A DNA stretch of 61,502 nucleotides, the filler included, from Diploschistes diacapsis (taxonomy: Eukaryota): NCBI GenBank assembly GCA_023645945.1. It is 11 parts of 11 records of this genome, joined end to end, with 100 filler letters (N's around TTAATTAATTAA, not from the genome) between each part and the next. Parts side by side here need not be neighbours in the genome. Positions count along the whole stretch, not along the records: positions 29,717 to 33,170 come from JALAIB010001913.1; positions 33,271 to 36,722 come from JALAIB010001914.1; 9 more parts are not named here. One strand, written 5' to 3'. Every line of letters begins with the position of its first letter. Position 1 is the stretch's first letter. Position numbers and translations under genes: made by a program. Below, piece by piece: positions 1-61,502 of this stretch. The notes below the pieces were generated by a model that saw only the letters and a program-made list of their open reading frames with translations, was not told the DNA's origin and made no database searches.

Positions 1-1
1 G

Positions 2-199
2 GGGAAAAGGAAGGCGGAGGACAAGGTGGAGGTGGTGGTGGATGAAGACGCGGAGAAGCAGAAACCGGTTTCGAAAAGGGAAATGAAGAGAAGGGCGAAG
101 AGGGCGAGGGTTGAGGCTGCGTTGGGGAAGAGCGGTGAGGCTGAGGATGGAGAGGACCACGAGGGCACGAGTGCTATGAATGGCGATGGCACTGCATAG
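2..199 (+). CDS. 3' end of a gene truncated by the window edge; basic/acidic C-terminal tail
   Basis: Open frame GKRKAEDK...KPVSKREMKRRAKRARVEAALGK...GTA* ending at TAG 197-199, with an NLS-like basic cluster. Product not identifiable. Confidence 0.6.
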   Translation, partial: GKRKAEDKVEVVVDEDAEKQKPVSKREMKRRAKRARVEAALGKSGEAEDGEDHEGTSAMNGDGTA

Positions 200-416
200 C
201 TGCCTATGCTATACTCGAGGAAATCCCAGAAGCAATATGCAGAAAAGCATGTTCCACCGTTCAGCCAGCGCCGAAAAGAATCGAGCTTATCATTGACTGA
301 ACCACAAGAGAGAGATATTGGACGAAGTCGATAATGGTTTTTAATATTCTTTAGACTACAATAGATGCGCAAGCCTCTCGAAGCTTGCATGAGCAAGAAA
401 ACTGCCATCCGTCACC

Positions 417-1420
<1,004 letters not shown>

Positions 1421-2013
1421 ACTTTAACACGTTCAAAAAGGCAGCAGAAGATGAAAAGAAGTTCGAAACCCCAGAAAGAGATGAATAATAAACACGAGAA
1501 CAGTGAGAGATGATGAACTACCTTTGACGGTATACTATACTCCCTGATAGCTAAGCTACAGTATGGATATACAGTTTGCGGGCAAGCGGGGAGCGCTTTG
1601 TGATGTCAAGAGGGGGCTTCTCCTCATCGGGCATCGCTGATAGGCAATGTGCAAAGCTGGCCAGGACGCATGCTTTATCTTCCCATGGCCACTAGCTGCC
1701 ACGGTGTTGCGGAGGCAAGAATCTGCTGCCTCAAGATGAAGTGTATGCGGGTCTCATAGTAACGGCGATGAAAAACTCCCAAAAGCAGCGAAGGGCACTA
1801 AGTTTGTCTTAGAAGTGGTCCAGGGTCAGCTATCAACTGCACCCTCTTAGCTTCCCATGCTCACATTGCAAACAACCTTTTAATATCGAGACTACCGCTT
1901 CGAAAGAGCACTGCCCTTGCCTGTCAATTGTCATCATTCCAGAATTCAAGGTACAACTCGACACAAGCTAGTGAAACAGCTTGCGAGGGCTCCGAGCCCC
2001 TCCACAGGCCTCC

Positions 2014-3471
2014 ATGGACAGCGACTTCGATAACGTTACGTGGGCTACCGAGTCTGACGGCCAGCTTGATCGACCAGAGTCTCGAGACCATAGCTCAGCA
2101 CTTAGCATCAATGGCAACCGACAGCCAAGCGGGCCTCCTCCACCAAGGCCTTTGGCTGATTCGGTCGACCTGGGTGGAATAGGCTCCGGCTTCCTAGAGT
2201 GCGACGTTGGCTCACCACTGAAGGAGAATGATGGGACAAAAGATTCTTACGTATCTTATGAAATCACTACGCATGTTGGTCTGCCCTCAGTCATGGCCTG
2301 TTTCGGGGGCTAACGTTACCAGACCGACTTCAAAGCGTTTCAGAAATCAACGTTCAGTGTACGACGACGCTTCACCGACTTCGTTTTCCTCTTCAAGAAT
2401 CTCTCCAAAGACTACCCAGCATGCGCCGTTCCCCCGTTACCAGATAAGCAAAGGATGGAATACGTCAGAGGCGATCGCTTTGGGTCAGACTTTACACACC
2501 GCCGAGCTCACTCTCTATACCGTTTCCTCAAGCGCTTAACCCTCCACCCCATTCTACGGCGTAGTACGCTTCTGGTCATCTTCCTCGAGAGCCCGGACTG
2601 GAACGCCCACATGCGTCTCCGACCCGGCCGTAACAGCAACGCCAGCGACCAAACCAATAGCGTCTTCGACAACTTCACCGATAGCTTCGTCAACGCCTTC
2701 AGCAAAGTGCACAAGCCTGACAAGCGCTTCATCGAAGTGCGAGAAAAAGCCGACAAACTCGACGAAGACCTCGGCCACGTCGAGAAGATAATAGCGCGCC
2801 TGGTCCGACGGCAGGGCGACCTCGAAACCGACTACAACGACCTCTCGACGCAATTCATGAAGCTAGCCGTCCTCGAGCCCGGCGTCGAAGCCCCCGTACA
2901 CTCGTTCGCAAAGGGCGTGGAAGCGACGGGCTCGGGCATCTGCACGCTGAAAGAACACACCGATCAGGACTACCTCACCTCCTTGCGAGACATGGAAGCC
3001 TACATCGTCGCCGTCAAGTCGCTCCTCAAGATCCGCGAGCAGAAACAGCTAGACTTCGAGGGTCTGACCGAGTATCTCGCCAAAGCCGTGCAGGACCGCG
3101 ACACGCTCGCCTCTTCGCATCCCTCCTCCGCCCTCTCGAGCCCCACGGGCTTTCTGCGGTCGAAGCTCGAAGACGTCCGGGGCGTCGATCACGAGCAAGC
3201 GCGCAGGGAGCGGGTGCGGAAGCTGGAGCTGCAGATCGAGCGGCTGACGCGAGAAGTGGAGGAGGCGAGGAAGACGACAGAGATGTTCGACGAGGAGGTC
3301 GTCAAGGAGGTCGCGGACTTTGAGCGCATCAAGGCGGCAGAGTTCAGGGATACCCTGGGCGGGCTGGCGGAGAGGCATGTCGCCTTTTATCAAAGCGTGA
3401 TCGAGACCTGGGAAGGGTACATACTGCGGATGGAGAAGGAGGAAGGGGGAGTGCCGGAAGGGATGGCATAG
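2014..3471 (+). CDS. SNX4: Sorting nexin-4 / Atg24 (PX-BAR)
   Basis: MDSDFDNVTW start, intron 2275-2322. PX motif VRRRFTDFVFL..YPACAVPPLPDK, MEYVRGDRFG, and BAR region REQKQLDFEGLTEYL / EDVRGVDHEQARRER. Confidence 0.93.
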
Positions 3472-4269
3472 TCGTACGGGTGCGCTACAGTCTAGTTTGG
3501 CGTGGTGGCGGCGTTGAGACTTACGATTCGGGCAGTGTTATGACATCGGGCCACGGGGCGTTTGGGGGCTACGTACTAGTGAGCGCGGCGCCTCTTTCAT
3601 GGATATCCTGGTTTATTATTCTATTCTAGGGGAGGTGCTATGCTCTCTGCGCCGAGGCAAAGGCGCATGATGCATGCATAACGTGACGGTCCACTAAGAC
3701 TATCTTCCCGGGCCCCCCTACATGATTCAAAGGCAACCAACAAACCATGAACATCCCTTTTTTTTGGGTCTTTGTGCTTTGCTTAATTATGCTCCCCTTC
3801 ATTCCGGTCTTCCTCTGTCCTCGCTACCACCTCTACGTGTGTCCCGATAGGATGAGACCCGCGCTACGCCCAACTAAGCGACGGAAGTATCAAGAATCAA
3901 CTCTTAGGGATGTTTCGGACCAATCAATATATAAGTCTGCGATATTTTGAAGCTCTCCGCGAGCTTTTAGACCTAATTTCAGATCAATGTGGAGCAATTT
4001 CAAAGAGGTGAAAGAGGTAGGAGGTTATGTAAAATTGTTCTACATATCGTCTGCATCGCTACGTCCATTTAAAAGGTAGCACTTTAGCTCCAAAGTTAAA
4101 AGCTTACTTGTTCTAGTTTAGGGCGAGTCACGTCATATCCGACAGAAAGACGGCAGCAGATCGACGAATGAGCAAGACAAAGCCCGGCTACGTGGCCCAA
4201 GACCCCTTGTTCGCATTAGCCAGCACGTCGACGTGTGCCGTCAAGAACGGGTAGTTCTTCCAATCCTCG

Positions 4270-5860
4270 TTATCCTCCATGGAGGATCTCGCCACTCTCC
4301 GAGTCGACGTCGATCAGACAGAACTGTTCGTCCTCGCGGTCCAGAGACCCGTACCTGCGGTGGCGTTTGGGTCCGCTGACGACCCTGAGTGGTCCGCGTT
4401 TGGGTTGAGGTCCAATGGCGACCTTGTTTGGTCCATCTTTAGGAGGGAATGCGTCGATTATTGCGCGGTAAAAGGATGGGGTCGCGCTGGAGTCGTTGGT
4501 TTTCTCTGGGATTGCTGCCGGAGACGCGAACTTTGCGTTGAACTCTTCCCTGGTTTCCTTCCTGCATCGCGAGACGATCGGGAATGTTGCCGGAGAGAAG
4601 CCTCTGCGAAAGGGTGGATTCGGGGCTTTTGCGGGGCTGCCAGACGGACGGACGGTAATTGGGGCTTTTGCAGGACTGCCAGATGGATGAACGGTGATCG
4701 GGGCTTTTGGAGAGCCACGCGTGGATGGTATGGCGATCTTCCTCTGTCTGGGACTCTTGCTCACGCTCTTCCTGACGGCGCTTCTCCTCAGCCTCGCGCA
4801 AGTATTGAACGAGGCGCTGCTTGAATTCTTCCTGGCACTTCAGATTCTTGATGTACAGGGATAGGCTTTCTGCAATGTGCGTGTTAGTTGCGGACAACTC
4901 TTCGGTCTCTGCCTTGACTGCAGCATGTGCCTTTTGGAAGCCATGGTTGAAGAGTTCATGAGTGTCAGTGTCAGACATGGTTTCTGGAACAGGTTTAAGC
5001 ATGCTGTGGCCGGAACTCACAGACCGGGCGTGGGACTCAATGTCGCCCACATCCTCAGTCACAAAGGGCGTTCTTGTAGTGGTCTTGTACTTTGACATGT
5101 TGGACACCTTGCGTTCTGGCTCCCTCTGGACATCACAATCATCCCTGGATTGCTTCAGCAGTGGTTCCAGGTTTGCTATGATAGACGTACGTCATAGGTC
5201 ATTGGGCAAGTGCTCCGGGACCATGGCATCTTTTTTCGAGATATTGCTGGTAGAAGGAGTCTCTGGGAAGATAGGCTGCACATCATGAAAGAAATCGTGG
5301 ATCAAAGCTGCTAACTTGTGAGCCCGGCTTTTCAAATACGGGAGGGCTGGAAGCAAACAATGAAGTCTCCGTTGCTTCATGCTTAGCCTTTCGCTCCTTG
5401 ATCAACAAGCTCAAGGGCGGTGGATTGCCACAAGTCACGAACATTATTTTCAACGGCATTGTCCAAAGAAAATCCGTTGGATGCATGACAACGTACGCAG
5501 TATCCTAGAGCAATTTGTCTTGGTCCTTTCGAAAGCCTTGGACCCGCCCTTGGTGAATTGAGGCACCCCTGAAATAGTCAACTCTGATAAATCACAATCT
5601 TGGATGGTTGTGTACTGACCTTCGTCAGATGAACACGCTACGTCCGAGCCGTTACTATCGTCCGAATCATCAGAAATGTCCGATTCATCAGTATCGTTGC
5701 CGTCATTACTATCAATGCGGCAAAGATGTTTCAGAGCCTTCATGATATCCTTATGGATGAAATCCTTTGGGATAGTAACTTCGTTCTCGGCGTGTTGGCC
5801 ATGATGGATTGGGTCATCCTTGCAACTTTCGTTAACTTGGCGTTCGGATGTGGAGTGGAA
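4270..5860 (-). CDS. Hypothetical protein(s); acidic tract, coiled coil and Pro/Ser repeat; gene model unresolved
   Basis: Consecutive minus-strand ORFs 5450-5863 (acidic DDSDDS), 4439-5107 (coiled coil EEKRRQEEREQE) and 4270-4764 (13-aa repeat). No recognised domain. Confidence 0.4.
4622..4738 (-). repeat. 39-bp tandem repeat, about 3 copies (ITVxPSGSPAKAP)
   Basis: ggggcttttgcggggctgccagacggacggacggtaatt and ggggcttttgcaggactgccagatggatgaacggtgatc, plus a degenerate third copy. Confidence 0.8.
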
Positions 5861-6046
5861 CAAGAAAAGCGGAAATTCCGAGTCTATAGGTTTTGAAGGT
5901 CAGCTTGCGTTCACCGTGATACCTGGTAGGTGTTGACGCGTTTCATTGATTATATGCACGTGTGTAGACAGAACTTACAATCCTTGAACAGTGAAGATGT
6001 CTGGGTTATGAGTCACAATGTATTCTGTGGATTCTATGCAGATATA

Positions 6047-6862
6047 CTATGACCGCAATTTTGATCGCCGCTCTTTACTTGGAAAAAGGAGAAGATACTC
6101 ATGACCCTCTGGTAAGTCTCCCAAAGGCCACTGCCATATTTCTAGGACACCTTCTAACACTTCTAGCGGTTCTTTGTGGTCAACGAGGAAACTGGTGTCG
6201 ACTCCTGAAACGAGGTTAGTTGTATCCTCAGGGTCAAAGAGTGTTCCGTGCAGCGTTGCGTTCTTGATGTACGGTATTGGCGAAGCTTCCATGATTGCGA
6301 CGGCGTTTCTGCGAATGAAGTCGAGAGATACTTTCTCGATGGTTGCTGCTTAGGCTCAGCAATCAGAGCCTGCAGAAGAAGGATGGCACGTACTTCCAAA
6401 GCCTCTCGCAGCTGCCAGACATGCAGCCGGATTAGAGCTCACGATTCCGTATATTTCCTCACGACCGGTCCTTAAAGATCTGAGGAGCCCAGAGGCCACG
6501 CCACGCTCACGGTAATCCCGGTCTACCACCAATTGGGTGATCCAACAAACACTCTTGCCATTGAATTCCCAACGGCAGGCAAATGCATTTCCGACAAGCT
6601 TCCCATCAATGGTCACACTAGCATAGAAGGTTACTGCCGCACTAGGCATGTGCTGTTCTTTAAGCCGACGTGCGGTGAGCACCACGCGTTGCCCTATCAG
6701 AGGGATTAGGTATGCAGAAGGAAAGGCTTCTTTGATCTGACCTGGTCTTCTTGAATTTGGTCCCCAACTTCCATAATTTTCACTAAAGAGTTGCGCAGCT
6801 TTGACTAGCATGTCATTTGTGACGTCCTCGCCAGTGAAAGTCTCGTAAATCTGTTTCGACAT
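6047..6862 (-). CDS. Fungal GNAT-fold (acetyltransferase-like) hypothetical protein, 3 exons
   Basis: MSKQIYETF start at 6862. WITQLVVDRDYRERGVASGLL matches GNAT acetyl-CoA motif A (V..xxRxxGxA). Last exon ...WPLGDLPEGHEYLLL. Short GT-AG introns near 6694-6741 and 6350-6410. Confidence 0.75.
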
Positions 6863-9800
6863 ACTGTACGGGAAGGAGAAGGGAAAAATGTCTTCAGCAG
6901 AGGATGTCCTTACTAAAATTCGAATAGAATATACAACTATATGTATTTTTCCTATCGAGCTCTTACGCTTCTCTAGGAAAAAGCTTAAAGGATTTTCCGG
7001 GTGGAGACCTGATAGCCTTTGCTTGGCATCATACTGCAGGTCTATGCCCCCTATACATCTATGTACCCGACCCCGACCATGTGAGGCAGAGGCAGGTTTG
7101 TTAATGGATGGGTCTACCGTCCTAATAATATGGGCGAGAATGGGGGATTCCTGATGACATCGCTGTCTCTGTATAAACATACCTGAAATCCTTTCAAACA
7201 ATAGCACGCGGTGACTGAACCTGAGCTCCTTTGTCTGACGTTACTTAAGACCTCAAATGGCGTCGAAATCATACCTTTCTTAACAAGCCAGGACTTTTAT
7301 GTCTCATAAGCTCGAGACTGAGCGATAGTAGGTTGCTGATAGCTTGTACTCTGCATGCTGGAGTGACGATGGGCTGGGGACCCGGTCATGGTTTGGCTTC
7401 CAGGTTTCGACGGGCACGTTACCCGTGGAGAGCTTATGAGCCATGCCGCGGAGCTGTTTCAACATGATACGAGGCCCATTGCTAGGAAGGCCATTGTTAA
7501 CCGGCAGAGCCGCCGGTTCGGGGGATCTTGAATGCGGGACAGAACGCAGGCGAGGCACGTCCCGCGGCTATCGTGGGAGGGGAGCATGGTTCTGTTGCCA
7601 CAGGTCAGGATGACAACACGCGAGGGACATCCTGGTGCGGACTCTGGAGATCGACCGAGCGGGCCTGCTATGAGTTACTTGAGGACGGAGGTCGCAAAAG
7701 TACGAGGAATCATGCGACAGCATCATCCTTCTGGACTCGATCGAAGGGTTCAAGCAATGGAAGCGCAAGTCCTTCCCGACCGCCAAACGAAACAACAGGA
7801 GGAACACCACAGAGGGGCTCATGCAGGGCCAGTACGGTGCACGTGGTGCTATCCAAGCACACGTTATGGAGGCGCTCATAGTCCCATACTTTCCTGGGTC
7901 CGCGACAAGAAGAAATCCCAACAGAAGATCGAATTTCTACATCTAAAGGCAATGACCCGCAGCGAGCTTATCACTTATCACTTATCACTATGCTCGCCCA
8001 CGAACTCTGCGCCAACGCCGTCCGAATAATTATCTTCAACGCCGGGGCCGCCATACATGTTCTAGAAGCGAGTGTGGCGCACGGAAACCGAATCTGAGAC
8101 CTTAGCAGAAGAGCAACGCATTAGTGCCCTGTGGGTTTCCGCTTTCAACGACTGGCCGGTTCCGGCTCGGTTAAGCGTCACCACAATCCTCCAGATCTCA
8201 GTGTCTACCTACACGGGATACAGGCTCTCTGGGACTATGGTTCGAATGCAGTACCCGTGCCTTCACAGGGATCTTCTGAACAACGTCGCTCAGGCATGCA
8301 GTTCTGACACTGACCCTATCTGGGAAGGTGTTGTTGTGACCCGTACAAGGAGCTCCGTTCAGGAGTTGTGCGCCGGATCGAGCAGATCGCCTTGGAACAG
8401 CCCCAAAAAGAGCCTAGAAAACAAATTCACGCGGGTTCCAGCACGGAATGGACCAACAGCAGCAGAATCTGGGCTAGCGGAGAACTCGGGTGGACAGTAC
8501 ATTGGCTGGCCGAAAAGACCATTTATCACATCCTCGATGGCTAGCGGTCACAATCTACAACTGAACAGACGCCCAAAAAGGTTGGATATAGAATAAAAGG
8601 CCAGAGTAAGGTCGCACTGGATGAGAGCCAGGGGGCGGGAAGGCCGAAGCTGGAGAAGAAGTGGCATCGGTTGGACACGAAGACAGAGCGCGGTAGAGTC
8701 AACGATAGGGATCCTCGGTATCTGTAAGGGCGTGGGTTCGCCGGCCTTGGGATATACAAAGGATTAAGATCGGCTGTAGTGACGGCGTCGCTGTGGGCAC
8801 ATGGCTTGCTTGGTTGTCATTACGGTTGCTTGAGCAGTTTAGTTTCTTTTGGAAGGACTAACCTTTCTCTCTATTTGCTCAGCCCATGGTACCTCTGCCT
8901 GTTGAGGCTGGTGCAAATCCTCTATGAAAAGGAGGTATGGCTTAGTGTGACAGCTGGACCGCAAGCCCACAGTTCAGCACCGTACGCAACAATTGTATTG
9001 GGTTCGTTGCAGCTATTCTTAGTGCCTTTAGTGTTCTTATTCCAACCGCTCATGGCATGCAGTACTACCCACCCGGATCGATAGTAGCAGCTTACTTATA
9101 TCCCCTTTTTCAAGGACCCTACCGTCCGCTCTATACGCCCCTTTTTTCACACGCACCCACGCACACACAGCCATATAAATATCGAACGGCCATTCCTCCA
9201 CTCCGGCATCATCATCCCCTCGAAAGGCTCCCGGCAGCTCATGCTGCCTTCTTTCTCAGCATCGACCTTGCAATGCTTCTCTTCCTCCATCCACGCCATG
9301 GAGCCTTCATCAACCTTGTCCGTCCGCCAGCGGTGAGAGACGGGCATTTCCTTGCGCTTTGAGAGACGTCGCTCACTTCGCGCTTCGCCTTTTGACTTCT
9401 CCGCCGGACAGTCCGGTTCCCTTCGATTTGGAATCTTCGTCGTCCCTAGGATCGTAGTATAAACTGCCGGTGCGGCATTCCCTAGCGGAGAATTCAGTGT
9501 AGAGGAACGTGTGCAGCAGTGTAGCGAACCGTTTGTCGACCGTGAGAATTCTCTTGCGTGATGTTCATGGACGAATGCGATTCCGAACTGTGAGCCCGAG
9601 ATTGTTGGGGTATACACAATCTGGCATATAATCGATGTGAATGGACCATTGAGCCTGGCTCGAATCACGAGTGCAAACAGAGCGGTGAAGCCATCTCACC
9701 ACGCCATTGTGTATGTATAGCCAGAGCATTCTCCTAGTATATGGTATCTAATCCAGCTTCTTTTATTCCATGACCACCGGGTGCTCCTGAAACACACCAG

Positions 9801-10448
9801 CAAGCTCATATAATTGGGGGTTCTTCTCTGGGCCAAAGAAGTATTTTTTATACTAGTGCTTTTTCATCGTGACAGGATGAAATCACACTGACTCAGTGCT
9901 CTAAGCCTTTACCTTTTGTGTGCCTGATTTCACCGACCAAAGCCTGTTAAAACTGTCTTAAGACCTGAGATAAGGGCAGACATCGCCAACGCAAGTAATA
10001 AGGGCCTTGTGCTTCGCGAGTGAGGATTCTACCTCCTTTCGTCGGTTACGCACGGAGCGAGAAGCTACACAGTGTAAGCCAATTTTCAGCTTCTTTTGCT
10101 ATCAACTCAAGACAAGAAAGCGTGTTGGTCTTGTCCACAAGATGAACAAACCGGACACTCCTTATCGCTAACATTATATTACTAGATGATGTAGTGTCCA
10201 GATTGCTTGTAATAGTCAAAAGAATGAGTCGAAAATGGAGTTCCATCAAAGAGATTCAGTAGGTATTGCTTAATATAGTCAGAAGTCGGTAGTCACCTTT
10301 CTTTGTTCTTCGCTCTTCGCCGCATTTGGCTGAATACGACGACAGTCTGCGCAAAGGTTTCACCATATCTTGTATCTTGTCACCCTTCAAGTAAAGTGCC
10401 TGGTATACTTTTGGCAGAACTATCAAGGGACAATCTCTATTGCCCTGA

Positions 10449-12129
10449 ATGGCGGGCTCATCGGAGAAAGCAACTGGGAAGCAACTGGTGCGTAGTCATG
10501 AAATGGAATACCCAGCCTTGCCGGAAAAGGCGCAAGAGAAACGAGTTAAAGATAACCTCGACCACAACAATCCAGGCCTATCGGGAGAAGCGCGTGGGAA
10601 GCCATCCGAGGCTGTTCTCAAAGTAAATTACCTAGCCTCGTCGGAGAAGGCGCAAGGGCAACAGTCTGAGGCTGCTACCGAGTGCAACAGTTCAAACTTA
10701 TCCGAAGAAGCCCAAGGGAAGCAGCCTGAGCGTGATGTTGAATTAAATCAGTCGACCTTGTCGGAGAAGGCGCAAGGCAAACAATCTGGGCCCAAAATTG
10801 ATCGCAACACTCCAGGCTCATCAGAGAAAGCGAGAGAAAAGCAACGCGAGGGACATGACGAAGTGAACAATCCAGATCTGCCCGTGAAAGCGTGGGGAAA
10901 CAGATCTGAGCGTGGTGTCGAAGTAAACTATCCAGACTTGTCAGAGAAAGCGCGGGGGAAACGCCCCGTACATGATGCCGAAGGAACTGGTCGATCGAAA
11001 CTATCCCCGAGCGCTTCGAAGAAATTGAAGACGCCGATACAGAACTTGTACGATAGAAAGAGACTGGAGTCAAATACGTTCTTCCGAGAGGTGAAACGAG
11101 TACGGGACATAATAGACGACGGGTTCGCGAACAAAAGGGCCCTCCCAGACCAGCAAATTCAAAATATATACAAAACAATCAAGTTAAACATCATAAGAAT
11201 AGTAAGAACGTTCTATAATAGTGCGATCATTAGGAAAGAGAGCAGGGATGAGACCAGCTCGAAATTGAACATGAACGCCAAAATTCTTCAGGAGCAATTC
11301 TTCTCAAATTGGAACTATCGAGGAGAGGTCAGGGTTCTCCTCGTGTCCGGAAAGATCTTTGAGTTTCTATGCAAATATCTTTTTGATGCAGAATGCTTCG
11401 GCACAGATCTAGATACGGAGAAAGGGCTGGTACAGTTTGAGTGCAAATTGCAGCAGTCCACAGGTGAACAAACTTTGTTCGCATTACAGGAGACATCATC
11501 ACTGACGGCTTTTAGTCCATCCCACAGAGGTTCGAAAGTGGCGCTCAAGTACGATCAGGTGCTCCCGTTTCCAAGAAGCTCGCTATAACCGAGCCCAACG
11601 AGTAGCACAGAGGATTTTGTCGTTTCTCCGACCTGTGCGGTTCATGACGCAGTCCGGTTGCAATATCTTCAAGTTTGAAACAGAAGTCGAAGACGAGATG
11701 CACCTCTTGTGCGAGATAGCCTTGGACTTGACGCTTGCACTGAGAGCAGGTAAGCTTACATATCAGTTCAGGCATGTCGGCGTTGGAACAACGATTACCG
11801 CTCTTGAGGAGCTAGACTTTGTTGTAGAAGCTTTCCTGGAAGAGGAACGGCCAGAGCACCTTGAGAGCTGCGATGTTGCTTGGACGGTTTTCCGGGCACT
11901 AGTACGTTCACAGAACTTAGGCTCAAGGCCGAACCTTCTGCTCGCCAAAGCCGTAGTGGTAGGTTGCCAAGGCCCACTTGTCGAACTCGAGCTTGGCTAC
12001 GACAGTCCAGACCTTGCTGCAGGAAGTCCTCGAGGTCACGGGGCAACGCAACGGATCCCCTCAGATATTGCTCTGTTTCATCGTTCCAAAAACATTGTTG
12101 AAAGACGACGCATAGTACATGAATTGTGA
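10449..12129 (+). CDS. Hypothetical protein: N-terminal 9 x 20-aa repeats plus folded C-terminal domain (2 exons)
   Basis: ORF from 10449. Intron 11464-11515 (gtgaac...ctgac...tag) joins to VHPTEVRKWRSSTIRC and ORF 11617-12129, which contains VFRALVRS...LLLAKAVVVG. Confidence 0.75.
10461..10980 (+). repeat. 60-bp coding tandem repeat, about 9 copies, consensus SEKAxGKxxExxxExNxPxL
   Basis: tcggagaag-cgc-gggaa core recurs at the same column of nine consecutive 60-base lines with no indels. Confidence 0.92.
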
Positions 12130-12702
12130 AGAGTGAAAAGCGGTGGAACTGCCTAGGCGCATGTACAAGGATAAGAAGCCCATCGGTCGAGGAAATTATT
12201 GAATGGTCTGGAGATGATTCTGTCCTCTTAGACCTTCTTGCGAAGCATCTTTTATCAAGTTTGTACCATTCAATTCCGGTATCCGCAAAAGATCCAGCTT
12301 GGAATCTACCACTTGGCTTTAGATCCCGGTATTAAGGTAGAGTAAGTAGGTACGATCCGCGATGGTGAAAGAAAGGAGGATGAGTTCTCAAATCCGAAAT
12401 CCACTGGCGAGCCGGAGCTGAATTGCCCCGATCGAGCACTTCAGCCTTATCCCCTTAAACCGCAAACAGCCCGAATCCCATCGATGGCAAGTAACTTTAT
12501 GTGGCACATCTATCTCACGCCGGTTGCCTGCGATCTTAGACGTCACCTATTGCATTGGAGCATACCACTCAGCGTGAGATCCCAACAAGGATGGCCTTGT
12601 CCATGTTTTTCAAAAAGAGCATGATTTGAATCTAGGTATAAAGTGTTTGCTCTACTTCCATAAGTTCCTGCTTGGTCTTTGAGCAAGTCTAATCCACCCA
12701 AA

Positions 12703-13915
12703 ATGACGCCCGTGCATGTACTCGATGACTATTATTTGGCAATCACCTTCCTGATCACTGTCGCATATCAACTGTTTTTCTTTTCAATAGCATTCAGGTT
12801 CAAATTTGATAAATTAACTGGTACACTCTTCTATTAGCCCGCTAAGGAAGATATCGCTTATGCTAGGCAGACTTTGCCGGTGGAACAAATTTCGTGGTAC
12901 TAGCGATCATCACGCTTGCCTTCTCTGGCACCCACAATGCGCGTCAGATCGTAGTCTCCCTTTTCATGATGGTATGGGGCGCCAGACTCTCTGGATTTCT
13001 GCTGTTCCGCATATTGAAAACGGGCAAAGACGATAGGTTTGACGACAAGAGAGATAAATTTTGGTCCTTTCTCGGCTTCTGGGTCTTCCAGATGTTTTGG
13101 GTCTGGACAGGTGAGAAACCCGGTTGGATTCTGTGGGAATCCTGTAACGAGTTATTTTAGTCTCATTGCCTGTGACTATATTGAATTCTCCAAATATTAT
13201 CAATTTCAATCAACCGGCTTTCGGCACGGGGCGCGATATCGCCGGAATCATTCTCTGGACCATAGGCTTCATAGCCGAGAGCGTCTCAGATGTGCAGAAG
13301 TATATCTTCAGGAGCAACCCCGAGAACAAGGGGAAAGTTTGCGACGTAGGCTTCTTCACCTGGTCTAGACACCCTAATTATTTCGGGGTAAGTGATACCT
13401 AACCCTTTACTTTGAGGACATTAGAAGTTAACGTATCGAAGGAGATCATTATGCAGTTCTGTATGTTCGGAACATCAATTGAATGGCTGATACTGATCTA
13501 TATAGCGATTTTCATGATAGCAGTTTCTCCGTCGGCGTATGGATACGTGACTGGCCAAGCATACAACGCTCAATATGGAGCAATTCTTGGGGCATTCTTC
13601 TTGACCCTATTGCTTATGTTTGTTTCGGGACTCACTCTTCAGGAAAGACCGGGCGCAAAGAAACGATACGAGAGCGGCAACCATTGGGAATCGTTCAAAG
13701 TTTATACCGAGCGAACGAGCATTCTGATTCCGTTTCCTCCACAGCTATACTTACACGTGCCGACTTTTCTGAAGAGAACGCTCCTCTTGGAGTTTCCAAT
13801 TTACGTCTTTGATCCTGCAAAGCATTCTGACAGGAAGAGGGACGATACTCACGCGGCAGAAGCAAGGCAAGGAGATGGGAATCGAGAGAGCCAGGAGGAG
13901 TTGCGCAATAACTAG
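12703..13915 (+). CDS. DUF1295 / steroid 5-alpha-reductase-like membrane protein (multi-exon)
   Basis: MTPVHVLDDYYLAITFLITVAYQ, FDKLTDFAGGTNF, WGARLSGFLLFRILKTGKDDRFD, WSRHPNYFGE, FVSGLTLQERPGAKK. Four short GT-AG introns. Confidence 0.9.
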
Positions 13916-14777
13916 ATTTCGGTTTCAGCGCAAGCTCGGAGTGAAGGAGTGGTCATGGGTCAAAGCGCTGGGGCTGGTGCGTCGTTATACAATCGATCGT
14001 CTTCAAATTTAGACGGAAAAGCGTGTATACTCTGCTTGATTGACCTACACCTTGGGATGTGTTTTGCTATTTATATGTCACGTGGTGTACATTGAATTAG
14101 CTATCACAGCGAAAAGCCTCCGGAAATGAAGCAGAAATACTGGTGATAGATATTGTTAGTTGAACGTTGAAAATGCTCCCCTCCATATTTGTGATTGTAT
14201 AGAGCCCGCAGGAAACTGGGAGCGGCAAGTACCATAGAACCACGCTAACAACTGGCACTTACTGGAAATGAAAAGTAGACTTGGAACTTGGCACGTACAG
14301 TAAAAGGCTGCCGTATGCGGCCAGCCAATCTTCTACTAAGTAATTCTCAGCGAAACGCAGCCAAACACGTTGACTGTCCTGAGCATCGCAGACTGGCATT
14401 GAAATCGATTATCACCTTTGAAATTCCCCTATTTTGTAGCTAGGGCAAAAGAGCAAGGCCGATACAGGTATCAGCGTATGATATCGAGATCGGGCAACTG
14501 ACGCATCATCCGATCGAGAACTAGTTGTTTATCTCAAAGGGTCCGGGCGTCAAGATTACTGCTATGAGCTAAGGTCAGGTAGAGCATGAGAGAGCGTCTC
14601 TGTGTAGCCCGGAAGAACTTGTTAACATTCACAACGATACGACATTTTATTCACTCGGTTTCGATGAAATATTAAAGGCGGCCTCCCTCTCCCTTGCGCA
14701 TCGTCCTCTACCCTATCAACGACTCCCGCTACAGCATCTTGCTACCTTATCAGAGTCGAGTATTCCAGCTAGTCGAT

Positions 14778-15763
14778 ATGGATGCGAAAGCTATCACCGA
14801 GAAGTCGAAAGAGCTTCAAAAAGCCGTCGGCTCAAATGCCGCCCCAGACGTCATCAAGAGCATTCTTAACGAACTCAGGAAGGGCGTGCAACCCTCTGAA
14901 GAAATTCTACGCTCGACAAGGATAGGCGTAACCGTGAACAAATTGAAACAGTACAAGTCACGCGACATTGCCGCACTAGCTCACGACATTGTTAGCAAAT
15001 GGCGAGAAGAAGTCGAAGCGAAGCGTGGCAATGGCGCCGCAAAGAAGCGCAGCGTAACCTCTCCTTCTGGTACTGGCTCACCAGCACCAAGCCAGCAGCA
15101 AGACACACTTAACAAATCACAACAACAGTACACCTCGCAACCATCAGAACCCACCACACCGAATGTTGCCCTTGACAAGCGTACCCAAAAAACGGACGGT
15201 ATCGAAGTCAAACCCACCGGGAACGCCGTGCGCGACCGCTGTGCCGGTCTCATCTACGACGGCCTCGCCTTTTCCTCGCCCGACCCGCCCAAAGCCGTTC
15301 TCACCAGCGCTTCAGCTATCGAAGCCGAAATCCACTCCAAACTAGGTCCTGAGGACAAGGAAGCCTACAAGACAAAAATCCGCTCCCTGTATCAGAATCT
15401 CAAAGCCAACGGTGATCTGCGCGGCGACTTACTTGGTGGTAAGGTAACGCCCGAGAAGTTTGTGGCAATGACGCATGAGGAGCTGAAGAGCGCGGATCGG
15501 CGAAAGGAGGACAAAGACCTGGAGAAAGAGAACATGCGGTTAGCACAAGCACCAAAGGAAGAAAAGAGCGTGAGCGCCTCTCTACAATGTAGCAAGTGCG
15601 GGAAGAAACAGGTTAGCTATACGCAGGCGCAGACGAGAAGCGCAGACGAACCGATGACGACGTTCTGCCATTGTTTGGCTTGTGGGAAGAGGTGGAAGGT
15701 AACTCTCCCTGCCTTGCCTGCCGGGTGCAGAATGCTGATACAAAGTCTGTGTAGTTCTCATGA
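14778..15763 (+). CDS. DST1: Transcription elongation factor TFIIS
   Basis: N-terminal LRSTRIGVTVNKL, central YKTKIRSLYQNLK, Zn ribbon CSKC...YTQAQTRSADEPMTTFCHCLAC. Intron 15699-15754 gives the terminal RWKFS*. Confidence 0.95.
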
Positions 15764-16676
15764 GCTAAGGCGACAGATGAACTACCGTCAGATATGCTCA
15801 ACTCGACTTTTGCGGCTGAAGTGCTAAGAAGGATCATACTCAAGGCATGCGTGCAAGATCGGTTGACTTAGAAGATAACATGGAGTGAATCTTTCTCGAG
15901 GAGAGTCGCGGGTATGCATTGATTTGGAGTTACTTCGACGGGCTCACGCTATGGCTCTGGGTAACGGCTCCGTTACTGCATACAGGTCAATTGTCTAATA
16001 AGATTTCAAAGCCGCCCGCACTGACTCGGAGGCAACTCATACTAGCTTATAACACCAAGAGAAGCCGTTGGTTATGTTCCCTGCATTCGTACGTTTTGCA
16101 AGTCAAGTGCATCTAAGACCTACGAAAGCCCTTCTTTTGTTGTACTACTGGTAAAGCATTTCTGCTCCATGGTAGAATTGCATGTCCGCGAGCTACATGA
16201 ACAATGAAAGTAGATACCAGCACTGTTGCAGTATATTTCGCAGCTCGCAGAACCTCGACGCCGCCCAACTACTGACGGTACTCCATACTCGTATCACTGT
16301 ATTAAGGAAGAAAACTAGGGCCATTCGTTCTGCCCATCCTGCCCTTCGAATATCTTTGAATATCCCATACTTTCAGTTACCATCGTGCGGACCTTCTCCT
16401 ATCTAAGACTCTTCTTAGCATAGGGCTGAGAAGGCTCCCCTGTCCGGAAACTAGTGCAGGAATGTCATATGAAAAAGCTGGAGTAAAGATGCTGGAGCAA
16501 GTGAGAGTTAAGCTGGTCCAGCAGCTCTTGTAAAAGACTTTCATACTATTTCGTAGTAGTGCGTAGTTTGCGATGACAGAGACAAACAAAAATTTCCCAT
16601 TTAACACAGCATTGACCATGCCTTGATGATGATGCCTGGTAGTGTGGGCTGGAAACTCGTTCGCGCCCGGCAGATG

Positions 16677-16742
16677 GAAACTGAGAGAAGCTTCCACAAG
16701 CTTCAGACCGGCTACCTGGGTGACGGCCGCTAGGCTATATAA
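16677..16742 (+). promoter_or_regulatory. Heat-shock element and TATA box upstream of HSP90
   Basis: GAA(16677), GAA(16687)-gc-TTC-ca-cAA-gc-TTC(16702): nGAAn inverted pentamers on a 5-bp register. TATATAA at 16736-16742. Confidence 0.7.
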
Positions 16743-16864
16743 TTTTGAGCTTCACTTGAGAATTTTTTTCCTTCCATTTCTCCCACAAAACATCACTCCT
16801 CCAAATTCACATTACTTTGAAGTTGTCTCACTCAAATAAATACTACCCAATACACATATCTGAG

Positions 16865-16956
16865 GTAAGCTTTCAAGTCCCTATTATCGGGCCTGTTGAA
16901 GCTTTCAGTTACACCAAGAATACCACTAATTGAACTGAGTGCTAATTGGTCTTTAG
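16865..16956 (+). other. Probable 5'-UTR intron of HSP90
   Basis: GTAAGC donor, GCTAAT branch point and TTTAG acceptor, 22 nt before the ATG. Confidence 0.65.
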
Positions 16957-16978
16957 CAACTAGTCCATACTCGCCAAA

Positions 16979-19150
16979 ATGCCTTCTGGAGAGACGTTTG
17001 AGTTTCAGGCTGAGATCTCTCAGCTCCTTTCCCTCATCATCAACACTGTCTACTCCAATAAGGAAATTTTCCTACGAGAAATCATCTCAAATTCTTCAGA
17101 TGCTCTCGACAAGATCCGCTATCAGGCCCTTTCGGACCCAAGCCAGCTCGATTCGGGCAAGGATTTGCGCATTGACATTATTCCAGACAAAGAAAACAAG
17201 ACGCTGACTATCCAAGATACCGGTATTGGTATGACCAAGGCCGTAAGTGATCCTCGGCATGTATGAGTGTTACAGGCAACTAATAGAATTCAGGATCTGG
17301 TCAACAACCTTGGAACGATCGCCAAGTCCGGTACCAAACAGTTCATGGAGGCGCTCACTGCTGGCGCTGATATTTCCATGATTGGTCAGTTTGGTGTTGG
17401 TTTCTACTCGGCATATCTTGTAGCCGACAAGGTTACGGTCGTCTCCAAGCACAATGATGACGAGCAGTACGTGTGGGAGTCGAGTGCCGGCGGCACTTTC
17501 ACCTTGACTCCTGATGAGTCCGGCGCACAGATCGGCCGTGGCACGAAGATAATCCTTCACCTCAAGGATGAGCAAACCGACTACCTAAATGAGAGCAAGA
17601 TTAAGGAGGTTGTCAAGAAACACTCTGAATTCATCTCATACCCGATCTATCTTCACGTTACCAAGGAGACTGAGAAGGAGGTTCCTGACGAGGACGCGGA
17701 AGAGGAGACTGCTGAGGAGGAGGATGCCGAGAAGAAGGCTAAAATCGAGGAGGTTGAAGATGAAGATGAAGAAAAGGAGAAGAAGAAAAAGACGAAGAAG
17801 GTCAAGGAGAGCAAGGTCGAGGAGGAAGAGCTCAACAAGACCAAGCCGATCTGGACCAGAAACCCAACAGACATTTCGGCTGAGGAGTATGGTGCATTCT
17901 ACAAGTCGCTCTCGAACGACTGGGAAGATCACCTTGCTGTAAAGCACTTCTCGGTCGAAGGTCAGCTCGAGTTCCGCGCCATCCTCTTCGTTCCTAAGCG
18001 AGCACCTTTCGATCTCTTCGAAACCAAGAAGACCAAGAACAACATCAAACTCTACGTCCGTCGTGTCTTTATCACCGATGACGCCACTGACCTCATTCCC
18101 GAATGGCTTAGCTTCGTCAAGGGTGTCGTGGACTCCGAGGATCTTCCTTTGAACCTGTCTCGTGAGACTCTGCAGCAGAACAAGATTATGAAGGTTATCA
18201 AGAAGAACATTGTCAAGAAGACGCTTGAGCTCTTCAACGAGATTGCCGAGGACCGCGAGCAATTCGACAAGTTCTACACTGCGTTCAGCAAGAACATCAA
18301 GCTCGGCATCCACGAGGACTCGCAGAACCGCCAGTCTCTCGCCAAGCTCCTTCGCTTCAACTCTACAAAGTCTGGCGATGAGACGACTTCGCTCACCGAC
18401 TACATCACCCGCATGTCGGAGCACCAGAAGAACATGTACTACATCACCGGTGAATCGCTCAAGGCCGTTGCCAAGTCTCCTTTCCTCGACACCCTTAAGG
18501 AGAAGGGCTTCGAGGTGCTCTTCCTTGTCGACCCCATCGACGAGTATGCCATGACTCAGCTCAAGGAGTTTGACGGCAAGAAGCTCGTTGATATCACCAA
18601 GGACTTTGAGCTTGAGGAGACCGACGACGAGAAGAAGCAGCGGGAGGCCGAGGAGAAAGAGTACGAGCCTCTCGCCAAGGCTCTCAAGAACGTTTTGGGT
18701 GACAAGGTCGAGAAGGTCATTGTCTCGCACAAGTTGGTTGGTGCTCCTTGTGCCATTCGTACCGGCCAGTTCGGTTGGTCAGCCAACATGGAGCGTATCA
18801 TGAAGGCTCAGGCTCTTCGTGATACCTCGATGAGCTCTTACATGTCATCCAAGAAGACTTTTGAGATTTCGCCCAAGTCCAAGATCATCCAGGAATTGAG
18901 GAAGAAGGTTGAAGCCGATGGAGAGAATGACCGCACCGTCAAATCGATTACTCAACTCCTGTTCGAGACTTCTCTCCTAGTCTCCGGCTTCACCATTGAC
19001 GAGCCTGCTGGATTCGCCGAGCGTATCCACAAGCTCGTGAGCCTCGGTCTCAACGTCGACGAGGATGCAGAAACGACAGAGGAGGCGGCCGAGGAACCCC
19101 AAGCGGCGACGGAAGGCACCACGGAGACTGCCATGGAGGAGGTTGACTAG
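16979..19150 (+). CDS. HSP90: Cytosolic heat shock protein 90
   Basis: [43 protein letters not shown], terminal MEEVD. Intron 17243-17293. Confidence 0.99.
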
Positions 19151-19413
19151 AGGTAAAAGATCCTTTGCTTCATCTGTTTGTGTTACCAGACTTCTGAGTA
19201 GATCTTATGAGTCACGCTAGTTTAATGTGCTGAGTTTGGCGCAAGGGCAGGAGGGCATCACGGCGGCTCTCATAGCGATGTCTGAAGAGCAAGAGCGTAG
19301 GGAGCAAAGATAAAAATCAATAATTTCAAATTCAAATTCATATTGTGACTTAGTATGTACATACATGTATGAGAGCTCCTTCTCTTGCAGGGTTTTATTT
19401 TGTACGTAATCCG

Positions 19414-19448
19414 TAGTAGAATAGTAGAATAGTAGAATAGTAGAATAG
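19414..19448. repeat. 8-bp tandem repeat (AGTAGAAT), about 4 copies
   Basis: gtagtagaatagtagaatagtagaatagtagaatag. Confidence 0.8.
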
Positions 19449-19917
19449 CCATCACGTTGAGGTGCGGTAGTCTATACTACATTGCCACAGCCAGGTCTTG
19501 AAGTTGTTGGATGGCAACTGGACGGTCCCTGGGTCAATCTTGCGGGATGGCACTTAAATGGGTAATTCTAGCGAATTTGGAACCTGAAGGCTGTCGGCCG
19601 GATAGTAGCGTGGGGTCAGCTTTTTCCTTCTCGCATGCATGATCGAGCTCGGCACTCTTTCCTCGAATCGTATCTCTCTCCCAGACTGCCACTCACTTTC
19701 ATTCATTCGTTCATTCATCCGACAACCTTCAATACCACAGTGACCACCTTACTTCAGCTATAGATCCCCTCGCAAGCCCTCTGGATCTTAGTATTTTAGA
19801 AAGGCTCACCGACGCAGTCGCCAAGTTGAGGTTTCCCACACCCTTGCACCCCGCGTCCACACGCGGACCTCGCATCAGATACCCAAACACGCCACCACTT
19901 CCTTTTCGCACACTGCA

Positions 19918-21963
19918 ATGAACAGCGAAGCCAACCTGTCATGGCCCTCTATGGTTCATACCTCGGACGATGAATTCGCTAACTTCCTAAACCTACCTGA
20001 CCTGCCGGAGCTAGATATCGACTTTTCGAATTTCGATTCCGAAGCAGATGCAAATGCTGTCGCTGGTCGGGCCATACACGATGCACAACCATCGTTATAT
20101 GATCGCTGTGGTCGATCAGGGTACTACGCAGGAGATGCGGGTATGCGCGATGACACGATGATCCTAGAGCCTGCTTCGGCGACAGACATCAATATGCTAA
20201 AGGGGGGAATATCGGGCTTGCAAGTACAGTCGGGCAACAACACGCAAGTGGTTCGTCATGTGCACGCGGGCCAGCAGCCAACACAGTTCCATGGCCAGGG
20301 TCGAATCCCGCCAACTCCCACGAGCCTCGATATCAATGCTAATCGAAGCCATTTCGCTCCCGTGGACCCGCAACAACAGGCCATGTATGACGCTCACTTT
20401 CGGAAGCAGCAACAAGAGGTCTGTGTTCCTTCCCCCTTTTGAAATTTTACGACCTCTGTTACTGAACGAGGCAAGATGGTCTTTACGCCTCTGGGGACGC
20501 CAGCAGTGACCCCATTGGACCGCCAGTACCAGATGCCGGAATACACCACGCCAGGCGCATATTTCAGTCCACTCGCCTCGCCAGCGTTGATTCCTCAAAG
20601 CACAACCTCAGCCGAGCGATCTGCGTATCCTCGCTTTCATGCTTCAGATCATTCCGAGACTACTTCGCCCATCGACATGAATTTTGACCAGGCTCTGAAG
20701 GTAGCAGCAACTTCGGCGCCGGCGAGTAAGAGACAGAAGAAACGATCTCCCTCGGGCAGTTCAAGGCCGGCCGCCAGATCGGTACGTGAGTCGCCCGCAA
20801 TGAAACCTCAAAGGAAGAAGCAGTCGACGAGCACGGTGATTTCGGCCAAGGATGCCGCAGAGGTTATCGCCAGCGCTAGCAGACCCAAGACTTCCGGAGG
20901 CTCTCAGCGTACGAGAGATAGTTTATGGTTGCCTGCAAGTCGACACAACTCGGAGTCTGATTCGATATCACCCGAGCCACTCTCGGATCTGATGCCGCCT
21001 CCCGCAACCCCGAGACCTGGGTCTGCCGCAAAATCACCCTACATGACAGGGCAGATGGAAGTACAGTCGGCAAGTGGGCATGCAGCGAGCGCTTCCGCTA
21101 CCCCCAGGTCCTTGGTGGAGATCCAGAAGCCAAGCAACCGGCCTCGGCCCGGCTTAAAGGGGGATACCGAGATGCAAGACATTTCGCTCGGGGAAGCGGC
21201 CATGGATACGGCGACGTTCTTGCCCAAAATCGACACGTTAGTGACCGACGTTCAGCCAGCCCCTACGATTATGGGCCAGGGCGGCCACATAAGTGCATCG
21301 ACAACCGGCCCTGCGCCTATCCCGCCAAGCCCCACCGCGAGCTCTGCGCCCACCCCAAAGACCTTGGGTTCAAGGGCCAAAAATGATTTCAAAGTGCCAG
21401 CGAAGGGTAAGAAGCGCACCAGCTCGTCCCATGCCAGCCCCGCGCTGCGCCCCCGTATTTCTCCCAGCATCAAACCTTTGCTTCCTGAAGGAAGTAAGTT
21501 GTAACAGTCTCCAATTTCCCAAGATTCGAGGGTCTGACCGGTTGCAGCAAGCATGAACGCCGAGACGTCGGCGTTGCTCCTTGCCAGCAAGTCGAACTAC
21601 CAGAACCTTATCGAGGGCACGCATCTCCCCGGCGTGACGTATCCAGAGGCTCTTTCGGAGAACCTCACGAGCAAACGCACGTCGCACAAGATTGCCGAGC
21701 AGGGTCGACGAAATCGCATCAACACTGCGCTGCAGGAGATTGCTTCCTTGCTTCCACATGGCAGGGACCTGGAGACTGACGGGAGCGCAACGCCCTCGAT
21801 GGCGGCAGGTAACAGCAAAGCGACGACGGTGGAGGCGGCGATCGACTACATCAAGACGCTGCAGATGGAGCTCAGGGTGACAAAGGGAAAGCTGGCCGAT
21901 GCCGAAGGGAAGCTGGAAGATATGCAAGGCTCGAACGGGGTGGAAAGGGAGATGGAAGGTTAG
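19918..21963 (+). CDS. PHO4: Phosphate-response bHLH transcription factor Pho4/NUC-1/PalcA
   Basis: VFTPL..PAVTPL and YFSPLASPAL motifs, ALLLASKSNYQNLIEG, bHLH SKRTSHKIAEQGRRNRIN...NSKATTVEAAIDYI. Introns 20419-20475 and 21494-21547. Confidence 0.93.
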
Positions 21964-23223
21964 GGCTGATGGGGAGGGGGACACATGTGCGGAGTCACTT
22001 TTCATCGGGTTAAAAATGGTTCGGGTAACGAGTCGTCGTCGTATGGCGGCGCTCTTGGGGGGAGGGCGGTATGATACCCCGGGCGGGCGAGCGTGAATTG
22101 TGCTCGTAGCCCATACACTCAGTTTTACTGACCTTGGTCGATGACATATCTATCTGTACGTTGCCATAAAAGGAAAATAGGATAGGTTTTACAAATTAAA
22201 GTTAAAGCGGCATGACTAGTCCCGGGAGAACTCCGAAGTGCTAGTTGAACCGGGGATGTCGATGTTTGAATGGGGTAGTTCCACTGCAGCCTTTTTTTTT
22301 TTTTTGGTTTTTATTTGACGTCGACACCAATTGGCTCTTTTCAGGGCGGGGCTTGTTGAAAATCTCACCCACTTGCTGCGCGAAGGTTTTGTTCTTGTAA
22401 GGTGGGAGGGGTTTTGTTTGTAAGGGCTTTATGATGGGAGCTTCCGGTGGGTGAGAAGACGCAGCGTTTTCTTTATTTTACCTAATGAGGGGGGGGTGGC
22501 CCCGCGGGGAACATTCAAGAAGAAATGGAAGAATAGGGCTATGTCGGGAGAGGCTTCAATGGGGTATATCCAATCACTAGCGCAGCGCTGGAGTCTCTGA
22601 CAGTGTTTGCGCTGTTGCAGCCAATGGAAATGTATAGTTATGAGTTAGTGTATGGTGTATGGTGAAAGCGCACTAGTATTCGGACATTGGTGGCAGCTGA
22701 GGCGCCATCAAGCCTATCATGCGCCGGTTCTGGTGATGGAGATTTGGTTGGTGTCGGTGAATCGATGGCTGGTGACTAATAATAACAGAATAGACTTGAA
22801 CTGGCCACTTGTTTCGCTCGTGTGGGCGAATAGACGCCTCGAAGCAGTAAAGGAGTAAGGACACGATTGGGCGCTTGGTCTGCTGGGCTATTATAGCACC
22901 GGAGGTCTCATGAGAGTGTGCATCCTCAATCACACCGTCAACCTGCTTTGTATACCGTTTCTCAATCATTGTCTCCGACTTTTACCTCCCATTCTTTCTT
23001 TCTTTCTTTCCTACCTTTCTACGTCTCGACCTGGTCCAAGACTTTTGCTTCTGACTCGACGAGCTAGCTCACAGTGTCGACCACTGTCATTCTTTCAATT
23101 TAATTTTGACAGGTTATTGATAGCCTCGTTTACTTCGAGTCGGCTCACTTCAAGAGAGACACTTCGCTTCTATCCGCGAAGAGTTGGAAGAATTCAACCA
23201 GTTTTCTCCCCAACAACCCCAGA

Positions 23224-24564
23224 ATGTTCGGTATCAATATGGTGCGGGCCACTATTATGCTTGCTGGATTGGCCGCCCCGCACGTCGAGGCTGGCATCAC
23301 ACTCAGTATCAGCGATACCTGTAAGCAAGAAGGACTGTTAATCATTCACGAAGCTGATCTTTGCTCTTACAGCCTCCATCAAGAGCGCCGCTTCCGACAT
23401 CGTTTACGACATGCTCAAGACATACTATACCGGAAACGTGACTGGAGGAGCCAACGTTGGTCTTCTGCCCCAACCATACTATTGGTGGGAAGCCGGGTAA
23501 AGTTTTTTCTATACCTTCGTGGCCTTTCTTGTCTAATTATTTGCAGCGCAATGTGGGGAGGTCTGGTAGACTACAGCCACTACACGGGAGATTCCTCGTA
23601 CGACGCTACCGTCGGCCAAGCCATCGTCTCGCAGGCGTCCCCCACCGTCGACTTCATGATGCCCAACCAGCACTTTGACCTCGGCAACGACGACCAAGTC
23701 TTCTGGGCCCTGACGGCCATGTCCGCCGCCGAGTACGACTTTGCCGTCCCGTCCGGCAGCCCGAGCGACATCTACTACCAGCTCTCGATGAACACCTTCA
23801 ACGACATGACCGGCCGCTGGAACCTCACCCAATGCGACGGCGGCCTCAAGTGGCAGATCTTCCCGTCCAACAACGGATACGACTACAAGTCCTCCATCGC
23901 CAACGGTGGCTTCTTCCAGCTCGCTGCCCGCCTGGCCCGGTACACCGGCAACGTCACCTACGCCGAATGGGCCGACCAGACCTACAATTGGATGGAGAGC
24001 ATCGGCTTCGTCGGCCCCAACTACGCAGTCTTCGACGGCGCCGGCGACCTGCAGAACTGCTCCGCCGTCGACCACGACCAGTGGAGCTACAACGCCGCGA
24101 CCATGATCCACGGCTCGGCCGTCATGTACAACATCACGCAGGCGGACAAGTGGTACAACCGCACCCTGGGCCTTGTGGCCTCGGCCAACGCCACCTTCTT
24201 CTCCCCCTACGCGAACGCGACGGACGTCATGTTCGAGCAGAACTGTGAGCGGACGAACGGCTGCGACACGGACCAGTTTTCCTTCAAGGCCTACCTGAGC
24301 CGCTGGATGGCCAAAAGCACGCTCATGCTGGCCGATCTCGGCTCGACGATACAGCCGCTGCTGCAGGCCAGCGCACAGGCGGCCGCGGCGAGCTGTGCGG
24401 GCGGCGCCAGCGGGAGGATGTGCGGGACCAAGTGGTATGTTGGCGGCTGGGACGGGAGCCAGGGCGTTGGCCAGCAGATGAGCGCGCTGGAGACGATCCA
24501 GAGTCTGCTGGTGGGTACGGTCAGCGTTGCAGGGATGCTGCCAAGTACGACGACCTCCCGGTGA
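23224..24564 (+). CDS. GH76 endo-alpha-1,6-mannanase, Dfg5/Dcw1-like, secreted
   Basis: Signal peptide, [12 protein letters not shown], catalytic [44 protein letters not shown]. Introns 23321-23372 and 23497-23546. Confidence 0.93.
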
Positions 24565-25944
24565 GAGGGGGGGTGGGGGCGGGGGCTGGTTAGTGTGAGC
24601 TTTGCTCATATTTAAATGGGCGAGGACGATGTGAAGAAGCCGTGCGGATCCGAGCAAGCGGCTGCACGCTACTTACTGCAAGGCTTTTACGATATGCGGA
24701 TGTCCGTTTCGCTGGGTTGTGTATGTACATAGCTGGCGCCAGTGCTTTGACCGGTACATTACATATTTACGCTCATGATCATGACTAAAGGTCTCGCAGC
24801 TGCTCTTGGGCGATATATCAACATTATTGGCACTCCGAAGCCTAACCCGCTTAGCGACTTTGCTTTGACAAGTCCAGTGGAAAAGCTATCAATGCACAAA
24901 GGAGTTTAGGGATGTTGGATAGATCACTAGAGGGAAAATGTTACTGCAGGCTTCCTCCCCACCCCCAAGATTGTCTTCATACACCCGTGATGGCTATCCC
25001 TTTTCCCCTCCCTACCACGCTGTCCCAGCCAGATATTCTTCTCCCTCTTTTATGCTTGTCGCTGCCTTGTTTACCTTCCCCACCACGCAGGTGACAGATG
25101 CACCACTTATAGAGGGTAGAGTTGCACAGCTCTTTTTGCATGCCTTAGTTTCTGCATTGGGCTTTCCTAAAACTTCTCTGCCGGTTCTGTGCTTTTTCCT
25201 TCCCCCTCTTTTTACCTTTAGGGCTGAACTCTACCCTCCTGGGCTTTGTGGGGCTTGGCTTGTCCCCTCCCTCGGGCCGAGATGACTTACTCTGTTACTT
25301 CAAGAGGGTGACGGCTCAACTCCCCAGCCAACGACGGCAGCGTACAGTTAGACCGGTCTCGAATTCGGTACCAGCCTTGGGATGCGGGAAGTCCCGAGAC
25401 TCTGAGGGAGAAGAGAGTGTGCATGTGGACATGGATGCCTGAAGGGTCAGGATGCGGCTTTTCGGGGTTGGACGGGTGAGCGCTTGCTGGCTGGCCGTGA
25501 TGATGAAGACGGAGATGAGAGATGAGAGTTGAGCGTTGGTGAAGGGGGCGTCGAGATATATGTAGATAGGGTAGGCTAGCTGGAGGAGATGCAGAAAATA
25601 CAGGCTGCTGCTATACAAGATGTTGGCCATGTCCCGGTTTCCTGGGATGCAAGCAAGCACATTGAGTGACGGCAGTCCAATCTGGCATTTCGAGAGAAAG
25701 AGAGCGGGCAGCTTAGCAAGGCAAGCGAGCACTTAATGCAATAGCGCGAAAAGAATTGCAGCCATCCCACAAACAGCAGATCCGAAAAGCCTTGGATCAA
25801 CCCTTTCCTCGGTCCATCATACCACCCGAAGCGAGAAGCGAAGCAAGCAAACACCATCTCGACACCGTGTCTTCCCACCGCGCCCCAGCAGAAACCATTC
25901 CGCATCGCCATCATCGCGCTCCGGCCTCTCGGGCCGAGCACTGG

Positions 25945-26061
25945 CGCTCTTCCTCCTCCACTTCTCCTCTCCCTCCTCCTCCTCCACCACCAACAACAAC
26001 ACCACCACCACCACCACTACTCCCAGCTCCACCGCCCCGCCCCCTATCATCCACCCTCTAC
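25945..26061. repeat. (CCT)n/(CCA)n low-complexity tract at contig end
   Basis: cctcctcct...ccaccaccaacaacaacaccaccaccacc. Confidence 0.8.
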
Positions 26062-26161
26062 NNNNNNNNNNNNNNNNNNNNNNNNNNNNNNNNNNNNNNN
26101 NNNNNTTAATTAATTAANNNNNNNNNNNNNNNNNNNNNNNNNNNNNNNNNNNNNNNNNNNN
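26062..26161. other. Artificial contig linker (N44-TTAATTAATTAA-N44)
   Basis: The same 100-bp six-frame-stop spacer also occurs at 29617-29716, 33171-33270, 36723-36822, 40275-40374, 43826-43925, 47376-47475, 50924-51023, 54454-54553 and 57983-58082. Confidence 0.98.
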
Positions 26162-27260
26162 CCCCCCCCCAGAGTACTGTATGCCAGCGACTAACAATAC
26201 AAATGATTATGCAAGGCCAGGGTTTTCGCCTGCTGTGCTGAAGAGCCCTTTGAACCACTGAACCAAGTTATCCAGTCCCAGGTCGAGATGGGACAGCGCC
26301 AGAAGAAACGAGCGTATATCCGGCCAGACAGCGGTTCTGGGGTATTTAAAACCAGTACGATTCTTGTGAGACATACTGCGGCTCCAGTTGGTACCGCCAA
26401 CCATATGGGCACTCCCACTTGACAGCCCGCAAAACAAGGAAACCGACCGAGCGGACAAGACGTCCTTTTGGAGGCCAAGAAAAGCGTGCTTGGCGGGGGT
26501 CCTATTTGAGCACGGAGTTGATGCAGTCTTGCTTGTTGCAATGTTTCCCCCAATCGAGGAACTACCAACTTTGCCAGAAGGGCAGAAGGCCAGTCAAACA
26601 AGGCGGAAGCAGCTCCCAAGAGCGCCTTGTAAAACGCCCACCTCTCCCCCTTTCTCGTATCGATTAATCCTACTTTCGGGAAGATTGGCGCTTTTTCAAT
26701 AATGACGCGTTGATCGTTGGCCAAACCGCCGTGACGGCCATAACCATTGGCAAGGGGCTTTTAACCTGCATGTATGTAGATTTGAAGGAAAGGAACATCG
26801 TCGCAAGCCATGAACACAAGTTGCGTTGCGGAAGGATCTCCGCTCTGTGCACAATTTTGCCTTGGACGAGGTCTTCTATGATACTTGGGAAGTCTCCTCT
26901 TCTGGAGTGAGATTCCCCCCCCCCCAAAAAATACACCAGGATCAGGCGGTGCGGGTCCCCAAAGGACGCTCTTTGCGCATGTGTTGGACCAAGTATCCAT
27001 TGCCGAATTCCAGGCTCTTCTACACGCCCATGGAGAGAGTATGGGGGCTACACGAAGCTCGCTCGTTCGTTCGTTCTACGTTGTACATGAAAATGCGGGC
27101 TGTGCTGACTTGTTAGCGGGCAGCCCTCTGGGGCTGAGGGTTGGTGTATCGATAACTGCCCGCTACTATGACGATGTTGGGGTTTTGTCTCATCGCAACA
27201 TGCTATGGCGCAAAACAGAGGGCTCGATGGATGACTAGTTCTTGAGGTATATTATATAAG

Positions 27261-27299
<39 letters not shown>
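27261..27299. repeat. Compound microsatellite (TA)n(TG)n
   Basis: tatatata...tatgtgtgtgtgtgt. Confidence 0.9.
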
Positions 27300-27514
27300 T
27301 GGATATTACGCCAATTTCGCGAGGAAAGAGTGGGGGAAGTGCCCATGGAAACTTCAGATGAAAAATGGGTGCAGATTGCGACAGAAAGCAGCGAGGTGAC
27401 CGAGGTAAAGGTATGGATGATGGTGTGCCTGAAAAAAGCTGTTCAGCCAATCAGCTATTCAGCAAATCAGCAATTCAGTAAAAGCAGCAAATCAGCAGCA
27501 AAAGTCGGTGTGGT

Positions 27515-27590
27515 GTTGTCCTTTTGCTCTGTCCTTTACTTGTCCTTTACTGTTCTTTACTGTTCTTTACTGTCCTTTACTGTCCTTTGC
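27515..27590. repeat. 10-bp tandem repeat (TGTYCTTTAC), about 6 copies
   Basis: tgtcctttac tgttctttac tgttctttac tgtcctttac tgtcctttgc. Confidence 0.8.
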
Positions 27591-28434
27591 TCTGGAGGCT
27601 GGAGTTGAAGTGTGTCGGCTACTATCGGCTACTATCGGCTACTGGTTTCAGCAACGGGGAGGCGAGAGAGTGCTACAATGGATGGACTGACTGACTTCTC
27701 GCAATTTTTCGCGACAAAAATAAATCAGTCTTTCGCGAGAAACCAACCACGGCCCAACGGCCCAAAGCACTGACTGGCTGCATAGCCCCCTGTGCAGTTT
27801 TGTGCTGAGTTATGAGGAGGGCGGCAGGATGTGATGCTGTGCTGTGCTCTGCTGTGCTCTGCTGTGCAGATTTAGTAGTACTACCAAGGCCCCATCTTCC
27901 CCTGAGGCTTGAGCAGGAATGGTGGAGCCGGACAGAAAAGCACTCTGTAGATGAAGCATCTCATTTGTCTCATTTTGTTGGAAGCAATTTCCATGGCTCC
28001 AAACATGGTCAAGAACCTTGTTCACCCCCGTCCTAGTCCTGAGTCTGATTGGACTTCTTGCTCTGAACAGCCTGTCCACTTGAACTAGCTGCTCTAGCGG
28101 TGCGCTGGTCGCCTCCACCCGCTTCTGCAACAAATACCTCTCCACCCTCCCCCTTTTGCCTCTCTTCTTCTTCTTCTTTTTTTCCCCCCCTTCTTCTTCC
28201 CTTCACTGCCAGCATTTTGCACTCAAGCCGGGACTTGACTTCGAAGTTGACCTCGCTGTTGACAGCTTCACTCATTCAGCTCCTACAGCAATACACACAC
28301 TCCTTTGCGTCCGAACAACCAATCTACAGACATCTGTGCTATATAGCCATATCGGTCATTCCAGCCCATTCTCAGCAGACAACAAGTACATCAATAAAGA
28401 TCGAAAAGTATAACCTCGCTGCAAAAAAAAAAAA

Positions 28435-29301
28435 ATGAAGCACACCGACGCTGCTGTCGCTCTTGCGACGCTTGCTCTTCCCGCAGCCTACGCTCAGGGT
28501 ACCGCCGCCGTCGTCAACATGTGTGACTTCCCCGCCTACATCTGGTCGGTCAGCAACAGTCAAGCTCCGATGGTTGCACTCCCAAACACGACCGTCGGCT
28601 ACCAGGAGGACTACCGCAGCCAGCCCGACGGAGCTGGCATCTCTTTGAAGCTCGCTACCTCGTACCTGGGCGACGGAGAAATCGATATGAGCAAGAATGT
28701 CACCCAGTTCGAGTACACCAACGTTCCGGGCGTTGGGATGGTGTGGTACGATATCTCGCACGTCAACGGCAACGCTTTCCAGGGCTACCCCGTTCTGCTT
28801 CAGCCCTCCGATCTGTCCTGCCCCAACGTGACCTGCGCTTCCGACGACTCCGTCTGCAAGGAGATGTACAACAACCCCAACGACAATGCCGCGACCCATG
28901 CCTGTGCGTCGAACGCCGATCTGTTTTTCCTTCTGTGCCCTCCAAACAACGATGCCAGCACCACTCCCGACGCCGGCACTTCTGGCTCTGCTGCTACCAC
29001 GACCACGACCACCGGCAGTAACGGCCTCCAGGACGTTGTTGTCAGCGCCGACGGCGGCGTCGAGCTTGCCCAACCTACTGCTTCGCCAGCCGGCCAACCC
29101 GCCAACAAGGTCGTAACAGCGCCCGCTCTGAGCAACCTCACCAGCATCAACGCCTTCAACAACATGGTCGAGCATTGGTACTCATACAGCGGACCCCTCG
29201 GTCCGGCGACCAAGCGCTCAGAAGATGACTCCGCCCGTCACAGCCACAAGGAGTTTCACGAGCGCCGCCGTCGCAACCGCATGGCCCGCGGCTCGGAGTA
29301 G
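28435..29301 (+). CDS. Secreted BYS1-domain (thaumatin-like fold) protein with Ser/Thr linker and basic tail
   Basis: Signal peptide, A.VVNMCDFPAYIWSVS, GISLKL, TQFEYT, VWYDISHVNGNAF, YNNPND..THAC....L...LC. Strong GC3 bias. Confidence 0.85.
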   Translation: MKHTDAAVALATLALPAAYAQGTAAVVNMCDFPAYIWSVSNSQAPMVALPNTTVGYQEDYRSQPDGAGISLKLATSYLGDGEIDMSKNVTQFEYTNVPGVGMVWYDISHVNGNAFQGYPVLLQPSDLSCPNVTCASDDSVCKEMYNNPNDNAATHACASNADLFFLLCPPNNDASTTPDAGTSGSAATTTTTTGSNGLQDVVVSADGGVELAQPTASPAGQPANKVVTAPALSNLTSINAFNNMVEHWYSYSGPLGPATKRSEDDSARHSHKEFHERRRRNRMARGSE

Positions 29302-29967
29302 ATCGCTGCCTGTGGCAGGGAGACAGCAAAACCCGTTGCTGGACGATTGATCGTGGCCTCCCCATATCATTAAGCCCTAGCCTCGAAGGCTTCCGGGCCA
29401 CGTCTATTTTTCTTCAAACCGCTGTTTTTCGAATGACCCACGCAAAAGGTCTCATGAGTGACGATGTTCGACAACCCTTCAACCTTCGACCTCCTCTCCC
29501 TCTCCTTCCTCGACCGACCCTTTTTTATACCCCCACCACTTCATTTCCAACCTGCTGGCGCACTCGGCCATCAGCTTCGCAAATTTATGTCAAGCATTGA
29601 TAGAAATGGGGGGGGGNNNNNNNNNNNNNNNNNNNNNNNNNNNNNNNNNNNNNNNNNNNNTTAATTAATTAANNNNNNNNNNNNNNNNNNNNNNNNNNNN
29701 NNNNNNNNNNNNNNNNAAAATACTAGGCGATTATTAAACTTAAACGTCGCTAATTGAACCTTAAGTTCGCCAACTATAAAATCAAAAAAAACACGATTAT
29801 TTAAAAAACATAAATATATCTAATAAAACTTTTAAAGAAATTATCGTATAAACGAGAAAAATACGCGTTAAAGGTTCTTTTTTAATAATTATTTATAATA
29901 TTACTATTTAACTACGGAATCTATAGTAGCTATAGTGCTACTAGGGAGAGTCGCTTGTTCTTGCTGG

Positions 29968-30415
29968 TGTTATGATCTCTATCTCTACAACGTAGACACG
30001 AGGTATCGATCAAGGTAGGTTTGGTCTCGTATAGGAGAGGAGTGTAGGCAGGAAGAAGAAGAAGATCAAGTACGAGTCTGTATTAATTTCTAGAAGTATG
30101 CTGGATGATAGAGGGTATTAATATTGCATTGATCTATCTGTTAGGATAACATAAGGTCTGAACACGCCCGTTTTTATAGAAGTTATGGCGATGTTCTTAT
30201 ATAATCTAAAGTGATAGTTAGTCGTTGATAATAAAGCTGTCGCGATAGCGCTGTTATTGATAGAGGTTTATTATCGATAGATTTGTTTCTGATAGATATC
30301 TGTCGGTAGCCATCTATTAATCATATAATTAATTATATATAACGATAGATCGGGTAATGCTTTTTAATATTATAACGTTGTTAAGTGATTACGTCTAATT
30401 ATTTAGATCGTAATA
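29968..30415 (-). repeat. 3' LTR (about 450 bp)
   Basis: Termini TGTTATGA...TCGTAATA (RIP form of TG..CA inverted ends). Adjacent PPT complement ctatttctttctttt. First 100 bp or so shared with 39844 and 40959. Confidence 0.85.
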
Positions 30416-30507
30416 CTATTTCTTTCTTTTAATTTTGTCGGCCCGATAAGTTCCGAAGGGTAAGTATAAATATTAAATAAAAGAGAATCCTATGTCGTGA
30501 AATAACG

Positions 30508-31017
30508 ATGTCTTTTTTAATTACTCGTAATTATAGATTTGTTAATCGTATCTTTTAATTAGATAAAATTGTTGACTTTCTTTGTTTTTATTGTTTAGTC
30601 TTATATCGCTGTGTTATTATGCCGTTTATTTCTTTTTGTTGCGAAAGGTGCGCTCGTCTCGATCGGAAGAACTATATCTCGACATCTTAGGAGGTTATAG
30701 ATAAGGTACGTGTTTAGGTAGAATTTAAATTAGAATCGGAAGAGGAGAAAAGGCGAAAGCTCTTTTCTTAATTAGTAAAATATGAAGCCCGGATAGAGAG
30801 GTTCCGGAAGATTCTTAAACTAGTCGAAAAGAAATCTATCGAGTAAGCGAAATGTTTTGTCGATTAGTTGGATAAGGAGGTAGAAACGGTTGGGGACCCG
30901 AACAATAATATGGTGCTCGTGGGTAGTTTTTAGGATTTCCGGTATCTTAGCGTTCTGTCGCCTTCTTAAATCAATTGAGAATTAAGAGATGCCGACGTAA
31001 CGACTTCTTTCTTTTAG
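30508..31017 (+). pseudogene. Retrotransposon antisense ORF: Zn2Cys6-like cluster plus coiled coil (RIP-inactivated)
   Basis: 170 codons in one frame. C-x2-C-x5-C-x9-C-x2-C-x7-(C>Y), then STS(W)E..DKVR...EEEKRRKL..EARIERFRKILKL...AKCFVD(Q)L. Internal stops are all derivable from CAA/CAG/TGG by transitions. Confidence 0.75.
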
Positions 31018-31062
31018 GTTAGTATATAAAAAACTTATTTGTATGTGTTTTTTTTATAGTTG

Positions 31063-31135
31063 GATTTAGTAGTTCAATCGATAGAACGTGTGTTTATTTG
31101 ACGCGAGATCGCTGGTTCGATTCCGGCCTGGGTTA
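31063..31135 (+). tRNA. tRNA-like cloverleaf (RIP-degenerate pseudo-tRNA) inside the Gypsy 3' internal region; isotype uncertain
   Basis: GATTTAG-TA-GTTC-AATCGATA-GAAC-G-TGTGT-TTATTTG-ACGCG-AGATC-GCTGG-TTCGATT-CCGGC-CTGGGTT-A. Exact 73-nt geometry, intact B box GGTTCGATTCC, all stem defects are G-T pairs, T5 run at 31144-31148. Confidence 0.75.
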
Positions 31136-33449
31136 GTGAGGTGTTTTTAGTAATGTTTCACGACAATACCGAAGATTTCTTAGTTTTTTTCTTTTTTTCT
31201 TTTTCTTGTGAAGATGTTACTGCCTCTTTTTCGCTTCTTCTTGTCGTGATAGGCCCTTAACACGTCTTTATAGTTAATTAATACCCGTTATGGTTCTTAC
31301 GTATACTGGTCGTCTGGATATCTTTTTTATTTAATTAGGTAACCTCGAGGGTTATCGTTAAAGATTTTTTTAACTTTATATTCGGTTTCTTCGTTTGATT
31401 CGAAATAGAACGTGGTCTGAAATAATATATCTAAGTATGCTGATTTAAGTTTAAATATATGGAAAACCAGTGTTTTAAGTTTCGTATTTAGTGAGAGGAC
31501 GAGTCGGTAGGAAACCTTTAGTTATCCGTCCGTTATTTCTGGTTGCTCGTTTATAAGGAAAGGTCCGATCTTTTTATTGTTAAGCTTTTTAAAAGGTTTT
31601 AGTAAGCGAAGGTTATTAGCGAGTAAATAGACCTTATTTTCCTTTTTTAGTTGAAGATCTTTTTTAAATTGTGTTTATCTTGTTCTTTCTTAATGCTTTT
31701 TTCTTAATCGTAGTATTGTTTTAATAAATAAATCGGTATTTTTAATATCCTTTTTTTAATAATACCGACTTTTTAGTTCTTATTTGATTATTAATAACAG
31801 TTCTACCCAATTGTTTATCTCGTAGTTGACGTAATGGCGTAATATTTATTTTAATGTTTGATTTATTTTTTTCGTCTGTCTATTCGTTTGTGGATGGAAT
31901 GCTATTAAATGCTTAAATTTTGTTCCGAAGATCTGTATCATAATTTTTTAATAACTCGATATAAATAATAATCCGCGATTATTAATTATTTCTTTTAAGT
32001 GCCCGTTATGTCTTATCATTTTATCGGTTTATATTGCGTGTAACTTTTATGTATTGTAATCTTTTCTGAACGGTAGGTATATTGATTTGTTGTTAAATCT
32101 GTCAACGATTATTTAAATGGCGTCGTATTCGATATTTATTATTGGATTTCTGAATTTTGGTAGTTTTGTGATAAAATCCATTATGATTGATTACTATTAT
32201 TTCTATGGTTTGGGTATGATTTATGTAATACCGTACTTTTTGTGTGTTGAATGTTTGTTCTTCTGACAGCTTTCGTATTGTTTAATGAAGTCCGTAATTT
32301 GTTTCTTCATTCCTTTGAAATGGCAGTTTCGTTAAATAATTTTAATAGTATTCGTGATACCTTTATGTCCGTATTTCGGTGGATCATGATATTATCGTAT
32401 ATAATCTTAAATCCTCTCTACGGGAATATGTAACTTTTTTTTAATTATTGGATATTTTTCTTGTTAATCTTCGAGAATATTTATGATTGCGATAAATTTT
32501 TGAAAATCTGTTGTTAATGATCCGTTATCGTTGATCTTAAGTAACTTCGCTTGTCGTGATTTTCTGATTATATAGTCTAATCGTCGACTAAACGCGTCAA
32601 CTCGTTCGTTAGTTTTATTTGTAATTCGCTTGATCGTGAAACGATATCGTCCGAAAATTTCTGATCATCGAAACTATCTCGGGTTAAATTTTTTTGTCGT
32701 TGTGAACTTTAGTAAGTTTATATGGTTTATGTAAATTTCGGTTTTTTTTGTTTTATCTATATAGTTATACTATTCGTTTAGCGCTGCGATTATAACGAAT
32801 AATTTTTGGTCGTTTATATCGTAATTCTGTTTTATTAATAACATCTTTCGTGAATAACATGTTACTAACCGTTACTTGTCGTTACTGTCGGGTTAAAGTA
32901 AGTATGCCGTTATAGCTTGTTTTAAAGCATCGGTTTCGATTCGTATTGGTTTATTTGGATTATAAAATCCTAAGATAGGTGCGTTAATCGTAAAATCTTT
33001 GAATTTTTGGAACGTTTGTTCTTGTTTTGATGTCTATTTAAAAAATAAGTTTTTTCGTATAAGTCTAATTAATGGTTCTGTTTTTTTTAAATAGTTTTTA
33101 ATGAATTATCGGTTGTAATTAATGAATCTTAAGAAGGACTGGATATCTTTCACGTTCTTTAGGGTTAATTNNNNNNNNNNNNNNNNNNNNNNNNNNNNNN
33201 NNNNNNNNNNNNNNTTAATTAATTAANNNNNNNNNNNNNNNNNNNNNNNNNNNNNNNNNNNNNNNNNNNNATTATATAGAGATCTAAGTACCTAGTAGAG
33301 CCACAGTGAACTAGGCAGAATGCACATTAGGGCGCCATTAAATATGTTACACAATTTTACAGTAGGCAGAATAAGACATACCCTGATACCGGGGAAGGAA
33401 GATGATGATGAGTTGGGCGGGATGTGGCAGGAGGAGGGGGTGGAGTGAG

Positions 33450-36400
33450 TGGGTTTCGTACAAGCTATTCATAGTCGGCCGCGGTGTAGATAAATAAGAG
33501 CTTTAAGATGTCGTCAGTAAGCGCGCAGTAGTCTGTGACTGTTGCACCGCATCTATACGGGATATTAGAAGCTGGTCGACCGTATTGAGATTCACCTTGA
33601 TAGTTGAGGCTGATAAAGAAATAGGCCTTAATAAAGCATAAATTAAGCATATATATTCAAGCATTTTATCTAATTGTGATATTACATGTATCTAAATTTC
33701 GACTTAACATGGTGTTTTAAGTAATGATATCTTTCTTTCTATCATCTATTTCGTTTAACGGGCTTCTTAGCGATTGAATAGATTCACGCGTTCCTCGAAG
33801 TCTATATAGGCCTCTATTTCTACCAAATCGCCGACCGGATGCCCTTATGCCGCCCTTTTAAGAAGAAACGTATACCTTTTAGCGTGTTATTCGTGCCGAT
33901 TAATCGTTAAAGGCCACAATACGTAGCTTAGATACTTATTTGCTTTATCCTTATCAATCGCCACGAAATGGGGGTTCCCGGGAACTAATCGTTCGTGTTG
34001 GTTTGAGAATTAATAATTGGTAAAATCGGTGAGTGCTGGGCGTAGTCCCTCGATCATCGCCTGGATATTCTCGAGGCTAACATTTAAAAACATTTATTAT
34101 ATTAATAAAAGTAATAGTAAGCGCGGGTAAAGGACGTAATAATTTACCTTACTAAAAGACCGCGTTAATATACGAGACGTAAATATCTTAAATCAACTTC
34201 TATTGTTCTTGTAAAGAATATAAAGTAATGTTTCCTTTAATATTCCTTGTTCGTCATCTTCGTCGGACTCATATACCGTACCTTTTGGAAGAGGGGAGCG
34301 GGGAGGAGATTAAGGAGATTAATCGCTCGCAAATTTGTTATTATAAATAAAGACGTGATTAACATAAGAACTTAAGAAAAGCATTATAACGCAAAAGGAA
34401 CTAGCTTACCTAAACATCTTATTTGCTAAGTCGAACAATTTTTTAACGTGACGACGGTATTCAGCGGCCTCGGTCTTATGTGTAACACGTTTGTTGAACG
34501 TGAAAGTGAAATTAGGGCTGCAGCCAGAGCTAGAACCAACGCCAGGACTAGCGCTAAAGACAGAAGCAGAAGCTATCTAATAGGATCCAAAAAAGTTTTT
34601 AAGACGTAATCTAACTAATAAAGTAAAAGGAAATGTGTCGATTGATTATAAGGTTAAAATAAAATAAGTCGGCTATTTGTGGGAATAAGAGGTCCGCTAT
34701 AAGGATAATATTGAGGTAATAAATATCGGCGTAAACGTTATCTTTCAAATAAGTTACACGTTGTTTACTTATGATCTATCGAGTTTTACAACCTCAATAA
34801 AGGTCGAAACAAGGACTATATATAAAAGATAAGCGAATTCGATTGGTGTCGATTGTGACATTAATAACAAATACCACATTCTCTTTCCTTCTCGCTTTCC
34901 GGCTTTGCAGAGACCTTCCGATTCGTCGACAACTTTCTTACGAAAGTCGTCTTCTTCGACCTACCTGGTCGTACTATATACATTAAAACCTAAGCAGCTG
35001 GACTATACGCCGCGATGCTCAATTTCGATAAATAAAAAGCGGCAACGACGGTAAGGGAAGGACGGACGGCGGAAGTTTACTACTTTACAGACTTGTAACT
35101 GGCACGCAGTCGAAGCTATTAAAGCAGAATTAATTCGCGCGGGTAGATACAACAAAAAAAGAAGAGAAGAACTTACCGATTTAATCTGGACTTGTTAAGC
35201 TATTAAACAATAATACAGATCTTATTAATGCAGAAGTCAATAATCAAATATTTGTAGATTTTCCTTGCATCTTCTAAATCAGCCCGATGTGACATATCCT
35301 ATCGACAATGCGGGTCCAGGACGTTTTAAGTTAATAATTGCGGTAATTTATTCCGTGGTTTGTTGAGTGTGAATAAAGTTCTTGTTATATGTATACTACA
35401 ATATCGTCAGATTAACTTTCACGTAAGGAATATAATGATGTATAGATAATCTTTAAAGCTTATTATGTGTCCAAAGTCGAGCTGGTTTAAAATGAATAAG
35501 TACGGACCCTACTAACATAAACATACAGATGGATCAACTTATTAAACATATACCTATTAAATAGTTATCAGGGTAGCTTAAATAAAAACACGTTATTGCC
35601 GTCGTCGCCCATTCTTTTAATAAAACAACGGAGATTATTGTTTAGAAAAAAAGCGAAGATATAAAAAGCACGTTTCGTATTATTACCGCGTTACGGATTT
35701 CGAAAATACTAATTACAATGTTATCAAAAATCATGGCGTAAATAACAGCACTGCCGCTGATAATGTATCGATCGATAATCTTATAACCTAGGATTTTAAG
35801 AATACAGCCGGAAAATTTCAATAAAACGTAGATAAGTGTATTGATTTGTTTTTCGTCGCTTTTTAGAGTTCTTGGGCATATAAGAATACGAAAAGATGTC
35901 TAGAAGTTCTCGAATATGATATCTCGTTTCTTATTAAATATTATCTTAATGTTAGAAAGGTCATGCTTAAATAAATATAGTAATAAAAATATAATATTCT
36001 TAATCAATTTTCGCCGATTATCGATGTTTAAAATTTAATAAACTTTATTAACCAATTAAAGATCATCGGATAACATGAATTTATAGATATCGTATATATT
36101 AAAACTTCCCGTTTCAACTCTTTATTAAGACCATTCTTAAAGGCGAAAGTATGGTAAGCTTACACGATGCCCAGAAAACCCTCGTCGTAGATTATACTTA
36201 CAATTAATTAAAACTAGCGGATACGGGTCTTCCTAGCCGCGTGGTGTATATTATAAATAGCCACTTCCGATTTATTAAATCGCAGGGACTCATAATTATT
36301 TTAATTAAACTGACAGACGAGATATGATACAAAATAAACTCTTTTAACGGTTATATTATAAAAACCGTTACCGTGTTCTTTTTTAACGGAAGCTTTAAAT

Positions 36401-36722
36401 CACGATATATGATCGATATATAACAAAATATGGGATTCTAACTCGCTTTAAGGTACTTAAAAAAGTATCTATTGATTCGAAGCATCCGCAACGGGTCTAT
36501 AATTTAATTCATTCGATACGTATTGCCTTTCACGTTGTGCTACGCGTCTAAAGCATGTGTTAATTTTTGTTATTATGACTGATCGGAAAATTCTTAATCC
36601 GAATGTTAGCGTCCTTACAGCATAATAGGATAAACTTTAAAATATCAAAGTAAAAAGAAGTTGTATTATTCGCTCAATTTAGAGACGTTATAGTTAATAT
36701 TTATAACGATTTAATAGCCGTT
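33450..36722 (-). pseudogene. RIP-degenerated long spliced gene or repeat of unknown family
   Basis: TpA-rich, CpA-poor. Long minus-strand frames with scattered TAA/TAG (e.g. HKTEAAEYRRHVKKLFDLA, YESDEDDEQG, VEEDDFRKKVVDESEG). GTAAG donors near 35177 and 34409. Confidence 0.45.
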
Positions 36723-37149
36723 NNNNNNNNNNNNNNNNNNNNNNNNNNNNNNNNNNNNNNNNNNNNTTAATTAATTAANNNNNNNNNNNNNNNNNNNNNN
36801 NNNNNNNNNNNNNNNNNNNNNNATATATATAAAGACGAGAACAAGCTCGATCTATATTAAGGATCGAGATAGTAATAATATAGATCGAATTAATTATTTA
36901 ATTTATTTTAATAGGTAAAGAAAGGACTATAAAGGTAACTCTAGATGACTAGAGTAAGAAAAGGAGAAATAATTGTAAGGTTAAATAAAGAACATACCAA
37001 TAGTCGGACAAGCGGCACTCAGGGTCTTGGCTTGCGGGTACTTGAAAGGGGATTTTGCCCTTCTTACTCTCTCCTCTTCTTTAGTAATTAGTCCTAGCAT
37101 GAATCTGCCCTGCGTGCAGCCATCTTGCCACATTGTCGTATTCCACCCT

Positions 37150-37312
37150 TTACAATTACGATGTCCGTGTTCGTGAATTTACGGAAATATAATGTCCGTG
37201 TTAATATCCGTGTTTTAAATTTTTAGCTATAATGTCCGTGTCAATATCCGTGTTTTAAAATTTTTTATTATAATGTCCGTGTTAGTAACCGTGGCACGAA
37301 ACGGCCAGCCTA
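37150..37312. mobile_element. Partial copy (one end) of the hAT-like MITE
   Basis: gtccgtgt subterminal repeats ending in gtggcacgaaacggccagccta, matching the right end of 46747-47106. Confidence 0.8.
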
Positions 37313-37643
37313 GCTGAACCTACTTGGGTTCCTGTTAATTCGGGTTGGGAGTAGCGCAAGCCTGTAGGGCTTAGTGGATCCCATAGGTATAAAGGCTTGC
37401 ATGTAGGTTATTCCTCTGAGATAGATCTTTAGACTCAATACATACGTTGCACAATACAACCTACTATTTTTGTATTTACTCATCAACGATAACGTATGAT
37501 ATTATTATTAAATATTAAATAAGCTTTATAACTGGCAATAGGATGTTGCCGAAACTATAAAAGTATTTATCTTTCATTTATATTAAATTAAAAAACTAGT
37601 TGTTAAAGTTATTTAGATTTCTAAATATTCAGCTAACCTTAAT

Positions 37644-37796
37644 GAGCAGGGGTGTGGGGATGCAACCCCCAAAAAATAAAAAAAGCAGGGGTTTAGGGGT
37701 TGCACCCCCCAATAAACCTACCCAGTTTTTTAAGCCTAGATTTTCTACTTAATATTTACTGCTTAGGAACTTGGAGGCTACTTGCCGACACGTGAT
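37644..37796. repeat. Dispersed repeat with GGGG-TGCA-CCCC hairpins (probable DNA-transposon end)
   Basis: agcaggggtgtggggatgcaaccccc twice, then agttttttaagcctagatttt...taggaacttggaggctacttgcc. Homologous to 43975-44181. Confidence 0.75.
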
Positions 37797-38209
37797 ATTA
37801 TTTATCAGGGCATAAGCATTTGCTAGTAGGGGGGACACAAAGAGATCTGGCTTGGCGCTTGGAGCGATGTCGCTTGGCATGGATACACAAATGAAATCAC
37901 TTACTTCCATCACTAAGACTTTTCCTTGTGCTGAGGCTGTGGATCTAAGCTTCCCAGGAGTTTGCGGGTGGGTTTGTTGGACTTCCCTGAGGTTAGCCAT
38001 CAAAGCTTATCGAGTCAGACATTAACTTCCACCTCCAAGTGAGAAAAAAATCATAATTCCCAGAGAATATGGGCAGAACAAGCTAATTTAGGCCAGATTG
38101 CAACACGTCTCTGCTTTTTAAAGTAGAAAAAAGCAGCTTTTCTGATCTCCTCACTCACATCCCCTTCTTGCAAACAAAGCCTACCCCATAAGACCAAAAA
38201 AAATTACTT

Positions 38210-39490
38210 ATGGCGCTCAGAGACATATCGAACTTGCAAGAGGGCGGTTTAGGAATGCCTACTTCATCACGTGAGCGAACTAAGGGTCTTCTTCTTAACC
38301 CAGGATTCAGCCTCTTGAATACCAGCACAGGACGTTTTAAGCCACCAAATGAAGATCAATGCAAAAGCATTCTAGCGCTGTTCCCACATACCTCTATCTG
38401 GTGCATAGCAACTGAAAGGAATTCGTTGGTTCTTGTATGTGACGCCCTGCCGCCTCCCCCAAGACCTGTCAAAATTGCGGATGTACCAGTCTATTGGACA
38501 ACACAATACAACGACCGTGGTTTTGCCACTGACATAAGACATCGCGGCTTTGCACCGGCTGTCATGACAGATGTTATTCTACCACCATTATCTCTTCATA
38601 TCCCAAAGAGTATTCTGAATGAGTTTGCACAATATTGCGAAACAAATGGCATTCCGCTGTACAGTCTTACCAGCTCAGTCGGTGGTTGTCTCATCGGGAC
38701 CTTGCGGGAACATAGGAACGTTATGTCCTTACCTCGATCAATCGGAAACAAGGCCTTGTATTGGAAATCTAAGGGCAATATGGAGGAACTGGCACGCAGA
38801 AACCATACACCAACGCTGGAAACACCCGATCTAACTTCTTATGGAAACATTATGCGGCCAGGGGTTGCAATCGAATGCATATCTGGCAGCGATTTACTCG
38901 GTACGACACTCGGCGTGCGAGTTATGTCCCATGACGGTGACCGGAAATGTATAACCGTAGCGGCTCATGGTTGCCCGGACCTTAATGACATATATCAGCC
39001 AAGAGTATCAGGTGGTCGCAAGATTGGGACAGTTATTAAGCACCTGGGAGACACAGACATCGGCCTGATGCAACTTGAAAATCATATCGTCCACGAGAAC
39101 GAGGTCTTCGGAAACGAATACCAAGCAACGGGATTTCGTCTGCGGGAAATTACATCTCAATCCGACGAGCCGGAATTTATCGAGCTTAACAGTCCTTACG
39201 ATGGGTACATGATGGGCACTGTCGCGCGAATTGAGTACCGGAGAATCGCAGAGGAAGGATTACACGAAGAGATAGGGGAGAAATACACATGGGTCACGAT
39301 TCTCTGGTCTCCAATGCACACACCGAGTGGTGTCCTTGTATCTCCAACAAATGGCACGTGTGGAACCCCTATTACGCTCTTGGATGGAGCTGGTCTTGTG
39401 AGCTTCTTCAGGTTTCACGACTATGAGAATAAGATGAGCATTTCTATTGCTGCTTCTAACCTGAGGAGCTTTGGGTACGACCTCGCATAA
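38210..39490 (+). CDS. Intronless chymotrypsin-fold (PA clan) peptidase-like protein with a His-Asp-Cys triad
   Basis: 426-aa intact ORF. RPGV.I...GTTLGV.V, ITVAAHG (His253), DTDIGL (Asp283), NGTCGTPI (Cys384 at the GDSGGP position). Confidence 0.7.
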   Translation: MALRDISNLQEGGLGMPTSSRERTKGLLLNPGFSLLNTSTGRFKPPNEDQCKSILALFPHTSIWCIATERNSLVLVCDALPPPPRPVKIADVPVYWTTQYNDRGFATDIRHRGFAPAVMTDVILPPLSLHIPKSILNEFAQYCETNGIPLYSLTSSVGGCLIGTLREHRNVMSLPRSIGNKALYWKSKGNMEELARRNHTPTLETPDLTSYGNIMRPGVAIECISGSDLLGTTLGVRVMSHDGDRKCITVAAHGCPDLNDIYQPRVSGGRKIGTVIKHLGDTDIGLMQLENHIVHENEVFGNEYQATGFRLREITSQSDEPEFIELNSPYDGYMMGTVARIEYRRIAEEGLHEEIGEKYTWVTILWSPMHTPSGVLVSPTNGTCGTPITLLDGAGLVSFFRFHDYENKMSISIAASNLRSFGYDLA

Positions 39491-39843
39491 AGAAAGTATA
39501 TTGATCAATGTCGTGTAGATAGATCAATATTAAAACTAGACTTTCTATCAGATTACTAACCTAAATGGGTTAGTCCTACAATAATACTGCCTTATTATTA
39601 TACCTGCTATTTAGCAGCTATTTCCCTAATGATTCACTGCCTAATTAGTCACCCCACTTCCACTTTCAACATGTTATAAGCCCGGAGCGACAATTCCTAC
39701 TAGGCAACACTATTTCGAAATATCTGCTTTTGGATCATAGGACCCTGGGGGCATCTGATCCAAAATTACGCAACTATTCCTATTAGAAGAAATTTATTTC
39801 TACTAGGGCGACACTATCCCTATTAGGACGAATTTATTTCTAT

Positions 39844-40274
39844 TGTTATGATCTCTATCTCTATAAGGTAGACACGAGGTATTGATTAGGGTAGGTTTGG
39901 TCTCGTATAGAAGAGGAATATAAGTAAAAGAAGAAGAGAGAATAATTATAGGTCGTGGACTACTTTTAAAAAGAAGATTTTAATAAAAAAATAACGAATA
40001 TGTTTAGCAACGTAATGGATATATTGAAGTCTAGAGGTCTTATCCTATAAAGATATCCTACTGCGCAGACTTTTATACCCTACGGGATCCGCTAAGTCTT
40101 ATTATTAATACTACTCCCGACCGGTTTAATCAGAATTCCAGGAAATTCAGCTAAACTAAACTTTAAAGTTCAGTTGAACTGAACCCTCGATTAGAACTTA
40201 ATCGAATTTTTAATCATACCTTCTATCTATCTGCTTAATATTTCTTTATAAGCGGAATCTTTTAGTATGTATAT
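39844..40274 (-). mobile_element. LTR of the same Gypsy group, truncated by contig end, probably nested in another LTR-like repeat starting about 39672
   Basis: tgttatgatctctatctctataaggtagacacgaggtattgattagggtaggtttggtctcgtatag, near-identical to 29968 and 40959. Preceded by a 40-bp direct repeat at 39771-39843. Confidence 0.8.
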
Positions 40275-40554
40275 NNNNNNNNNNNNNNNNNNNNNNNNNN
40301 NNNNNNNNNNNNNNNNNNTTAATTAATTAANNNNNNNNNNNNNNNNNNNNNNNNNNNNNNNNNNNNNNNNNNNNTTATAATAGTTATCGTACGATCGATT
40401 TTATTAATTATTATAAAAATAATAACATCATTCCGTTCTATATATCTGTTTATTTATCGTATATCCTTCAGCCTTTTAATGTCGGATGTTTTAGATCGTT
40501 CAAGATTACGTACGGTAAGGAAATTAAGTAAATAATGCGTACGTAAATTATATA

Positions 40555-40958
40555 ACGTGTTTGACGGGGAAGTGGGCCACCCCCAGAAGTGGGCCACTTT
40601 TGCCAAGAAATATTTTAAATCTTTAATAACTCTTCGAATTTAATCGTCATTTTTGATTTTTCTCGAAATATTACTACTAGCCCAATCATCTATCATACCC
40701 GAAAAGTGCACATTGATTATGTCGGCAGTTATCCTTTTAAAGCGAATTGAAAATAACGACTCGAAAACACGTATTATGTTATCTTTCAAAGTCGGACATA
40801 ACGCAGCAAAAAATATGTTTTTTAAATATATTATTATAAGCTGATTTATGCGTAGATCTTAATAAAACTATAAAAAAACGTTTTTTCGACGCTATACAGT
40901 CGTTGTGTGGTCTTATTCTTTAAAATCAGTAGATTTAAAGAATTTTGGTTGGCGACGG
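40555..40958. mobile_element. End of a Fot1/pogo-like DNA transposon interrupted by the Gypsy insertion
   Basis: TA followed by ACGTGTTTGACGGGGAAGTGGGCCACCCCCAGAAGTGGGCCAC: ACGT start and internal 12-bp direct repeat typical of Fot1/Pot2 TIRs. Only one end is visible. Confidence 0.55.
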
Positions 40959-43825
40959 TGTTATGATCTCTATCTCTATAACGTAGACACGAGGTATTGA
41001 TCAAGGTAGGTTTGGTCTCTGGTAGAAAAGGAGTATGGAAGGAGAAGAAATAGATCGCTTATAGGTCTATACTGATTTTTAAAAAGATTACTTTTTAATA
41101 ATAAAGATAACGAATATAAATTAATCTCGAACAATCGCTAAAGATATCTATTAAAATAAACACGTAAAACACAAATAATTTTAATTAAAAATTTATATAT
41201 CGAAACCTTCGAGGAAGTATTAATATCAGCTCCCATTGTTTCTCCGGAATAAAGGAAGCGGCGACGATATCTCCTATAGAACAGAAAGAACGCTATTTAT
41301 TATTCGCTTAAAACCTATAAATCGGCGCCTTTCGCTCCAATAACTCACGTGATACACGCGTTAATGAATTCCTAAATGAATGGCTGGGACGTGATAGGTC
41401 TATTACCTGAATCGTAATATTATCTTTTTCTTTCAGCATTATCGGCCCGACAATCCGCCGAAGGATTTAATTACATAAACGAAAACCTGTCCTTATTTCA
41501 TTCTTTTATAATGCATTCCTTCACTCGTCGTTAACGTAAGGTTATATACTACAACAGAAGAAAAGAACGTTTTCGTTTTACCGACGAAATTAAATCTTTT
41601 TAATATTTCTTTAAGATAGCCTGTAATTCTTGTTTAGTTTCCGATTATCTTTACTTTATGATTCTTTTTGATGTTAACGTTGGTTCTAATAAATGTTTTA
41701 AATATATTCGTTTAAAGAGGTCTTGTTCCTTTCGCTCGTGATTTTCGTTGGACAGGATCCGAAACTAATAAGCTGTTAAGTTGTTATCTTTAGAACGGGA
41801 TCGCGATTAAAAATTTAAAGAACTTTTTAAGATATAAATAAGAATTAATAAAGAACGTAAGGTTTAGGAATTAACGTAAAAGAAAGCGATCACGAAGATT
41901 CGTTACCTTGCCTAATAACTAAAGGATGATGGCAAGAATTTATTAATAGAGGATATTCTCGTATCGGCGGATTTTTAAGCAAAATTATTCGGTCTCTGGC
42001 CTGTTATTAAAATTCCTAGAAATATAGATGTAAATTAAGACATTCTACTTAACCCGGTGGTTTTTAATATCTCTTTCGCAAGAAGGAACCGCTGTTTCCT
42101 CGAGTTAAATCAGGTATACGTAAGTGTTTTAAACTTTTTAACCCTAGTCTTAGTTGTTCTTTATGAAGGGTCCATTGACCTTATAAAACTTTATTAATTT
42201 TTTTTTGTAGTTCTTTAGGTTTTCCTTGGATTCTTATGTCATATCTAACTCTAGATATTCTTTTTACTTGATTAAGTACTTGTCGTCTTTATAATATACG
42301 ACTGCTTCGACTTCGTATTCGTTCTCGTTATTTAATTTAAAGTAGAAGATTTTCTATAAAGGTGTATCTAGGTATACTAGTTCGAGGTATCTTGAATAAA
42401 ATACTAGATATATTTTAGTATCTTTTAATAGCTTGAGTCGATAGCTGACTCGTTTAGTTTCGTCCGGTATGACGGGTTATTTATCGATAAGGAAGGGTTC
42501 GACTTTGACGTGATCTAGTTTTTTAGAGGGTCTACGTGTTTTGAGGTTATTTATGTATAAATAGATCTTATCTTCCTTCTTTAGCTGAGGATTCTTTTTT
42601 AAGATTCTAAATCTTTTAATATTATTCAGTGCCTCGTTGTTTAATAATTATATATTTTAAATCTTCTTAACTTCTTTATATCTGTTATTAAGGTAGTATT
42701 CGGCGTTCGGTAACAGTTTAATTTAATTGTTTATATTTTAATTAACGTAATATCGTAAGTATTGTTTAAAAGTTTAATTTATTCTTTCTGTTTGACCGTC
42801 TATTTATGGGTAATAAGCGTTTAAATACTTTAGCTTCGTACCGAACGCTTTTATTATGGTTTTCTAATATCTTGAGGTAAAGAGCTTATCTCTGTCGTTA
42901 ATGATTTCGTCTGGATGTTTATGAATCTTTATAATTCGATTTATTCATATATGATGTAATTATCTTACGTTGTAGTCTTTTCTGAAAGGTATGTAATGCG
43001 GTTTGTTATTAAACTTGTCTATTATGACCTAAATGTTGTTATATGAAACACCTATCATTGGATCCTTAGATATTAATAGTTTAATTATAAAGTTTATCGT
43101 GATTATCTTTTATGATTGATCTGGTTTCTTAATGGTTTATGGAATCCCGTATTGTTTATACGTAGAATGCTTGTTCTTTTAATAGCTCTCGTATTATTTA
43201 ATAAAATCCGTGATTTATTTCTTTATTCTTTCGAAATAACAGTTTCGTTGAATAATTTTAATAATATTTATAATATCTTTATATCCGTATTCCGGTGAAT
43301 TATGGTGTTATCGTATATAATTTTATATCTTTTCGGTAAGAATCTATAGCTTCCGTCGTATTATTAAATATTGTTCGTGTTAATCTTTTAAGATATTTAT
43401 AACTGTTATAAATTCTCGAAAATCTGTTATAAATGATTTATCATTATTAATCTTTAATAATTTAACCTGACGCGGTTCTTTTGTCATATAGTCTGGCCGT
43501 TTGCTCAACGCGTTAGTCCGTTCGTTTGCTTTATTTGCGATCTTTTTAATTGTAAAACGATATCGTTCGAGAATCTTTAATTAACGAAACTATTTAGGAT
43601 TAAGTTTCTTTATCGTCGTGAACTTTAATAAGTTCATATGGTTTATATAAATTTCGGTTTTCTTTGCTTCGTGAACATAGATGTATTATTCGTCTAAAAT
43701 AACGATTATGGCGAATAATTTCTAATCGCCTATGTCGTAATTAATTTTTATTAATAACATCTTTCTCGAGTAACAGGCTATCAGCCGTCACTTATTATTA
43801 TTGTTAGATTATAATAGGTATATTA
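40959..43825 (-). mobile_element. Second, divergent RIP-mutated Ty3/Gypsy chromovirus, 3' half
   Basis: Colinear with 29968-33170: RNase H (NYDIGD.KLFAII, NALSKRPDY), integrase, VKVEPFLI, chromodomain ENEYEVEAVV...YLIK(W)K.Y...MT(W)E. 3' LTR 40959-41419 with adjacent PPT. Confidence 0.92.
41511..42038 (+). pseudogene. Retrotransposon antisense ORF: Zn2Cys6-like cluster plus coiled coil (second homolog)
   Basis: 176 codons in one frame. ACNSC-x6-(C>Y)-x13-CFK(C>Y)IRLKRSC-SFRS(W)FSLDRIR...LERDRD...KIR(C)LA..L. Confidence 0.75.
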
Positions 43826-43974
43826 NNNNNNNNNNNNNNNNNNNNNNNNNNNNNNNNNNNNNNNNNNNNTTAATTAATTAANNNNNNNNNNNNNNNNNNN
43901 NNNNNNNNNNNNNNNNNNNNNNNNNGTTTAATTAAGAAACAAAGATTTAAAAATATAATCCCCATATTAAAGAA

Positions 43975-44181
43975 AGCAGATATTTAAGGATGCAACCCCC
44001 AATAATTTACTTTAAGCTTTAATCACGCAGCAAGGGTTTGAGGATACAATCCCTATAATAAAAAAAGCAAGGGTTTAAGGGTACAAACAACCCCAATTAC
44101 CTCCCTAGTTTTTTAAGCCTAGATTTTTTGCCTAGTTCTTACTGCTCTAGGAACTTGGAGGCTACTTGCCCGACATATGAT
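43975..44181. repeat. Second copy of the GC-hairpin dispersed repeat (more RIP-mutated)
   Basis: ggatgcaaccccca, three hairpin units, then tagttttttaagcctagattttt...taggaacttggaggctacttgcc. Confidence 0.75.
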
Positions 44182-45144
44182 GACTATACGTGCTTAAGGA
44201 AAATTCGAGTCGAAGACTAGATACCTACAGACCCTAGTTATTGTTTCCTTTAAGTTTTTCTACTATAGTGTTAGTAAAAGAATCCGAGGATTAAGTCTTC
44301 AGCTTTACTATTTCGACTCTTACATCTGGCCTGCTACACTTTGTACACCAGCAATCCGCCATGTTTCAATTTTCGGAGGAAACCAAGGTCCGTGAATGGT
44401 TCACATCTTTCTTGCATTATGATCGGTACGATAAAAATTTCGGCTGACATCTCCAGGAACGCATTGCGAAGGCAATAGATGTTTCGCGAATCGCAATTCA
44501 CTAGTAGGGACCTTTATCCGACCCGATAGCCTGTGCTGAACCAAAGCAGTGGTTATTTGCCGCTAATTCTCTATCTTGGTTCGTGTTTTGCGACACTTGC
44601 TATGACTTCTGTTGACTTAAAGTCAGGATATACACGCAGCCAACCAAAGCCTTCTTGGATACGGTTTGTCTATATTAGCCATCCATACCTTTCTTACGGA
44701 GCACAGGCTATTCTCTCCACTCTCTTGAAATATCTCATCGGGCAGTTGGTCAGCACAAGGGGAGGCTCGATTGCCTTCGCCTAAGAACAAGATTGGTTGA
44801 TTGAGCGCTGGGCATAAAAATGGTCTGTCACGTTAGCCTGGGACGTTCTCAGATCGTGCAGGCTCTGCTATACTTTACCATCTGTTGACTACTGCAGATG
44901 TTTAAAGAAAATGGGTCGTATACTTCTCTTATCAGGCAGGGCTACATAGCACTATGTGAATAATTCCAATAGTTATTCGATGTTCTTAACTTTAAGACGC
45001 TCGTACACAATGCATTACATAATAATTATTTGAATGATGTCAATTTTGAATATCTGCCTAAGCATCAAAGACTTCTAATCATAATCTTAGGTTTGCTACT
45101 TTCTTATGGATAGTCAATTTTTAACTCTTCTTTGATTAGGTTCT

Positions 45145-46180
45145 ATGAGTGCTCCCCAAATCAATCAGCAGCCGCTTGTAGAAGCTTATGCGGGACTTGC
45201 AGCAGGTATTGCGGCAACGCTTGTGGCTCATCCGCTTGATCTTGTGAAAACTCGCCTTCAAGGTGATTTTAGTTTTCTGACTTGGGACACGTTACTAATG
45301 AGGTAGCGTTAAGTCAATCGAGAGGCACGTGTCGCAAGATTTGGAGGTGCTTTTCACGTTCTACAAAGTATAGTGGCGAGTGAAGGAGGATATCAAGCCG
45401 TCTACCGCGGCCTGACCCCAAATCTTGTCGGGAATTCTGCAAGCTGGGCCCTGTATTTCCTCTGCTACGACCAAACAAAGGCCTTTGTTTCTATTCTTCG
45501 GAACGGTGCTGAGCTTTCGTATTCTGATTTCTTCTTAGCATCCGGAACTGCTGGTATGCTTTCTCGTTTGAATTTGAAGCGTAATGAATAACTCTTTGTC
45601 AGGTGCTCTTACCGCAGCATGTACGAATCCAATATGGGTAATCAAGACCCGAATGCTTTCAACGTCAGCCAATTTTAGGGGCGCCTATCGCTCTGTACAA
45701 GATGGTGCTCGCCAGATTTATCGGTTTGAGGGCCTACGCGGTTTTTACAGGGGCCTTGTGCCTTCTTTATTTGGTGTCTGCCACGGTGCACTACAGTTCA
45801 TGGTCTACGAGAAGATGAAACTTCTGCGAAGAAATCAGAAAGATCCAGAAAGACGTAGACTGACAAATTCAGACTATGTTGCCCTGAGCGGACTGAGTAA
45901 GTTGGTGGCCGGTACTGCAACCTACCCGTATCAGGTTGTTAGATCCAGACTACAAATATACGACGCCGAACGAACCTATCGTGGGCTACTTGACGTAATT
46001 ACTCAAATCTCAGGGGAGGAAGGCGTAAGAGGCTTCTACAAAGGTCTTGTCCCCAATATGCTTCGCGTCTTGCCGAGCACCTGCGTCACGTTTCTAGTTT
46101 ACGAGAACATGAGGGCAATGTTTATTCGCAAAGGCTTAGGTCGCTGCACGCAACGGAACCCACCACGCGAGGCAAGGTAA
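45145..46180 (+). CDS. FLX1: Mitochondrial carrier, FAD/folate carrier (Flx1-like), 3 exons
   Basis: Three carrier signatures HPLDLVKTRLQ, NPIWVIKTRM and YPYQVVRSRLQ; YRGLTPNLVGNSASWALYF. Introns 45263-45313 and 45554-45602. Confidence 0.88.
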
Positions 46181-46746
46181 TCTAGAACACCTCTCAGCGT
46201 TTTTAAGGAGAATAATCAACCGTCCACCCGAGAACCCGAATAAGCTTGAGTGATTAACGTCAAGCGATGCTGGGATTCTCTATGTAGTCAATGCTTGGGC
46301 TTGTGTTATTCTGCCTTGTGGAGCCGCTAGTAAACAATCTTAGTAATAATCTGGCTTGACCGCCGCGAATTGCCGAGATATATAGATTTATCAGTAATTT
46401 ATATAGAAATTTAAGTCACTGTATAATTTATAAAGTTTTAAATAGAAATACAGTGAATTTAAAGCTCTATATACGCCTATATATAAAAAACATGGTATTA
46501 AAATTAAGTAAATATTTCTTTTTTTTAAATTTATTCTGACGGAGTTAAGAACGTTTTTTATTTTTGTCTCCTGTTATTTTTTTTAATTGGTTTATTATCC
46601 GCGCGCCGTCGTGTCTCGCCAGCAAGGCCGTTTATGACGTTTAAAAAGGCGCGTATAAAATCGTCGCGGGTTTCGGGCGGTTTCCGCTTCGCCGTAATTT
46701 TTTAATCGTAAAAAAAGTTTATAGACCCTCTAAACTTTCTTTAAAT

Positions 46747-47106
46747 TAGGCTGGCCGTTACTGACACTGACACGGATATTAACAGTGTTAGTGTCCGTGT
46801 TTTAGATTTTCTTGCTGCGGTATCCGTGTCCGTGGATTTACGGAAATGTAATATCCGTGTTAATATCCGTGTTTTAAAATTTTTTATTACGGTGTCCGTG
46901 TCCGTGTTTTTATTATAGTATAATTTCCGTGCCAGTGTCCGTATTTTAAAGATTTTTATTACGGTGTCCGTGTCCTTGCTTTTATTATAGTATAATGTCC
47001 GTGTCAGTGTCCGTATTTTAAAATTTTTTGTTGCGGTGTCCGTGTCCGTGCTTTTACCGCAGTATAGTGTCCGTGTCAGTGTCCGTGGCACGAAACGGCC
47101 AGCGTA
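46747..47106. mobile_element. Complete non-autonomous hAT-like MITE (360 bp)
   Basis: 13-bp TIRs TAGGCTGGCCGTT / AACGGCCAGCGTA (1 mismatch). 8-bp TSD ctttaaat / cttttaat (7 of 8). Interior built from GTGTCCGTG repeats. Confidence 0.82.
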
Positions 47107-47475
47107 CTTTTAATTAGACCGAATCGACCCGAAACGCGTCTTTTATTAATTATAAACGATTATAATAACTATATTATCGTTAACATTATCCGTTTTTATA
47201 TATCTAATCGAATCAATATGATAATATTATTATTGTATAATTTCTATTTTTTTTAACTATTCGATATCGCAGTATTTTCGTCGTTAAAAAGCGCGTTGGC
47301 GTAAAAAACGGATTATATTATTCGAATAAATAGATTGCGTATGGCAAGCTCGGAATAAATCGAATTATTTTTAATNNNNNNNNNNNNNNNNNNNNNNNNN
47401 NNNNNNNNNNNNNNNNNNNTTAATTAATTAANNNNNNNNNNNNNNNNNNNNNNNNNNNNNNNNNNNNNNNNNNNN

Positions 47476-50400
47476 TAAGAACTTTATAATTATTATATTA
47501 TACGCAAGCTAGAAACCAGTTCCGGAGTTCGAAAAATTACTTACCGATTTTTTAATAGATCGTCCGTAATTACGAATATCTTCTATTAATAGTTAAAAGA
47601 TAGCAAGAATTTAATCGAAGACATTCTATCGTTAAAAAAAAGGAATTTAAAAATAACATTCAACCTAGATCAATTAAAGAAGAACGTCGATTAACGCCAT
47701 TTCCGTTAGAATAAATGACCGACAAATCTTTTGTCTAGATCGAAATTAAGATCTTTATTAAGAAGTATTTAATATAGATATCTGACCCGCTTCTTAATAA
47801 TATCCCATTAAATAGACCCGGATCCGCTCACTATTAGCGAGCTCGATTTTAACCTCCGAGCACTATCAACGAAAGATCTAGATTAAGTCTGCCGCATCTG
47901 CAACCTCGCCACATACTATTAGGTCAACCGAAAGAGCCTATGCTTATTCCGTTTCTAACGGCTTTAAGAATTATAACTATATTCGACAAATAATTATCGA
48001 GAATACCTACTATCGGAAAACAGTAGAACATAACGCCTACTTAAAGAAACGATATTATACGATCGTTAAAAGATTAAATAAAAGAAATTTTTTAAAGAGA
48101 AATAAATATTTTATTAAACAGCTACGAGCGTCGGAAAAATCGACGATCATAAAACCTATTAGAAGATCTTCTTGAAAACGATCCGCCTTCGGTTACAAGC
48201 AAGCGTCAGTTTGATGCTCGCACGATCGGATATTTCGATCTTAATTAAAATACCTTAGTTATCGAAGTTAAAGATAAGTATAACGTGTATCACGACCCTT
48301 ACGCCTTTGCCGAAAAACTTCGCGTAAAACTAATAACCGAAATTAATAAATTCTTAATATAAAATTTAAATACTTATTTGCTAAAAACCGCCAATCGATA
48401 ATATATAAAAAAAATTAATAAAATTATAAAAATCGAACTTCGCGCTAACGACGTCGAGATATGATGCGACAGTTTAATTACTCGTTTTAAATAAAGTTCG
48501 AGTAAAGCTTTATTTAATTTTAAATTTCTACGATTCGGGATTCACGACATACGTGTTAATAAAAACTTTTTAGAATTTTTATTAAACTTTAAGTATTTAA
48601 CGATATATGCCGGCATCTTTTATAACGAGAAAGCATAAACATTAGTAACCTATTAGTATTTAAATGTATAACTACGTCGGGACATCAGGTTATTAAAAGA
48701 TAATAACGTTAATTAATCTAATCTTATAGATCTAATTCGTGAAGTAAAAGACATCTAAATAAAGACTTAGAGTTTATAATCGAGATTAAATCGCGATTAA
48801 TAATAACCTCCTCGCCGCCAGTTAATGCAGCTACAAAATCTACAAAATAAACCATACCGACCGCTACAATCGTTTAATTTAGATTAATATAACAGACCGA
48901 ATCAGCGAGTTTCATACTCTTTTCAATTATTTTCTTCTTCTTTTTCTTATAATCTATATTATGACAAAAATGTTATTAGAAGCATAAAATACGGCTACCG
49001 CCCTCCGGTTCTCTTTCGTCCTTTCCCTTCTCAGTCTCATTCTTCTTACTATAACGCACCAAGTTCTAATTCTTTTCAGAGCTTTTAGAACAGAATTAAT
49101 TAGAGTTCGATGTCGCAATCATTAACTATACAGGCATCCGTAAAGACCCTGCCCGGTGGACGACAGCAGTTAAACATAACCGCCCTAAACGTCGCATAAT
49201 CTAACAATAGATACGGGAACTATAATAACTATAATAACAATAATCGGGGTACTTATATTACTAATATTAGTACTTACGGGACGAATAAAAGACCTATCCG
49301 AGCCTATAATACTAAGACAAATAAAAATAATAAACCAGGGATACCTTCGGAAGAGCAGTTAAGAAGCTACATCCAGAACAATTAAAAGAAAGCTACTTAC
49401 TATCAAAAGCTCGCCAATAAAGAAACATTAGAACAACAATCTCTCGATACTAGAAAACCCACTACGCCGCCGAAAAACAATCAAGATTTCTATAATATAA
49501 ACGTCGGCTGGTCGGATCCAAAACCGAAAACAAAAGTCATATATAAGAGTTACAACAAGGCCTGGCCATCCAAGATTAAATTACATACCCATCTTAAAGC
49601 AAACAAATGTTAAAATAAGAAAATAACATTAAAATACTTGAAATATATTAATAAGAAGAGTATCTCGCCGATTACCACAACTACGAAGGATCTTATCGTT
49701 CCTAGTTCTGCGACTTCTACGAGCTTTGACGGCGTCTCGACGGCGATTACTAACATTTCTACGAAGTCTGCCTCCACCATCATCTCGCCGACCTAGGTAG
49801 AATCATATTACCATATCGACACGATCATTAAGTCGGATGTAAAACCTAATTAGAACCCGGGCTTCGGATTTAAAGATTATAAATACGCGATCGTATCTAT
49901 AAAACTAAAAATCAACGGTAAGATATATAGCTTTTATTTAAACACCGGATATATTATAAGCTTTATAAATAGAAAGTTCCTATATAAAATAAAACCTAAA
50001 GTAAAGGTACTTACGATATCGATCCCGATAGAAATGACTAGAATAAAAAAATTAAATATTCGATTACGAACTATATCATTTTAAAATTATACTTCCTGAT
50101 TAACGACGGTAGATTAGCGCAGATCATAAGAGAATTATATATCGTCGATAACTTACGAGTAAACGTGCTTATAAGGATCGACATATTAGATTTAAAACGG
50201 TTTTTGATAAACTTTTAAAGATACATTATTATTATTGGAAGTTATACCAATTTAGAAGTTTTAATCTTAATTATAATAATAAAAAAGATTACGATTACAA
50301 TCTTCGCTGAAAATACCTCGACGATACCCCCTAAGACGGTCATATTAATGCCTATTACTGGTCTAAAGAATGTACCTTTAACACTACCATAGAATCGGAA

Positions 50401-50923
50401 TTTTCTATTTTAACCTAGACGACAGCGACATTTTTCGGTATACGCACACGTGGTCGACCATAGTACCAACGCGGTACTAATACGAAACGATATGAATGTT
50501 ATATACACCCTATCGAATCATGTTTAACTAAACCTAATTATCGATTATAATAATAATGACGCCTACGTTACCGATACGAGCTTCAGAGATCTAGCGAGAT
50601 GTCTTTCTATACAATACGAATCTAAAGCTATCTTAACAGACCCGAAGAAGCTCGAAACTAGATTAAATAACGAAATTATAACATACGGACACGAGCACGA
50701 AGTAATAGAGTTATAAGGATTAATTGATAGCTATCTTAATTTATTTATTAACACCGGTAATATCAATATACTAAAGCGACTAAAGATATCACTAATTAGC
50801 GATTAACGAGAGAAATATAACGCTAATACGGCGAAGATATATCTTATTAATAACCGAGATAAGGCCGTAATTGACGAGATCTTCGGTAAATTATAGGATA
50901 AGGACCGAATGGAGTGGATTAGA
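47476..50923 (+). mobile_element. RIP-mutated Ty3/Gypsy gag-protease-RT start
   Basis: gag IGYFD...VYHDPYAFAEKLR...(W)CDSLITRFK, then C2HC-like (C)KS(C)NKAWPSK.KLHTHL, protease L(D)TG...SFI(D)RKFL and VLI(G)IDIL, and RT start KIY...RDKAVIDEIFGKL.DKDRMEW. Confidence 0.85.
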
Positions 50924-53900
50924 NNNNNNNNNNNNNNNNNNNNNNNNNNNNNNNNNNNNNNNNNNNNTTAATTAATTAANNNNNNNNNNNNNNNNNNNNN
51001 NNNNNNNNNNNNNNNNNNNNNNNCCCCCGTCCTGGCTAGCCTCCCGTGTTCCCGTAATCAGCCTTGTCTTACTTACTCTCCAACCTTTTTCTTTCCCCCC
51101 CGTTTCTCCCTCAGAAAAAATCTTTCCCCGATTTCCCCGGGTCGCAATCTCGGACCTAATAAGCAGGCATCCGCAAAACCCGCACTTTTGCTGTTGCTCC
51201 GCGTAGGATCCAGCTCCCCATCCCCCGTGTCCCGCACTTTCCCGCTTCCCCGTACCGTATGAACCGCGGACTACGGACGAGCGGGTTTGTGGATCTGCGC
51301 CGGCTGGAGTGCCAGTTACTTGTTCTGGACACTTTCTGGGCTTTCACCGCCCGAATGTGGAGGGGGGGGCCTTGCGGATTCCATCAATGGCAGCTTGTCA
51401 GAGGCCCAGAGGCCGGTGAGTTGAAATGTGGGATTACTAATCTACGAAATACAGACTCCCCATGGGAGGTAGTAGGTTCAGGATTTGGGGGTTGATGCCG
51501 ACCGGGCTGCGAAAACAGGGCATAGGAGCGAAAATATTGTGCTCCCAACGGCCAGGACTGCCCAGTGGCTAAGAAAAGGAATGTGGTTTTTGCCACAAAA
51601 GATACACGCATCATCGGTAAAGCGAGGATATATGGCTTTCGGTTTCAGCCCTTCCAATTCAATCTCACTCACACTTGGTTTTTGGGCCTTGGCGAGATCG
51701 CCGGATTCTGCCACTAGTGTACGAAGTAGCCAGGTCCGAGCTCCCCCACTTGACAGGTTTCGCGCAAGATCTAGCTAGCTTTCTAGGATCCGAAGTGCCC
51801 CACCGAATAAAAACATGCGAAAAAGTGGCGATGGCGAGGGAACTCTGGCAGTGGCGGTGAGGTTAGTGCATCGCCTTGGCCAGTCCTCGTCGTCGTCGTC
51901 TTGCCTTAGCGGTCTCCTTTGGACCTTTTTTTGGCTTCAAACATAGACGCGTGTACATGGACGGTATCAATAATCAGAGCAGGAAGGCACTGCGGAAAAG
52001 GTAGGGGGCGCGTTGTCTTATGGGGGTCCTTGACTCGTCCAAGATTCAATGGTGCAGTAGGCAGGATAGAGGACGCGCACTCCCTCACCTCTGGTTTATG
52101 TGACCAGCAGTTAAATGCCAGCCCTGCAGCGCCACCCTGCATTCGACCGATGCAAAAATATACGCACAAGCCAGGCGTACCGTACCGATCCCAAGGAGCA
52201 CTTACGAGCTACAGTAGAGATGGGCGTAGAGATAGATACGCGTCTCATCAAACTTGCCCCAGCACCGTGCGGATGCCCCGGGGGTGGACGGGTGGTGGTA
52301 CATCTTACCTGCGAACCGACATCGGAACCCCCTTTTTCCGCGCTATGTTAGCTGCCCCTCCCCCCCCGGGCCTCCAGATCCATATCCGCCCATGGCTCCT
52401 TTTTCCAAGAGCGACTCGCAAAGCAAACTCGCTTTTTCTCATCTTCCAATTTCCCTATTTTACCCCCAACGGCGGAAGCATTTTTTCTCTTTCATCTTTA
52501 ACGATTGCCCCCAGTTGTACGTCTATCAGGGACAGGGACCGCTACCTAGGGTAATGGCGAAGAAGCTACGAGGCTCCCCGTGTCGATCCTTCGTGGGGGA
52601 CGCGGGGAACCGGGGGAAAGGCTGTTGGAGAAAACTATAGCGGACCAAGCGGCCCGTTTGGGCCGGGGAGCTGGTTTCTGGATGGGATCTGCAACGGAGT
52701 TAACAACGGGGGTAGAGAGGTGGGGATTAATGGTAGGATGGGTGAGATGCTCGATAGCGAGGACGGTAAAAGGTCTCGGATTGATTTCAAAGCTTTTTGA
52801 TTCTCTGCTGCCTTTCTTGTGCTTTTCCTCTACGACTTTGTGAGACAGCAATCTCCCGGCCAACAGCCCCCTCTTGCCTTGCTAACCTCGCAGCGTGTCA
52901 GCTAGCCGACAGTCCCCAGACCCTGGCGCAGCCACCTCATCAATGGCTTTTTGTGCGCCTCAGCCCTGACTTACTTTCCTCAAACTTGTAACGTGCCGAT
53001 CAACCGCCATGTTCATCGGAACTAACCTCGTGCTAGGTACTACGATGCGACCGCGCATCTTTGCCAGGAACGAAACGCTTTCCAAGAAACACCCCGCCCG
53101 CGACGACGCCAGTGGCGTTATTCTGTCCATAGCCCACGTGGAACGTTATCTCAGCGTGGCTCCCTCGGCACGTCCTAGCTTTATTCTGCTCGACTGCGCC
53201 GTTGATGGCTCGCTAGAAGCTTGCTGGTTCGGTGGAGCTGCAGCCACCCGAATCCAATGTTAAGGACACCTCGACGCTGACCATGGGCGGGCTGCTATGA
53301 GCTTGTTTCATTAGCATTGTTTGGGTGCGCGGGGAAAAACGATCATGGGGTTGAGACAACAAAACCCGCCCGTGGCTTTGTAAGGACCATGGACAAGAGG
53401 AAGGTGATATCGCGAGGTTGCGACCGCAAAATTTGGAGAGGTTCCGCACGACGGACGGTTCTTGAGACGGGCCGCCGCGTTGCGCATGTTTATGGATTAG
53501 AGTCTGTGAACGCTCTGCAGCATCCGAAGGTCTGCCGCTTGCTTCGTTCGACAACCATAAGTCTCTGCCGCTTGTGGCTCGTTGCTTATTCTGGAGAGGG
53601 GTGCTTCGATGCGAAGCCTTGTCCGTTCGAGGTGCAATACCAAAGCTTGGTGTTTCAAACGGAAAAGAGGTGTGAAGCCGCCACTGACAGTGGTAGCTGT
53701 CGTTGGTTGGACTTTCACGAGGTTGGCCCAGCGTTGAAGGAGCTTCGGAGAGAAGCTTTGCAGCTTATGTTGCTTGCTGAACGCGGAGTGGGAAAGTTAG
53801 TTCATTTTTGACCAGGAGACCCTCTGTGACCGTGTCGTGCGGTACGTGATGGCGGCGGTGCCCTCGATGCAACCCAAACCGTGGGCTGTGGCCGTAGCGT

Positions 53901-54553
53901 CGCTTCCTCCGGATGATTTCGTGCATGAAGATTCAACGTTTCAACCTGGTGGCTGCAGTTGCGCATTCAAACACTTGTCTGCTACAATGTTCTGTGGCCG
54001 ACACGGCGTCAAGTTGCGGTTTCCAAAGGCAGGAACAACAGCCGTATTGAAAGGAGTGGCGGAAGCTTCTAAAATTGAAGGTCTGAAGCCTTGCTTATCC
54101 AGCTCCGCTTCCTTTGCGCCATTCTTCCCGAGCCGTCCCAAAATTGAGTCGCAGTAGGTACAAATTGATAGTTGCTGATCATTGCTGAGATGTCACTCTA
54201 TCCATATGGGTTGCTAAAATGATCGTGTCAGAAAGAACCGTGTCTATCATAACGTGTTTCACCACGAAACGGATCACCCCACGAAGCGGAACACTACATT
54301 ATAATGTAATTGCGCTAGATCGAGCGCTTCCATATTTGTACGAAGCTAAATCTGTTCTCAACCACACTACCCCGTTCTTCGGCCTTTAAGAAATACACTT
54401 TACGAGGGTGCAGGGATTGTGTTCCGCTTTGTGGTGTGTTCCGTTGTGTTGTGNNNNNNNNNNNNNNNNNNNNNNNNNNNNNNNNNNNNNNNNNNNNTTA
54501 ATTAATTAANNNNNNNNNNNNNNNNNNNNNNNNNNNNNNNNNNNNNNNNNNNN

Positions 54554-55032
54554 CTTTCGGCGACAACATGGCACATCACAGCCTGTCTTCAGGATCGGGG
54601 GTTGGCACGATCAATATCTTGATGGACGAAGGCTCCCGCCCTGGCACGCCAGCGATTGAAGTAGGATCTCCTATTCCACCTCCGCCTCCCGCCAAGGACA
54701 GCGGTAACTCACCTCCCCTTCCGCCTCTTCCTCTCTCGGCCGAAAGGTATTCTCCACCCCACAGCGGGCATAGCACCAACGGTGCGATACCTGGCCACTA
54801 TCCTCTACCAGTGTCCAATGGAACAACGCTCAGCAACGAAAACGCTCCTCGCAGCCATAGACGGGATAGAAGTATTGACCAATTTGGAAACAAAATCGCT
54901 CGCATGACTGAGAGAATGCGCAGCACAAGCCGCGGCAGAAACAATGCCAGGTCCCCAAAGCCCGTGGAAGTTCTAAAGCCTAGCCCTTACGAAACCCGAC
55001 TAGAAGGAAAAACCAGCCAAAGCTACTTTTAG
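54554..55032 (+). CDS. 3' end of an unidentified gene (Pro/Ser-rich C-terminus), truncated by contig start
   Basis: Open frame ending ...RSHRRDRS...ERMRSTSRGRNNARSP...SPYET...SYF*, followed by UTR-like sequence. Confidence 0.6.
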
Positions 55033-56102
55033 ATTTACGACAGTATGCCCTTTTTCTCCATTTCCGACTCAATACACACTTATACTATTTCTCGCCACTC
55101 AGACATGTTCTAATTTACAACTGTCACCAAGGAATTAACGATATTTACGACTAGAATTTGCATCTGCTCGACTCCGATTGTTGATACCCTTCTCGCCAAT
55201 CATTAAATCTCTATTTCCCAACTGTTAACAAGCCTAGTCACTGCTTGAAGGCTTTGATCTTGGTCATCACGTTCATATATTATTTTTCGCTGTCGATTTT
55301 CACCATGGCTTCTGTTTTCTTTAACGACCTTACAACTAGACCAGCGCCTCACGGCCTGTACCACTATTGGAACTTGATTCCATGCATAAATTTGGAGCGA
55401 TAATTGCATGACGCGTTGGTGTGTTACGAGGAGATGCATGGTAAGAACACGCCGTGGGTGTGCTGATTACACGAGGTTGAGAACTCGGGGAGGCGCGGAG
55501 CATGAGTAGCGATGTCGCAGGAGATCCTAACAGCGAGGAATATGCTTTTAGCAGCATCAAAAGACGAAGGAGGAAACTAGCCAAAAGTCAATTTCAGAGC
55601 ATCCTGCAGGCGCAGCATTCGTTTCATGCGTTTTGTTTATGGGCGGCACTAGTCATCGTTCTATCTTCAAGCACGAGGAGGTACAGAGGTAGTAGATAGA
55701 ACCTTGAATCAAGCATGATCGGGGTGGCTTTGAACCGACGTTTCCCGCAACCTGAACTACCATTATCGCTTTGATTGTTCTTTCGTCGGATGCAATCAAG
55801 TCACTCCCTCTTGCCAGTTGTATTCACATTACGTAGACATGCCGTGTGTCAGGCAGCTAGCTGGCTACGTTGCAAATTCGTGGTGATGGTCTCGATAACT
55901 TCATCCAAAGAGCAACACTTGCACACTCCCGAGCCCACTTATGGCTCCCCGACTTCTTTTCAATAGACAATACCTACTACAGCGTGACTTCCCGTCGTTC
56001 GCCATACCGCCCATTCGAGCATATATTCGCACCACCCACCAAACCCCTTCTCCTCAATCCAATCCTCTTACCCTCCCCTCCTCCTTCCAACCTCTCACCG
56101 AC

Positions 56103-57982
56103 ATGCCCAACGCCCCAACTCCCTCTTCCCTTTCTCCGCCCTCCATCCCAACCTCCACCGCCACGGTGAGCCTCAGCGTCATCGACAATGGCGCCCGGAT
56201 CCGCAACATCGAGACGTCGCTCCTCTTCGAGGATCCCGTGCCGGGCCACGATACGATGGATGTGCCGTCGTATTGCTTCCTGATCGAGCATGCAAGGTCC
56301 AAGACGAGGTTGTTGTTTGACTTGGGGCTCCGGGAGGATTGGGAGGGAGGGGTTGCCGCCTTTTGGTGAGTGGGGTTTGTGTTTTGGGATGGGAAGGAAG
56401 GAGGGGTTGGGGGGGTGTTGTCGGCATCTAGCCTGGTGTTGTGCTTTATATGTATCATACGAGCCGTGATCTTGTTTTACTGGCTCACCTTCTTACGGTT
56501 TATCTTTCCGTTCTTCATTATCCGTCCCTGATTCTCTCTCCTTTCTCTTAGTTACATCCTACATCCGCTCCTACGGCTGGCGTATCTCCCACAGCCCTTC
56601 CCTACAACCTCAATCTCAATCCCAACCCCGGCCTCCATCATCTCCCTCCCTCTCCTCCCTCCTTTCCCCAAACTCCGTCACGGCCCTCATCTGGTCCCAC
56701 CACCACTGGGACCACGTCGGCAACCCCTCCCTCTTGCCCGCCTCCACCCCGCTGATCGTCGGCCCGGGCTTCAAGAAAGCCCATCTACCCGGACCATCCC
56801 GACGGCGAGGTCAACGCGGCTGCCTGGACAGAGCCAGGGCCGAGGGATGTCTTTGAGCTGGATTTCTCCGCTCCATCATCTTCAGATCTTCTTGGGACCG
56901 CAGGCAGTCACGCCACCAGGGGTCCGAGTGTATCACACACAGACGCGTCTGAGTCTGGGTCCGAGCATACACGGAACCAGGAAGAGAAAGAGACAGAGAG
57001 AAAAAAAATGAATACTTTACCGCAGCCGTCGGCCACGCCCCACGACTGGACGTAGCCGGCCTCGCCGCCATCGACCTTTTCAGCGACGGGAATTTGTATC
57101 TGCTTGACGCGCCGGGCCATACGACGCGGCATGTTTGCGCTTTGGCGCGGACGGGGCCGACCTCCACCGACAAAGCCAGCAACAATATCGATTTTGACGT
57201 CCACGGCCACGACCACGACCACGACCACGACAATGGGAATGGGAATGGAGATGGAGAATGGGATGAAGATGAGAGCAGAGATGAAAGATGCGAGACGTCC
57301 GAGTTCGTCCTGTTGGCGGCCGACGCCCTGCACCACCCCGGCGAGATGCTGCCGGACGCGCACACGCCGCTTCCGCGGGGCGTGGCGGAGGGCTATGGCG
57401 TGCCCAAGGACATACTGGCGCGCACATCCCGCCCTCCTTTCTCTCCCCCGGATGCCTCTCCCTCCACCGAGACCGACAACTCCACCTCAACGATCAAGAA
57501 AGGCCGCGACCTCGAGAGGAGCGACAGAACGGAAGATGAAAAAAGGGGAGAGAAAGAGAAGAACGACAAAAGGGAAAAGGAGAAGACAGGAGGCAGAGGC
57601 AGAAGGAGGAGGAGAAGGAGAAGGAGAAATGAACATGGCTACCCCCTTCCTGACCCCCCACGCCCAGAACCTCCAGCAGGCGCGCCGCACGCTTGAGAAA
57701 TTGGGCGGTCTGGACGCGCGGGCCGACGCGCTCACTATTGGCGCCCACGACCTGAGCGTCGAGGGCCGAAGCCGGGACCGAGACCTGGGCCTGGGCGGGG
57801 ATGGTGTTGGGGGCGAAGGGCGTGGCGGACAGGGCGGACAAGGGGAGGGAAAGTAGGGACGGGCAGCGTGGTCAGGCTGGAAAGAGTCCGGGTGATGAGG
57901 ATGGGCAAGGGAGAGAGGGAAAGAAGAGCGTGAGAAGCAAGGGACTGGCTCTTTTCCCACAACGGGTGAATGGGTGGGAGAG
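56103..57982 (+). pseudogene. Metallo-beta-lactamase-fold hydrolase (AHL-lactonase-like) with multiple frameshifts and low-complexity insertions
   Basis: [29 protein letters not shown] (HxHxDH), LDAPGH...HVCALART, ADALHHPGE, EKL..LDA....IGAHD and FP..VN.W lie in different frames. Confidence 0.8.
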
Positions 57983-58082
57983 NNNNNNNNNNNNNNNNNN
58001 NNNNNNNNNNNNNNNNNNNNNNNNNNTTAATTAATTAANNNNNNNNNNNNNNNNNNNNNNNNNNNNNNNNNNNNNNNNNNNN

Positions 58083-59183
58083 ATTAGACTTGTTACTGTA
58101 TCCTAAACATTACTTTAGGCCCTTTCTAAGTTACCTTAAATTGTTAGTATCTAATTCTTTAGGAGTTCCCCGGAGTTTGGCATTGATGGACTAAATTAAA
58201 CTTGCTTAAGGTTTATTAAATCCTTAAAAAAAACTATTATGTTCTCAATAGCTCTTGAATTAGTAGTATCTAAGATATAATGATTATGTAATTCCTTAAA
58301 TCTAACTGGATTATTAATATGAAGCATCAAGCCTATTCCTTCTAAAACGATTTTGTCTAAATTTTGTGTTAGGCCAAACCCATGCACTATTCTATTAGTA
58401 TCTTTTTTTGTTAAGTAGAAACTACCTTCAGCTTCTATAAATCCAACTAATCAGCTTTTACTCATAACATTGTTAAGTGAATTTACATTGGTTAAAGGTA
58501 AAATAACATTACTTCAGGCAGGTGATACATAATTAACACCAACTATAGAGTTTTTAATCTCTATAAGTTTAACATTTTTGTCCTCCTTATTCATGTTAAC
58601 ATTGTTTAATATAGATAAAGCTTTTTTAAATTTAATATAATCAAAATATTTAGTGGTTAATAATGGGTATTTATCAAATATAGGTACTAAAATAGATTCT
58701 ATTAATTTCCTATCTCTTATAAAGTATTGTCCTTTAGTACCATCTCTTGTTACAGAGCCTACTCCTAATTCTTTTTTAATAAAATATAAAACTCTTAAAT
58801 TATATCTAGATTGAGCTAATTTGAAACTTAAACCTCATTTATCTCCTTGACTAGTAATAGAAAAATTACCATCTCCATCAGTAAATCCTACTAATCACTG
58901 TTCAAATGATGATCTGTTATTATTTTTTTCCTTAACATGCTCTTCGTTAAGTCTCTGATGACTAGTAAATAAACGTTTATTTACTAATCAGGCGCATTGT
59001 CCCCTTGATATTCACATTTTTACATACGTATAATTTAATATAATATGATTAATTAAAAATATACATGAGTAGTAAATTACTTGTAGTACTTCAGCAAAGC
59101 TGATGCATAAATGAGGATGTTCACGCATCGAGAAGAGTTTACTTATTTTTATGTCACCATAAAAAAACTCCCTAATTCCTTTA
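58083..59183 (-). mobile_element. Mitochondrial group I intron at cox1 position 386 (partial)
   Basis: Begins after exon ...GGT TGA ACT CT. Core-like elements gatgcgtgaa, acaatgcgcc and catcagagacttaac. Confidence 0.8.
58196..59183 (-). CDS. Double-motif LAGLIDADG endonuclease/maturase in frame with the upstream cox1 exon (genetic code 4)
   Basis: WLVGFTDGDGNFSI and WLVGFIEAEGSFY, IFDKYPLLTTKYFDY. 329 codons in frame after the split Leu codon; TGA read as Trp. Confidence 0.9.
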
Positions 59184-59288
59184 AGAGTTCAACCTGTCCC
59201 TGCTCCATTTTCTATACCACTAGCGAATATAAATAATATTAAACTAGGTGCCAATAGTCATAAACTTATGTTATTTAGTCTAGGGTAT
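59184..59288 (-). CDS. cox1: cox1 exon (105 nt, between intron sites 281 and 386)
   Basis: (A)[34 protein letters not shown](L). Preceded by an intron-terminal G. Confidence 0.9.
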
Positions 59289-59588
59289 CGTTATACTTAA
59301 GTACTTTAGTACCTAATTGGACCATGTCTTCACCATAACTTTGTATTATGGGCCTCGCGTGTGGCCTCTGAGGATCCTCTTTAAATTAGTTTCCTGCATA
59401 TTCTTCCCATGTACATATTATTTTTACGATTAATTCGGTCAAGTAAATAACCTTATGATTTTTAAATCCAATTAAGTGTAAATATGTCTGTTATCTAAAG
59501 AATTACTTACTTATATTTTCGAGAAATTCCATGCATATAGCGAAGTAATAATATAGAAGCTCACGCTTCTACACGGCATACCCTTGAT

Positions 59589-60434
59589 TTAACCAAAATT
59601 AGATAAGTGATCCCAATTAAAATATACTCTTTTTAAATTCATATTATTTTTATAATCATCTATTTTAATTATACCCTGTTCTGTATAATGTTTATTTTCT
59701 AAAATCAGTATGCTTGCTTTTTCCCAGTCCTTATAATCTAAATATTTATATGAAAATAAAGGAAAGTTAGTAAAATATCATATAATTGTTGCTAAAGATT
59801 TTCTACTTGATGCAGTTATATTAAAATACTCATTGCCTGTAGCTTTTTGTTTTCTGGTGTTTAAATTGCAACCTAATAATTTGGTGATTTTTGTTAAGAT
59901 ATCGAAATAACTTGTCTTGGTAACAGGATCAATCATTCTTTGTTCAATTCTTAACCTGCAAGCAATTTTTCTTTTTTTTGCATTATTTTCCAATTTAGTA
60001 TGTTGAATAGAAAAACTTCCATCTGCATCTACAAACCCTGTCAGTCAGCTATCCTGATCCAAGCCAGTTTTTTTTATATCAAGCTTCACTATTTTAGAAT
60101 TATGATTTTTATTTATCCAATCTATCAATTTATATAATTGATTAATTTTAGGAGTTCTTAATTCTCCGTTTATATATTCAATGATTTGTTTTAACCCTTT
60201 TATAGGACTAATTATTAAAACACAAGCGTTATCTTTAGGTTTATATCTTATATGACCATAACCTATTATGTTCAGTAATTTTTTTGCCAAAGGTTCGTTT
60301 TTTAAGTTAAAAGTTATACAAAATCTAGGGTTATTTCGTTTTTTAACTTTTTCTTTTGGTAATCATATATGACCGTCTCCTTCAAACAAACCAGCTAGAT
60401 ACGAATTAAAATTTCTATTTTTTATAGTCTTCAT
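59589..60434 (-). CDS. Double-motif LAGLIDADG homing endonuclease (code 4), 281 aa
   Basis: YLAGLFEGDGHI and WLTGFVDADGSFSI, LRTPKI, FPLFSYKYLDYKDW, FNWDHL*. Confidence 0.93.
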
Positions 60435-60436
60435 AG

Positions 60437-61502
60437 TTACTTTGTTAAACTTATGTAAACATTTACATAACTATTTATATTTGTATTTAAATCATGTATT
60501 GCATAAAGTGATGAATATAACCCCAGAATCAAAATTAGAATAATAAGCCAAATATAAATAACACTCATTTTTTTATTTAATGTTATAAGTTTGTTGAAAT
60601 AATATTCAATAGATTTATTTAAATCATCACCTAATAACCAAGACAGTTTTAAATTTATATAATCTTTAAAGTGTAATTTAAATATTATTTGTATAAATAA
60701 TAAAATTATCATACTTATACAAACGTAATTTGTTAATTCTAAGTTAAACAACAGGTCTTCCAAAGGACTAGAGGATGTATCATCTATTAATTTATTAATA
60801 CCCGGTCCACCCCTAATATTAGAACTATGGCCAGTATTGGATCCATTATTAAGGCTTTGTTCCATAATTTTATTTCTATTTACAGTAGTTATATTTGAAT
60901 GAAATAATCCACCTATCATACTAGCTCCTACTATTATACCTGCTTTTTGTACAGGAGGAATAGAAGATTTAGCTATAGTTTTACCTACTGCTGTAGCTAT
61001 TCCTGCCATAGTAGCCCCCAAACCTATATTAGAACCAATAGTATTAATACCCTGACCTATAGCTTTACCTGCTTCCTTATCCACAGTAACAAGACCGTGT
61101 AAATTTATGCTATCTTTGTCTTTAATACTATATACCATGTCTGCTAATAATGTATTAGGTAAGTAATATACGTAATACATAACATATACTGGAATAAAAA
61201 CAAAAGAAAATATTTGTAGATATCTTATGTATATGTTAGTCGATAATTTTCAGTCATCTAAATACAATGTAGTAAAACACATTGTAAATAAAAAAGATCC
61301 TATATATGATAAAGGGGATTTTAATATATTGGTTGTATTACCATATTTTATTGATAGATAAATAAGTGTACCTGTACCTGTACCTGTACCTGTACCTGTA
61401 CCTGTACCTGTACCTGTACCTGTACCTGTACCTGTACCTGTACCTGTACCTGTACCTGTACCTGTACCTGTACCTGTACCTGTACCTGTACCTGTACCTG
61501 TA
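60437..61502 (-). CDS. Intron-borne mitochondrial membrane protein of unknown function (5' truncated), with in-frame (Thr-Gly)n
   Basis: With TGA=Trp the frame stays open from the window edge to TAA at 60437. Several hydrophobic segments and a Gly/Ala-rich GLGATMAGIATAVGK..KSSIPPVQKAGIIVGA. Ends 2 nt before the LAGLIDADG ATG. Confidence 0.75.
61367..61502. repeat. Perfect hexamer repeat (TGTACC), at least 22 copies
   Basis: tgtacc repeated without mismatch to the window end. Confidence 0.97.

Follow-up and report, generated by a model that had tools for sequence, protein, structure and literature searches.

A RIP-inactivated antisense frame in a Diploschistes diacapsis chromovirus belongs to a family of six-cysteine proteins

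The window analysed here is a 61,502-nt stretch of joined records from the genome assembly of Diploschistes diacapsis (GCA_023645945.1). Copy A, a Ty3/Gypsy element read on the minus strand, lies on a separate contig of 3454 bases (29717–33170), joined to its neighbours by N44-TTAATTAATTAA-N44 linkers. Its 3′ long terminal repeat (LTR; 29968..30415, minus strand) is 448 bp in length and has the terminal inverted repeats TGTTATGATC and GATCGTAATA, which differ by transitions only. The LTR start recurs in copy B, at 40959, and in a third piece, at 39844, and the GTAACA terminus is also found in the metagenome loci described below. The LTR is abutted by a polypurine tract (PPT; 30416..30430), AAAAGAAAGAAATAG on the minus strand, in a block conserved in copy B. 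The 3′ part of pol (31180..33170, minus strand) was defined by Pfam, translation and the first stop, which follows the chromodomain at 31180–31182, and is cut by the contig end at 33170. RNase H, the integrase zinc domain and the SH3 domain of the window pol were recognized by Pfam, and the chromodomain was identified by eye and alignment only. Copy A pol is 34–38% identical to the intact pol of loci in which the Chromo domain passes Pfam. With RNase H, integrase, a C-terminal chromodomain, TG..CA LTRs and a PPT, the carrier is a chromodomain-bearing Ty3/Gypsy element (chromovirus).

Between the PPT and the pol stop, the plus strand holds a frame of 170 codons (30508..31017) that is full length relative to the protein family described below. 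Its ATG lies 92 nt inside the LTR edge. Nine internal stops and a terminal stop interrupt it. The initial annotation had claimed this antisense frame, its motifs and its surroundings; the frame reads as claimed from ATG 30508, and the pol stop, PPT and LTR lie where it placed them. The cysteine pattern is C26-x2-C29-x5-C35-x9-C45-x2-C48-x7-Y56, as claimed (codons 26–56; 30583..30675, plus strand). It aligns to six invariant cysteines of 37 intact relatives, with Y56 in the place of the sixth. Downstream are STS*EVIDKVR, a charged helix and KCF, the last matching the claimed KC motif. The stop in this string, a TAG at codon 61 (30688..30690, plus strand), aligns to the near-invariant Trp of an SWExLD motif in relatives.

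Taken alone, the frame is no more open than chance. It has 10 stops including the terminal one, compared with 13.1 ± 3.2 for this frame after dinucleotide shuffling, where the least interrupted of the six frames has 7.1 on average. Seven cysteines are present vs 3.4 expected (P 0.037), an excess that is only marginal. Pfam returned no matches for the frame, even at E ≤ 10, and pol domains only for all six frames of 30001–37500 and of the spacer. These figures favour a chance frame in AT-rich DNA marked by repeat-induced point mutation (RIP), the cysteine pattern being an accident of T/G-rich composition. Despite this chance-level openness, the frame is a real gene relic because it is homologous to intact proteins. 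A phmmer search of 1.84 billion proteins with the frame gave 29 matches at E ≤ 1e-3, of which 28 are true relatives (E 5.7e-19 to 9.5e-4). The top match, P0001, is a bacterial FIVAR repeat protein and was dropped as spurious. Most of the true relatives are 140–205 aa long, similar to the window frame, and matches cover query residues 1–137 (P0002), 7–164 (P0005) and 58–163 (P0003). Relative P0006 has the exact pattern C-x2-C-x5-C-x9-C-x2-C-x7-C.

The initial annotation had also claimed a frame free of frameshifts and broken only by RIP-type stops, and the alignments support it: the 28 relatives align without a frame change, and several stops fall on Trp or Gln. Besides stop 61, stops 70 and 88 align to Gln of P0009, stops 113 and 120 to Gln of P0003, P0007 and P0008, and stop 157 to Trp of P0005. 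The RIP indices fit. TpA/ApT is 1.08–1.14 in the element pieces vs 0.74–0.81 in GC-rich pieces, and (CpA+TpG)/(ApC+GpT) is 0.56–0.64 vs 1.15–1.27. The copy A ORF is dead through RIP.

Copy B has a 3′ LTR (40959–41419) and PPT (41420–41434), located together at 40959..41434 on the minus strand. Its pol tail, from integrase to chromodomain (42150..43825, minus strand), has 50% amino acid identity to copy A and is cut by the contig end. A RIP-dead relic of the antisense ORF is found at 41511..42038 (plus strand), its ATG being 91 nt inward of the LTR edge. Both copies therefore share a layout, with the ORF between PPT and pol stop on the strand opposite pol. The copy B relic matches the copy A frame with a Smith-Waterman score of 86, in the same frame, whereas the other 35 frame pairs reach at most 51 and the null maximum is 56; it also aligns with the antisense-ORF family. 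This homology is visible at the protein level only. A MAFFT DNA alignment of the two spacers gave no convincing homology outside the LTR/PPT block, and tblastn at E 0.01 missed it. Since both ORF copies are dead, nothing is made from them in the window, and the window copy is a relic with no present function. Homology, full-length alignment and the copy B match refute a chance frame, to which we give practically no probability.

A second search, with an intact member as query, gave 151 protein clusters at E ≤ 1e-3. The relatives are mostly unnamed or hypothetical. Among the best 120 of the 151, the named hosts belong to several Dothideomycete genera, and one relative is labelled a Zn(2)-C6 fungal-type domain protein in UniRef. 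Three Atlas clusters, with 210, 122 and 99 members, are drawn mainly from Ascomycota. Members of about 165 aa share a basic helix at the N-terminus and six cysteines, followed by the motif SWExLDR, a helical stretch of about 60 residues and a Cys-Leu pair that is conserved; a C-x-R-x-G-R/K segment is also conserved. Eight positions are invariant in 37 intact members (I20, C31, C34, C41, C50, C53, C60 and R102). No domain beyond the Cys knot was detected by Pfam in the members tested.

Genomic context was taken from 28 metagenome loci, found with a narrower family alignment. Another locus, L029, was left out of the counts (E 1e-3, GC 0.73, a 465-aa ORF). Gypsy pol adjoins the ORF, convergent and on the opposite strand, in 22 of the 28 loci, which bears on the question raised in the initial annotation, whether relatives lie consistently beside chromo-integrases. 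The six loci without pol have a right flank of 418 nt or less, and pol adjoins the ORF at every locus with a right flank of at least 395 nt except L022 (418 nt). Loci L004 and L020 hold complete gag-PR-RT-RNaseH-IN-chromo elements, with Pfam Chromo matches at the very C-terminus (E 3e-18 and 4e-19). An LTR edge and PPT lie 51–106 nt upstream of the ATG in 18/21 loci. The tails of ORF and pol overlap in 11/12, usually by 7–94 nt of the chromodomain end. An accessory gene on the strand opposite gag-pol, between pol stop and PPT, is thus supported in copy A, copy B and the loci.

The ORF is intact in 23/28 loci. For pairs with dS 0.35–1.05, dN/dS is 0.045–0.09, and all computable pairs are below 1 (maximum 0.80); the check on intact copies that the initial annotation had suggested thus gives purifying selection. 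Identity is 0.59 for the ORF vs 0.62 for the pol C-terminus (Pearson 0.69). Strong purifying selection acts on the antisense ORF, and its divergence goes along with that of pol.

Two further readings bear on this conservation. In one, the conserved feature would belong to the sense strand, for instance an extension of pol or a structured RNA of the 3′ UTR, and would not be an antisense protein. Locus L004 does have a 156-aa sense frame open across the same stretch, but each sense-strand frame, like every other frame, is closed in 21–22 of 22 loci; the antisense frame is open in 22/22, these loci being chosen for an intact ORF. Pol stops before the stretch, and the low dN/dS belongs to the antisense frame, so a sense-strand origin is extremely improbable. 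In the other, the ORF would be a host gene that lies beside one element, or was once captured by it, and is no standing part of the element family. A tRNA gene, a piece of host-type DNA, sits in the same gap of copy A. Against this, both window copies, though diverged from each other, have the ORF on the inner side of the PPT/LTR boundary, as do the loci counted above; the ORF adjoins pol and diverges with it, and clusters of 34 and 11 near-identical proteins are spread over many large contigs. A host gene is very improbable. The frame is very probably the RIP-inactivated remnant of a true third gene that a lineage of ascomycete Ty3/Gypsy chromoviruses carries.

All six cysteines are present in 117 of 177 family proteins, and 108 of these 117 have the canonical Zn2Cys6 spacing (C-x2-C-x6-C-x5/12-C-x2-C-x6/8-C). 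The window sub-family has the spacing x2/x5/x9/x2/x7, in which the second gap is one residue off the canonical value. The initial annotation had proposed a comparison with Pfam Zn_clus (PF00172), and this failed at the cut-off: none of 37 members reaches the gathering score (best 18.7 bits vs 21). Zn_clus is the commonest sub-threshold Pfam match, present below threshold in 13/37. A PROSITE-type Zn2Cys6 pattern fits 1 of 177 proteins.

Two AF2 models were obtained (pLDDT 88.3 and 83.4). All Foldseek rows listed are Zn2Cys6-cluster entries down to rank 16 for the full model and rank 18 for the N-terminal model; the best matches are Ppr1 (E 0.15, prob 0.87) and Pho7 (rmsd 2.4 Å over 40 columns). 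In a Foldseek-independent search, 14 of 48,161 chains scored Z ≥ 2, and seven of the 14, including ranks 1–4, are Zn2Cys6 domains. Locally, the knot model fits Leu3 over 38 residues at 1.7 Å and Gal4 over 36 residues at 2.0 Å. In the structure comparison proposed in the initial annotation, the top matches are mainly Zn2Cys6 domains, but their scores are all weak (Foldseek E at least 0.15, VIA Z 2.0–2.8). A profile search of PDB sequences gave nothing below E 0.5 (Ppr1 E 5.6, Pho7 E 5.8), and AF2 may simply be reproducing a learnt Cys pattern. From the spacing and the models we infer that the six cysteines form a Zn2Cys6-like binuclear knot.

A homodimer was predicted with an ipSAE of 0.50, the best of three controls reaching 0.02. 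The ipSAE mark is attained by 21 of 30 proteins whose solved structure is a pair of one chain, and by none of 23 solved as single chains (17/29 and 0/30, respectively, on eukaryotes). At least 78% of contacts are shared between the dimer runs, with a partner pLDDT of 73 or more. An antiparallel coil is predicted (contacts 75–107, 79–103 and 89–93), and in the model the knot and SWE region of each chain are contacted by the conserved C120/L121 of its partner. The model supports, without showing, homodimer binding, and we infer from it that the long helix forms an antiparallel homodimer. Such a dimer would hold its two knots at the two ends of a rod, widely separated, in an arrangement that differs from every Gal4-type dimer.

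The initial annotation had claimed a Gal4-type DNA-binding architecture, with six conserved cysteines in Zn2Cys6-type spacing followed by a dimerization coil. The spacing (108/117) and a long helix predicted to dimerize are supported, and the Gal4-type Zn(II)2Cys6 domain (PF00172; Gal4, Ppr1, Put3, Hap1, Leu3, Pho7) is the best, and almost the only, structural match of the family, at weak scores. DNA binding of the Gal4 type is not supported. The family is below the Pfam cut-off in all 37 members tested, the predicted coil is antiparallel, and the basic residues after Cys2 are missing, with a mean of 0.49 Lys/Arg between Cys2 and Cys3 (177 proteins). In Gal4-type proteins this stretch is the DNA contact. 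Gal4-type Zn2Cys6 domains also have a Pro before Cys4 that is absent from the antisense-ORF family. The family has no regulatory or activation region, and its gene is borne by a retrotransposon and not by the host.

Tentatively, the protein may be a zinc-dependent dimeric binder of nucleic acid or chromatin working for the element, as suggested by geometry and analogy only. Its likeliest task, at less than even odds, would be to regulate expression of the element from the LTR. The antisense gene starts 50–106 nt inside the 3′ LTR/PPT boundary and ends tail to tail with pol; its mRNA might be transcribed from an antisense promoter within the 3′ LTR or immediately inward of it, again on geometry and analogy only. 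It is also possible, though short of probable, that the gene is a real element-borne accessory gene whose product is no DNA-binding transcription regulator. The Cys knot would then be a structural zinc module and the antiparallel rod would work by contacting proteins or RNA; examples of such roles are the assembly of particles, the handling of cDNA, the targeting of integration together with the chromodomain and interference with host silencing. The missing DNA-contact residues, the failure to reach Zn_clus, the antiparallel dimer with C120/L121 packed on the partner's knot, and a length of only about 165 aa with no further Pfam domain all fit a structural module. DNA-binding Zn2Cys6 domains are, however, the only folds that resemble the knot model, the basic N-terminal helix and the C-x-R-x-G-R/K segment are present, and one UniRef name among the best 120 of 151 points to a Zn(2)-C6 domain.

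Accessory genes are rare in LTR retrotransposons. HBZ of HTLV-1 and ASP of HIV-1 are read antisense from the 3′ LTR of a retroelement, and HBZ is a dimerizing (bZIP) nuclear regulator. Both belong to animal retroviruses and have unrelated folds, so the likeness is an analogy only. A bolder proposal, which we consider unlikely, is that a trans-acting factor is encoded by many ascomycete chromoviruses themselves. Its expression would be driven by an antisense promoter in the 3′ LTR, and it would combine a knot derived from Zn2Cys6 with a dimeric, antiparallel rod. By binding to LTRs of its own element or to host chromatin, this factor would activate the element, restrain its copy number or weaken genome defence. 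If true, the factor would be a fungal counterpart of HBZ and would provide the first mechanism for antisense genes of the brtn type.

The novelty of the gene is limited, as an antisense gene in the same position has already been published as brtn, in the Boty-like elements of Botrytis (Zhao et al. 2011, Virology 417:248, as cited in PMC8365987, PMC7264820, PMC4227169 and PMC5987419). In these accounts, brtn is likewise an extra gene of a fungal Gypsy element with a chromodomain; it is read from the opposite strand and located after pol, ahead of the 3′ LTR, and its function is stated as unknown (PMC7264820). The likeness is one of position and orientation; in the passages citing brtn, cysteines, zinc and a coiled coil are not mentioned. 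Hosts also differ, the named relatives here (among the best 120 of 151) being from Dothideomycetes and the brtn hosts being Leotiomycetes. Among the matches listed in protein searches (9 in the first, the best 120 of 151 in the second and 10 in the third) none is called BRTN, and a literature search for a zinc-cluster antisense ORF in fungal retrotransposons found citations of brtn only.

Plant Ty3/Gypsy elements (Grande1, RIRE2, Retand, PvRetro13) carry antisense additional ORFs, termed aORF-3R, between pol and the 3′ LTR (PMC7264820, PMC4408406). These ORFs share position and orientation with the fungal gene, are retained by most copies and are about as conserved as the other proteins of the element. 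They differ in carrying PMD, transposase 28 and coiled coil domains, and in belonging to non-chromovirus Tat/Retand lineages with long spacers, whereas the fungal gene is compact and overlaps the pol tail. That antisense ORFs in this position have other domains in plants, with functions described as unknown, also fits a product that is not a transcription regulator (PMC7264820, PMC4408406). According to PMC7264820, a function is known for none of the antisense ORFs that lie in the interval from pol to the 3′ LTR. The present family offers a concrete lead, being small, widespread and strongly selected, with a recognizable design of putative zinc knot and predicted dimer. It also matters for genome annotation that these transposon proteins are filed as host hypothetical proteins; one among the best 120 of 151 is listed as having a Zn(2)-C6 domain.

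The tRNA gene noted above is a RIP-marked tRNA-Asn (31063..31135, plus strand), detected by ARAGORN and by Rfam (tRNA, 40.5 bits vs a gathering score of 29). Its anticodon reads ATT, and a T5 run follows. It lies in copy A, between the stops of ORF and pol, which are separated by 162 nt. Other diverged copies bridge this tRNA gene, and it is absent from the copy B spacer and from all 29 metagenome loci. A tRNA-Asn between antisense ORF and pol is unusual and belongs to the window's lineage, where, wedged between the two genes, it might act as a 3′-end or boundary signal.

The Gypsy element studied here (copy A) lies on the piece at 29717–33170, which has a GC content of 0.31. Window 26062–58082 (20 N runs) consists of size-sorted separate contigs of ~3.45 kb each, joined by N44-TTAATTAATTAA-N44 linkers, so that pieces side by side lack physical linkage. 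A RIP signature marks the copy A piece and several others, with TpA/ApT of 1.08–1.14 and (CpA+TpG)/(ApC+GpT) of 0.56–0.64, compared with 0.74–0.81 and 1.15–1.27 in GC-rich pieces; the usual thresholds are 0.89 and 1.03. Copy A pol is encoded on the minus strand and truncated by the contig end at 33170. Pfam domains include RNase H, an integrase zinc domain, and a Tf2-type SH3, and translation gives a chromodomain-like tail (..YLIK*KRYPDDQYT*EP..), after which the first stop is at 31180–31182 (−). The 3′ LTR (29968–30415, −) has inverted-repeat termini TGTTATGATC / GATCGTAATA, two transitions apart, and adjoins a PPT (30416–30430, −). A second element, copy B, is colinear with copy A on piece 40375–43825, with its LTR at 40959–41419, PPT at 41420–41434, and pol stop at 42150–42152 (all −); the two pol proteins are 50% identical. 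The LTR start recurs a third time at 39844–40274 (+), where it is 87% identical over 95 nt to 29968–30062 and reaches the end of piece 36823–40274. A ~40-nt unit (..TATAATGTCCGTGT.AATATCCGTG) is repeated three times in tandem at 37173–37293 (+), on a piece other than that of copy A.

The initial annotation read a 170-codon frame at 30508–31017 (+), antisense to gag-pol between the pol stop and the PPT, and this reading was reproduced as written. On its own statistics the frame is unremarkable. It has 10 stops versus 13.1 ± 3.2 in shuffles, where the best of six frames averages 7.1, contains 7 Cys versus 3.4 expected, and has no Pfam match even at E ≤ 10. The observation is nevertheless confirmed by homology. 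When frames of the copy A and copy B spacers were compared in 36 pairs, the frame against one plus-strand frame of B scored 86 and all others ≤51; 222 frames from other RIPed DNA of the window gave a mean of 32 (sd 5.9, maximum 56), and reversed controls scored 31. A phmmer search of 1.84 billion representatives returned 29 matches at E ≤ 1e-3. The top match, the bacterial FIVAR repeat protein P0001, was discarded. The remaining 28 are small proteins of 46–263 aa, mostly 140–205, that align from Met1 to the C-terminus of the frame with no frame change. In relatives, Trp or Gln stands opposite six of nine internal stops, and the invariant sixth Cys stands opposite Tyr56. The proposed C-x2-C-x5-C-x9-C-x2-C-x7-C pattern is matched exactly in one relative, P0006. 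The gene is dead in the window.

An intact member used as query retrieved 151 clusters at E ≤ 1e-3. Among the best 120, all but two are unnamed or "hypothetical protein"; the exceptions are a mislabelled cluster and a Periconia protein listed in UniRef as a Zn(2)-C6 fungal-type domain protein. Among the matches listed, named hosts are Dothideomycetes, and Atlas neighbours are unnamed clusters, mostly from Ascomycota, with 210, 122, and 99 members. Near-identical clusters of 34 and 11 members are spread over many large contigs. Across 37 aligned intact members, I20, Cys 31, 34, 41, 50, 53, and 60, and R102 are invariant; M44, S64, W65, D69, K105, C120, and L121 are near-invariant. The source name of P0135 (129 aa, 15 member sequences, 24 contigs), "anaerobic ribonucleoside-triphosphate reductase," looks like a mis-annotation. 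P0015, filed in NCBI nr as a Quercus suber hypothetical protein, may come from a fungus within that assembly, because every other relative is fungal.

Scanning metagenome contigs for the family pattern gave 29 loci, of which 28 were counted after L029 was excluded as spurious. The ORF is intact in 23/28 (157–234 aa); it stops after 94 aa in L002, L025 and L026 have a GC content of 0.30, and L027 and L028 run off the contig. Gypsy pol, from RNase H to chromodomain, lies on the opposite strand directly past the ORF 3′ end in 22/28 loci, and the six loci without pol have flanks of ≤418 nt. This supports the proposed linkage to chromo-integrases and an antisense accessory gene in a chromovirus. 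An LTR terminus (GTAACA) and PPT lie 51–106 nt upstream of the ORF ATG in 18/21 loci; the LTR edge is 92 nt from the ATG in copy A versus 91 nt in copy B. Two loci, L004 and L020, hold complete chromoviruses encoding gag, protease, RT, RNase H, integrase, SH3, and a C-terminal Chromo domain. Their gag proteins have a zinc knuckle and a WCCH motif, the latter below the 22.4-bit cut-off (L004 252–2135 (−), 20.8 bits; L020 1157–3370 (−), 21.8 bits). The contig ends of L004, L012, L015, L018, and L020 overlap with a period of 6.2–6.5 kb. They resemble circular permutations of a single element assembled with only one LTR, for which LTR collapse, copies in tandem, or one-LTR circles could account.

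Coding constraint was assessed by NG86, with the last 25 codons removed and pairs of <60% or >99.5% nucleotide identity excluded. dN/dS is <1 in every computable pair, the pairs not being independent; the maximum, 0.80, comes from a barely diverged pair. Values are 0.069 for L012/L015 (dS 0.41), 0.085 for L005/L007 (dS 0.35), and 0.049 for L012/L016 (dS 0.95). Mean identity is 0.59 for the ORF versus 0.62 for the pol C-terminus, and these identities are correlated (Pearson 0.69; 66 pairs, 12 loci). The other five frames contain stops in 21–22 of 22 loci, which were chosen for an intact ORF. In L004, a 156-aa sense-strand frame (2718–3188, −) spans the antisense gene without a stop; since it is closed in the other loci, it is probably an accidental by-product of constraint on the opposite strand.

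A Gal4-type architecture had been proposed, and it held in part. All six Cys are present in 117/177 family proteins, the remainder being fragments or RIPed, and 108/117 have canonical Zn2Cys6 spacing, most commonly x2/x6/x10/x2/x6. Against this, none of 37 members reaches the Pfam Zn_clus cut-off, and the segment after Cys2 is not basic, averaging 0.49 Lys/Arg. A PROSITE-type pattern fits 1/177 proteins. Zn_clus is still the commonest sub-threshold Pfam match (13/37; best 18.7 bits versus 21), followed by DUF3716 (5/37). A profile search of PDB sequences found nothing significant. The AF2 model of family member P0012 (pLDDT 88.3) has a helix at 8–23, a small knot at 24–60, a long helix at 65–127, and a helix at 139–148. 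Foldseek gave no match at E ≤ 0.001 for this model, and all rows listed to rank 16 are Zn2Cys6-cluster entries; those listed include Put3, Pho7, Gal4, Ppr1, Leu3, Hap1, a CBF3 chain, and 1cld. Re-alignment gave Z of 2.0–2.8, with Leu3 matching locally over 35 residues at 1.5 Å. A model restricted to residues 1–72 of another member (pLDDT 83.4) returned the same Zn2Cys6 list, led by Ppr1 (E 0.15, prob 0.87). A Foldseek-independent search of 48,161 chains found 14 at Z ≥ 2, of which 7, including ranks 1–4, are Zn2Cys6 domains. These scores are too low for proof and the AF2 knot may repeat a learnt pattern, so the predicted fold is called Zn2Cys6-like only, and the protein is not placed in the Zn2Cys6 family.

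The proposed dimerisation coil has support from modelling. Two P0012 chains with four zinc ions were predicted as a complex with ipSAE 0.50, versus 0.02 for the best control. The ipSAE mark is reached by 21/30 same-chain-pair structures and 0/23 single-chain structures, and on eukaryotes by 17/29 pairs versus 0/30 single chains. Runs showed at least 78% contact agreement and partner pLDDT of at least 73. The model supports self-binding and does not prove it. Predicted contacts 75–107, 79–103, and 89–93 form an antiparallel coil, unlike the Gal4-type dimer, which is parallel. In the complex, residues 117 and 120 of one chain are touched by the partner's knot and SWE region.

The evidence supports the core interpretation of the initial annotation: the antisense accessory gene is genuine and encodes a zinc-knot plus coiled-coil protein. 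DNA binding and regulation by this protein, and LTR-driven transcription of its gene, are inferred. The general arrangement already has published precedent in "the additional antisense gene brtn" of Boty-like retrotransposons (Zhao et al. 2011, as cited in PMC8365987, PMC7264820, PMC4227169, and PMC5987419). According to these sources, BcGypsy1 has brtn as its additional ORF, a gene missing in the current genome annotation (PMC8365987); in Botrytis and Sclerotinia the gene sits on the antisense strand between pol and the 3′ LTR, and what ORFs of this type do is not known (PMC7264820). The likeness to brtn is one of described strand and position. No paper linking a zinc cluster to an antisense ORF of this kind was found in the literature searched.

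A RIP-marked tRNA-Asn gene (31063–31135, +; ARAGORN; Rfam 40.5 bits), followed by a T5 run, lies in the gap separating the stops of the ORF (31017) and pol (31180). No tRNA gene was found in any of the 29 metagenome loci or in the copy B spacer. Most loci instead show an ORF/pol overlap here: a stop-free pol tail was recovered in 12/14 loci tried, and in 11/12 the ORF and pol overlap tail to tail by 7–94 nt. Sequencing runs X1 and X2 contain 1486 and 11,533 contigs, respectively, matching 29968–31700 at ≥80% likeness, and X1 changes are transitions in 498/517 listed kinds. Diverged separate contigs bridge the tRNA-Asn gene (X1 records 3 and 5, X2 record 13), and by these sequences it therefore seems to belong to the element lineage rather than to a single copy.

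What the first reader, a model, noticed from the sequence alone, without database searches (positions are those of the whole stretch)
31063..31148. Complete tRNA-like Pol III cassette embedded in the Gypsy element, downstream of the antisense ORF
Seen: a 73-nt cloverleaf with exact tRNA spacing (7-bp acceptor, 4-bp D stem, 5-bp anticodon stem, 5-nt variable loop, 5-bp T stem with TTCGATT). It has an A-box-like TAGTTCAATCGA, B box GGTTCGATTCC and a T5 run 9 nt later. Every stem defect is a G-T pair, as expected if C>T mutation hit a perfect structure (GACCCAG/CTGGGTC). The anticodon loop TT-ATT-TG is non-canonical and may be Asn GTT-derived. It sits about 45 bp from both the antisense ORF stop and the pol stop, antisense to pol and far from where a PBS would be, with no visible SINE body. 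Established: Cassandra elements carry 5S-derived Pol III units, and TFIIIC-bound B boxes act as chromatin barriers in yeasts. Inference: an element-encoded primer RNA, an insulator against heterochromatin, or a processing signal for the antisense transcript.
Basis: partly seen in the sequence, partly recalled or inferred. Interest (0 to 1): 0.7.

Follow-up and report, generated by a model that had tools for sequence, protein, structure and literature searches.

The report
tRNA mimic ending retrotransposon antisense gene
Some branches of a mutation-wrecked fungal jumping-gene family carry a tRNA-shaped sequence that cannot read codons, placed just behind the stop codon of the element's backwards-facing extra gene, where it may have served as a cut-here or stop-here signal; no function is shown.

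Summary
The cloverleaf is real (Rfam tRNA 40.5 bits, cut-off 29) and belongs to the element. It sits in a RIP-mutated Ty3/Gypsy chromovirus, antisense to pol. Eight copies of four structural types occupy the same slot in this genome; 7 of 64 informative copies carry it. In 8 of 8 the antisense ORF ends in frame 30-33 nt before the cloverleaf. The arms keep their pairing while the anticodon loop changes freely (5, 7, 49 or 52 nt), so it does not decode. Two parts of the 'complete Pol III cassette' fail: the T5 run is missing in the sister copy, and the TATA-looking stretch upstream is the antisense ORF's stop codon after RIP. A primer role is unlikely: the PBS does not match the tRNA 3' end, is shared with tRNA-less relatives and pairs with the LTR (Tf1-type self-priming). 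Best guess (0.4): an RNA-level tRNA mimic that ends the antisense transcript. Rivals: Pol III/TFIIIC barrier, or passenger. No RNA data were available. This scan noted a similar arrangement in other fungal genomes (notes not checked by me); my paper searches found no description.

The parts
31063..31135 (+). tRNA-like cloverleaf (type 1), non-decoding loop at 31094-31100
31070..31081 (+). A-box-like D-arm sequence
   Evidence: sequence; kept in the other cassette copies
31114..31124 (+). B box / T arm
   Evidence: sequence
31030..31062 (+). 33-nt U-rich leader = 3' UTR of the antisense ORF; homologous in all cassette types, absent from tRNA-less copies
31027..31029 (+). Probable stop codon of the antisense ORF (gives the TATA-like look after RIP)
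   Evidence: in frame in 8 of 8 copies; C2994 reads ACA-TGA
30439..31029 (+). RIP-broken antisense ORF (Cys-rich plus coiled-coil look); start not determined
   Evidence: tblastn to antisense-strand stretches of relatives L088 (E 1e-8), L082, L097, L098; no Pfam or database hit
31144..31148 (+). T5 run, probably RIP-made, not a reliable Pol III terminator
   Evidence: C731 has TCTTT
31180..33170 (-). RIP-broken pol remnant: RNase H, integrase, SH3, weak chromodomain; cut by the contig end
30416..30431 (-). Polypurine tract
29968..30415 (-). 3' LTR (448 nt)
30158..30165 (-). Predicted self-primer (GTGTTCAG), about 35 nt behind the LTR TATA at 30197-30204, complementary to the family PBS
40959..43825 (-). 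Second, more distant family member (68% identical over integrase) with no tRNA-like unit

Best explanation
A tRNA-gene-derived, non-decoding module that a lineage of an autonomous fungal chromovirus carries as the 3' end of its antisense gene. Shown: position, presence in several subfamilies, in-frame stop 30-33 nt upstream, conserved arms, free anticodon loop. Inferred: the antisense transcript, probably started in or near the 3' LTR, runs through the antisense ORF, the short U-rich UTR and the cloverleaf. RNase P and RNase Z recognise the acceptor/T/D-arm fold and cut it out, which fixes the mRNA 3' end or opens the downstream RNA to 5'-3' decay, so antisense transcription stops before it runs through pol and gag towards the 5' LTR. 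It would work like mascRNA/menRNA (recalled), and it is optional.
For: In 8 of 8 copies the antisense frame ends at the same two codons 30-33 nt before +1, through four different junction lengths. The leader occurs in the 7 cassette copies and in 0 of the other 57. Type 2 against type 3: 0 transversions in 66 body positions against 9 in 48 loop-insert positions (Fisher p 2.6e-4). Type 1 against type 2: 15 transversions, 12 of them on both sides of 6 pairs, none one-sided (0 of 200000 random placements), while the leaders differ by 1-3 of about 39. Pairing matters to an RNA, whereas TFIIIC reads only the boxes (established knowledge). No stable terminator or TATA for type 1. The yeast TFIIIB roadblock peak lies 65 bp upstream of tRNA genes (PMC5052057, passages), which here would fall inside the ORF.
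Against: 57 of 64 informative copies lack it. 0 of 55 related loci from other samples give an Rfam tRNA (many lack the region), so it is dispensable. Copy C2994 has 3 broken pairs that RIP cannot explain and a shortened anticodon arm. The two-sided changes could come from two different donor tRNAs rather than selection, and four of the six pairs may be one register shift. In-frame junctions are expected of any working ORF. An RNase P cut leaves no poly(A), and I saw no MALAT1-like triple-helix motif by eye (not tested with a tool). Types 2 and 3 have T5-T7 runs within 16 nt in 4 of 4 complete copies, which fits a Pol III gene.
Confidence: 0.4

Rival explanations
1. A Pol III gene or TFIIIC site acting on DNA: a chromatin barrier or a roadblock between the two convergent genes, with the RNA a by-product.
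For: A and B boxes are kept in all complete copies. Types 2 and 3 look like an intron-bearing tRNA gene; their 3' half matches host tRNA-Ile(TAT) at 31-32 of 35 allowing for RIP, next best 28-30, and T runs follow. In yeast TFIIIB and TFIIIC both block Pol II, TFIIIC near the tRNA start site (PMC5052057, passages).
Against: T5 of type 1 is absent from C731, and type 1b has no T run within 49 nt. The TATA look is the ORF stop codon. A DNA-bound block would also hinder the element's own full-length transcript (inference). Two-sided stem changes are not needed for box binding.
Confidence: 0.25
2. A neutral passenger: a tRNA gene captured once or twice by template switching and shuffled among subfamilies by recombination.
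For: Minority presence (7 of 64); scattered on the chromodomain tree (5 changes for 6 rows of 57, shuffled mean 5.8, 83 of 500 shuffles as low); decay in C2994; absent from intact relatives.
Against: Body conserved while the enclosed insert is no more alike than shuffles (47-113 of 500 shuffles as good); fixed spacing to the stop; earlier scan notes report the same slot in other fungi (unchecked).
Confidence: 0.25
3. An element-encoded primer for reverse transcription (or a competitor for the PBS).
For: The type 1 anticodon arm of C731 holds GTGTTC, 6 nt complementary to the PBS.
Against: The PBS does not start with TGG and matches the cassette 3' ends at only 11-13 of 18 purine/pyrimidine positions. 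The same PBS motif follows the LTR end in 20 of 80 related loci with no tRNA hit. A complementary heptamer lies just behind the LTR TATA in 54 of 58 LTR rows. Self-priming is described for the Tf1/Sushi group (PMC6317226, passages). Types 2 and 3 lack the 6-mer at that place.
Confidence: 0.04
4. An independent SINE or tRNA insertion in this copy, or a working host tRNA.
For: The Rfam score is over the cut-off.
Against: Same slot in 8 copies. A genome-wide leader-plus-A-box pattern gave 8 matches, 7 of them cassettes and one with no cloverleaf. No tail or flanking duplication seen; the cassette replaces part of the pol/ORF junction. Loop has C33 and T37.
Confidence: 0.03

Closest known systems
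Helenus / TRIMp3, with Cassandra and Ajax (Kojima 2024, PMC10886601; abstract, passages and sections 2.1, 3.1 read)
   Same: tRNA-derived, mostly non-decoding sequence carried by an LTR retrotransposon, in fungi too; not complementary to the PBS.
   Different: Helenus is non-coding, under 1 kb, with the tRNA-like part inside the LTRs as a proposed promoter for genomic RNA. Here the element has gag-pol and the unit is internal, antisense, behind an antisense ORF. Kojima screened only LTRs and kept only TRIMs.
Boty with antisense gene brtn (Zhao et al. 2011; seen only as cited in PMC7264820, passages)
   Same: Fungal Ty3/Gypsy with an antisense ORF between pol and the 3' LTR.
   Different: The passages I read mention no tRNA-like unit; homology of this ORF to brtn was not tested.
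Tf1/Sushi-type self-priming chromoviruses (PMC6317226, passages)
   Same: Chromodomain integrase; PBS not tRNA-complementary but complementary to the predicted transcript start.
   Different: Predicted duplex here is 7-8 nt (11 nt in Tf1, recalled); Tf1 carries no such cassette (recalled).
mascRNA / menRNA of MALAT1 and NEAT1 (recalled; PMC10275265 passage mentions only the MEN beta tRNA-like RNA)
   Same: Non-decoding tRNA-like fold directly behind the 3' end of a Pol II transcript.
   Different: Vertebrate lncRNAs with a triple helix; here a coding antisense gene in a fungal retrotransposon, cleavage not shown.
crapaud of Podospora (PMC10787394, term search and passages)
   Same: RIP-hit fungal Gypsy family with many recombining LTR subfamilies; an earlier scan note places a similar module in crapaud-like copies.
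   Different: The main text has 0 occurrences of 'tRNA' or 'antisense'; supplements not read; relation to this family not tested.

Membership tests
Functional nuclear tRNA gene | Cloverleaf scoring over the Rfam tRNA cut-off | tested here: met
   40.5 bits; C731 46.1 bits
Functional nuclear tRNA gene | Canonical anticodon loop (U33, purine 37) | tested here: not met
   T37 in both type 1 copies, C33 in C731; other types 5, 49 or 52 nt
Functional nuclear tRNA gene | T-run terminator just downstream | tested here: inconclusive
   T5 only in C1017 for type 1; T5-T7 within 16 nt in types 2 and 3; RIP inflates T runs
Functional nuclear tRNA gene | Pol III transcription and processing | not testable with these tools
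   only DNA contigs could be laid
Helenus / TRIMp3 | tRNA-like sequence inside the LTRs | tested here: not met
   LTR is 29968-30415; unit lies about 650 nt inside
Helenus / TRIMp3 | Non-coding, under 1 kb | tested here: not met
   pol domains; gag-side contig C1272 joins C731 at 83%
tRNA-derived SINE | Dispersed copies with body, tail and target-site duplication | tested here: not met
Ty3/Gypsy chromovirus (host element) | RNase H then integrase, with chromodomain, LTRs, PPT | tested here: met
   Pfam RNase H and integrase zinc finger over cut-off; Chromo weak (E 0.046) but relatives carry PF00385; LTR and PPT
Tf1-type self-priming | PBS complementary to the transcript 5' end in the LTR | tested here: met
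   54 of 58 own LTR rows. Of 7 relatives with this PBS: exact 7-8 nt in 3, one transition off in 3, none clear in L096. Start site predicted from TATA, not mapped
mascRNA-like 3' processing element | RNase P/Z cleavage of the host transcript at the tRNA-like fold | not testable with these tools
   geometry only
mascRNA-like 3' processing element | Stabilising triple helix upstream | not tested
   none seen by eye in the 33-nt leader

The most novel reading that the evidence does not exclude
Autonomous fungal chromoviruses have repeatedly recruited tRNA folds as an RNase P/Z-cut 3'-end and termination signal for their antisense regulatory gene: a mascRNA-like device on a protein-coding retrotransposon transcript that keeps antisense transcription from silencing the element.
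Probability: 0.3. Interest if true: 0.8.

Novelty: new variant of a known kind. Interest (0 to 1): 0.5.

Why it matters
tRNA- and 5S-derived parts of LTR elements are described in the LTRs of non-autonomous TRIMs, as promoters. An internal, antisense, fold-conserved tRNA mimic tied to the stop codon of an antisense gene would be a different use. It would bear on how elements with antisense ORFs limit antisense transcription, and could show tRNA-processing enzymes ending a coding transcript in fungi. In practice such modules give false tRNA calls (Asn here, Thr in C731) in RIP genomes.

Tried and rejected
No RNA holder was listed for the stretch; this says nothing about expression. Laying four DNA runs showed a 947-nt contig with 80 differences across the ORF end and cloverleaf in X1 (X1 may be the source sample), cover in X2, next to none in X3 and X4; contigs show nothing on transcription. 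IMG/VR scans gave nothing with two single proteins and 3 loci without tRNA with an alignment. ARAGORN at relaxed thresholds was noise. The antisense ORF read with X had no database or Pfam hit; no Atlas result is available for it. Rfam missed types 2 and 3 (only C2994, 26.7 bits, among 20 loci); they rest on blastn, motif search and hand annotation. The chromodomain tree is poorly resolved (27 of 54 inner branches open; short and unrelated rows left out). I first read the upstream ATATAAAAAC as a TATA box and dropped that. No host donor for type 1: best 24-25 of 31 and 25 of 35 among 30 host tRNA loci, a set known to be incomplete (63 of 1216 candidates scored). Paper searches for this arrangement found only Helenus/Cassandra-type work; subscription journals and Repbase reports are not covered.

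Full report
Setting. The window is a string of contigs joined by N-linker-N spacers. The finding lies in contig C1017 (window 29717-33170) of a 29-Mb fragmented fungal assembly with RIP signatures. The best-holding public run is labelled lichen metagenome and may be the source. On the minus strand the contig holds the broken end of a Ty3/Gypsy pol (RNase H, integrase, SH3, weak chromodomain), a PPT and a 448-nt 3' LTR at 30415-29968. On the plus strand lie a broken antisense ORF and then the cloverleaf.

Observation. ARAGORN and Rfam both find the 73-nt unit (40.5 bits, cut-off 29), the only Rfam match in the window. It folds as a cloverleaf but is no more stable than shuffles. Seven of 21 stem pairs are G-T and none is otherwise broken. 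C731 is collinear at 80-84% (472 transitions, 10 transversions) and has the unit at the same place (46.1 bits). That copy corrects three details. The T5 run reads TCTTT there. The loop has C33 and T37, so it cannot be a normal anticodon loop. Three of the G-T pairs are shared and in TG context, which RIP here mostly spares (0.15 against 0.47-0.67), so they probably predate RIP.

A family of cassettes. I fetched most, not all, of the 101 integrase-end matches in the genome. Of 64 copies with at least 270 nt behind the chromodomain, 7 carry a leader plus cloverleaf and the other 57 carry neither. There are four types: type 1 (C1017, C731; 7-nt loop), type 1b (C2994; shortened arm, 3 broken pairs, 26.7 bits), type 2 (C1503, C1941, C1593, C3428; 49-nt insert in the loop) and type 3 (C2938; 52-nt insert). 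A genome-wide pattern found 7 of these plus one chance match without a cloverleaf, with 0 control matches, so I saw no free SINE-like copies. The leaders are homologous (0 of 1000 shuffles reach the score). The cassette sits in at least three antisense-ORF backgrounds and is scattered on a poorly resolved chromodomain tree, which points to module shuffling. The 3' halves of types 2 and 3 are closest to host tRNA-Ile(TAT), an intron-bearing gene, by a modest margin; type 1 has no clear donor among 30 host loci.

Signs of constraint. Transversions are not made by RIP, so I counted those. Types 2 and 3 differ at 0 of 66 body positions but at 9 of 48 insert positions (p 2.6e-4), and the inserts are no more alike than shuffles. 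Types 1 and 2 differ by 15 transversions, 12 on both sides of six pairs and none one-sided. This is either selection on the fold or replacement by a second tRNA at the same junction; four of the six pairs may be a single register shift. In 8 of 8 copies the antisense ORF frame ends at the same two codons 30-33 nt before the cloverleaf, through four junction lengths. What looks like a TATA box is this stop codon after RIP (C2994 reads ACA-TGA). So the cassette is the 3' end of the antisense gene.

Primer idea. Twenty-two LTR-PBS rows from 20 loci (of 41 matches) share one PBS that does not match the cassette 3' ends (11-13 of 18 purine/pyrimidine positions). The same motif follows the LTR in 20 of 80 related metagenome loci. 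A complementary heptamer lies about 35-40 nt behind the LTR TATA in 54 of 58 own LTR rows (some rows repeat one LTR) and in intact relatives L091 and L093; it was exact in 3 of 7, one transition off in 3 and unclear in L096. This is the self-priming described for Tf1/Sushi elements (PMC6317226, passages). The only link to the cassette is a 6-nt match in type 1.

Against necessity. 57 of 64 own copies lack the unit. Rfam found no tRNA in 55 of the 83 related loci that I scanned, and blastn with seven cassette copies hit none of the 83; many of these loci are distant or lack the region. In most of the 26 relatives examined, an antisense ORF ends close to the pol end, and none has an antisense B box.

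Mechanism. Shown: an optional, non-decoding, tRNA-derived module fixed behind the antisense stop codon. Inferred, most likely (0.4): it acts as RNA, cut by RNase P/Z as mascRNA is (recalled), ending the antisense transcript before pol. The arms these enzymes read are kept and the loop they ignore is free (established knowledge). A TFIIIB roadblock peaks 65 bp upstream of yeast tRNA genes, which here would lie inside the ORF, while a TFIIIC block near the start site would fit (PMC5052057, passages); a Pol III or barrier role gets 0.25, helped by the T runs behind types 2 and 3. A passenger gets 0.25. No expression evidence exists either way.

Comparison and novelty. It is not Helenus (internal, antisense, autonomous host; PMC10886601), not a SINE and not a working tRNA. 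The host architecture recalls Boty with brtn (via PMC7264820). Six paper searches found no description, and the crapaud paper's main text does not mention tRNA. Earlier notes of this scan report a tRNA-shaped unit at the same slot in other fungi; I could not check them, and a sequence look-up found no look-alike. Verdict: real, element-borne, a new variant of a known kind; interest 0.5, held down by the lack of an intact copy and of RNA data.

Noticed in passing
L019 (G000:C668 about 42830-42950, minus strand): Host tRNA gene with a 47-nt GT-AG insert bearing a branch-point-like motif in the D stem; after removing it ARAGORN calls an intron-free tRNA-Gln(CTG). Looks like a spliceosomal intron in a tRNA gene; the scan has many such notes.
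   Followed up: partly
L245 (G000:C624 about 20250-20385, plus strand): Host tRNA gene with a 52-nt GT-AG insert with TACTAAC in the anticodon stem plus a 10-nt ordinary intron. By my reading tRNA-Thr(AGT); ARAGORN still labels it Ser after removal. L024, L243 and L244 may be similar.
   Followed up: partly
L018 (G000:C2269:20547-20618) and L017 (G000:C4309:6140-6214): L018 is a near copy of the tRNA-Met(CAT) gene in L010 (initiator-like by recall) but with anticodon CAG; L017 has an irregular loop that ARAGORN cannot assign.
   Followed up: no
run X2 laid on window 31095 to 29967: A contig reads a type 1 cloverleaf 3' half into the B box and then jumps to the LTR end, as if an LTR had inserted into the cassette; others lack 1-2 nt in the loop.
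   Followed up: no
window 40959-43825 and about 60 other contigs: The family is a mosaic: shared PBS, PPT and LTR ends but at least four kinds of antisense-ORF region and several LTR types.
   Followed up: partly
G000:C466:5318-5716 and C615:1873-2190: Chromodomain-integrase matches without stop codons, apparently other elements that escaped RIP.
   Followed up: no
window 26062-26161 and nine more places every 3.5 kb: N44-linker-N44 spacers are assembly joins between unrelated contigs; the periodic repeat D1 is an artefact.
   Followed up: yes

Follow-up and report, generated by a model that had tools for sequence, protein, structure and literature searches.

Organisation of the locus

The window, by which we mean the whole 61,502-nucleotide stretch of Diploschistes diacapsis DNA analysed, is made up of a 26-kb contig and, after it, ten contigs of ~3.45 kb, with N spacers between them. 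Two retroelements, both AT-rich relics, are compared here. The first lies in 29717–33170 and the second, which carries an antisense gene of ORF type B, in the piece 40375–43825 (G000:C1020). Pfam hits for RNase H and integrase, together with a pol match running from 43787 to 42186, place the second element on the minus strand. Its features are:

40959–41419, minus strand: 3′ LTR, 461 bp
41193–41199, minus strand: TATA-like box facing the element's sense direction, its function being presumptive
41241–41345: variable repeat cassette in U3, type B, which clusters with ORF type
41346–41419: inner LTR end with CACGTG box; types A, C, D, E and F have the equivalent block in common, and type B has its own
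41420–41510: segment preceding the ATG, with a polypurine tract on the minus strand (~41424–41433), a conserved GGCCCGA motif at 41444 and a TATA-like word at 41474
41511–42038, plus strand: antisense accessory gene, ORF type B, killed by repeat-induced point mutation (RIP), with 12 internal stops
41622–41726, plus strand: six-Cys cluster with spacing 2-6-13-2-6, four Cys codons kept and two now Tyr
41739–41930, plus strand (bounds approximate): region matching the 64-residue helix (residues 81–144) of the intact relative P0004
42186–43787, minus strand: 3′ part of pol with RNase H, integrase and a chromodomain-like end (starting at 42320), RIP-killed and cut by the contig end

The corresponding features of the first element are:

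29968–30415, minus strand: 3′ LTR, 448 bp, with a type A cassette at ~30217–30321
30508–31020, plus strand (3′ end approximate): antisense gene, ORF type A
31246–33159, minus strand: 3′ part of pol with RNase H, integrase and SH3

The second element is a Ty3/Gypsy chromovirus, with 92 nt between its antisense gene and the 3′ LTR, the only LTR that its contig holds. The LTR has TG...CA ends and is accompanied by the polypurine tract. The pol order protease-RT-RNase H-integrase is complete in the intact relative L065, and RNase H is followed by integrase in both window elements. Pfam Chromo scores above cut-off in L057 and L065; the pol of the second element gives no Chromo hit itself, though it matches the relatives' region up to the end of pol. 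A further outer end of the same LTR family, apparently truncated or solo, is found at 39845–40000 and is 87% identical to the LTR end of the first element over 95 bp.

Homology of the two antisense frames

The first-pass annotation described a 176-codon antisense frame at 41511–42038. The frame does run from ATG to TAA over 176 codons, but the internal stops mean that it is not open. It was also said to start about 90 bp from the 3′ LTR, as in the first element, which is borne out by a distance of 93 nt for the ATG at 30508. The six Cys columns (38, 41, 48, 62, 65 and 72) read TGT, TGT, TAC, TGT, TAT and TGT; the two losses are those originally named, and sister copies have Cys codons in all six columns.

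The DNA of the two elements had been called unalignable. This holds for the ORF, for which 402 of 500 shuffles score as high as the real pair, but not elsewhere, since the integrase aligns at 68.5% over 1413 bp and the outer LTR end at 81.5% over 130 bp. The ORF proteins, on the other hand, are clearly related. Their alignment scores 84 against 31±5 for shuffled controls (0 of 2000), and the mean score of this frame pair is 87, compared with 27–45 in the other 35 frame pairs. A profile comparison of 8 and 12 copies of the two elements' ORFs gives a probability of 96.9 and an E-value of 1.3e-10. Both proteins have the six-Cys cluster that had been proposed as their shared motif, but its spacing differs, being 2-5-9-2-7 in the first element. 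We conclude that the antisense frames of the two elements are homologous in protein while their ORF DNA is not alignable.

RIP damage and selection on the protein

Among five copies of the type B ORF, the C:G sites that vary are 57 of 58 CpA, 74 of 86 CpT, 38 of 44 CpC and 33 of 74 CpG, a context pattern that we take to be that of RIP. In the gene frame of 12 type A copies, 84 of 85 stops are at columns where a sister copy has a Gln, Trp or Arg codon, and the other five frames hold 51–66 stops that lack such a sister codon. For type B (5 copies), 38 of 48 stops are explained in this way in the gene frame, and 29–40 are unexplained in the other frames.

Every copy found in the D. diacapsis genome is dead. 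Neither an intact copy nor a host gene is present among the 20 and 25 own-genome matches, and the stop-free matches are short truncated pieces of known copies only.

The protein was nevertheless under purifying selection prior to RIP, as the first-pass annotation had supposed. Transversion-bearing columns in the 12 type A copies are distributed 14/6/37 over codon positions 1/2/3 (chi-square p 1e-6); the equivalent figures for the five full type B copies, 3/2/4, are too few to judge. In intact outside pairs dN/dS is 0.03–0.27 in eight of nine, with values of 0.027, 0.11, 0.10 and 0.16 where dS is below 1 and 0.15–0.27 in four saturated pairs. The pair L064/L066, which has few changes, gives 1.6.

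Intact relatives and their genomic position

A full HMMER search returned 39 matches, of which the best, P0004, has 176 residues, is 37% identical over 163 and has all six Cys present; further searches gave 19 and 82 proteins. Those relatives that have names are annotated as hypothetical or, automatically, as Zn(2)-C6 proteins; they come from Fusarium, Verticillium, Colletotrichum, Metarhizium and others, and some are multi-copy within one strain.

Genomic context was available from 26 metagenome loci, three of which are cut inside the gene by contig ends. In all 23 testable loci the gene lies antisense behind the chromodomain/integrase end; 20 have integrase or chromodomain sequence directly behind the gene on the opposite strand, and 3 more have a chromodomain motif in a short tail. 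Two of the elements (L057 and L065) have RT, RNase H, integrase, SH3 and chromodomain. The 3′ ends of gene and pol overlap by 34–97 nt in 14 of 19 outside elements.

At three outside loci (L078, L080 and L081) a GT-AG intron of 47–54 nt, identical in phase, separates cluster from helix within the gene, and the exons are colinear with the intronless L079. An intron on the gene strand implies an antisense mRNA, which we infer for these three loci.

At 8 of 9 loci (L057, L059, L060, L061, L062, L063, L067 and L079) the opposite strand holds a gag-like frame that starts 420–580 nt upstream of the antisense gene. Either neighbouring elements in tandem share one LTR here, or the assemblies are collapsed at their LTRs.

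Predicted structure of the protein

The structure model of P0004 (pLDDT 85.7) has a 64-residue helix at residues 81–144. Zn2Cys6 regulators fill the 14 best Foldseek rows, although the fold matches are weak, and the label that the top Atlas cluster has received automatically is Zn(2)-C6 (0.91). The pattern CX2CX6CX5-16CX2CX6-8C, given for Zn(II)2Cys6 transcription factors in the abstract of PMC2447501, fits 40 of 64 relatives and also the columns of the 41511–42038 frame; the own-genome types A and D, with X5 in the first loop, are outside it. Pfam Zn_clus does not exceed its curated cut-off in any protein searched, with 7 of 21 matching at E<=1 (best 0.0019) and P0001 and P0003 giving no match.

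Among 81 intact-looking relatives the N-terminal arm is net basic in 70 and the C-terminal tail net acidic in 78. This tail is acidic, aromatic and leucine-rich, and resembles an activation domain. We considered whether the gene could be an env-like third ORF, in sense orientation and with a transmembrane segment. This is ruled out by its antisense orientation and by the hydrophobicity profiles, in which a window above 1.6 is found in only 8 of 81 relatives, the other 73 having no membrane-like segment.

The proteins resemble Gal4-type Zn(II)2Cys6 factors (Gal4, Leu3, Put3, Hap1, AlcR and Pho7) in the spacing of the six Cys, in having a cluster followed by a helix, and in their top fold matches, weak as these are. 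They differ in being only 160–200 residues long, in the five residues between Cys2 and Cys3 of types A and D, and in the cassettes described below, in which there are no evident CGG pairs. A further difference concerns the position of Gal4 Lys18, which in the register that we assume corresponds to Cys2+4. This residue is Lys in only 4 of the 81 relatives, being Asn in 13, His in 13 and Gly in 30, and the basic residues are concentrated in the second loop. At the equivalent position the base-reading side chain is Asn in Pho7 and His in Put3 (PMC6265462).

Exchange of the gene among pol backbones

Distances between ORFs correlate with those between integrase-chromodomain regions, with rho 0.62 for 27 of 34 rows and 0.75 over 16 outside rows. 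Over 9 clade representatives the correlation is weak (rho 0.35, 134 of 1999 permutations, p about 0.07). The loci L063 and L064 have 95% of pol in common and only 44% of the ORF. In the D. diacapsis genome type A is found on two pol types, types A, B, C and E all occur on a single pol type, and the six ORF types present are shuffled against pol. The trees are thus incongruent at shallow depth, and the co-divergence proposed as a check in the first-pass annotation fails there; this is the pattern it had associated with independent captures of host genes.

Could the types, then, derive from separate captures of host zinc-cluster genes, or the frame be incidental to a non-coding antisense RNA? 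The shallow disagreement of the trees, with its weak correlation over clade representatives, is what such a reading can draw on. Against it, all ORF types are homologous over cluster and helix, all lie 76–128 nt from the LTR, selection acts at the codon level, and the own-genome matches include no intact host copy. We consider this reading largely refuted and very improbable. The shallow incongruence arises from the exchange of one homologous module, the antisense gene, between pol backbones. The earlier claim that it belongs to the retrotransposon lineage, rather than being a chance capture, is upheld by its constant place and orientation in the testable outside loci and by the lack of an intact host copy among the own-genome matches.

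Pairing of gene type with an LTR cassette

Towards the gene, the LTR comprises a shared outer part, a sense-facing TATA-like box, ~100 bp of short repeats (the cassette, which adjoins this box), a CACGTG box and the inner end. Most types also have, between the CACGTG box and the inner end, a second TATA-like box that is directed towards the gene. In 9 of 22 cassettes from outside loci the top 6-mers recur 4–9 times, more often than in 200 shuffles.

Gene–LTR arrangement was inspected in 50 own-genome copies. In a set of 30 copies, representing five ORF types and chosen after leaving out 5 with interrupted LTRs, the cassette cluster equals the ORF type in 29 (ARI 0.89), compared with ARI values of 0.39 for the inner LTR end and 0.37 for the spacer. 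The sixth ORF type (10 copies) has its own cassette, and shares its inner end and spacer with other types. Altogether 46 of the 50 copies could be used, and the cassette matches the ORF type in 43 of these by clustering and in 45 on inspection. The copies L099 and L011, exceptions in the clustering, are interrupted by foreign insertions, and inspection shows them to match. The one true mismatch, L046 (G000:C3368), combines a type A cassette with a type D gene and is likely a single-crossover recombinant. At the outside loci the same division is seen, with the cassette tracking ORF type and the outer LTR tracking pol type; in L063 and L072 the inner end comes from another type. We conclude that gene type and U3 repeat cassette pair one-to-one. 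One further copy, L098 (G000:C3009), may represent a seventh ORF type with its own cassette, and is kept out of the count as the contig end cuts the cassette.

If linkage alone were responsible, the segments nearer the gene should track it best, and the reverse is observed. Over 16 haplotypes agreement with ORF type (ARI) reaches 0.58 in the cassette, a value matched in 0 of 5000 permutations, and is only 0.03 and 0.01 in the two segments between cassette and gene. Between types we compared transversions, as RIP does not make them. The ~170-bp middle block from cassette to gene differs by 2–5% transversions among types A, C, D, E and F, whereas cassette and gene differ by 14–20%, against a shuffled baseline of 18%. 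Type B, to which the gene at 41511–42038 belongs, has a middle block 13.5% from the other types and is outside this shuffle.

Conversion of the middle block could still explain the pairing by linkage, and is part of a second reading. In this reading a functional protein would leave the cassette unread and act through protein contacts, in nuclear import, integration targeting or anti-silencing. The general lack of the canonical recognition Lys and the weak fold matches would suit this, as would the nuclear accessory roles proposed for plant antisense ORFs (PMC7264820). Yet template switches would then be expected in the near-identical middle block and would give rise to mismatches, of which we see one in 46 though five types share the block; moreover, the Asn or His found at the recognition position in 26 of 81 relatives also reads bases in Pho7 and Put3 (PMC6265462). 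We regard a role independent of the cassette as rather unlikely.

A model for the antisense gene

The antisense gene may encode a type-specific regulator of the element's own LTR, probably an activator, a proposal over which our judgement is evenly balanced. For their transcription, LTR retrotransposons are usually assumed to rely on factors of the host. Here, a group of ascomycete Ty3/Gypsy chromoviruses would encode its own small transcription regulator, in antisense, between pol and the 3′ LTR. Transcription of the gene would begin in the 3′ LTR or in the short spacer and run inward, and the gene product would bind zinc, dimerise through the long helix and recognise the repeats of its own cassette beside the sense TATA box, with the acidic tail activating transcription of elements of the same type. 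Recombinants combining a gene with a foreign cassette would be expected to amplify poorly, and in consequence pairs would be kept matched. More specifically, we envisage a lock-and-key system of zinc-cluster transactivator and U3 operator cassette. It would have diversified into types (at least six in a single genome) in which each protein is specific to its own cassette, and matched pairs would move together between gag-pol backbones, dividing the related elements of a genome into separate regulatory groups; we rate the chances of this scheme slightly below even.

The same type-specific binding could instead repress or limit elements of the protein's own type, whether as copy-number control or as exclusion among related elements. 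Gene–cassette pairing fits this equally well, the cassette lies next to the sense TATA-like box, and the overlap of the 3′ ends of gene and pol suits antisense interference. Repression seems improbable, however, given a tail that in 78 of 81 relatives resembles an activation domain on general knowledge, and given that escape would favour mismatches, only one true case of which was seen among the 46 copies.

In the excerpts of PMC7264820 consulted, the function of antisense extra genes is stated as unknown. If the regulator is type-specific and its binding cassette can be predicted, that function becomes open to direct test, the matched and mismatched pairs found in nature serving as controls. 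If the model of an element-encoded activator is right, many of the small genes annotated as 'hypothetical' or 'Zn(2)-C6' in Fusarium, Verticillium, Colletotrichum and Metarhizium would probably belong to transposons and not be host regulators.

Comparison with known systems

Antisense ORFs in this place are already on record, including brtn of Boty, and are described as being of unknown function in passages of PMC7264820, PMC4227169 and PMC8365987. The 23 testable outside loci all have the brtn-like position of the aORF-3R class, and brtn is a positional precedent for the antisense gene. The present gene family may be the brtn family, although no Botrytis or Sclerotinia name occurs in the named minority of the 19 and 82 relatives, and the descriptions in those passages of the three papers include neither a domain nor a pairing with LTR repeats.

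The aORF-3R of plant Gypsy elements (Grande gene23, RIRE2, Retand and PvRetro13) has the same position and orientation, and in the excerpts of PMC7264820 it shows no clear similarity to known proteins except SMC and transposase-28 domains. Grande gene23 is reported to have its own promoter and a nuclear protein, and a regulatory role has been proposed for aORF-3R (PMC7264820, in part). These are genes of plant hosts for which those excerpts do not mention a zinc cluster, in contrast to the putative zinc-cluster gene of fungi described here.

The regulators of complex retroviruses provide a working analogy only, as element-encoded proteins from near the 3′ LTR that act on their own LTR. Foamy virus Tas and HTLV-1 Tax act on U3 repeats. 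No homology would be expected, the present proteins having a predicted fungal zinc-cluster fold and apparently swappable specificity types. HTLV also has an antisense gene from the 3′ LTR (PMC7264820).

Our literature searches found no description of a zinc cluster in such antisense ORFs, nor of a gene–cassette pairing. What is new here is the presence in one genome of six ORF types, shuffled against pol and each with its own LTR repeat cassette.

Other features of the window

The window holds several further features. Ordinary host genes for PX/Vps5, acetyltransferase, TFIIS, Hsp90, GH76, Bys1 and a mitochondrial carrier are found at 2314–29301 and 45140–46180. A heavily mutated coding-like relic with long Asn/Thr-rich stretches occupies 47476–50923; it has no match to the Gypsy gag or pol sequences that we compared, and its three plus frames gave no Pfam hit. 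Between mutated repeats at 38192–39490 is an intact 432-codon frame with no Pfam hit, the C-terminal half of which we take by eye to be of trypsin-type protease appearance. A short dispersed repeat at 37645–37795 recurs at 44029–44180, with 80% identity between the two contigs. Lastly, a small element of tandem GTGTCCGTG-type repeats is present at 37160–37310 and 46750–47105, and in L006, L021, L032, L037 and L103; it is also inserted within several of the retroelement copies.
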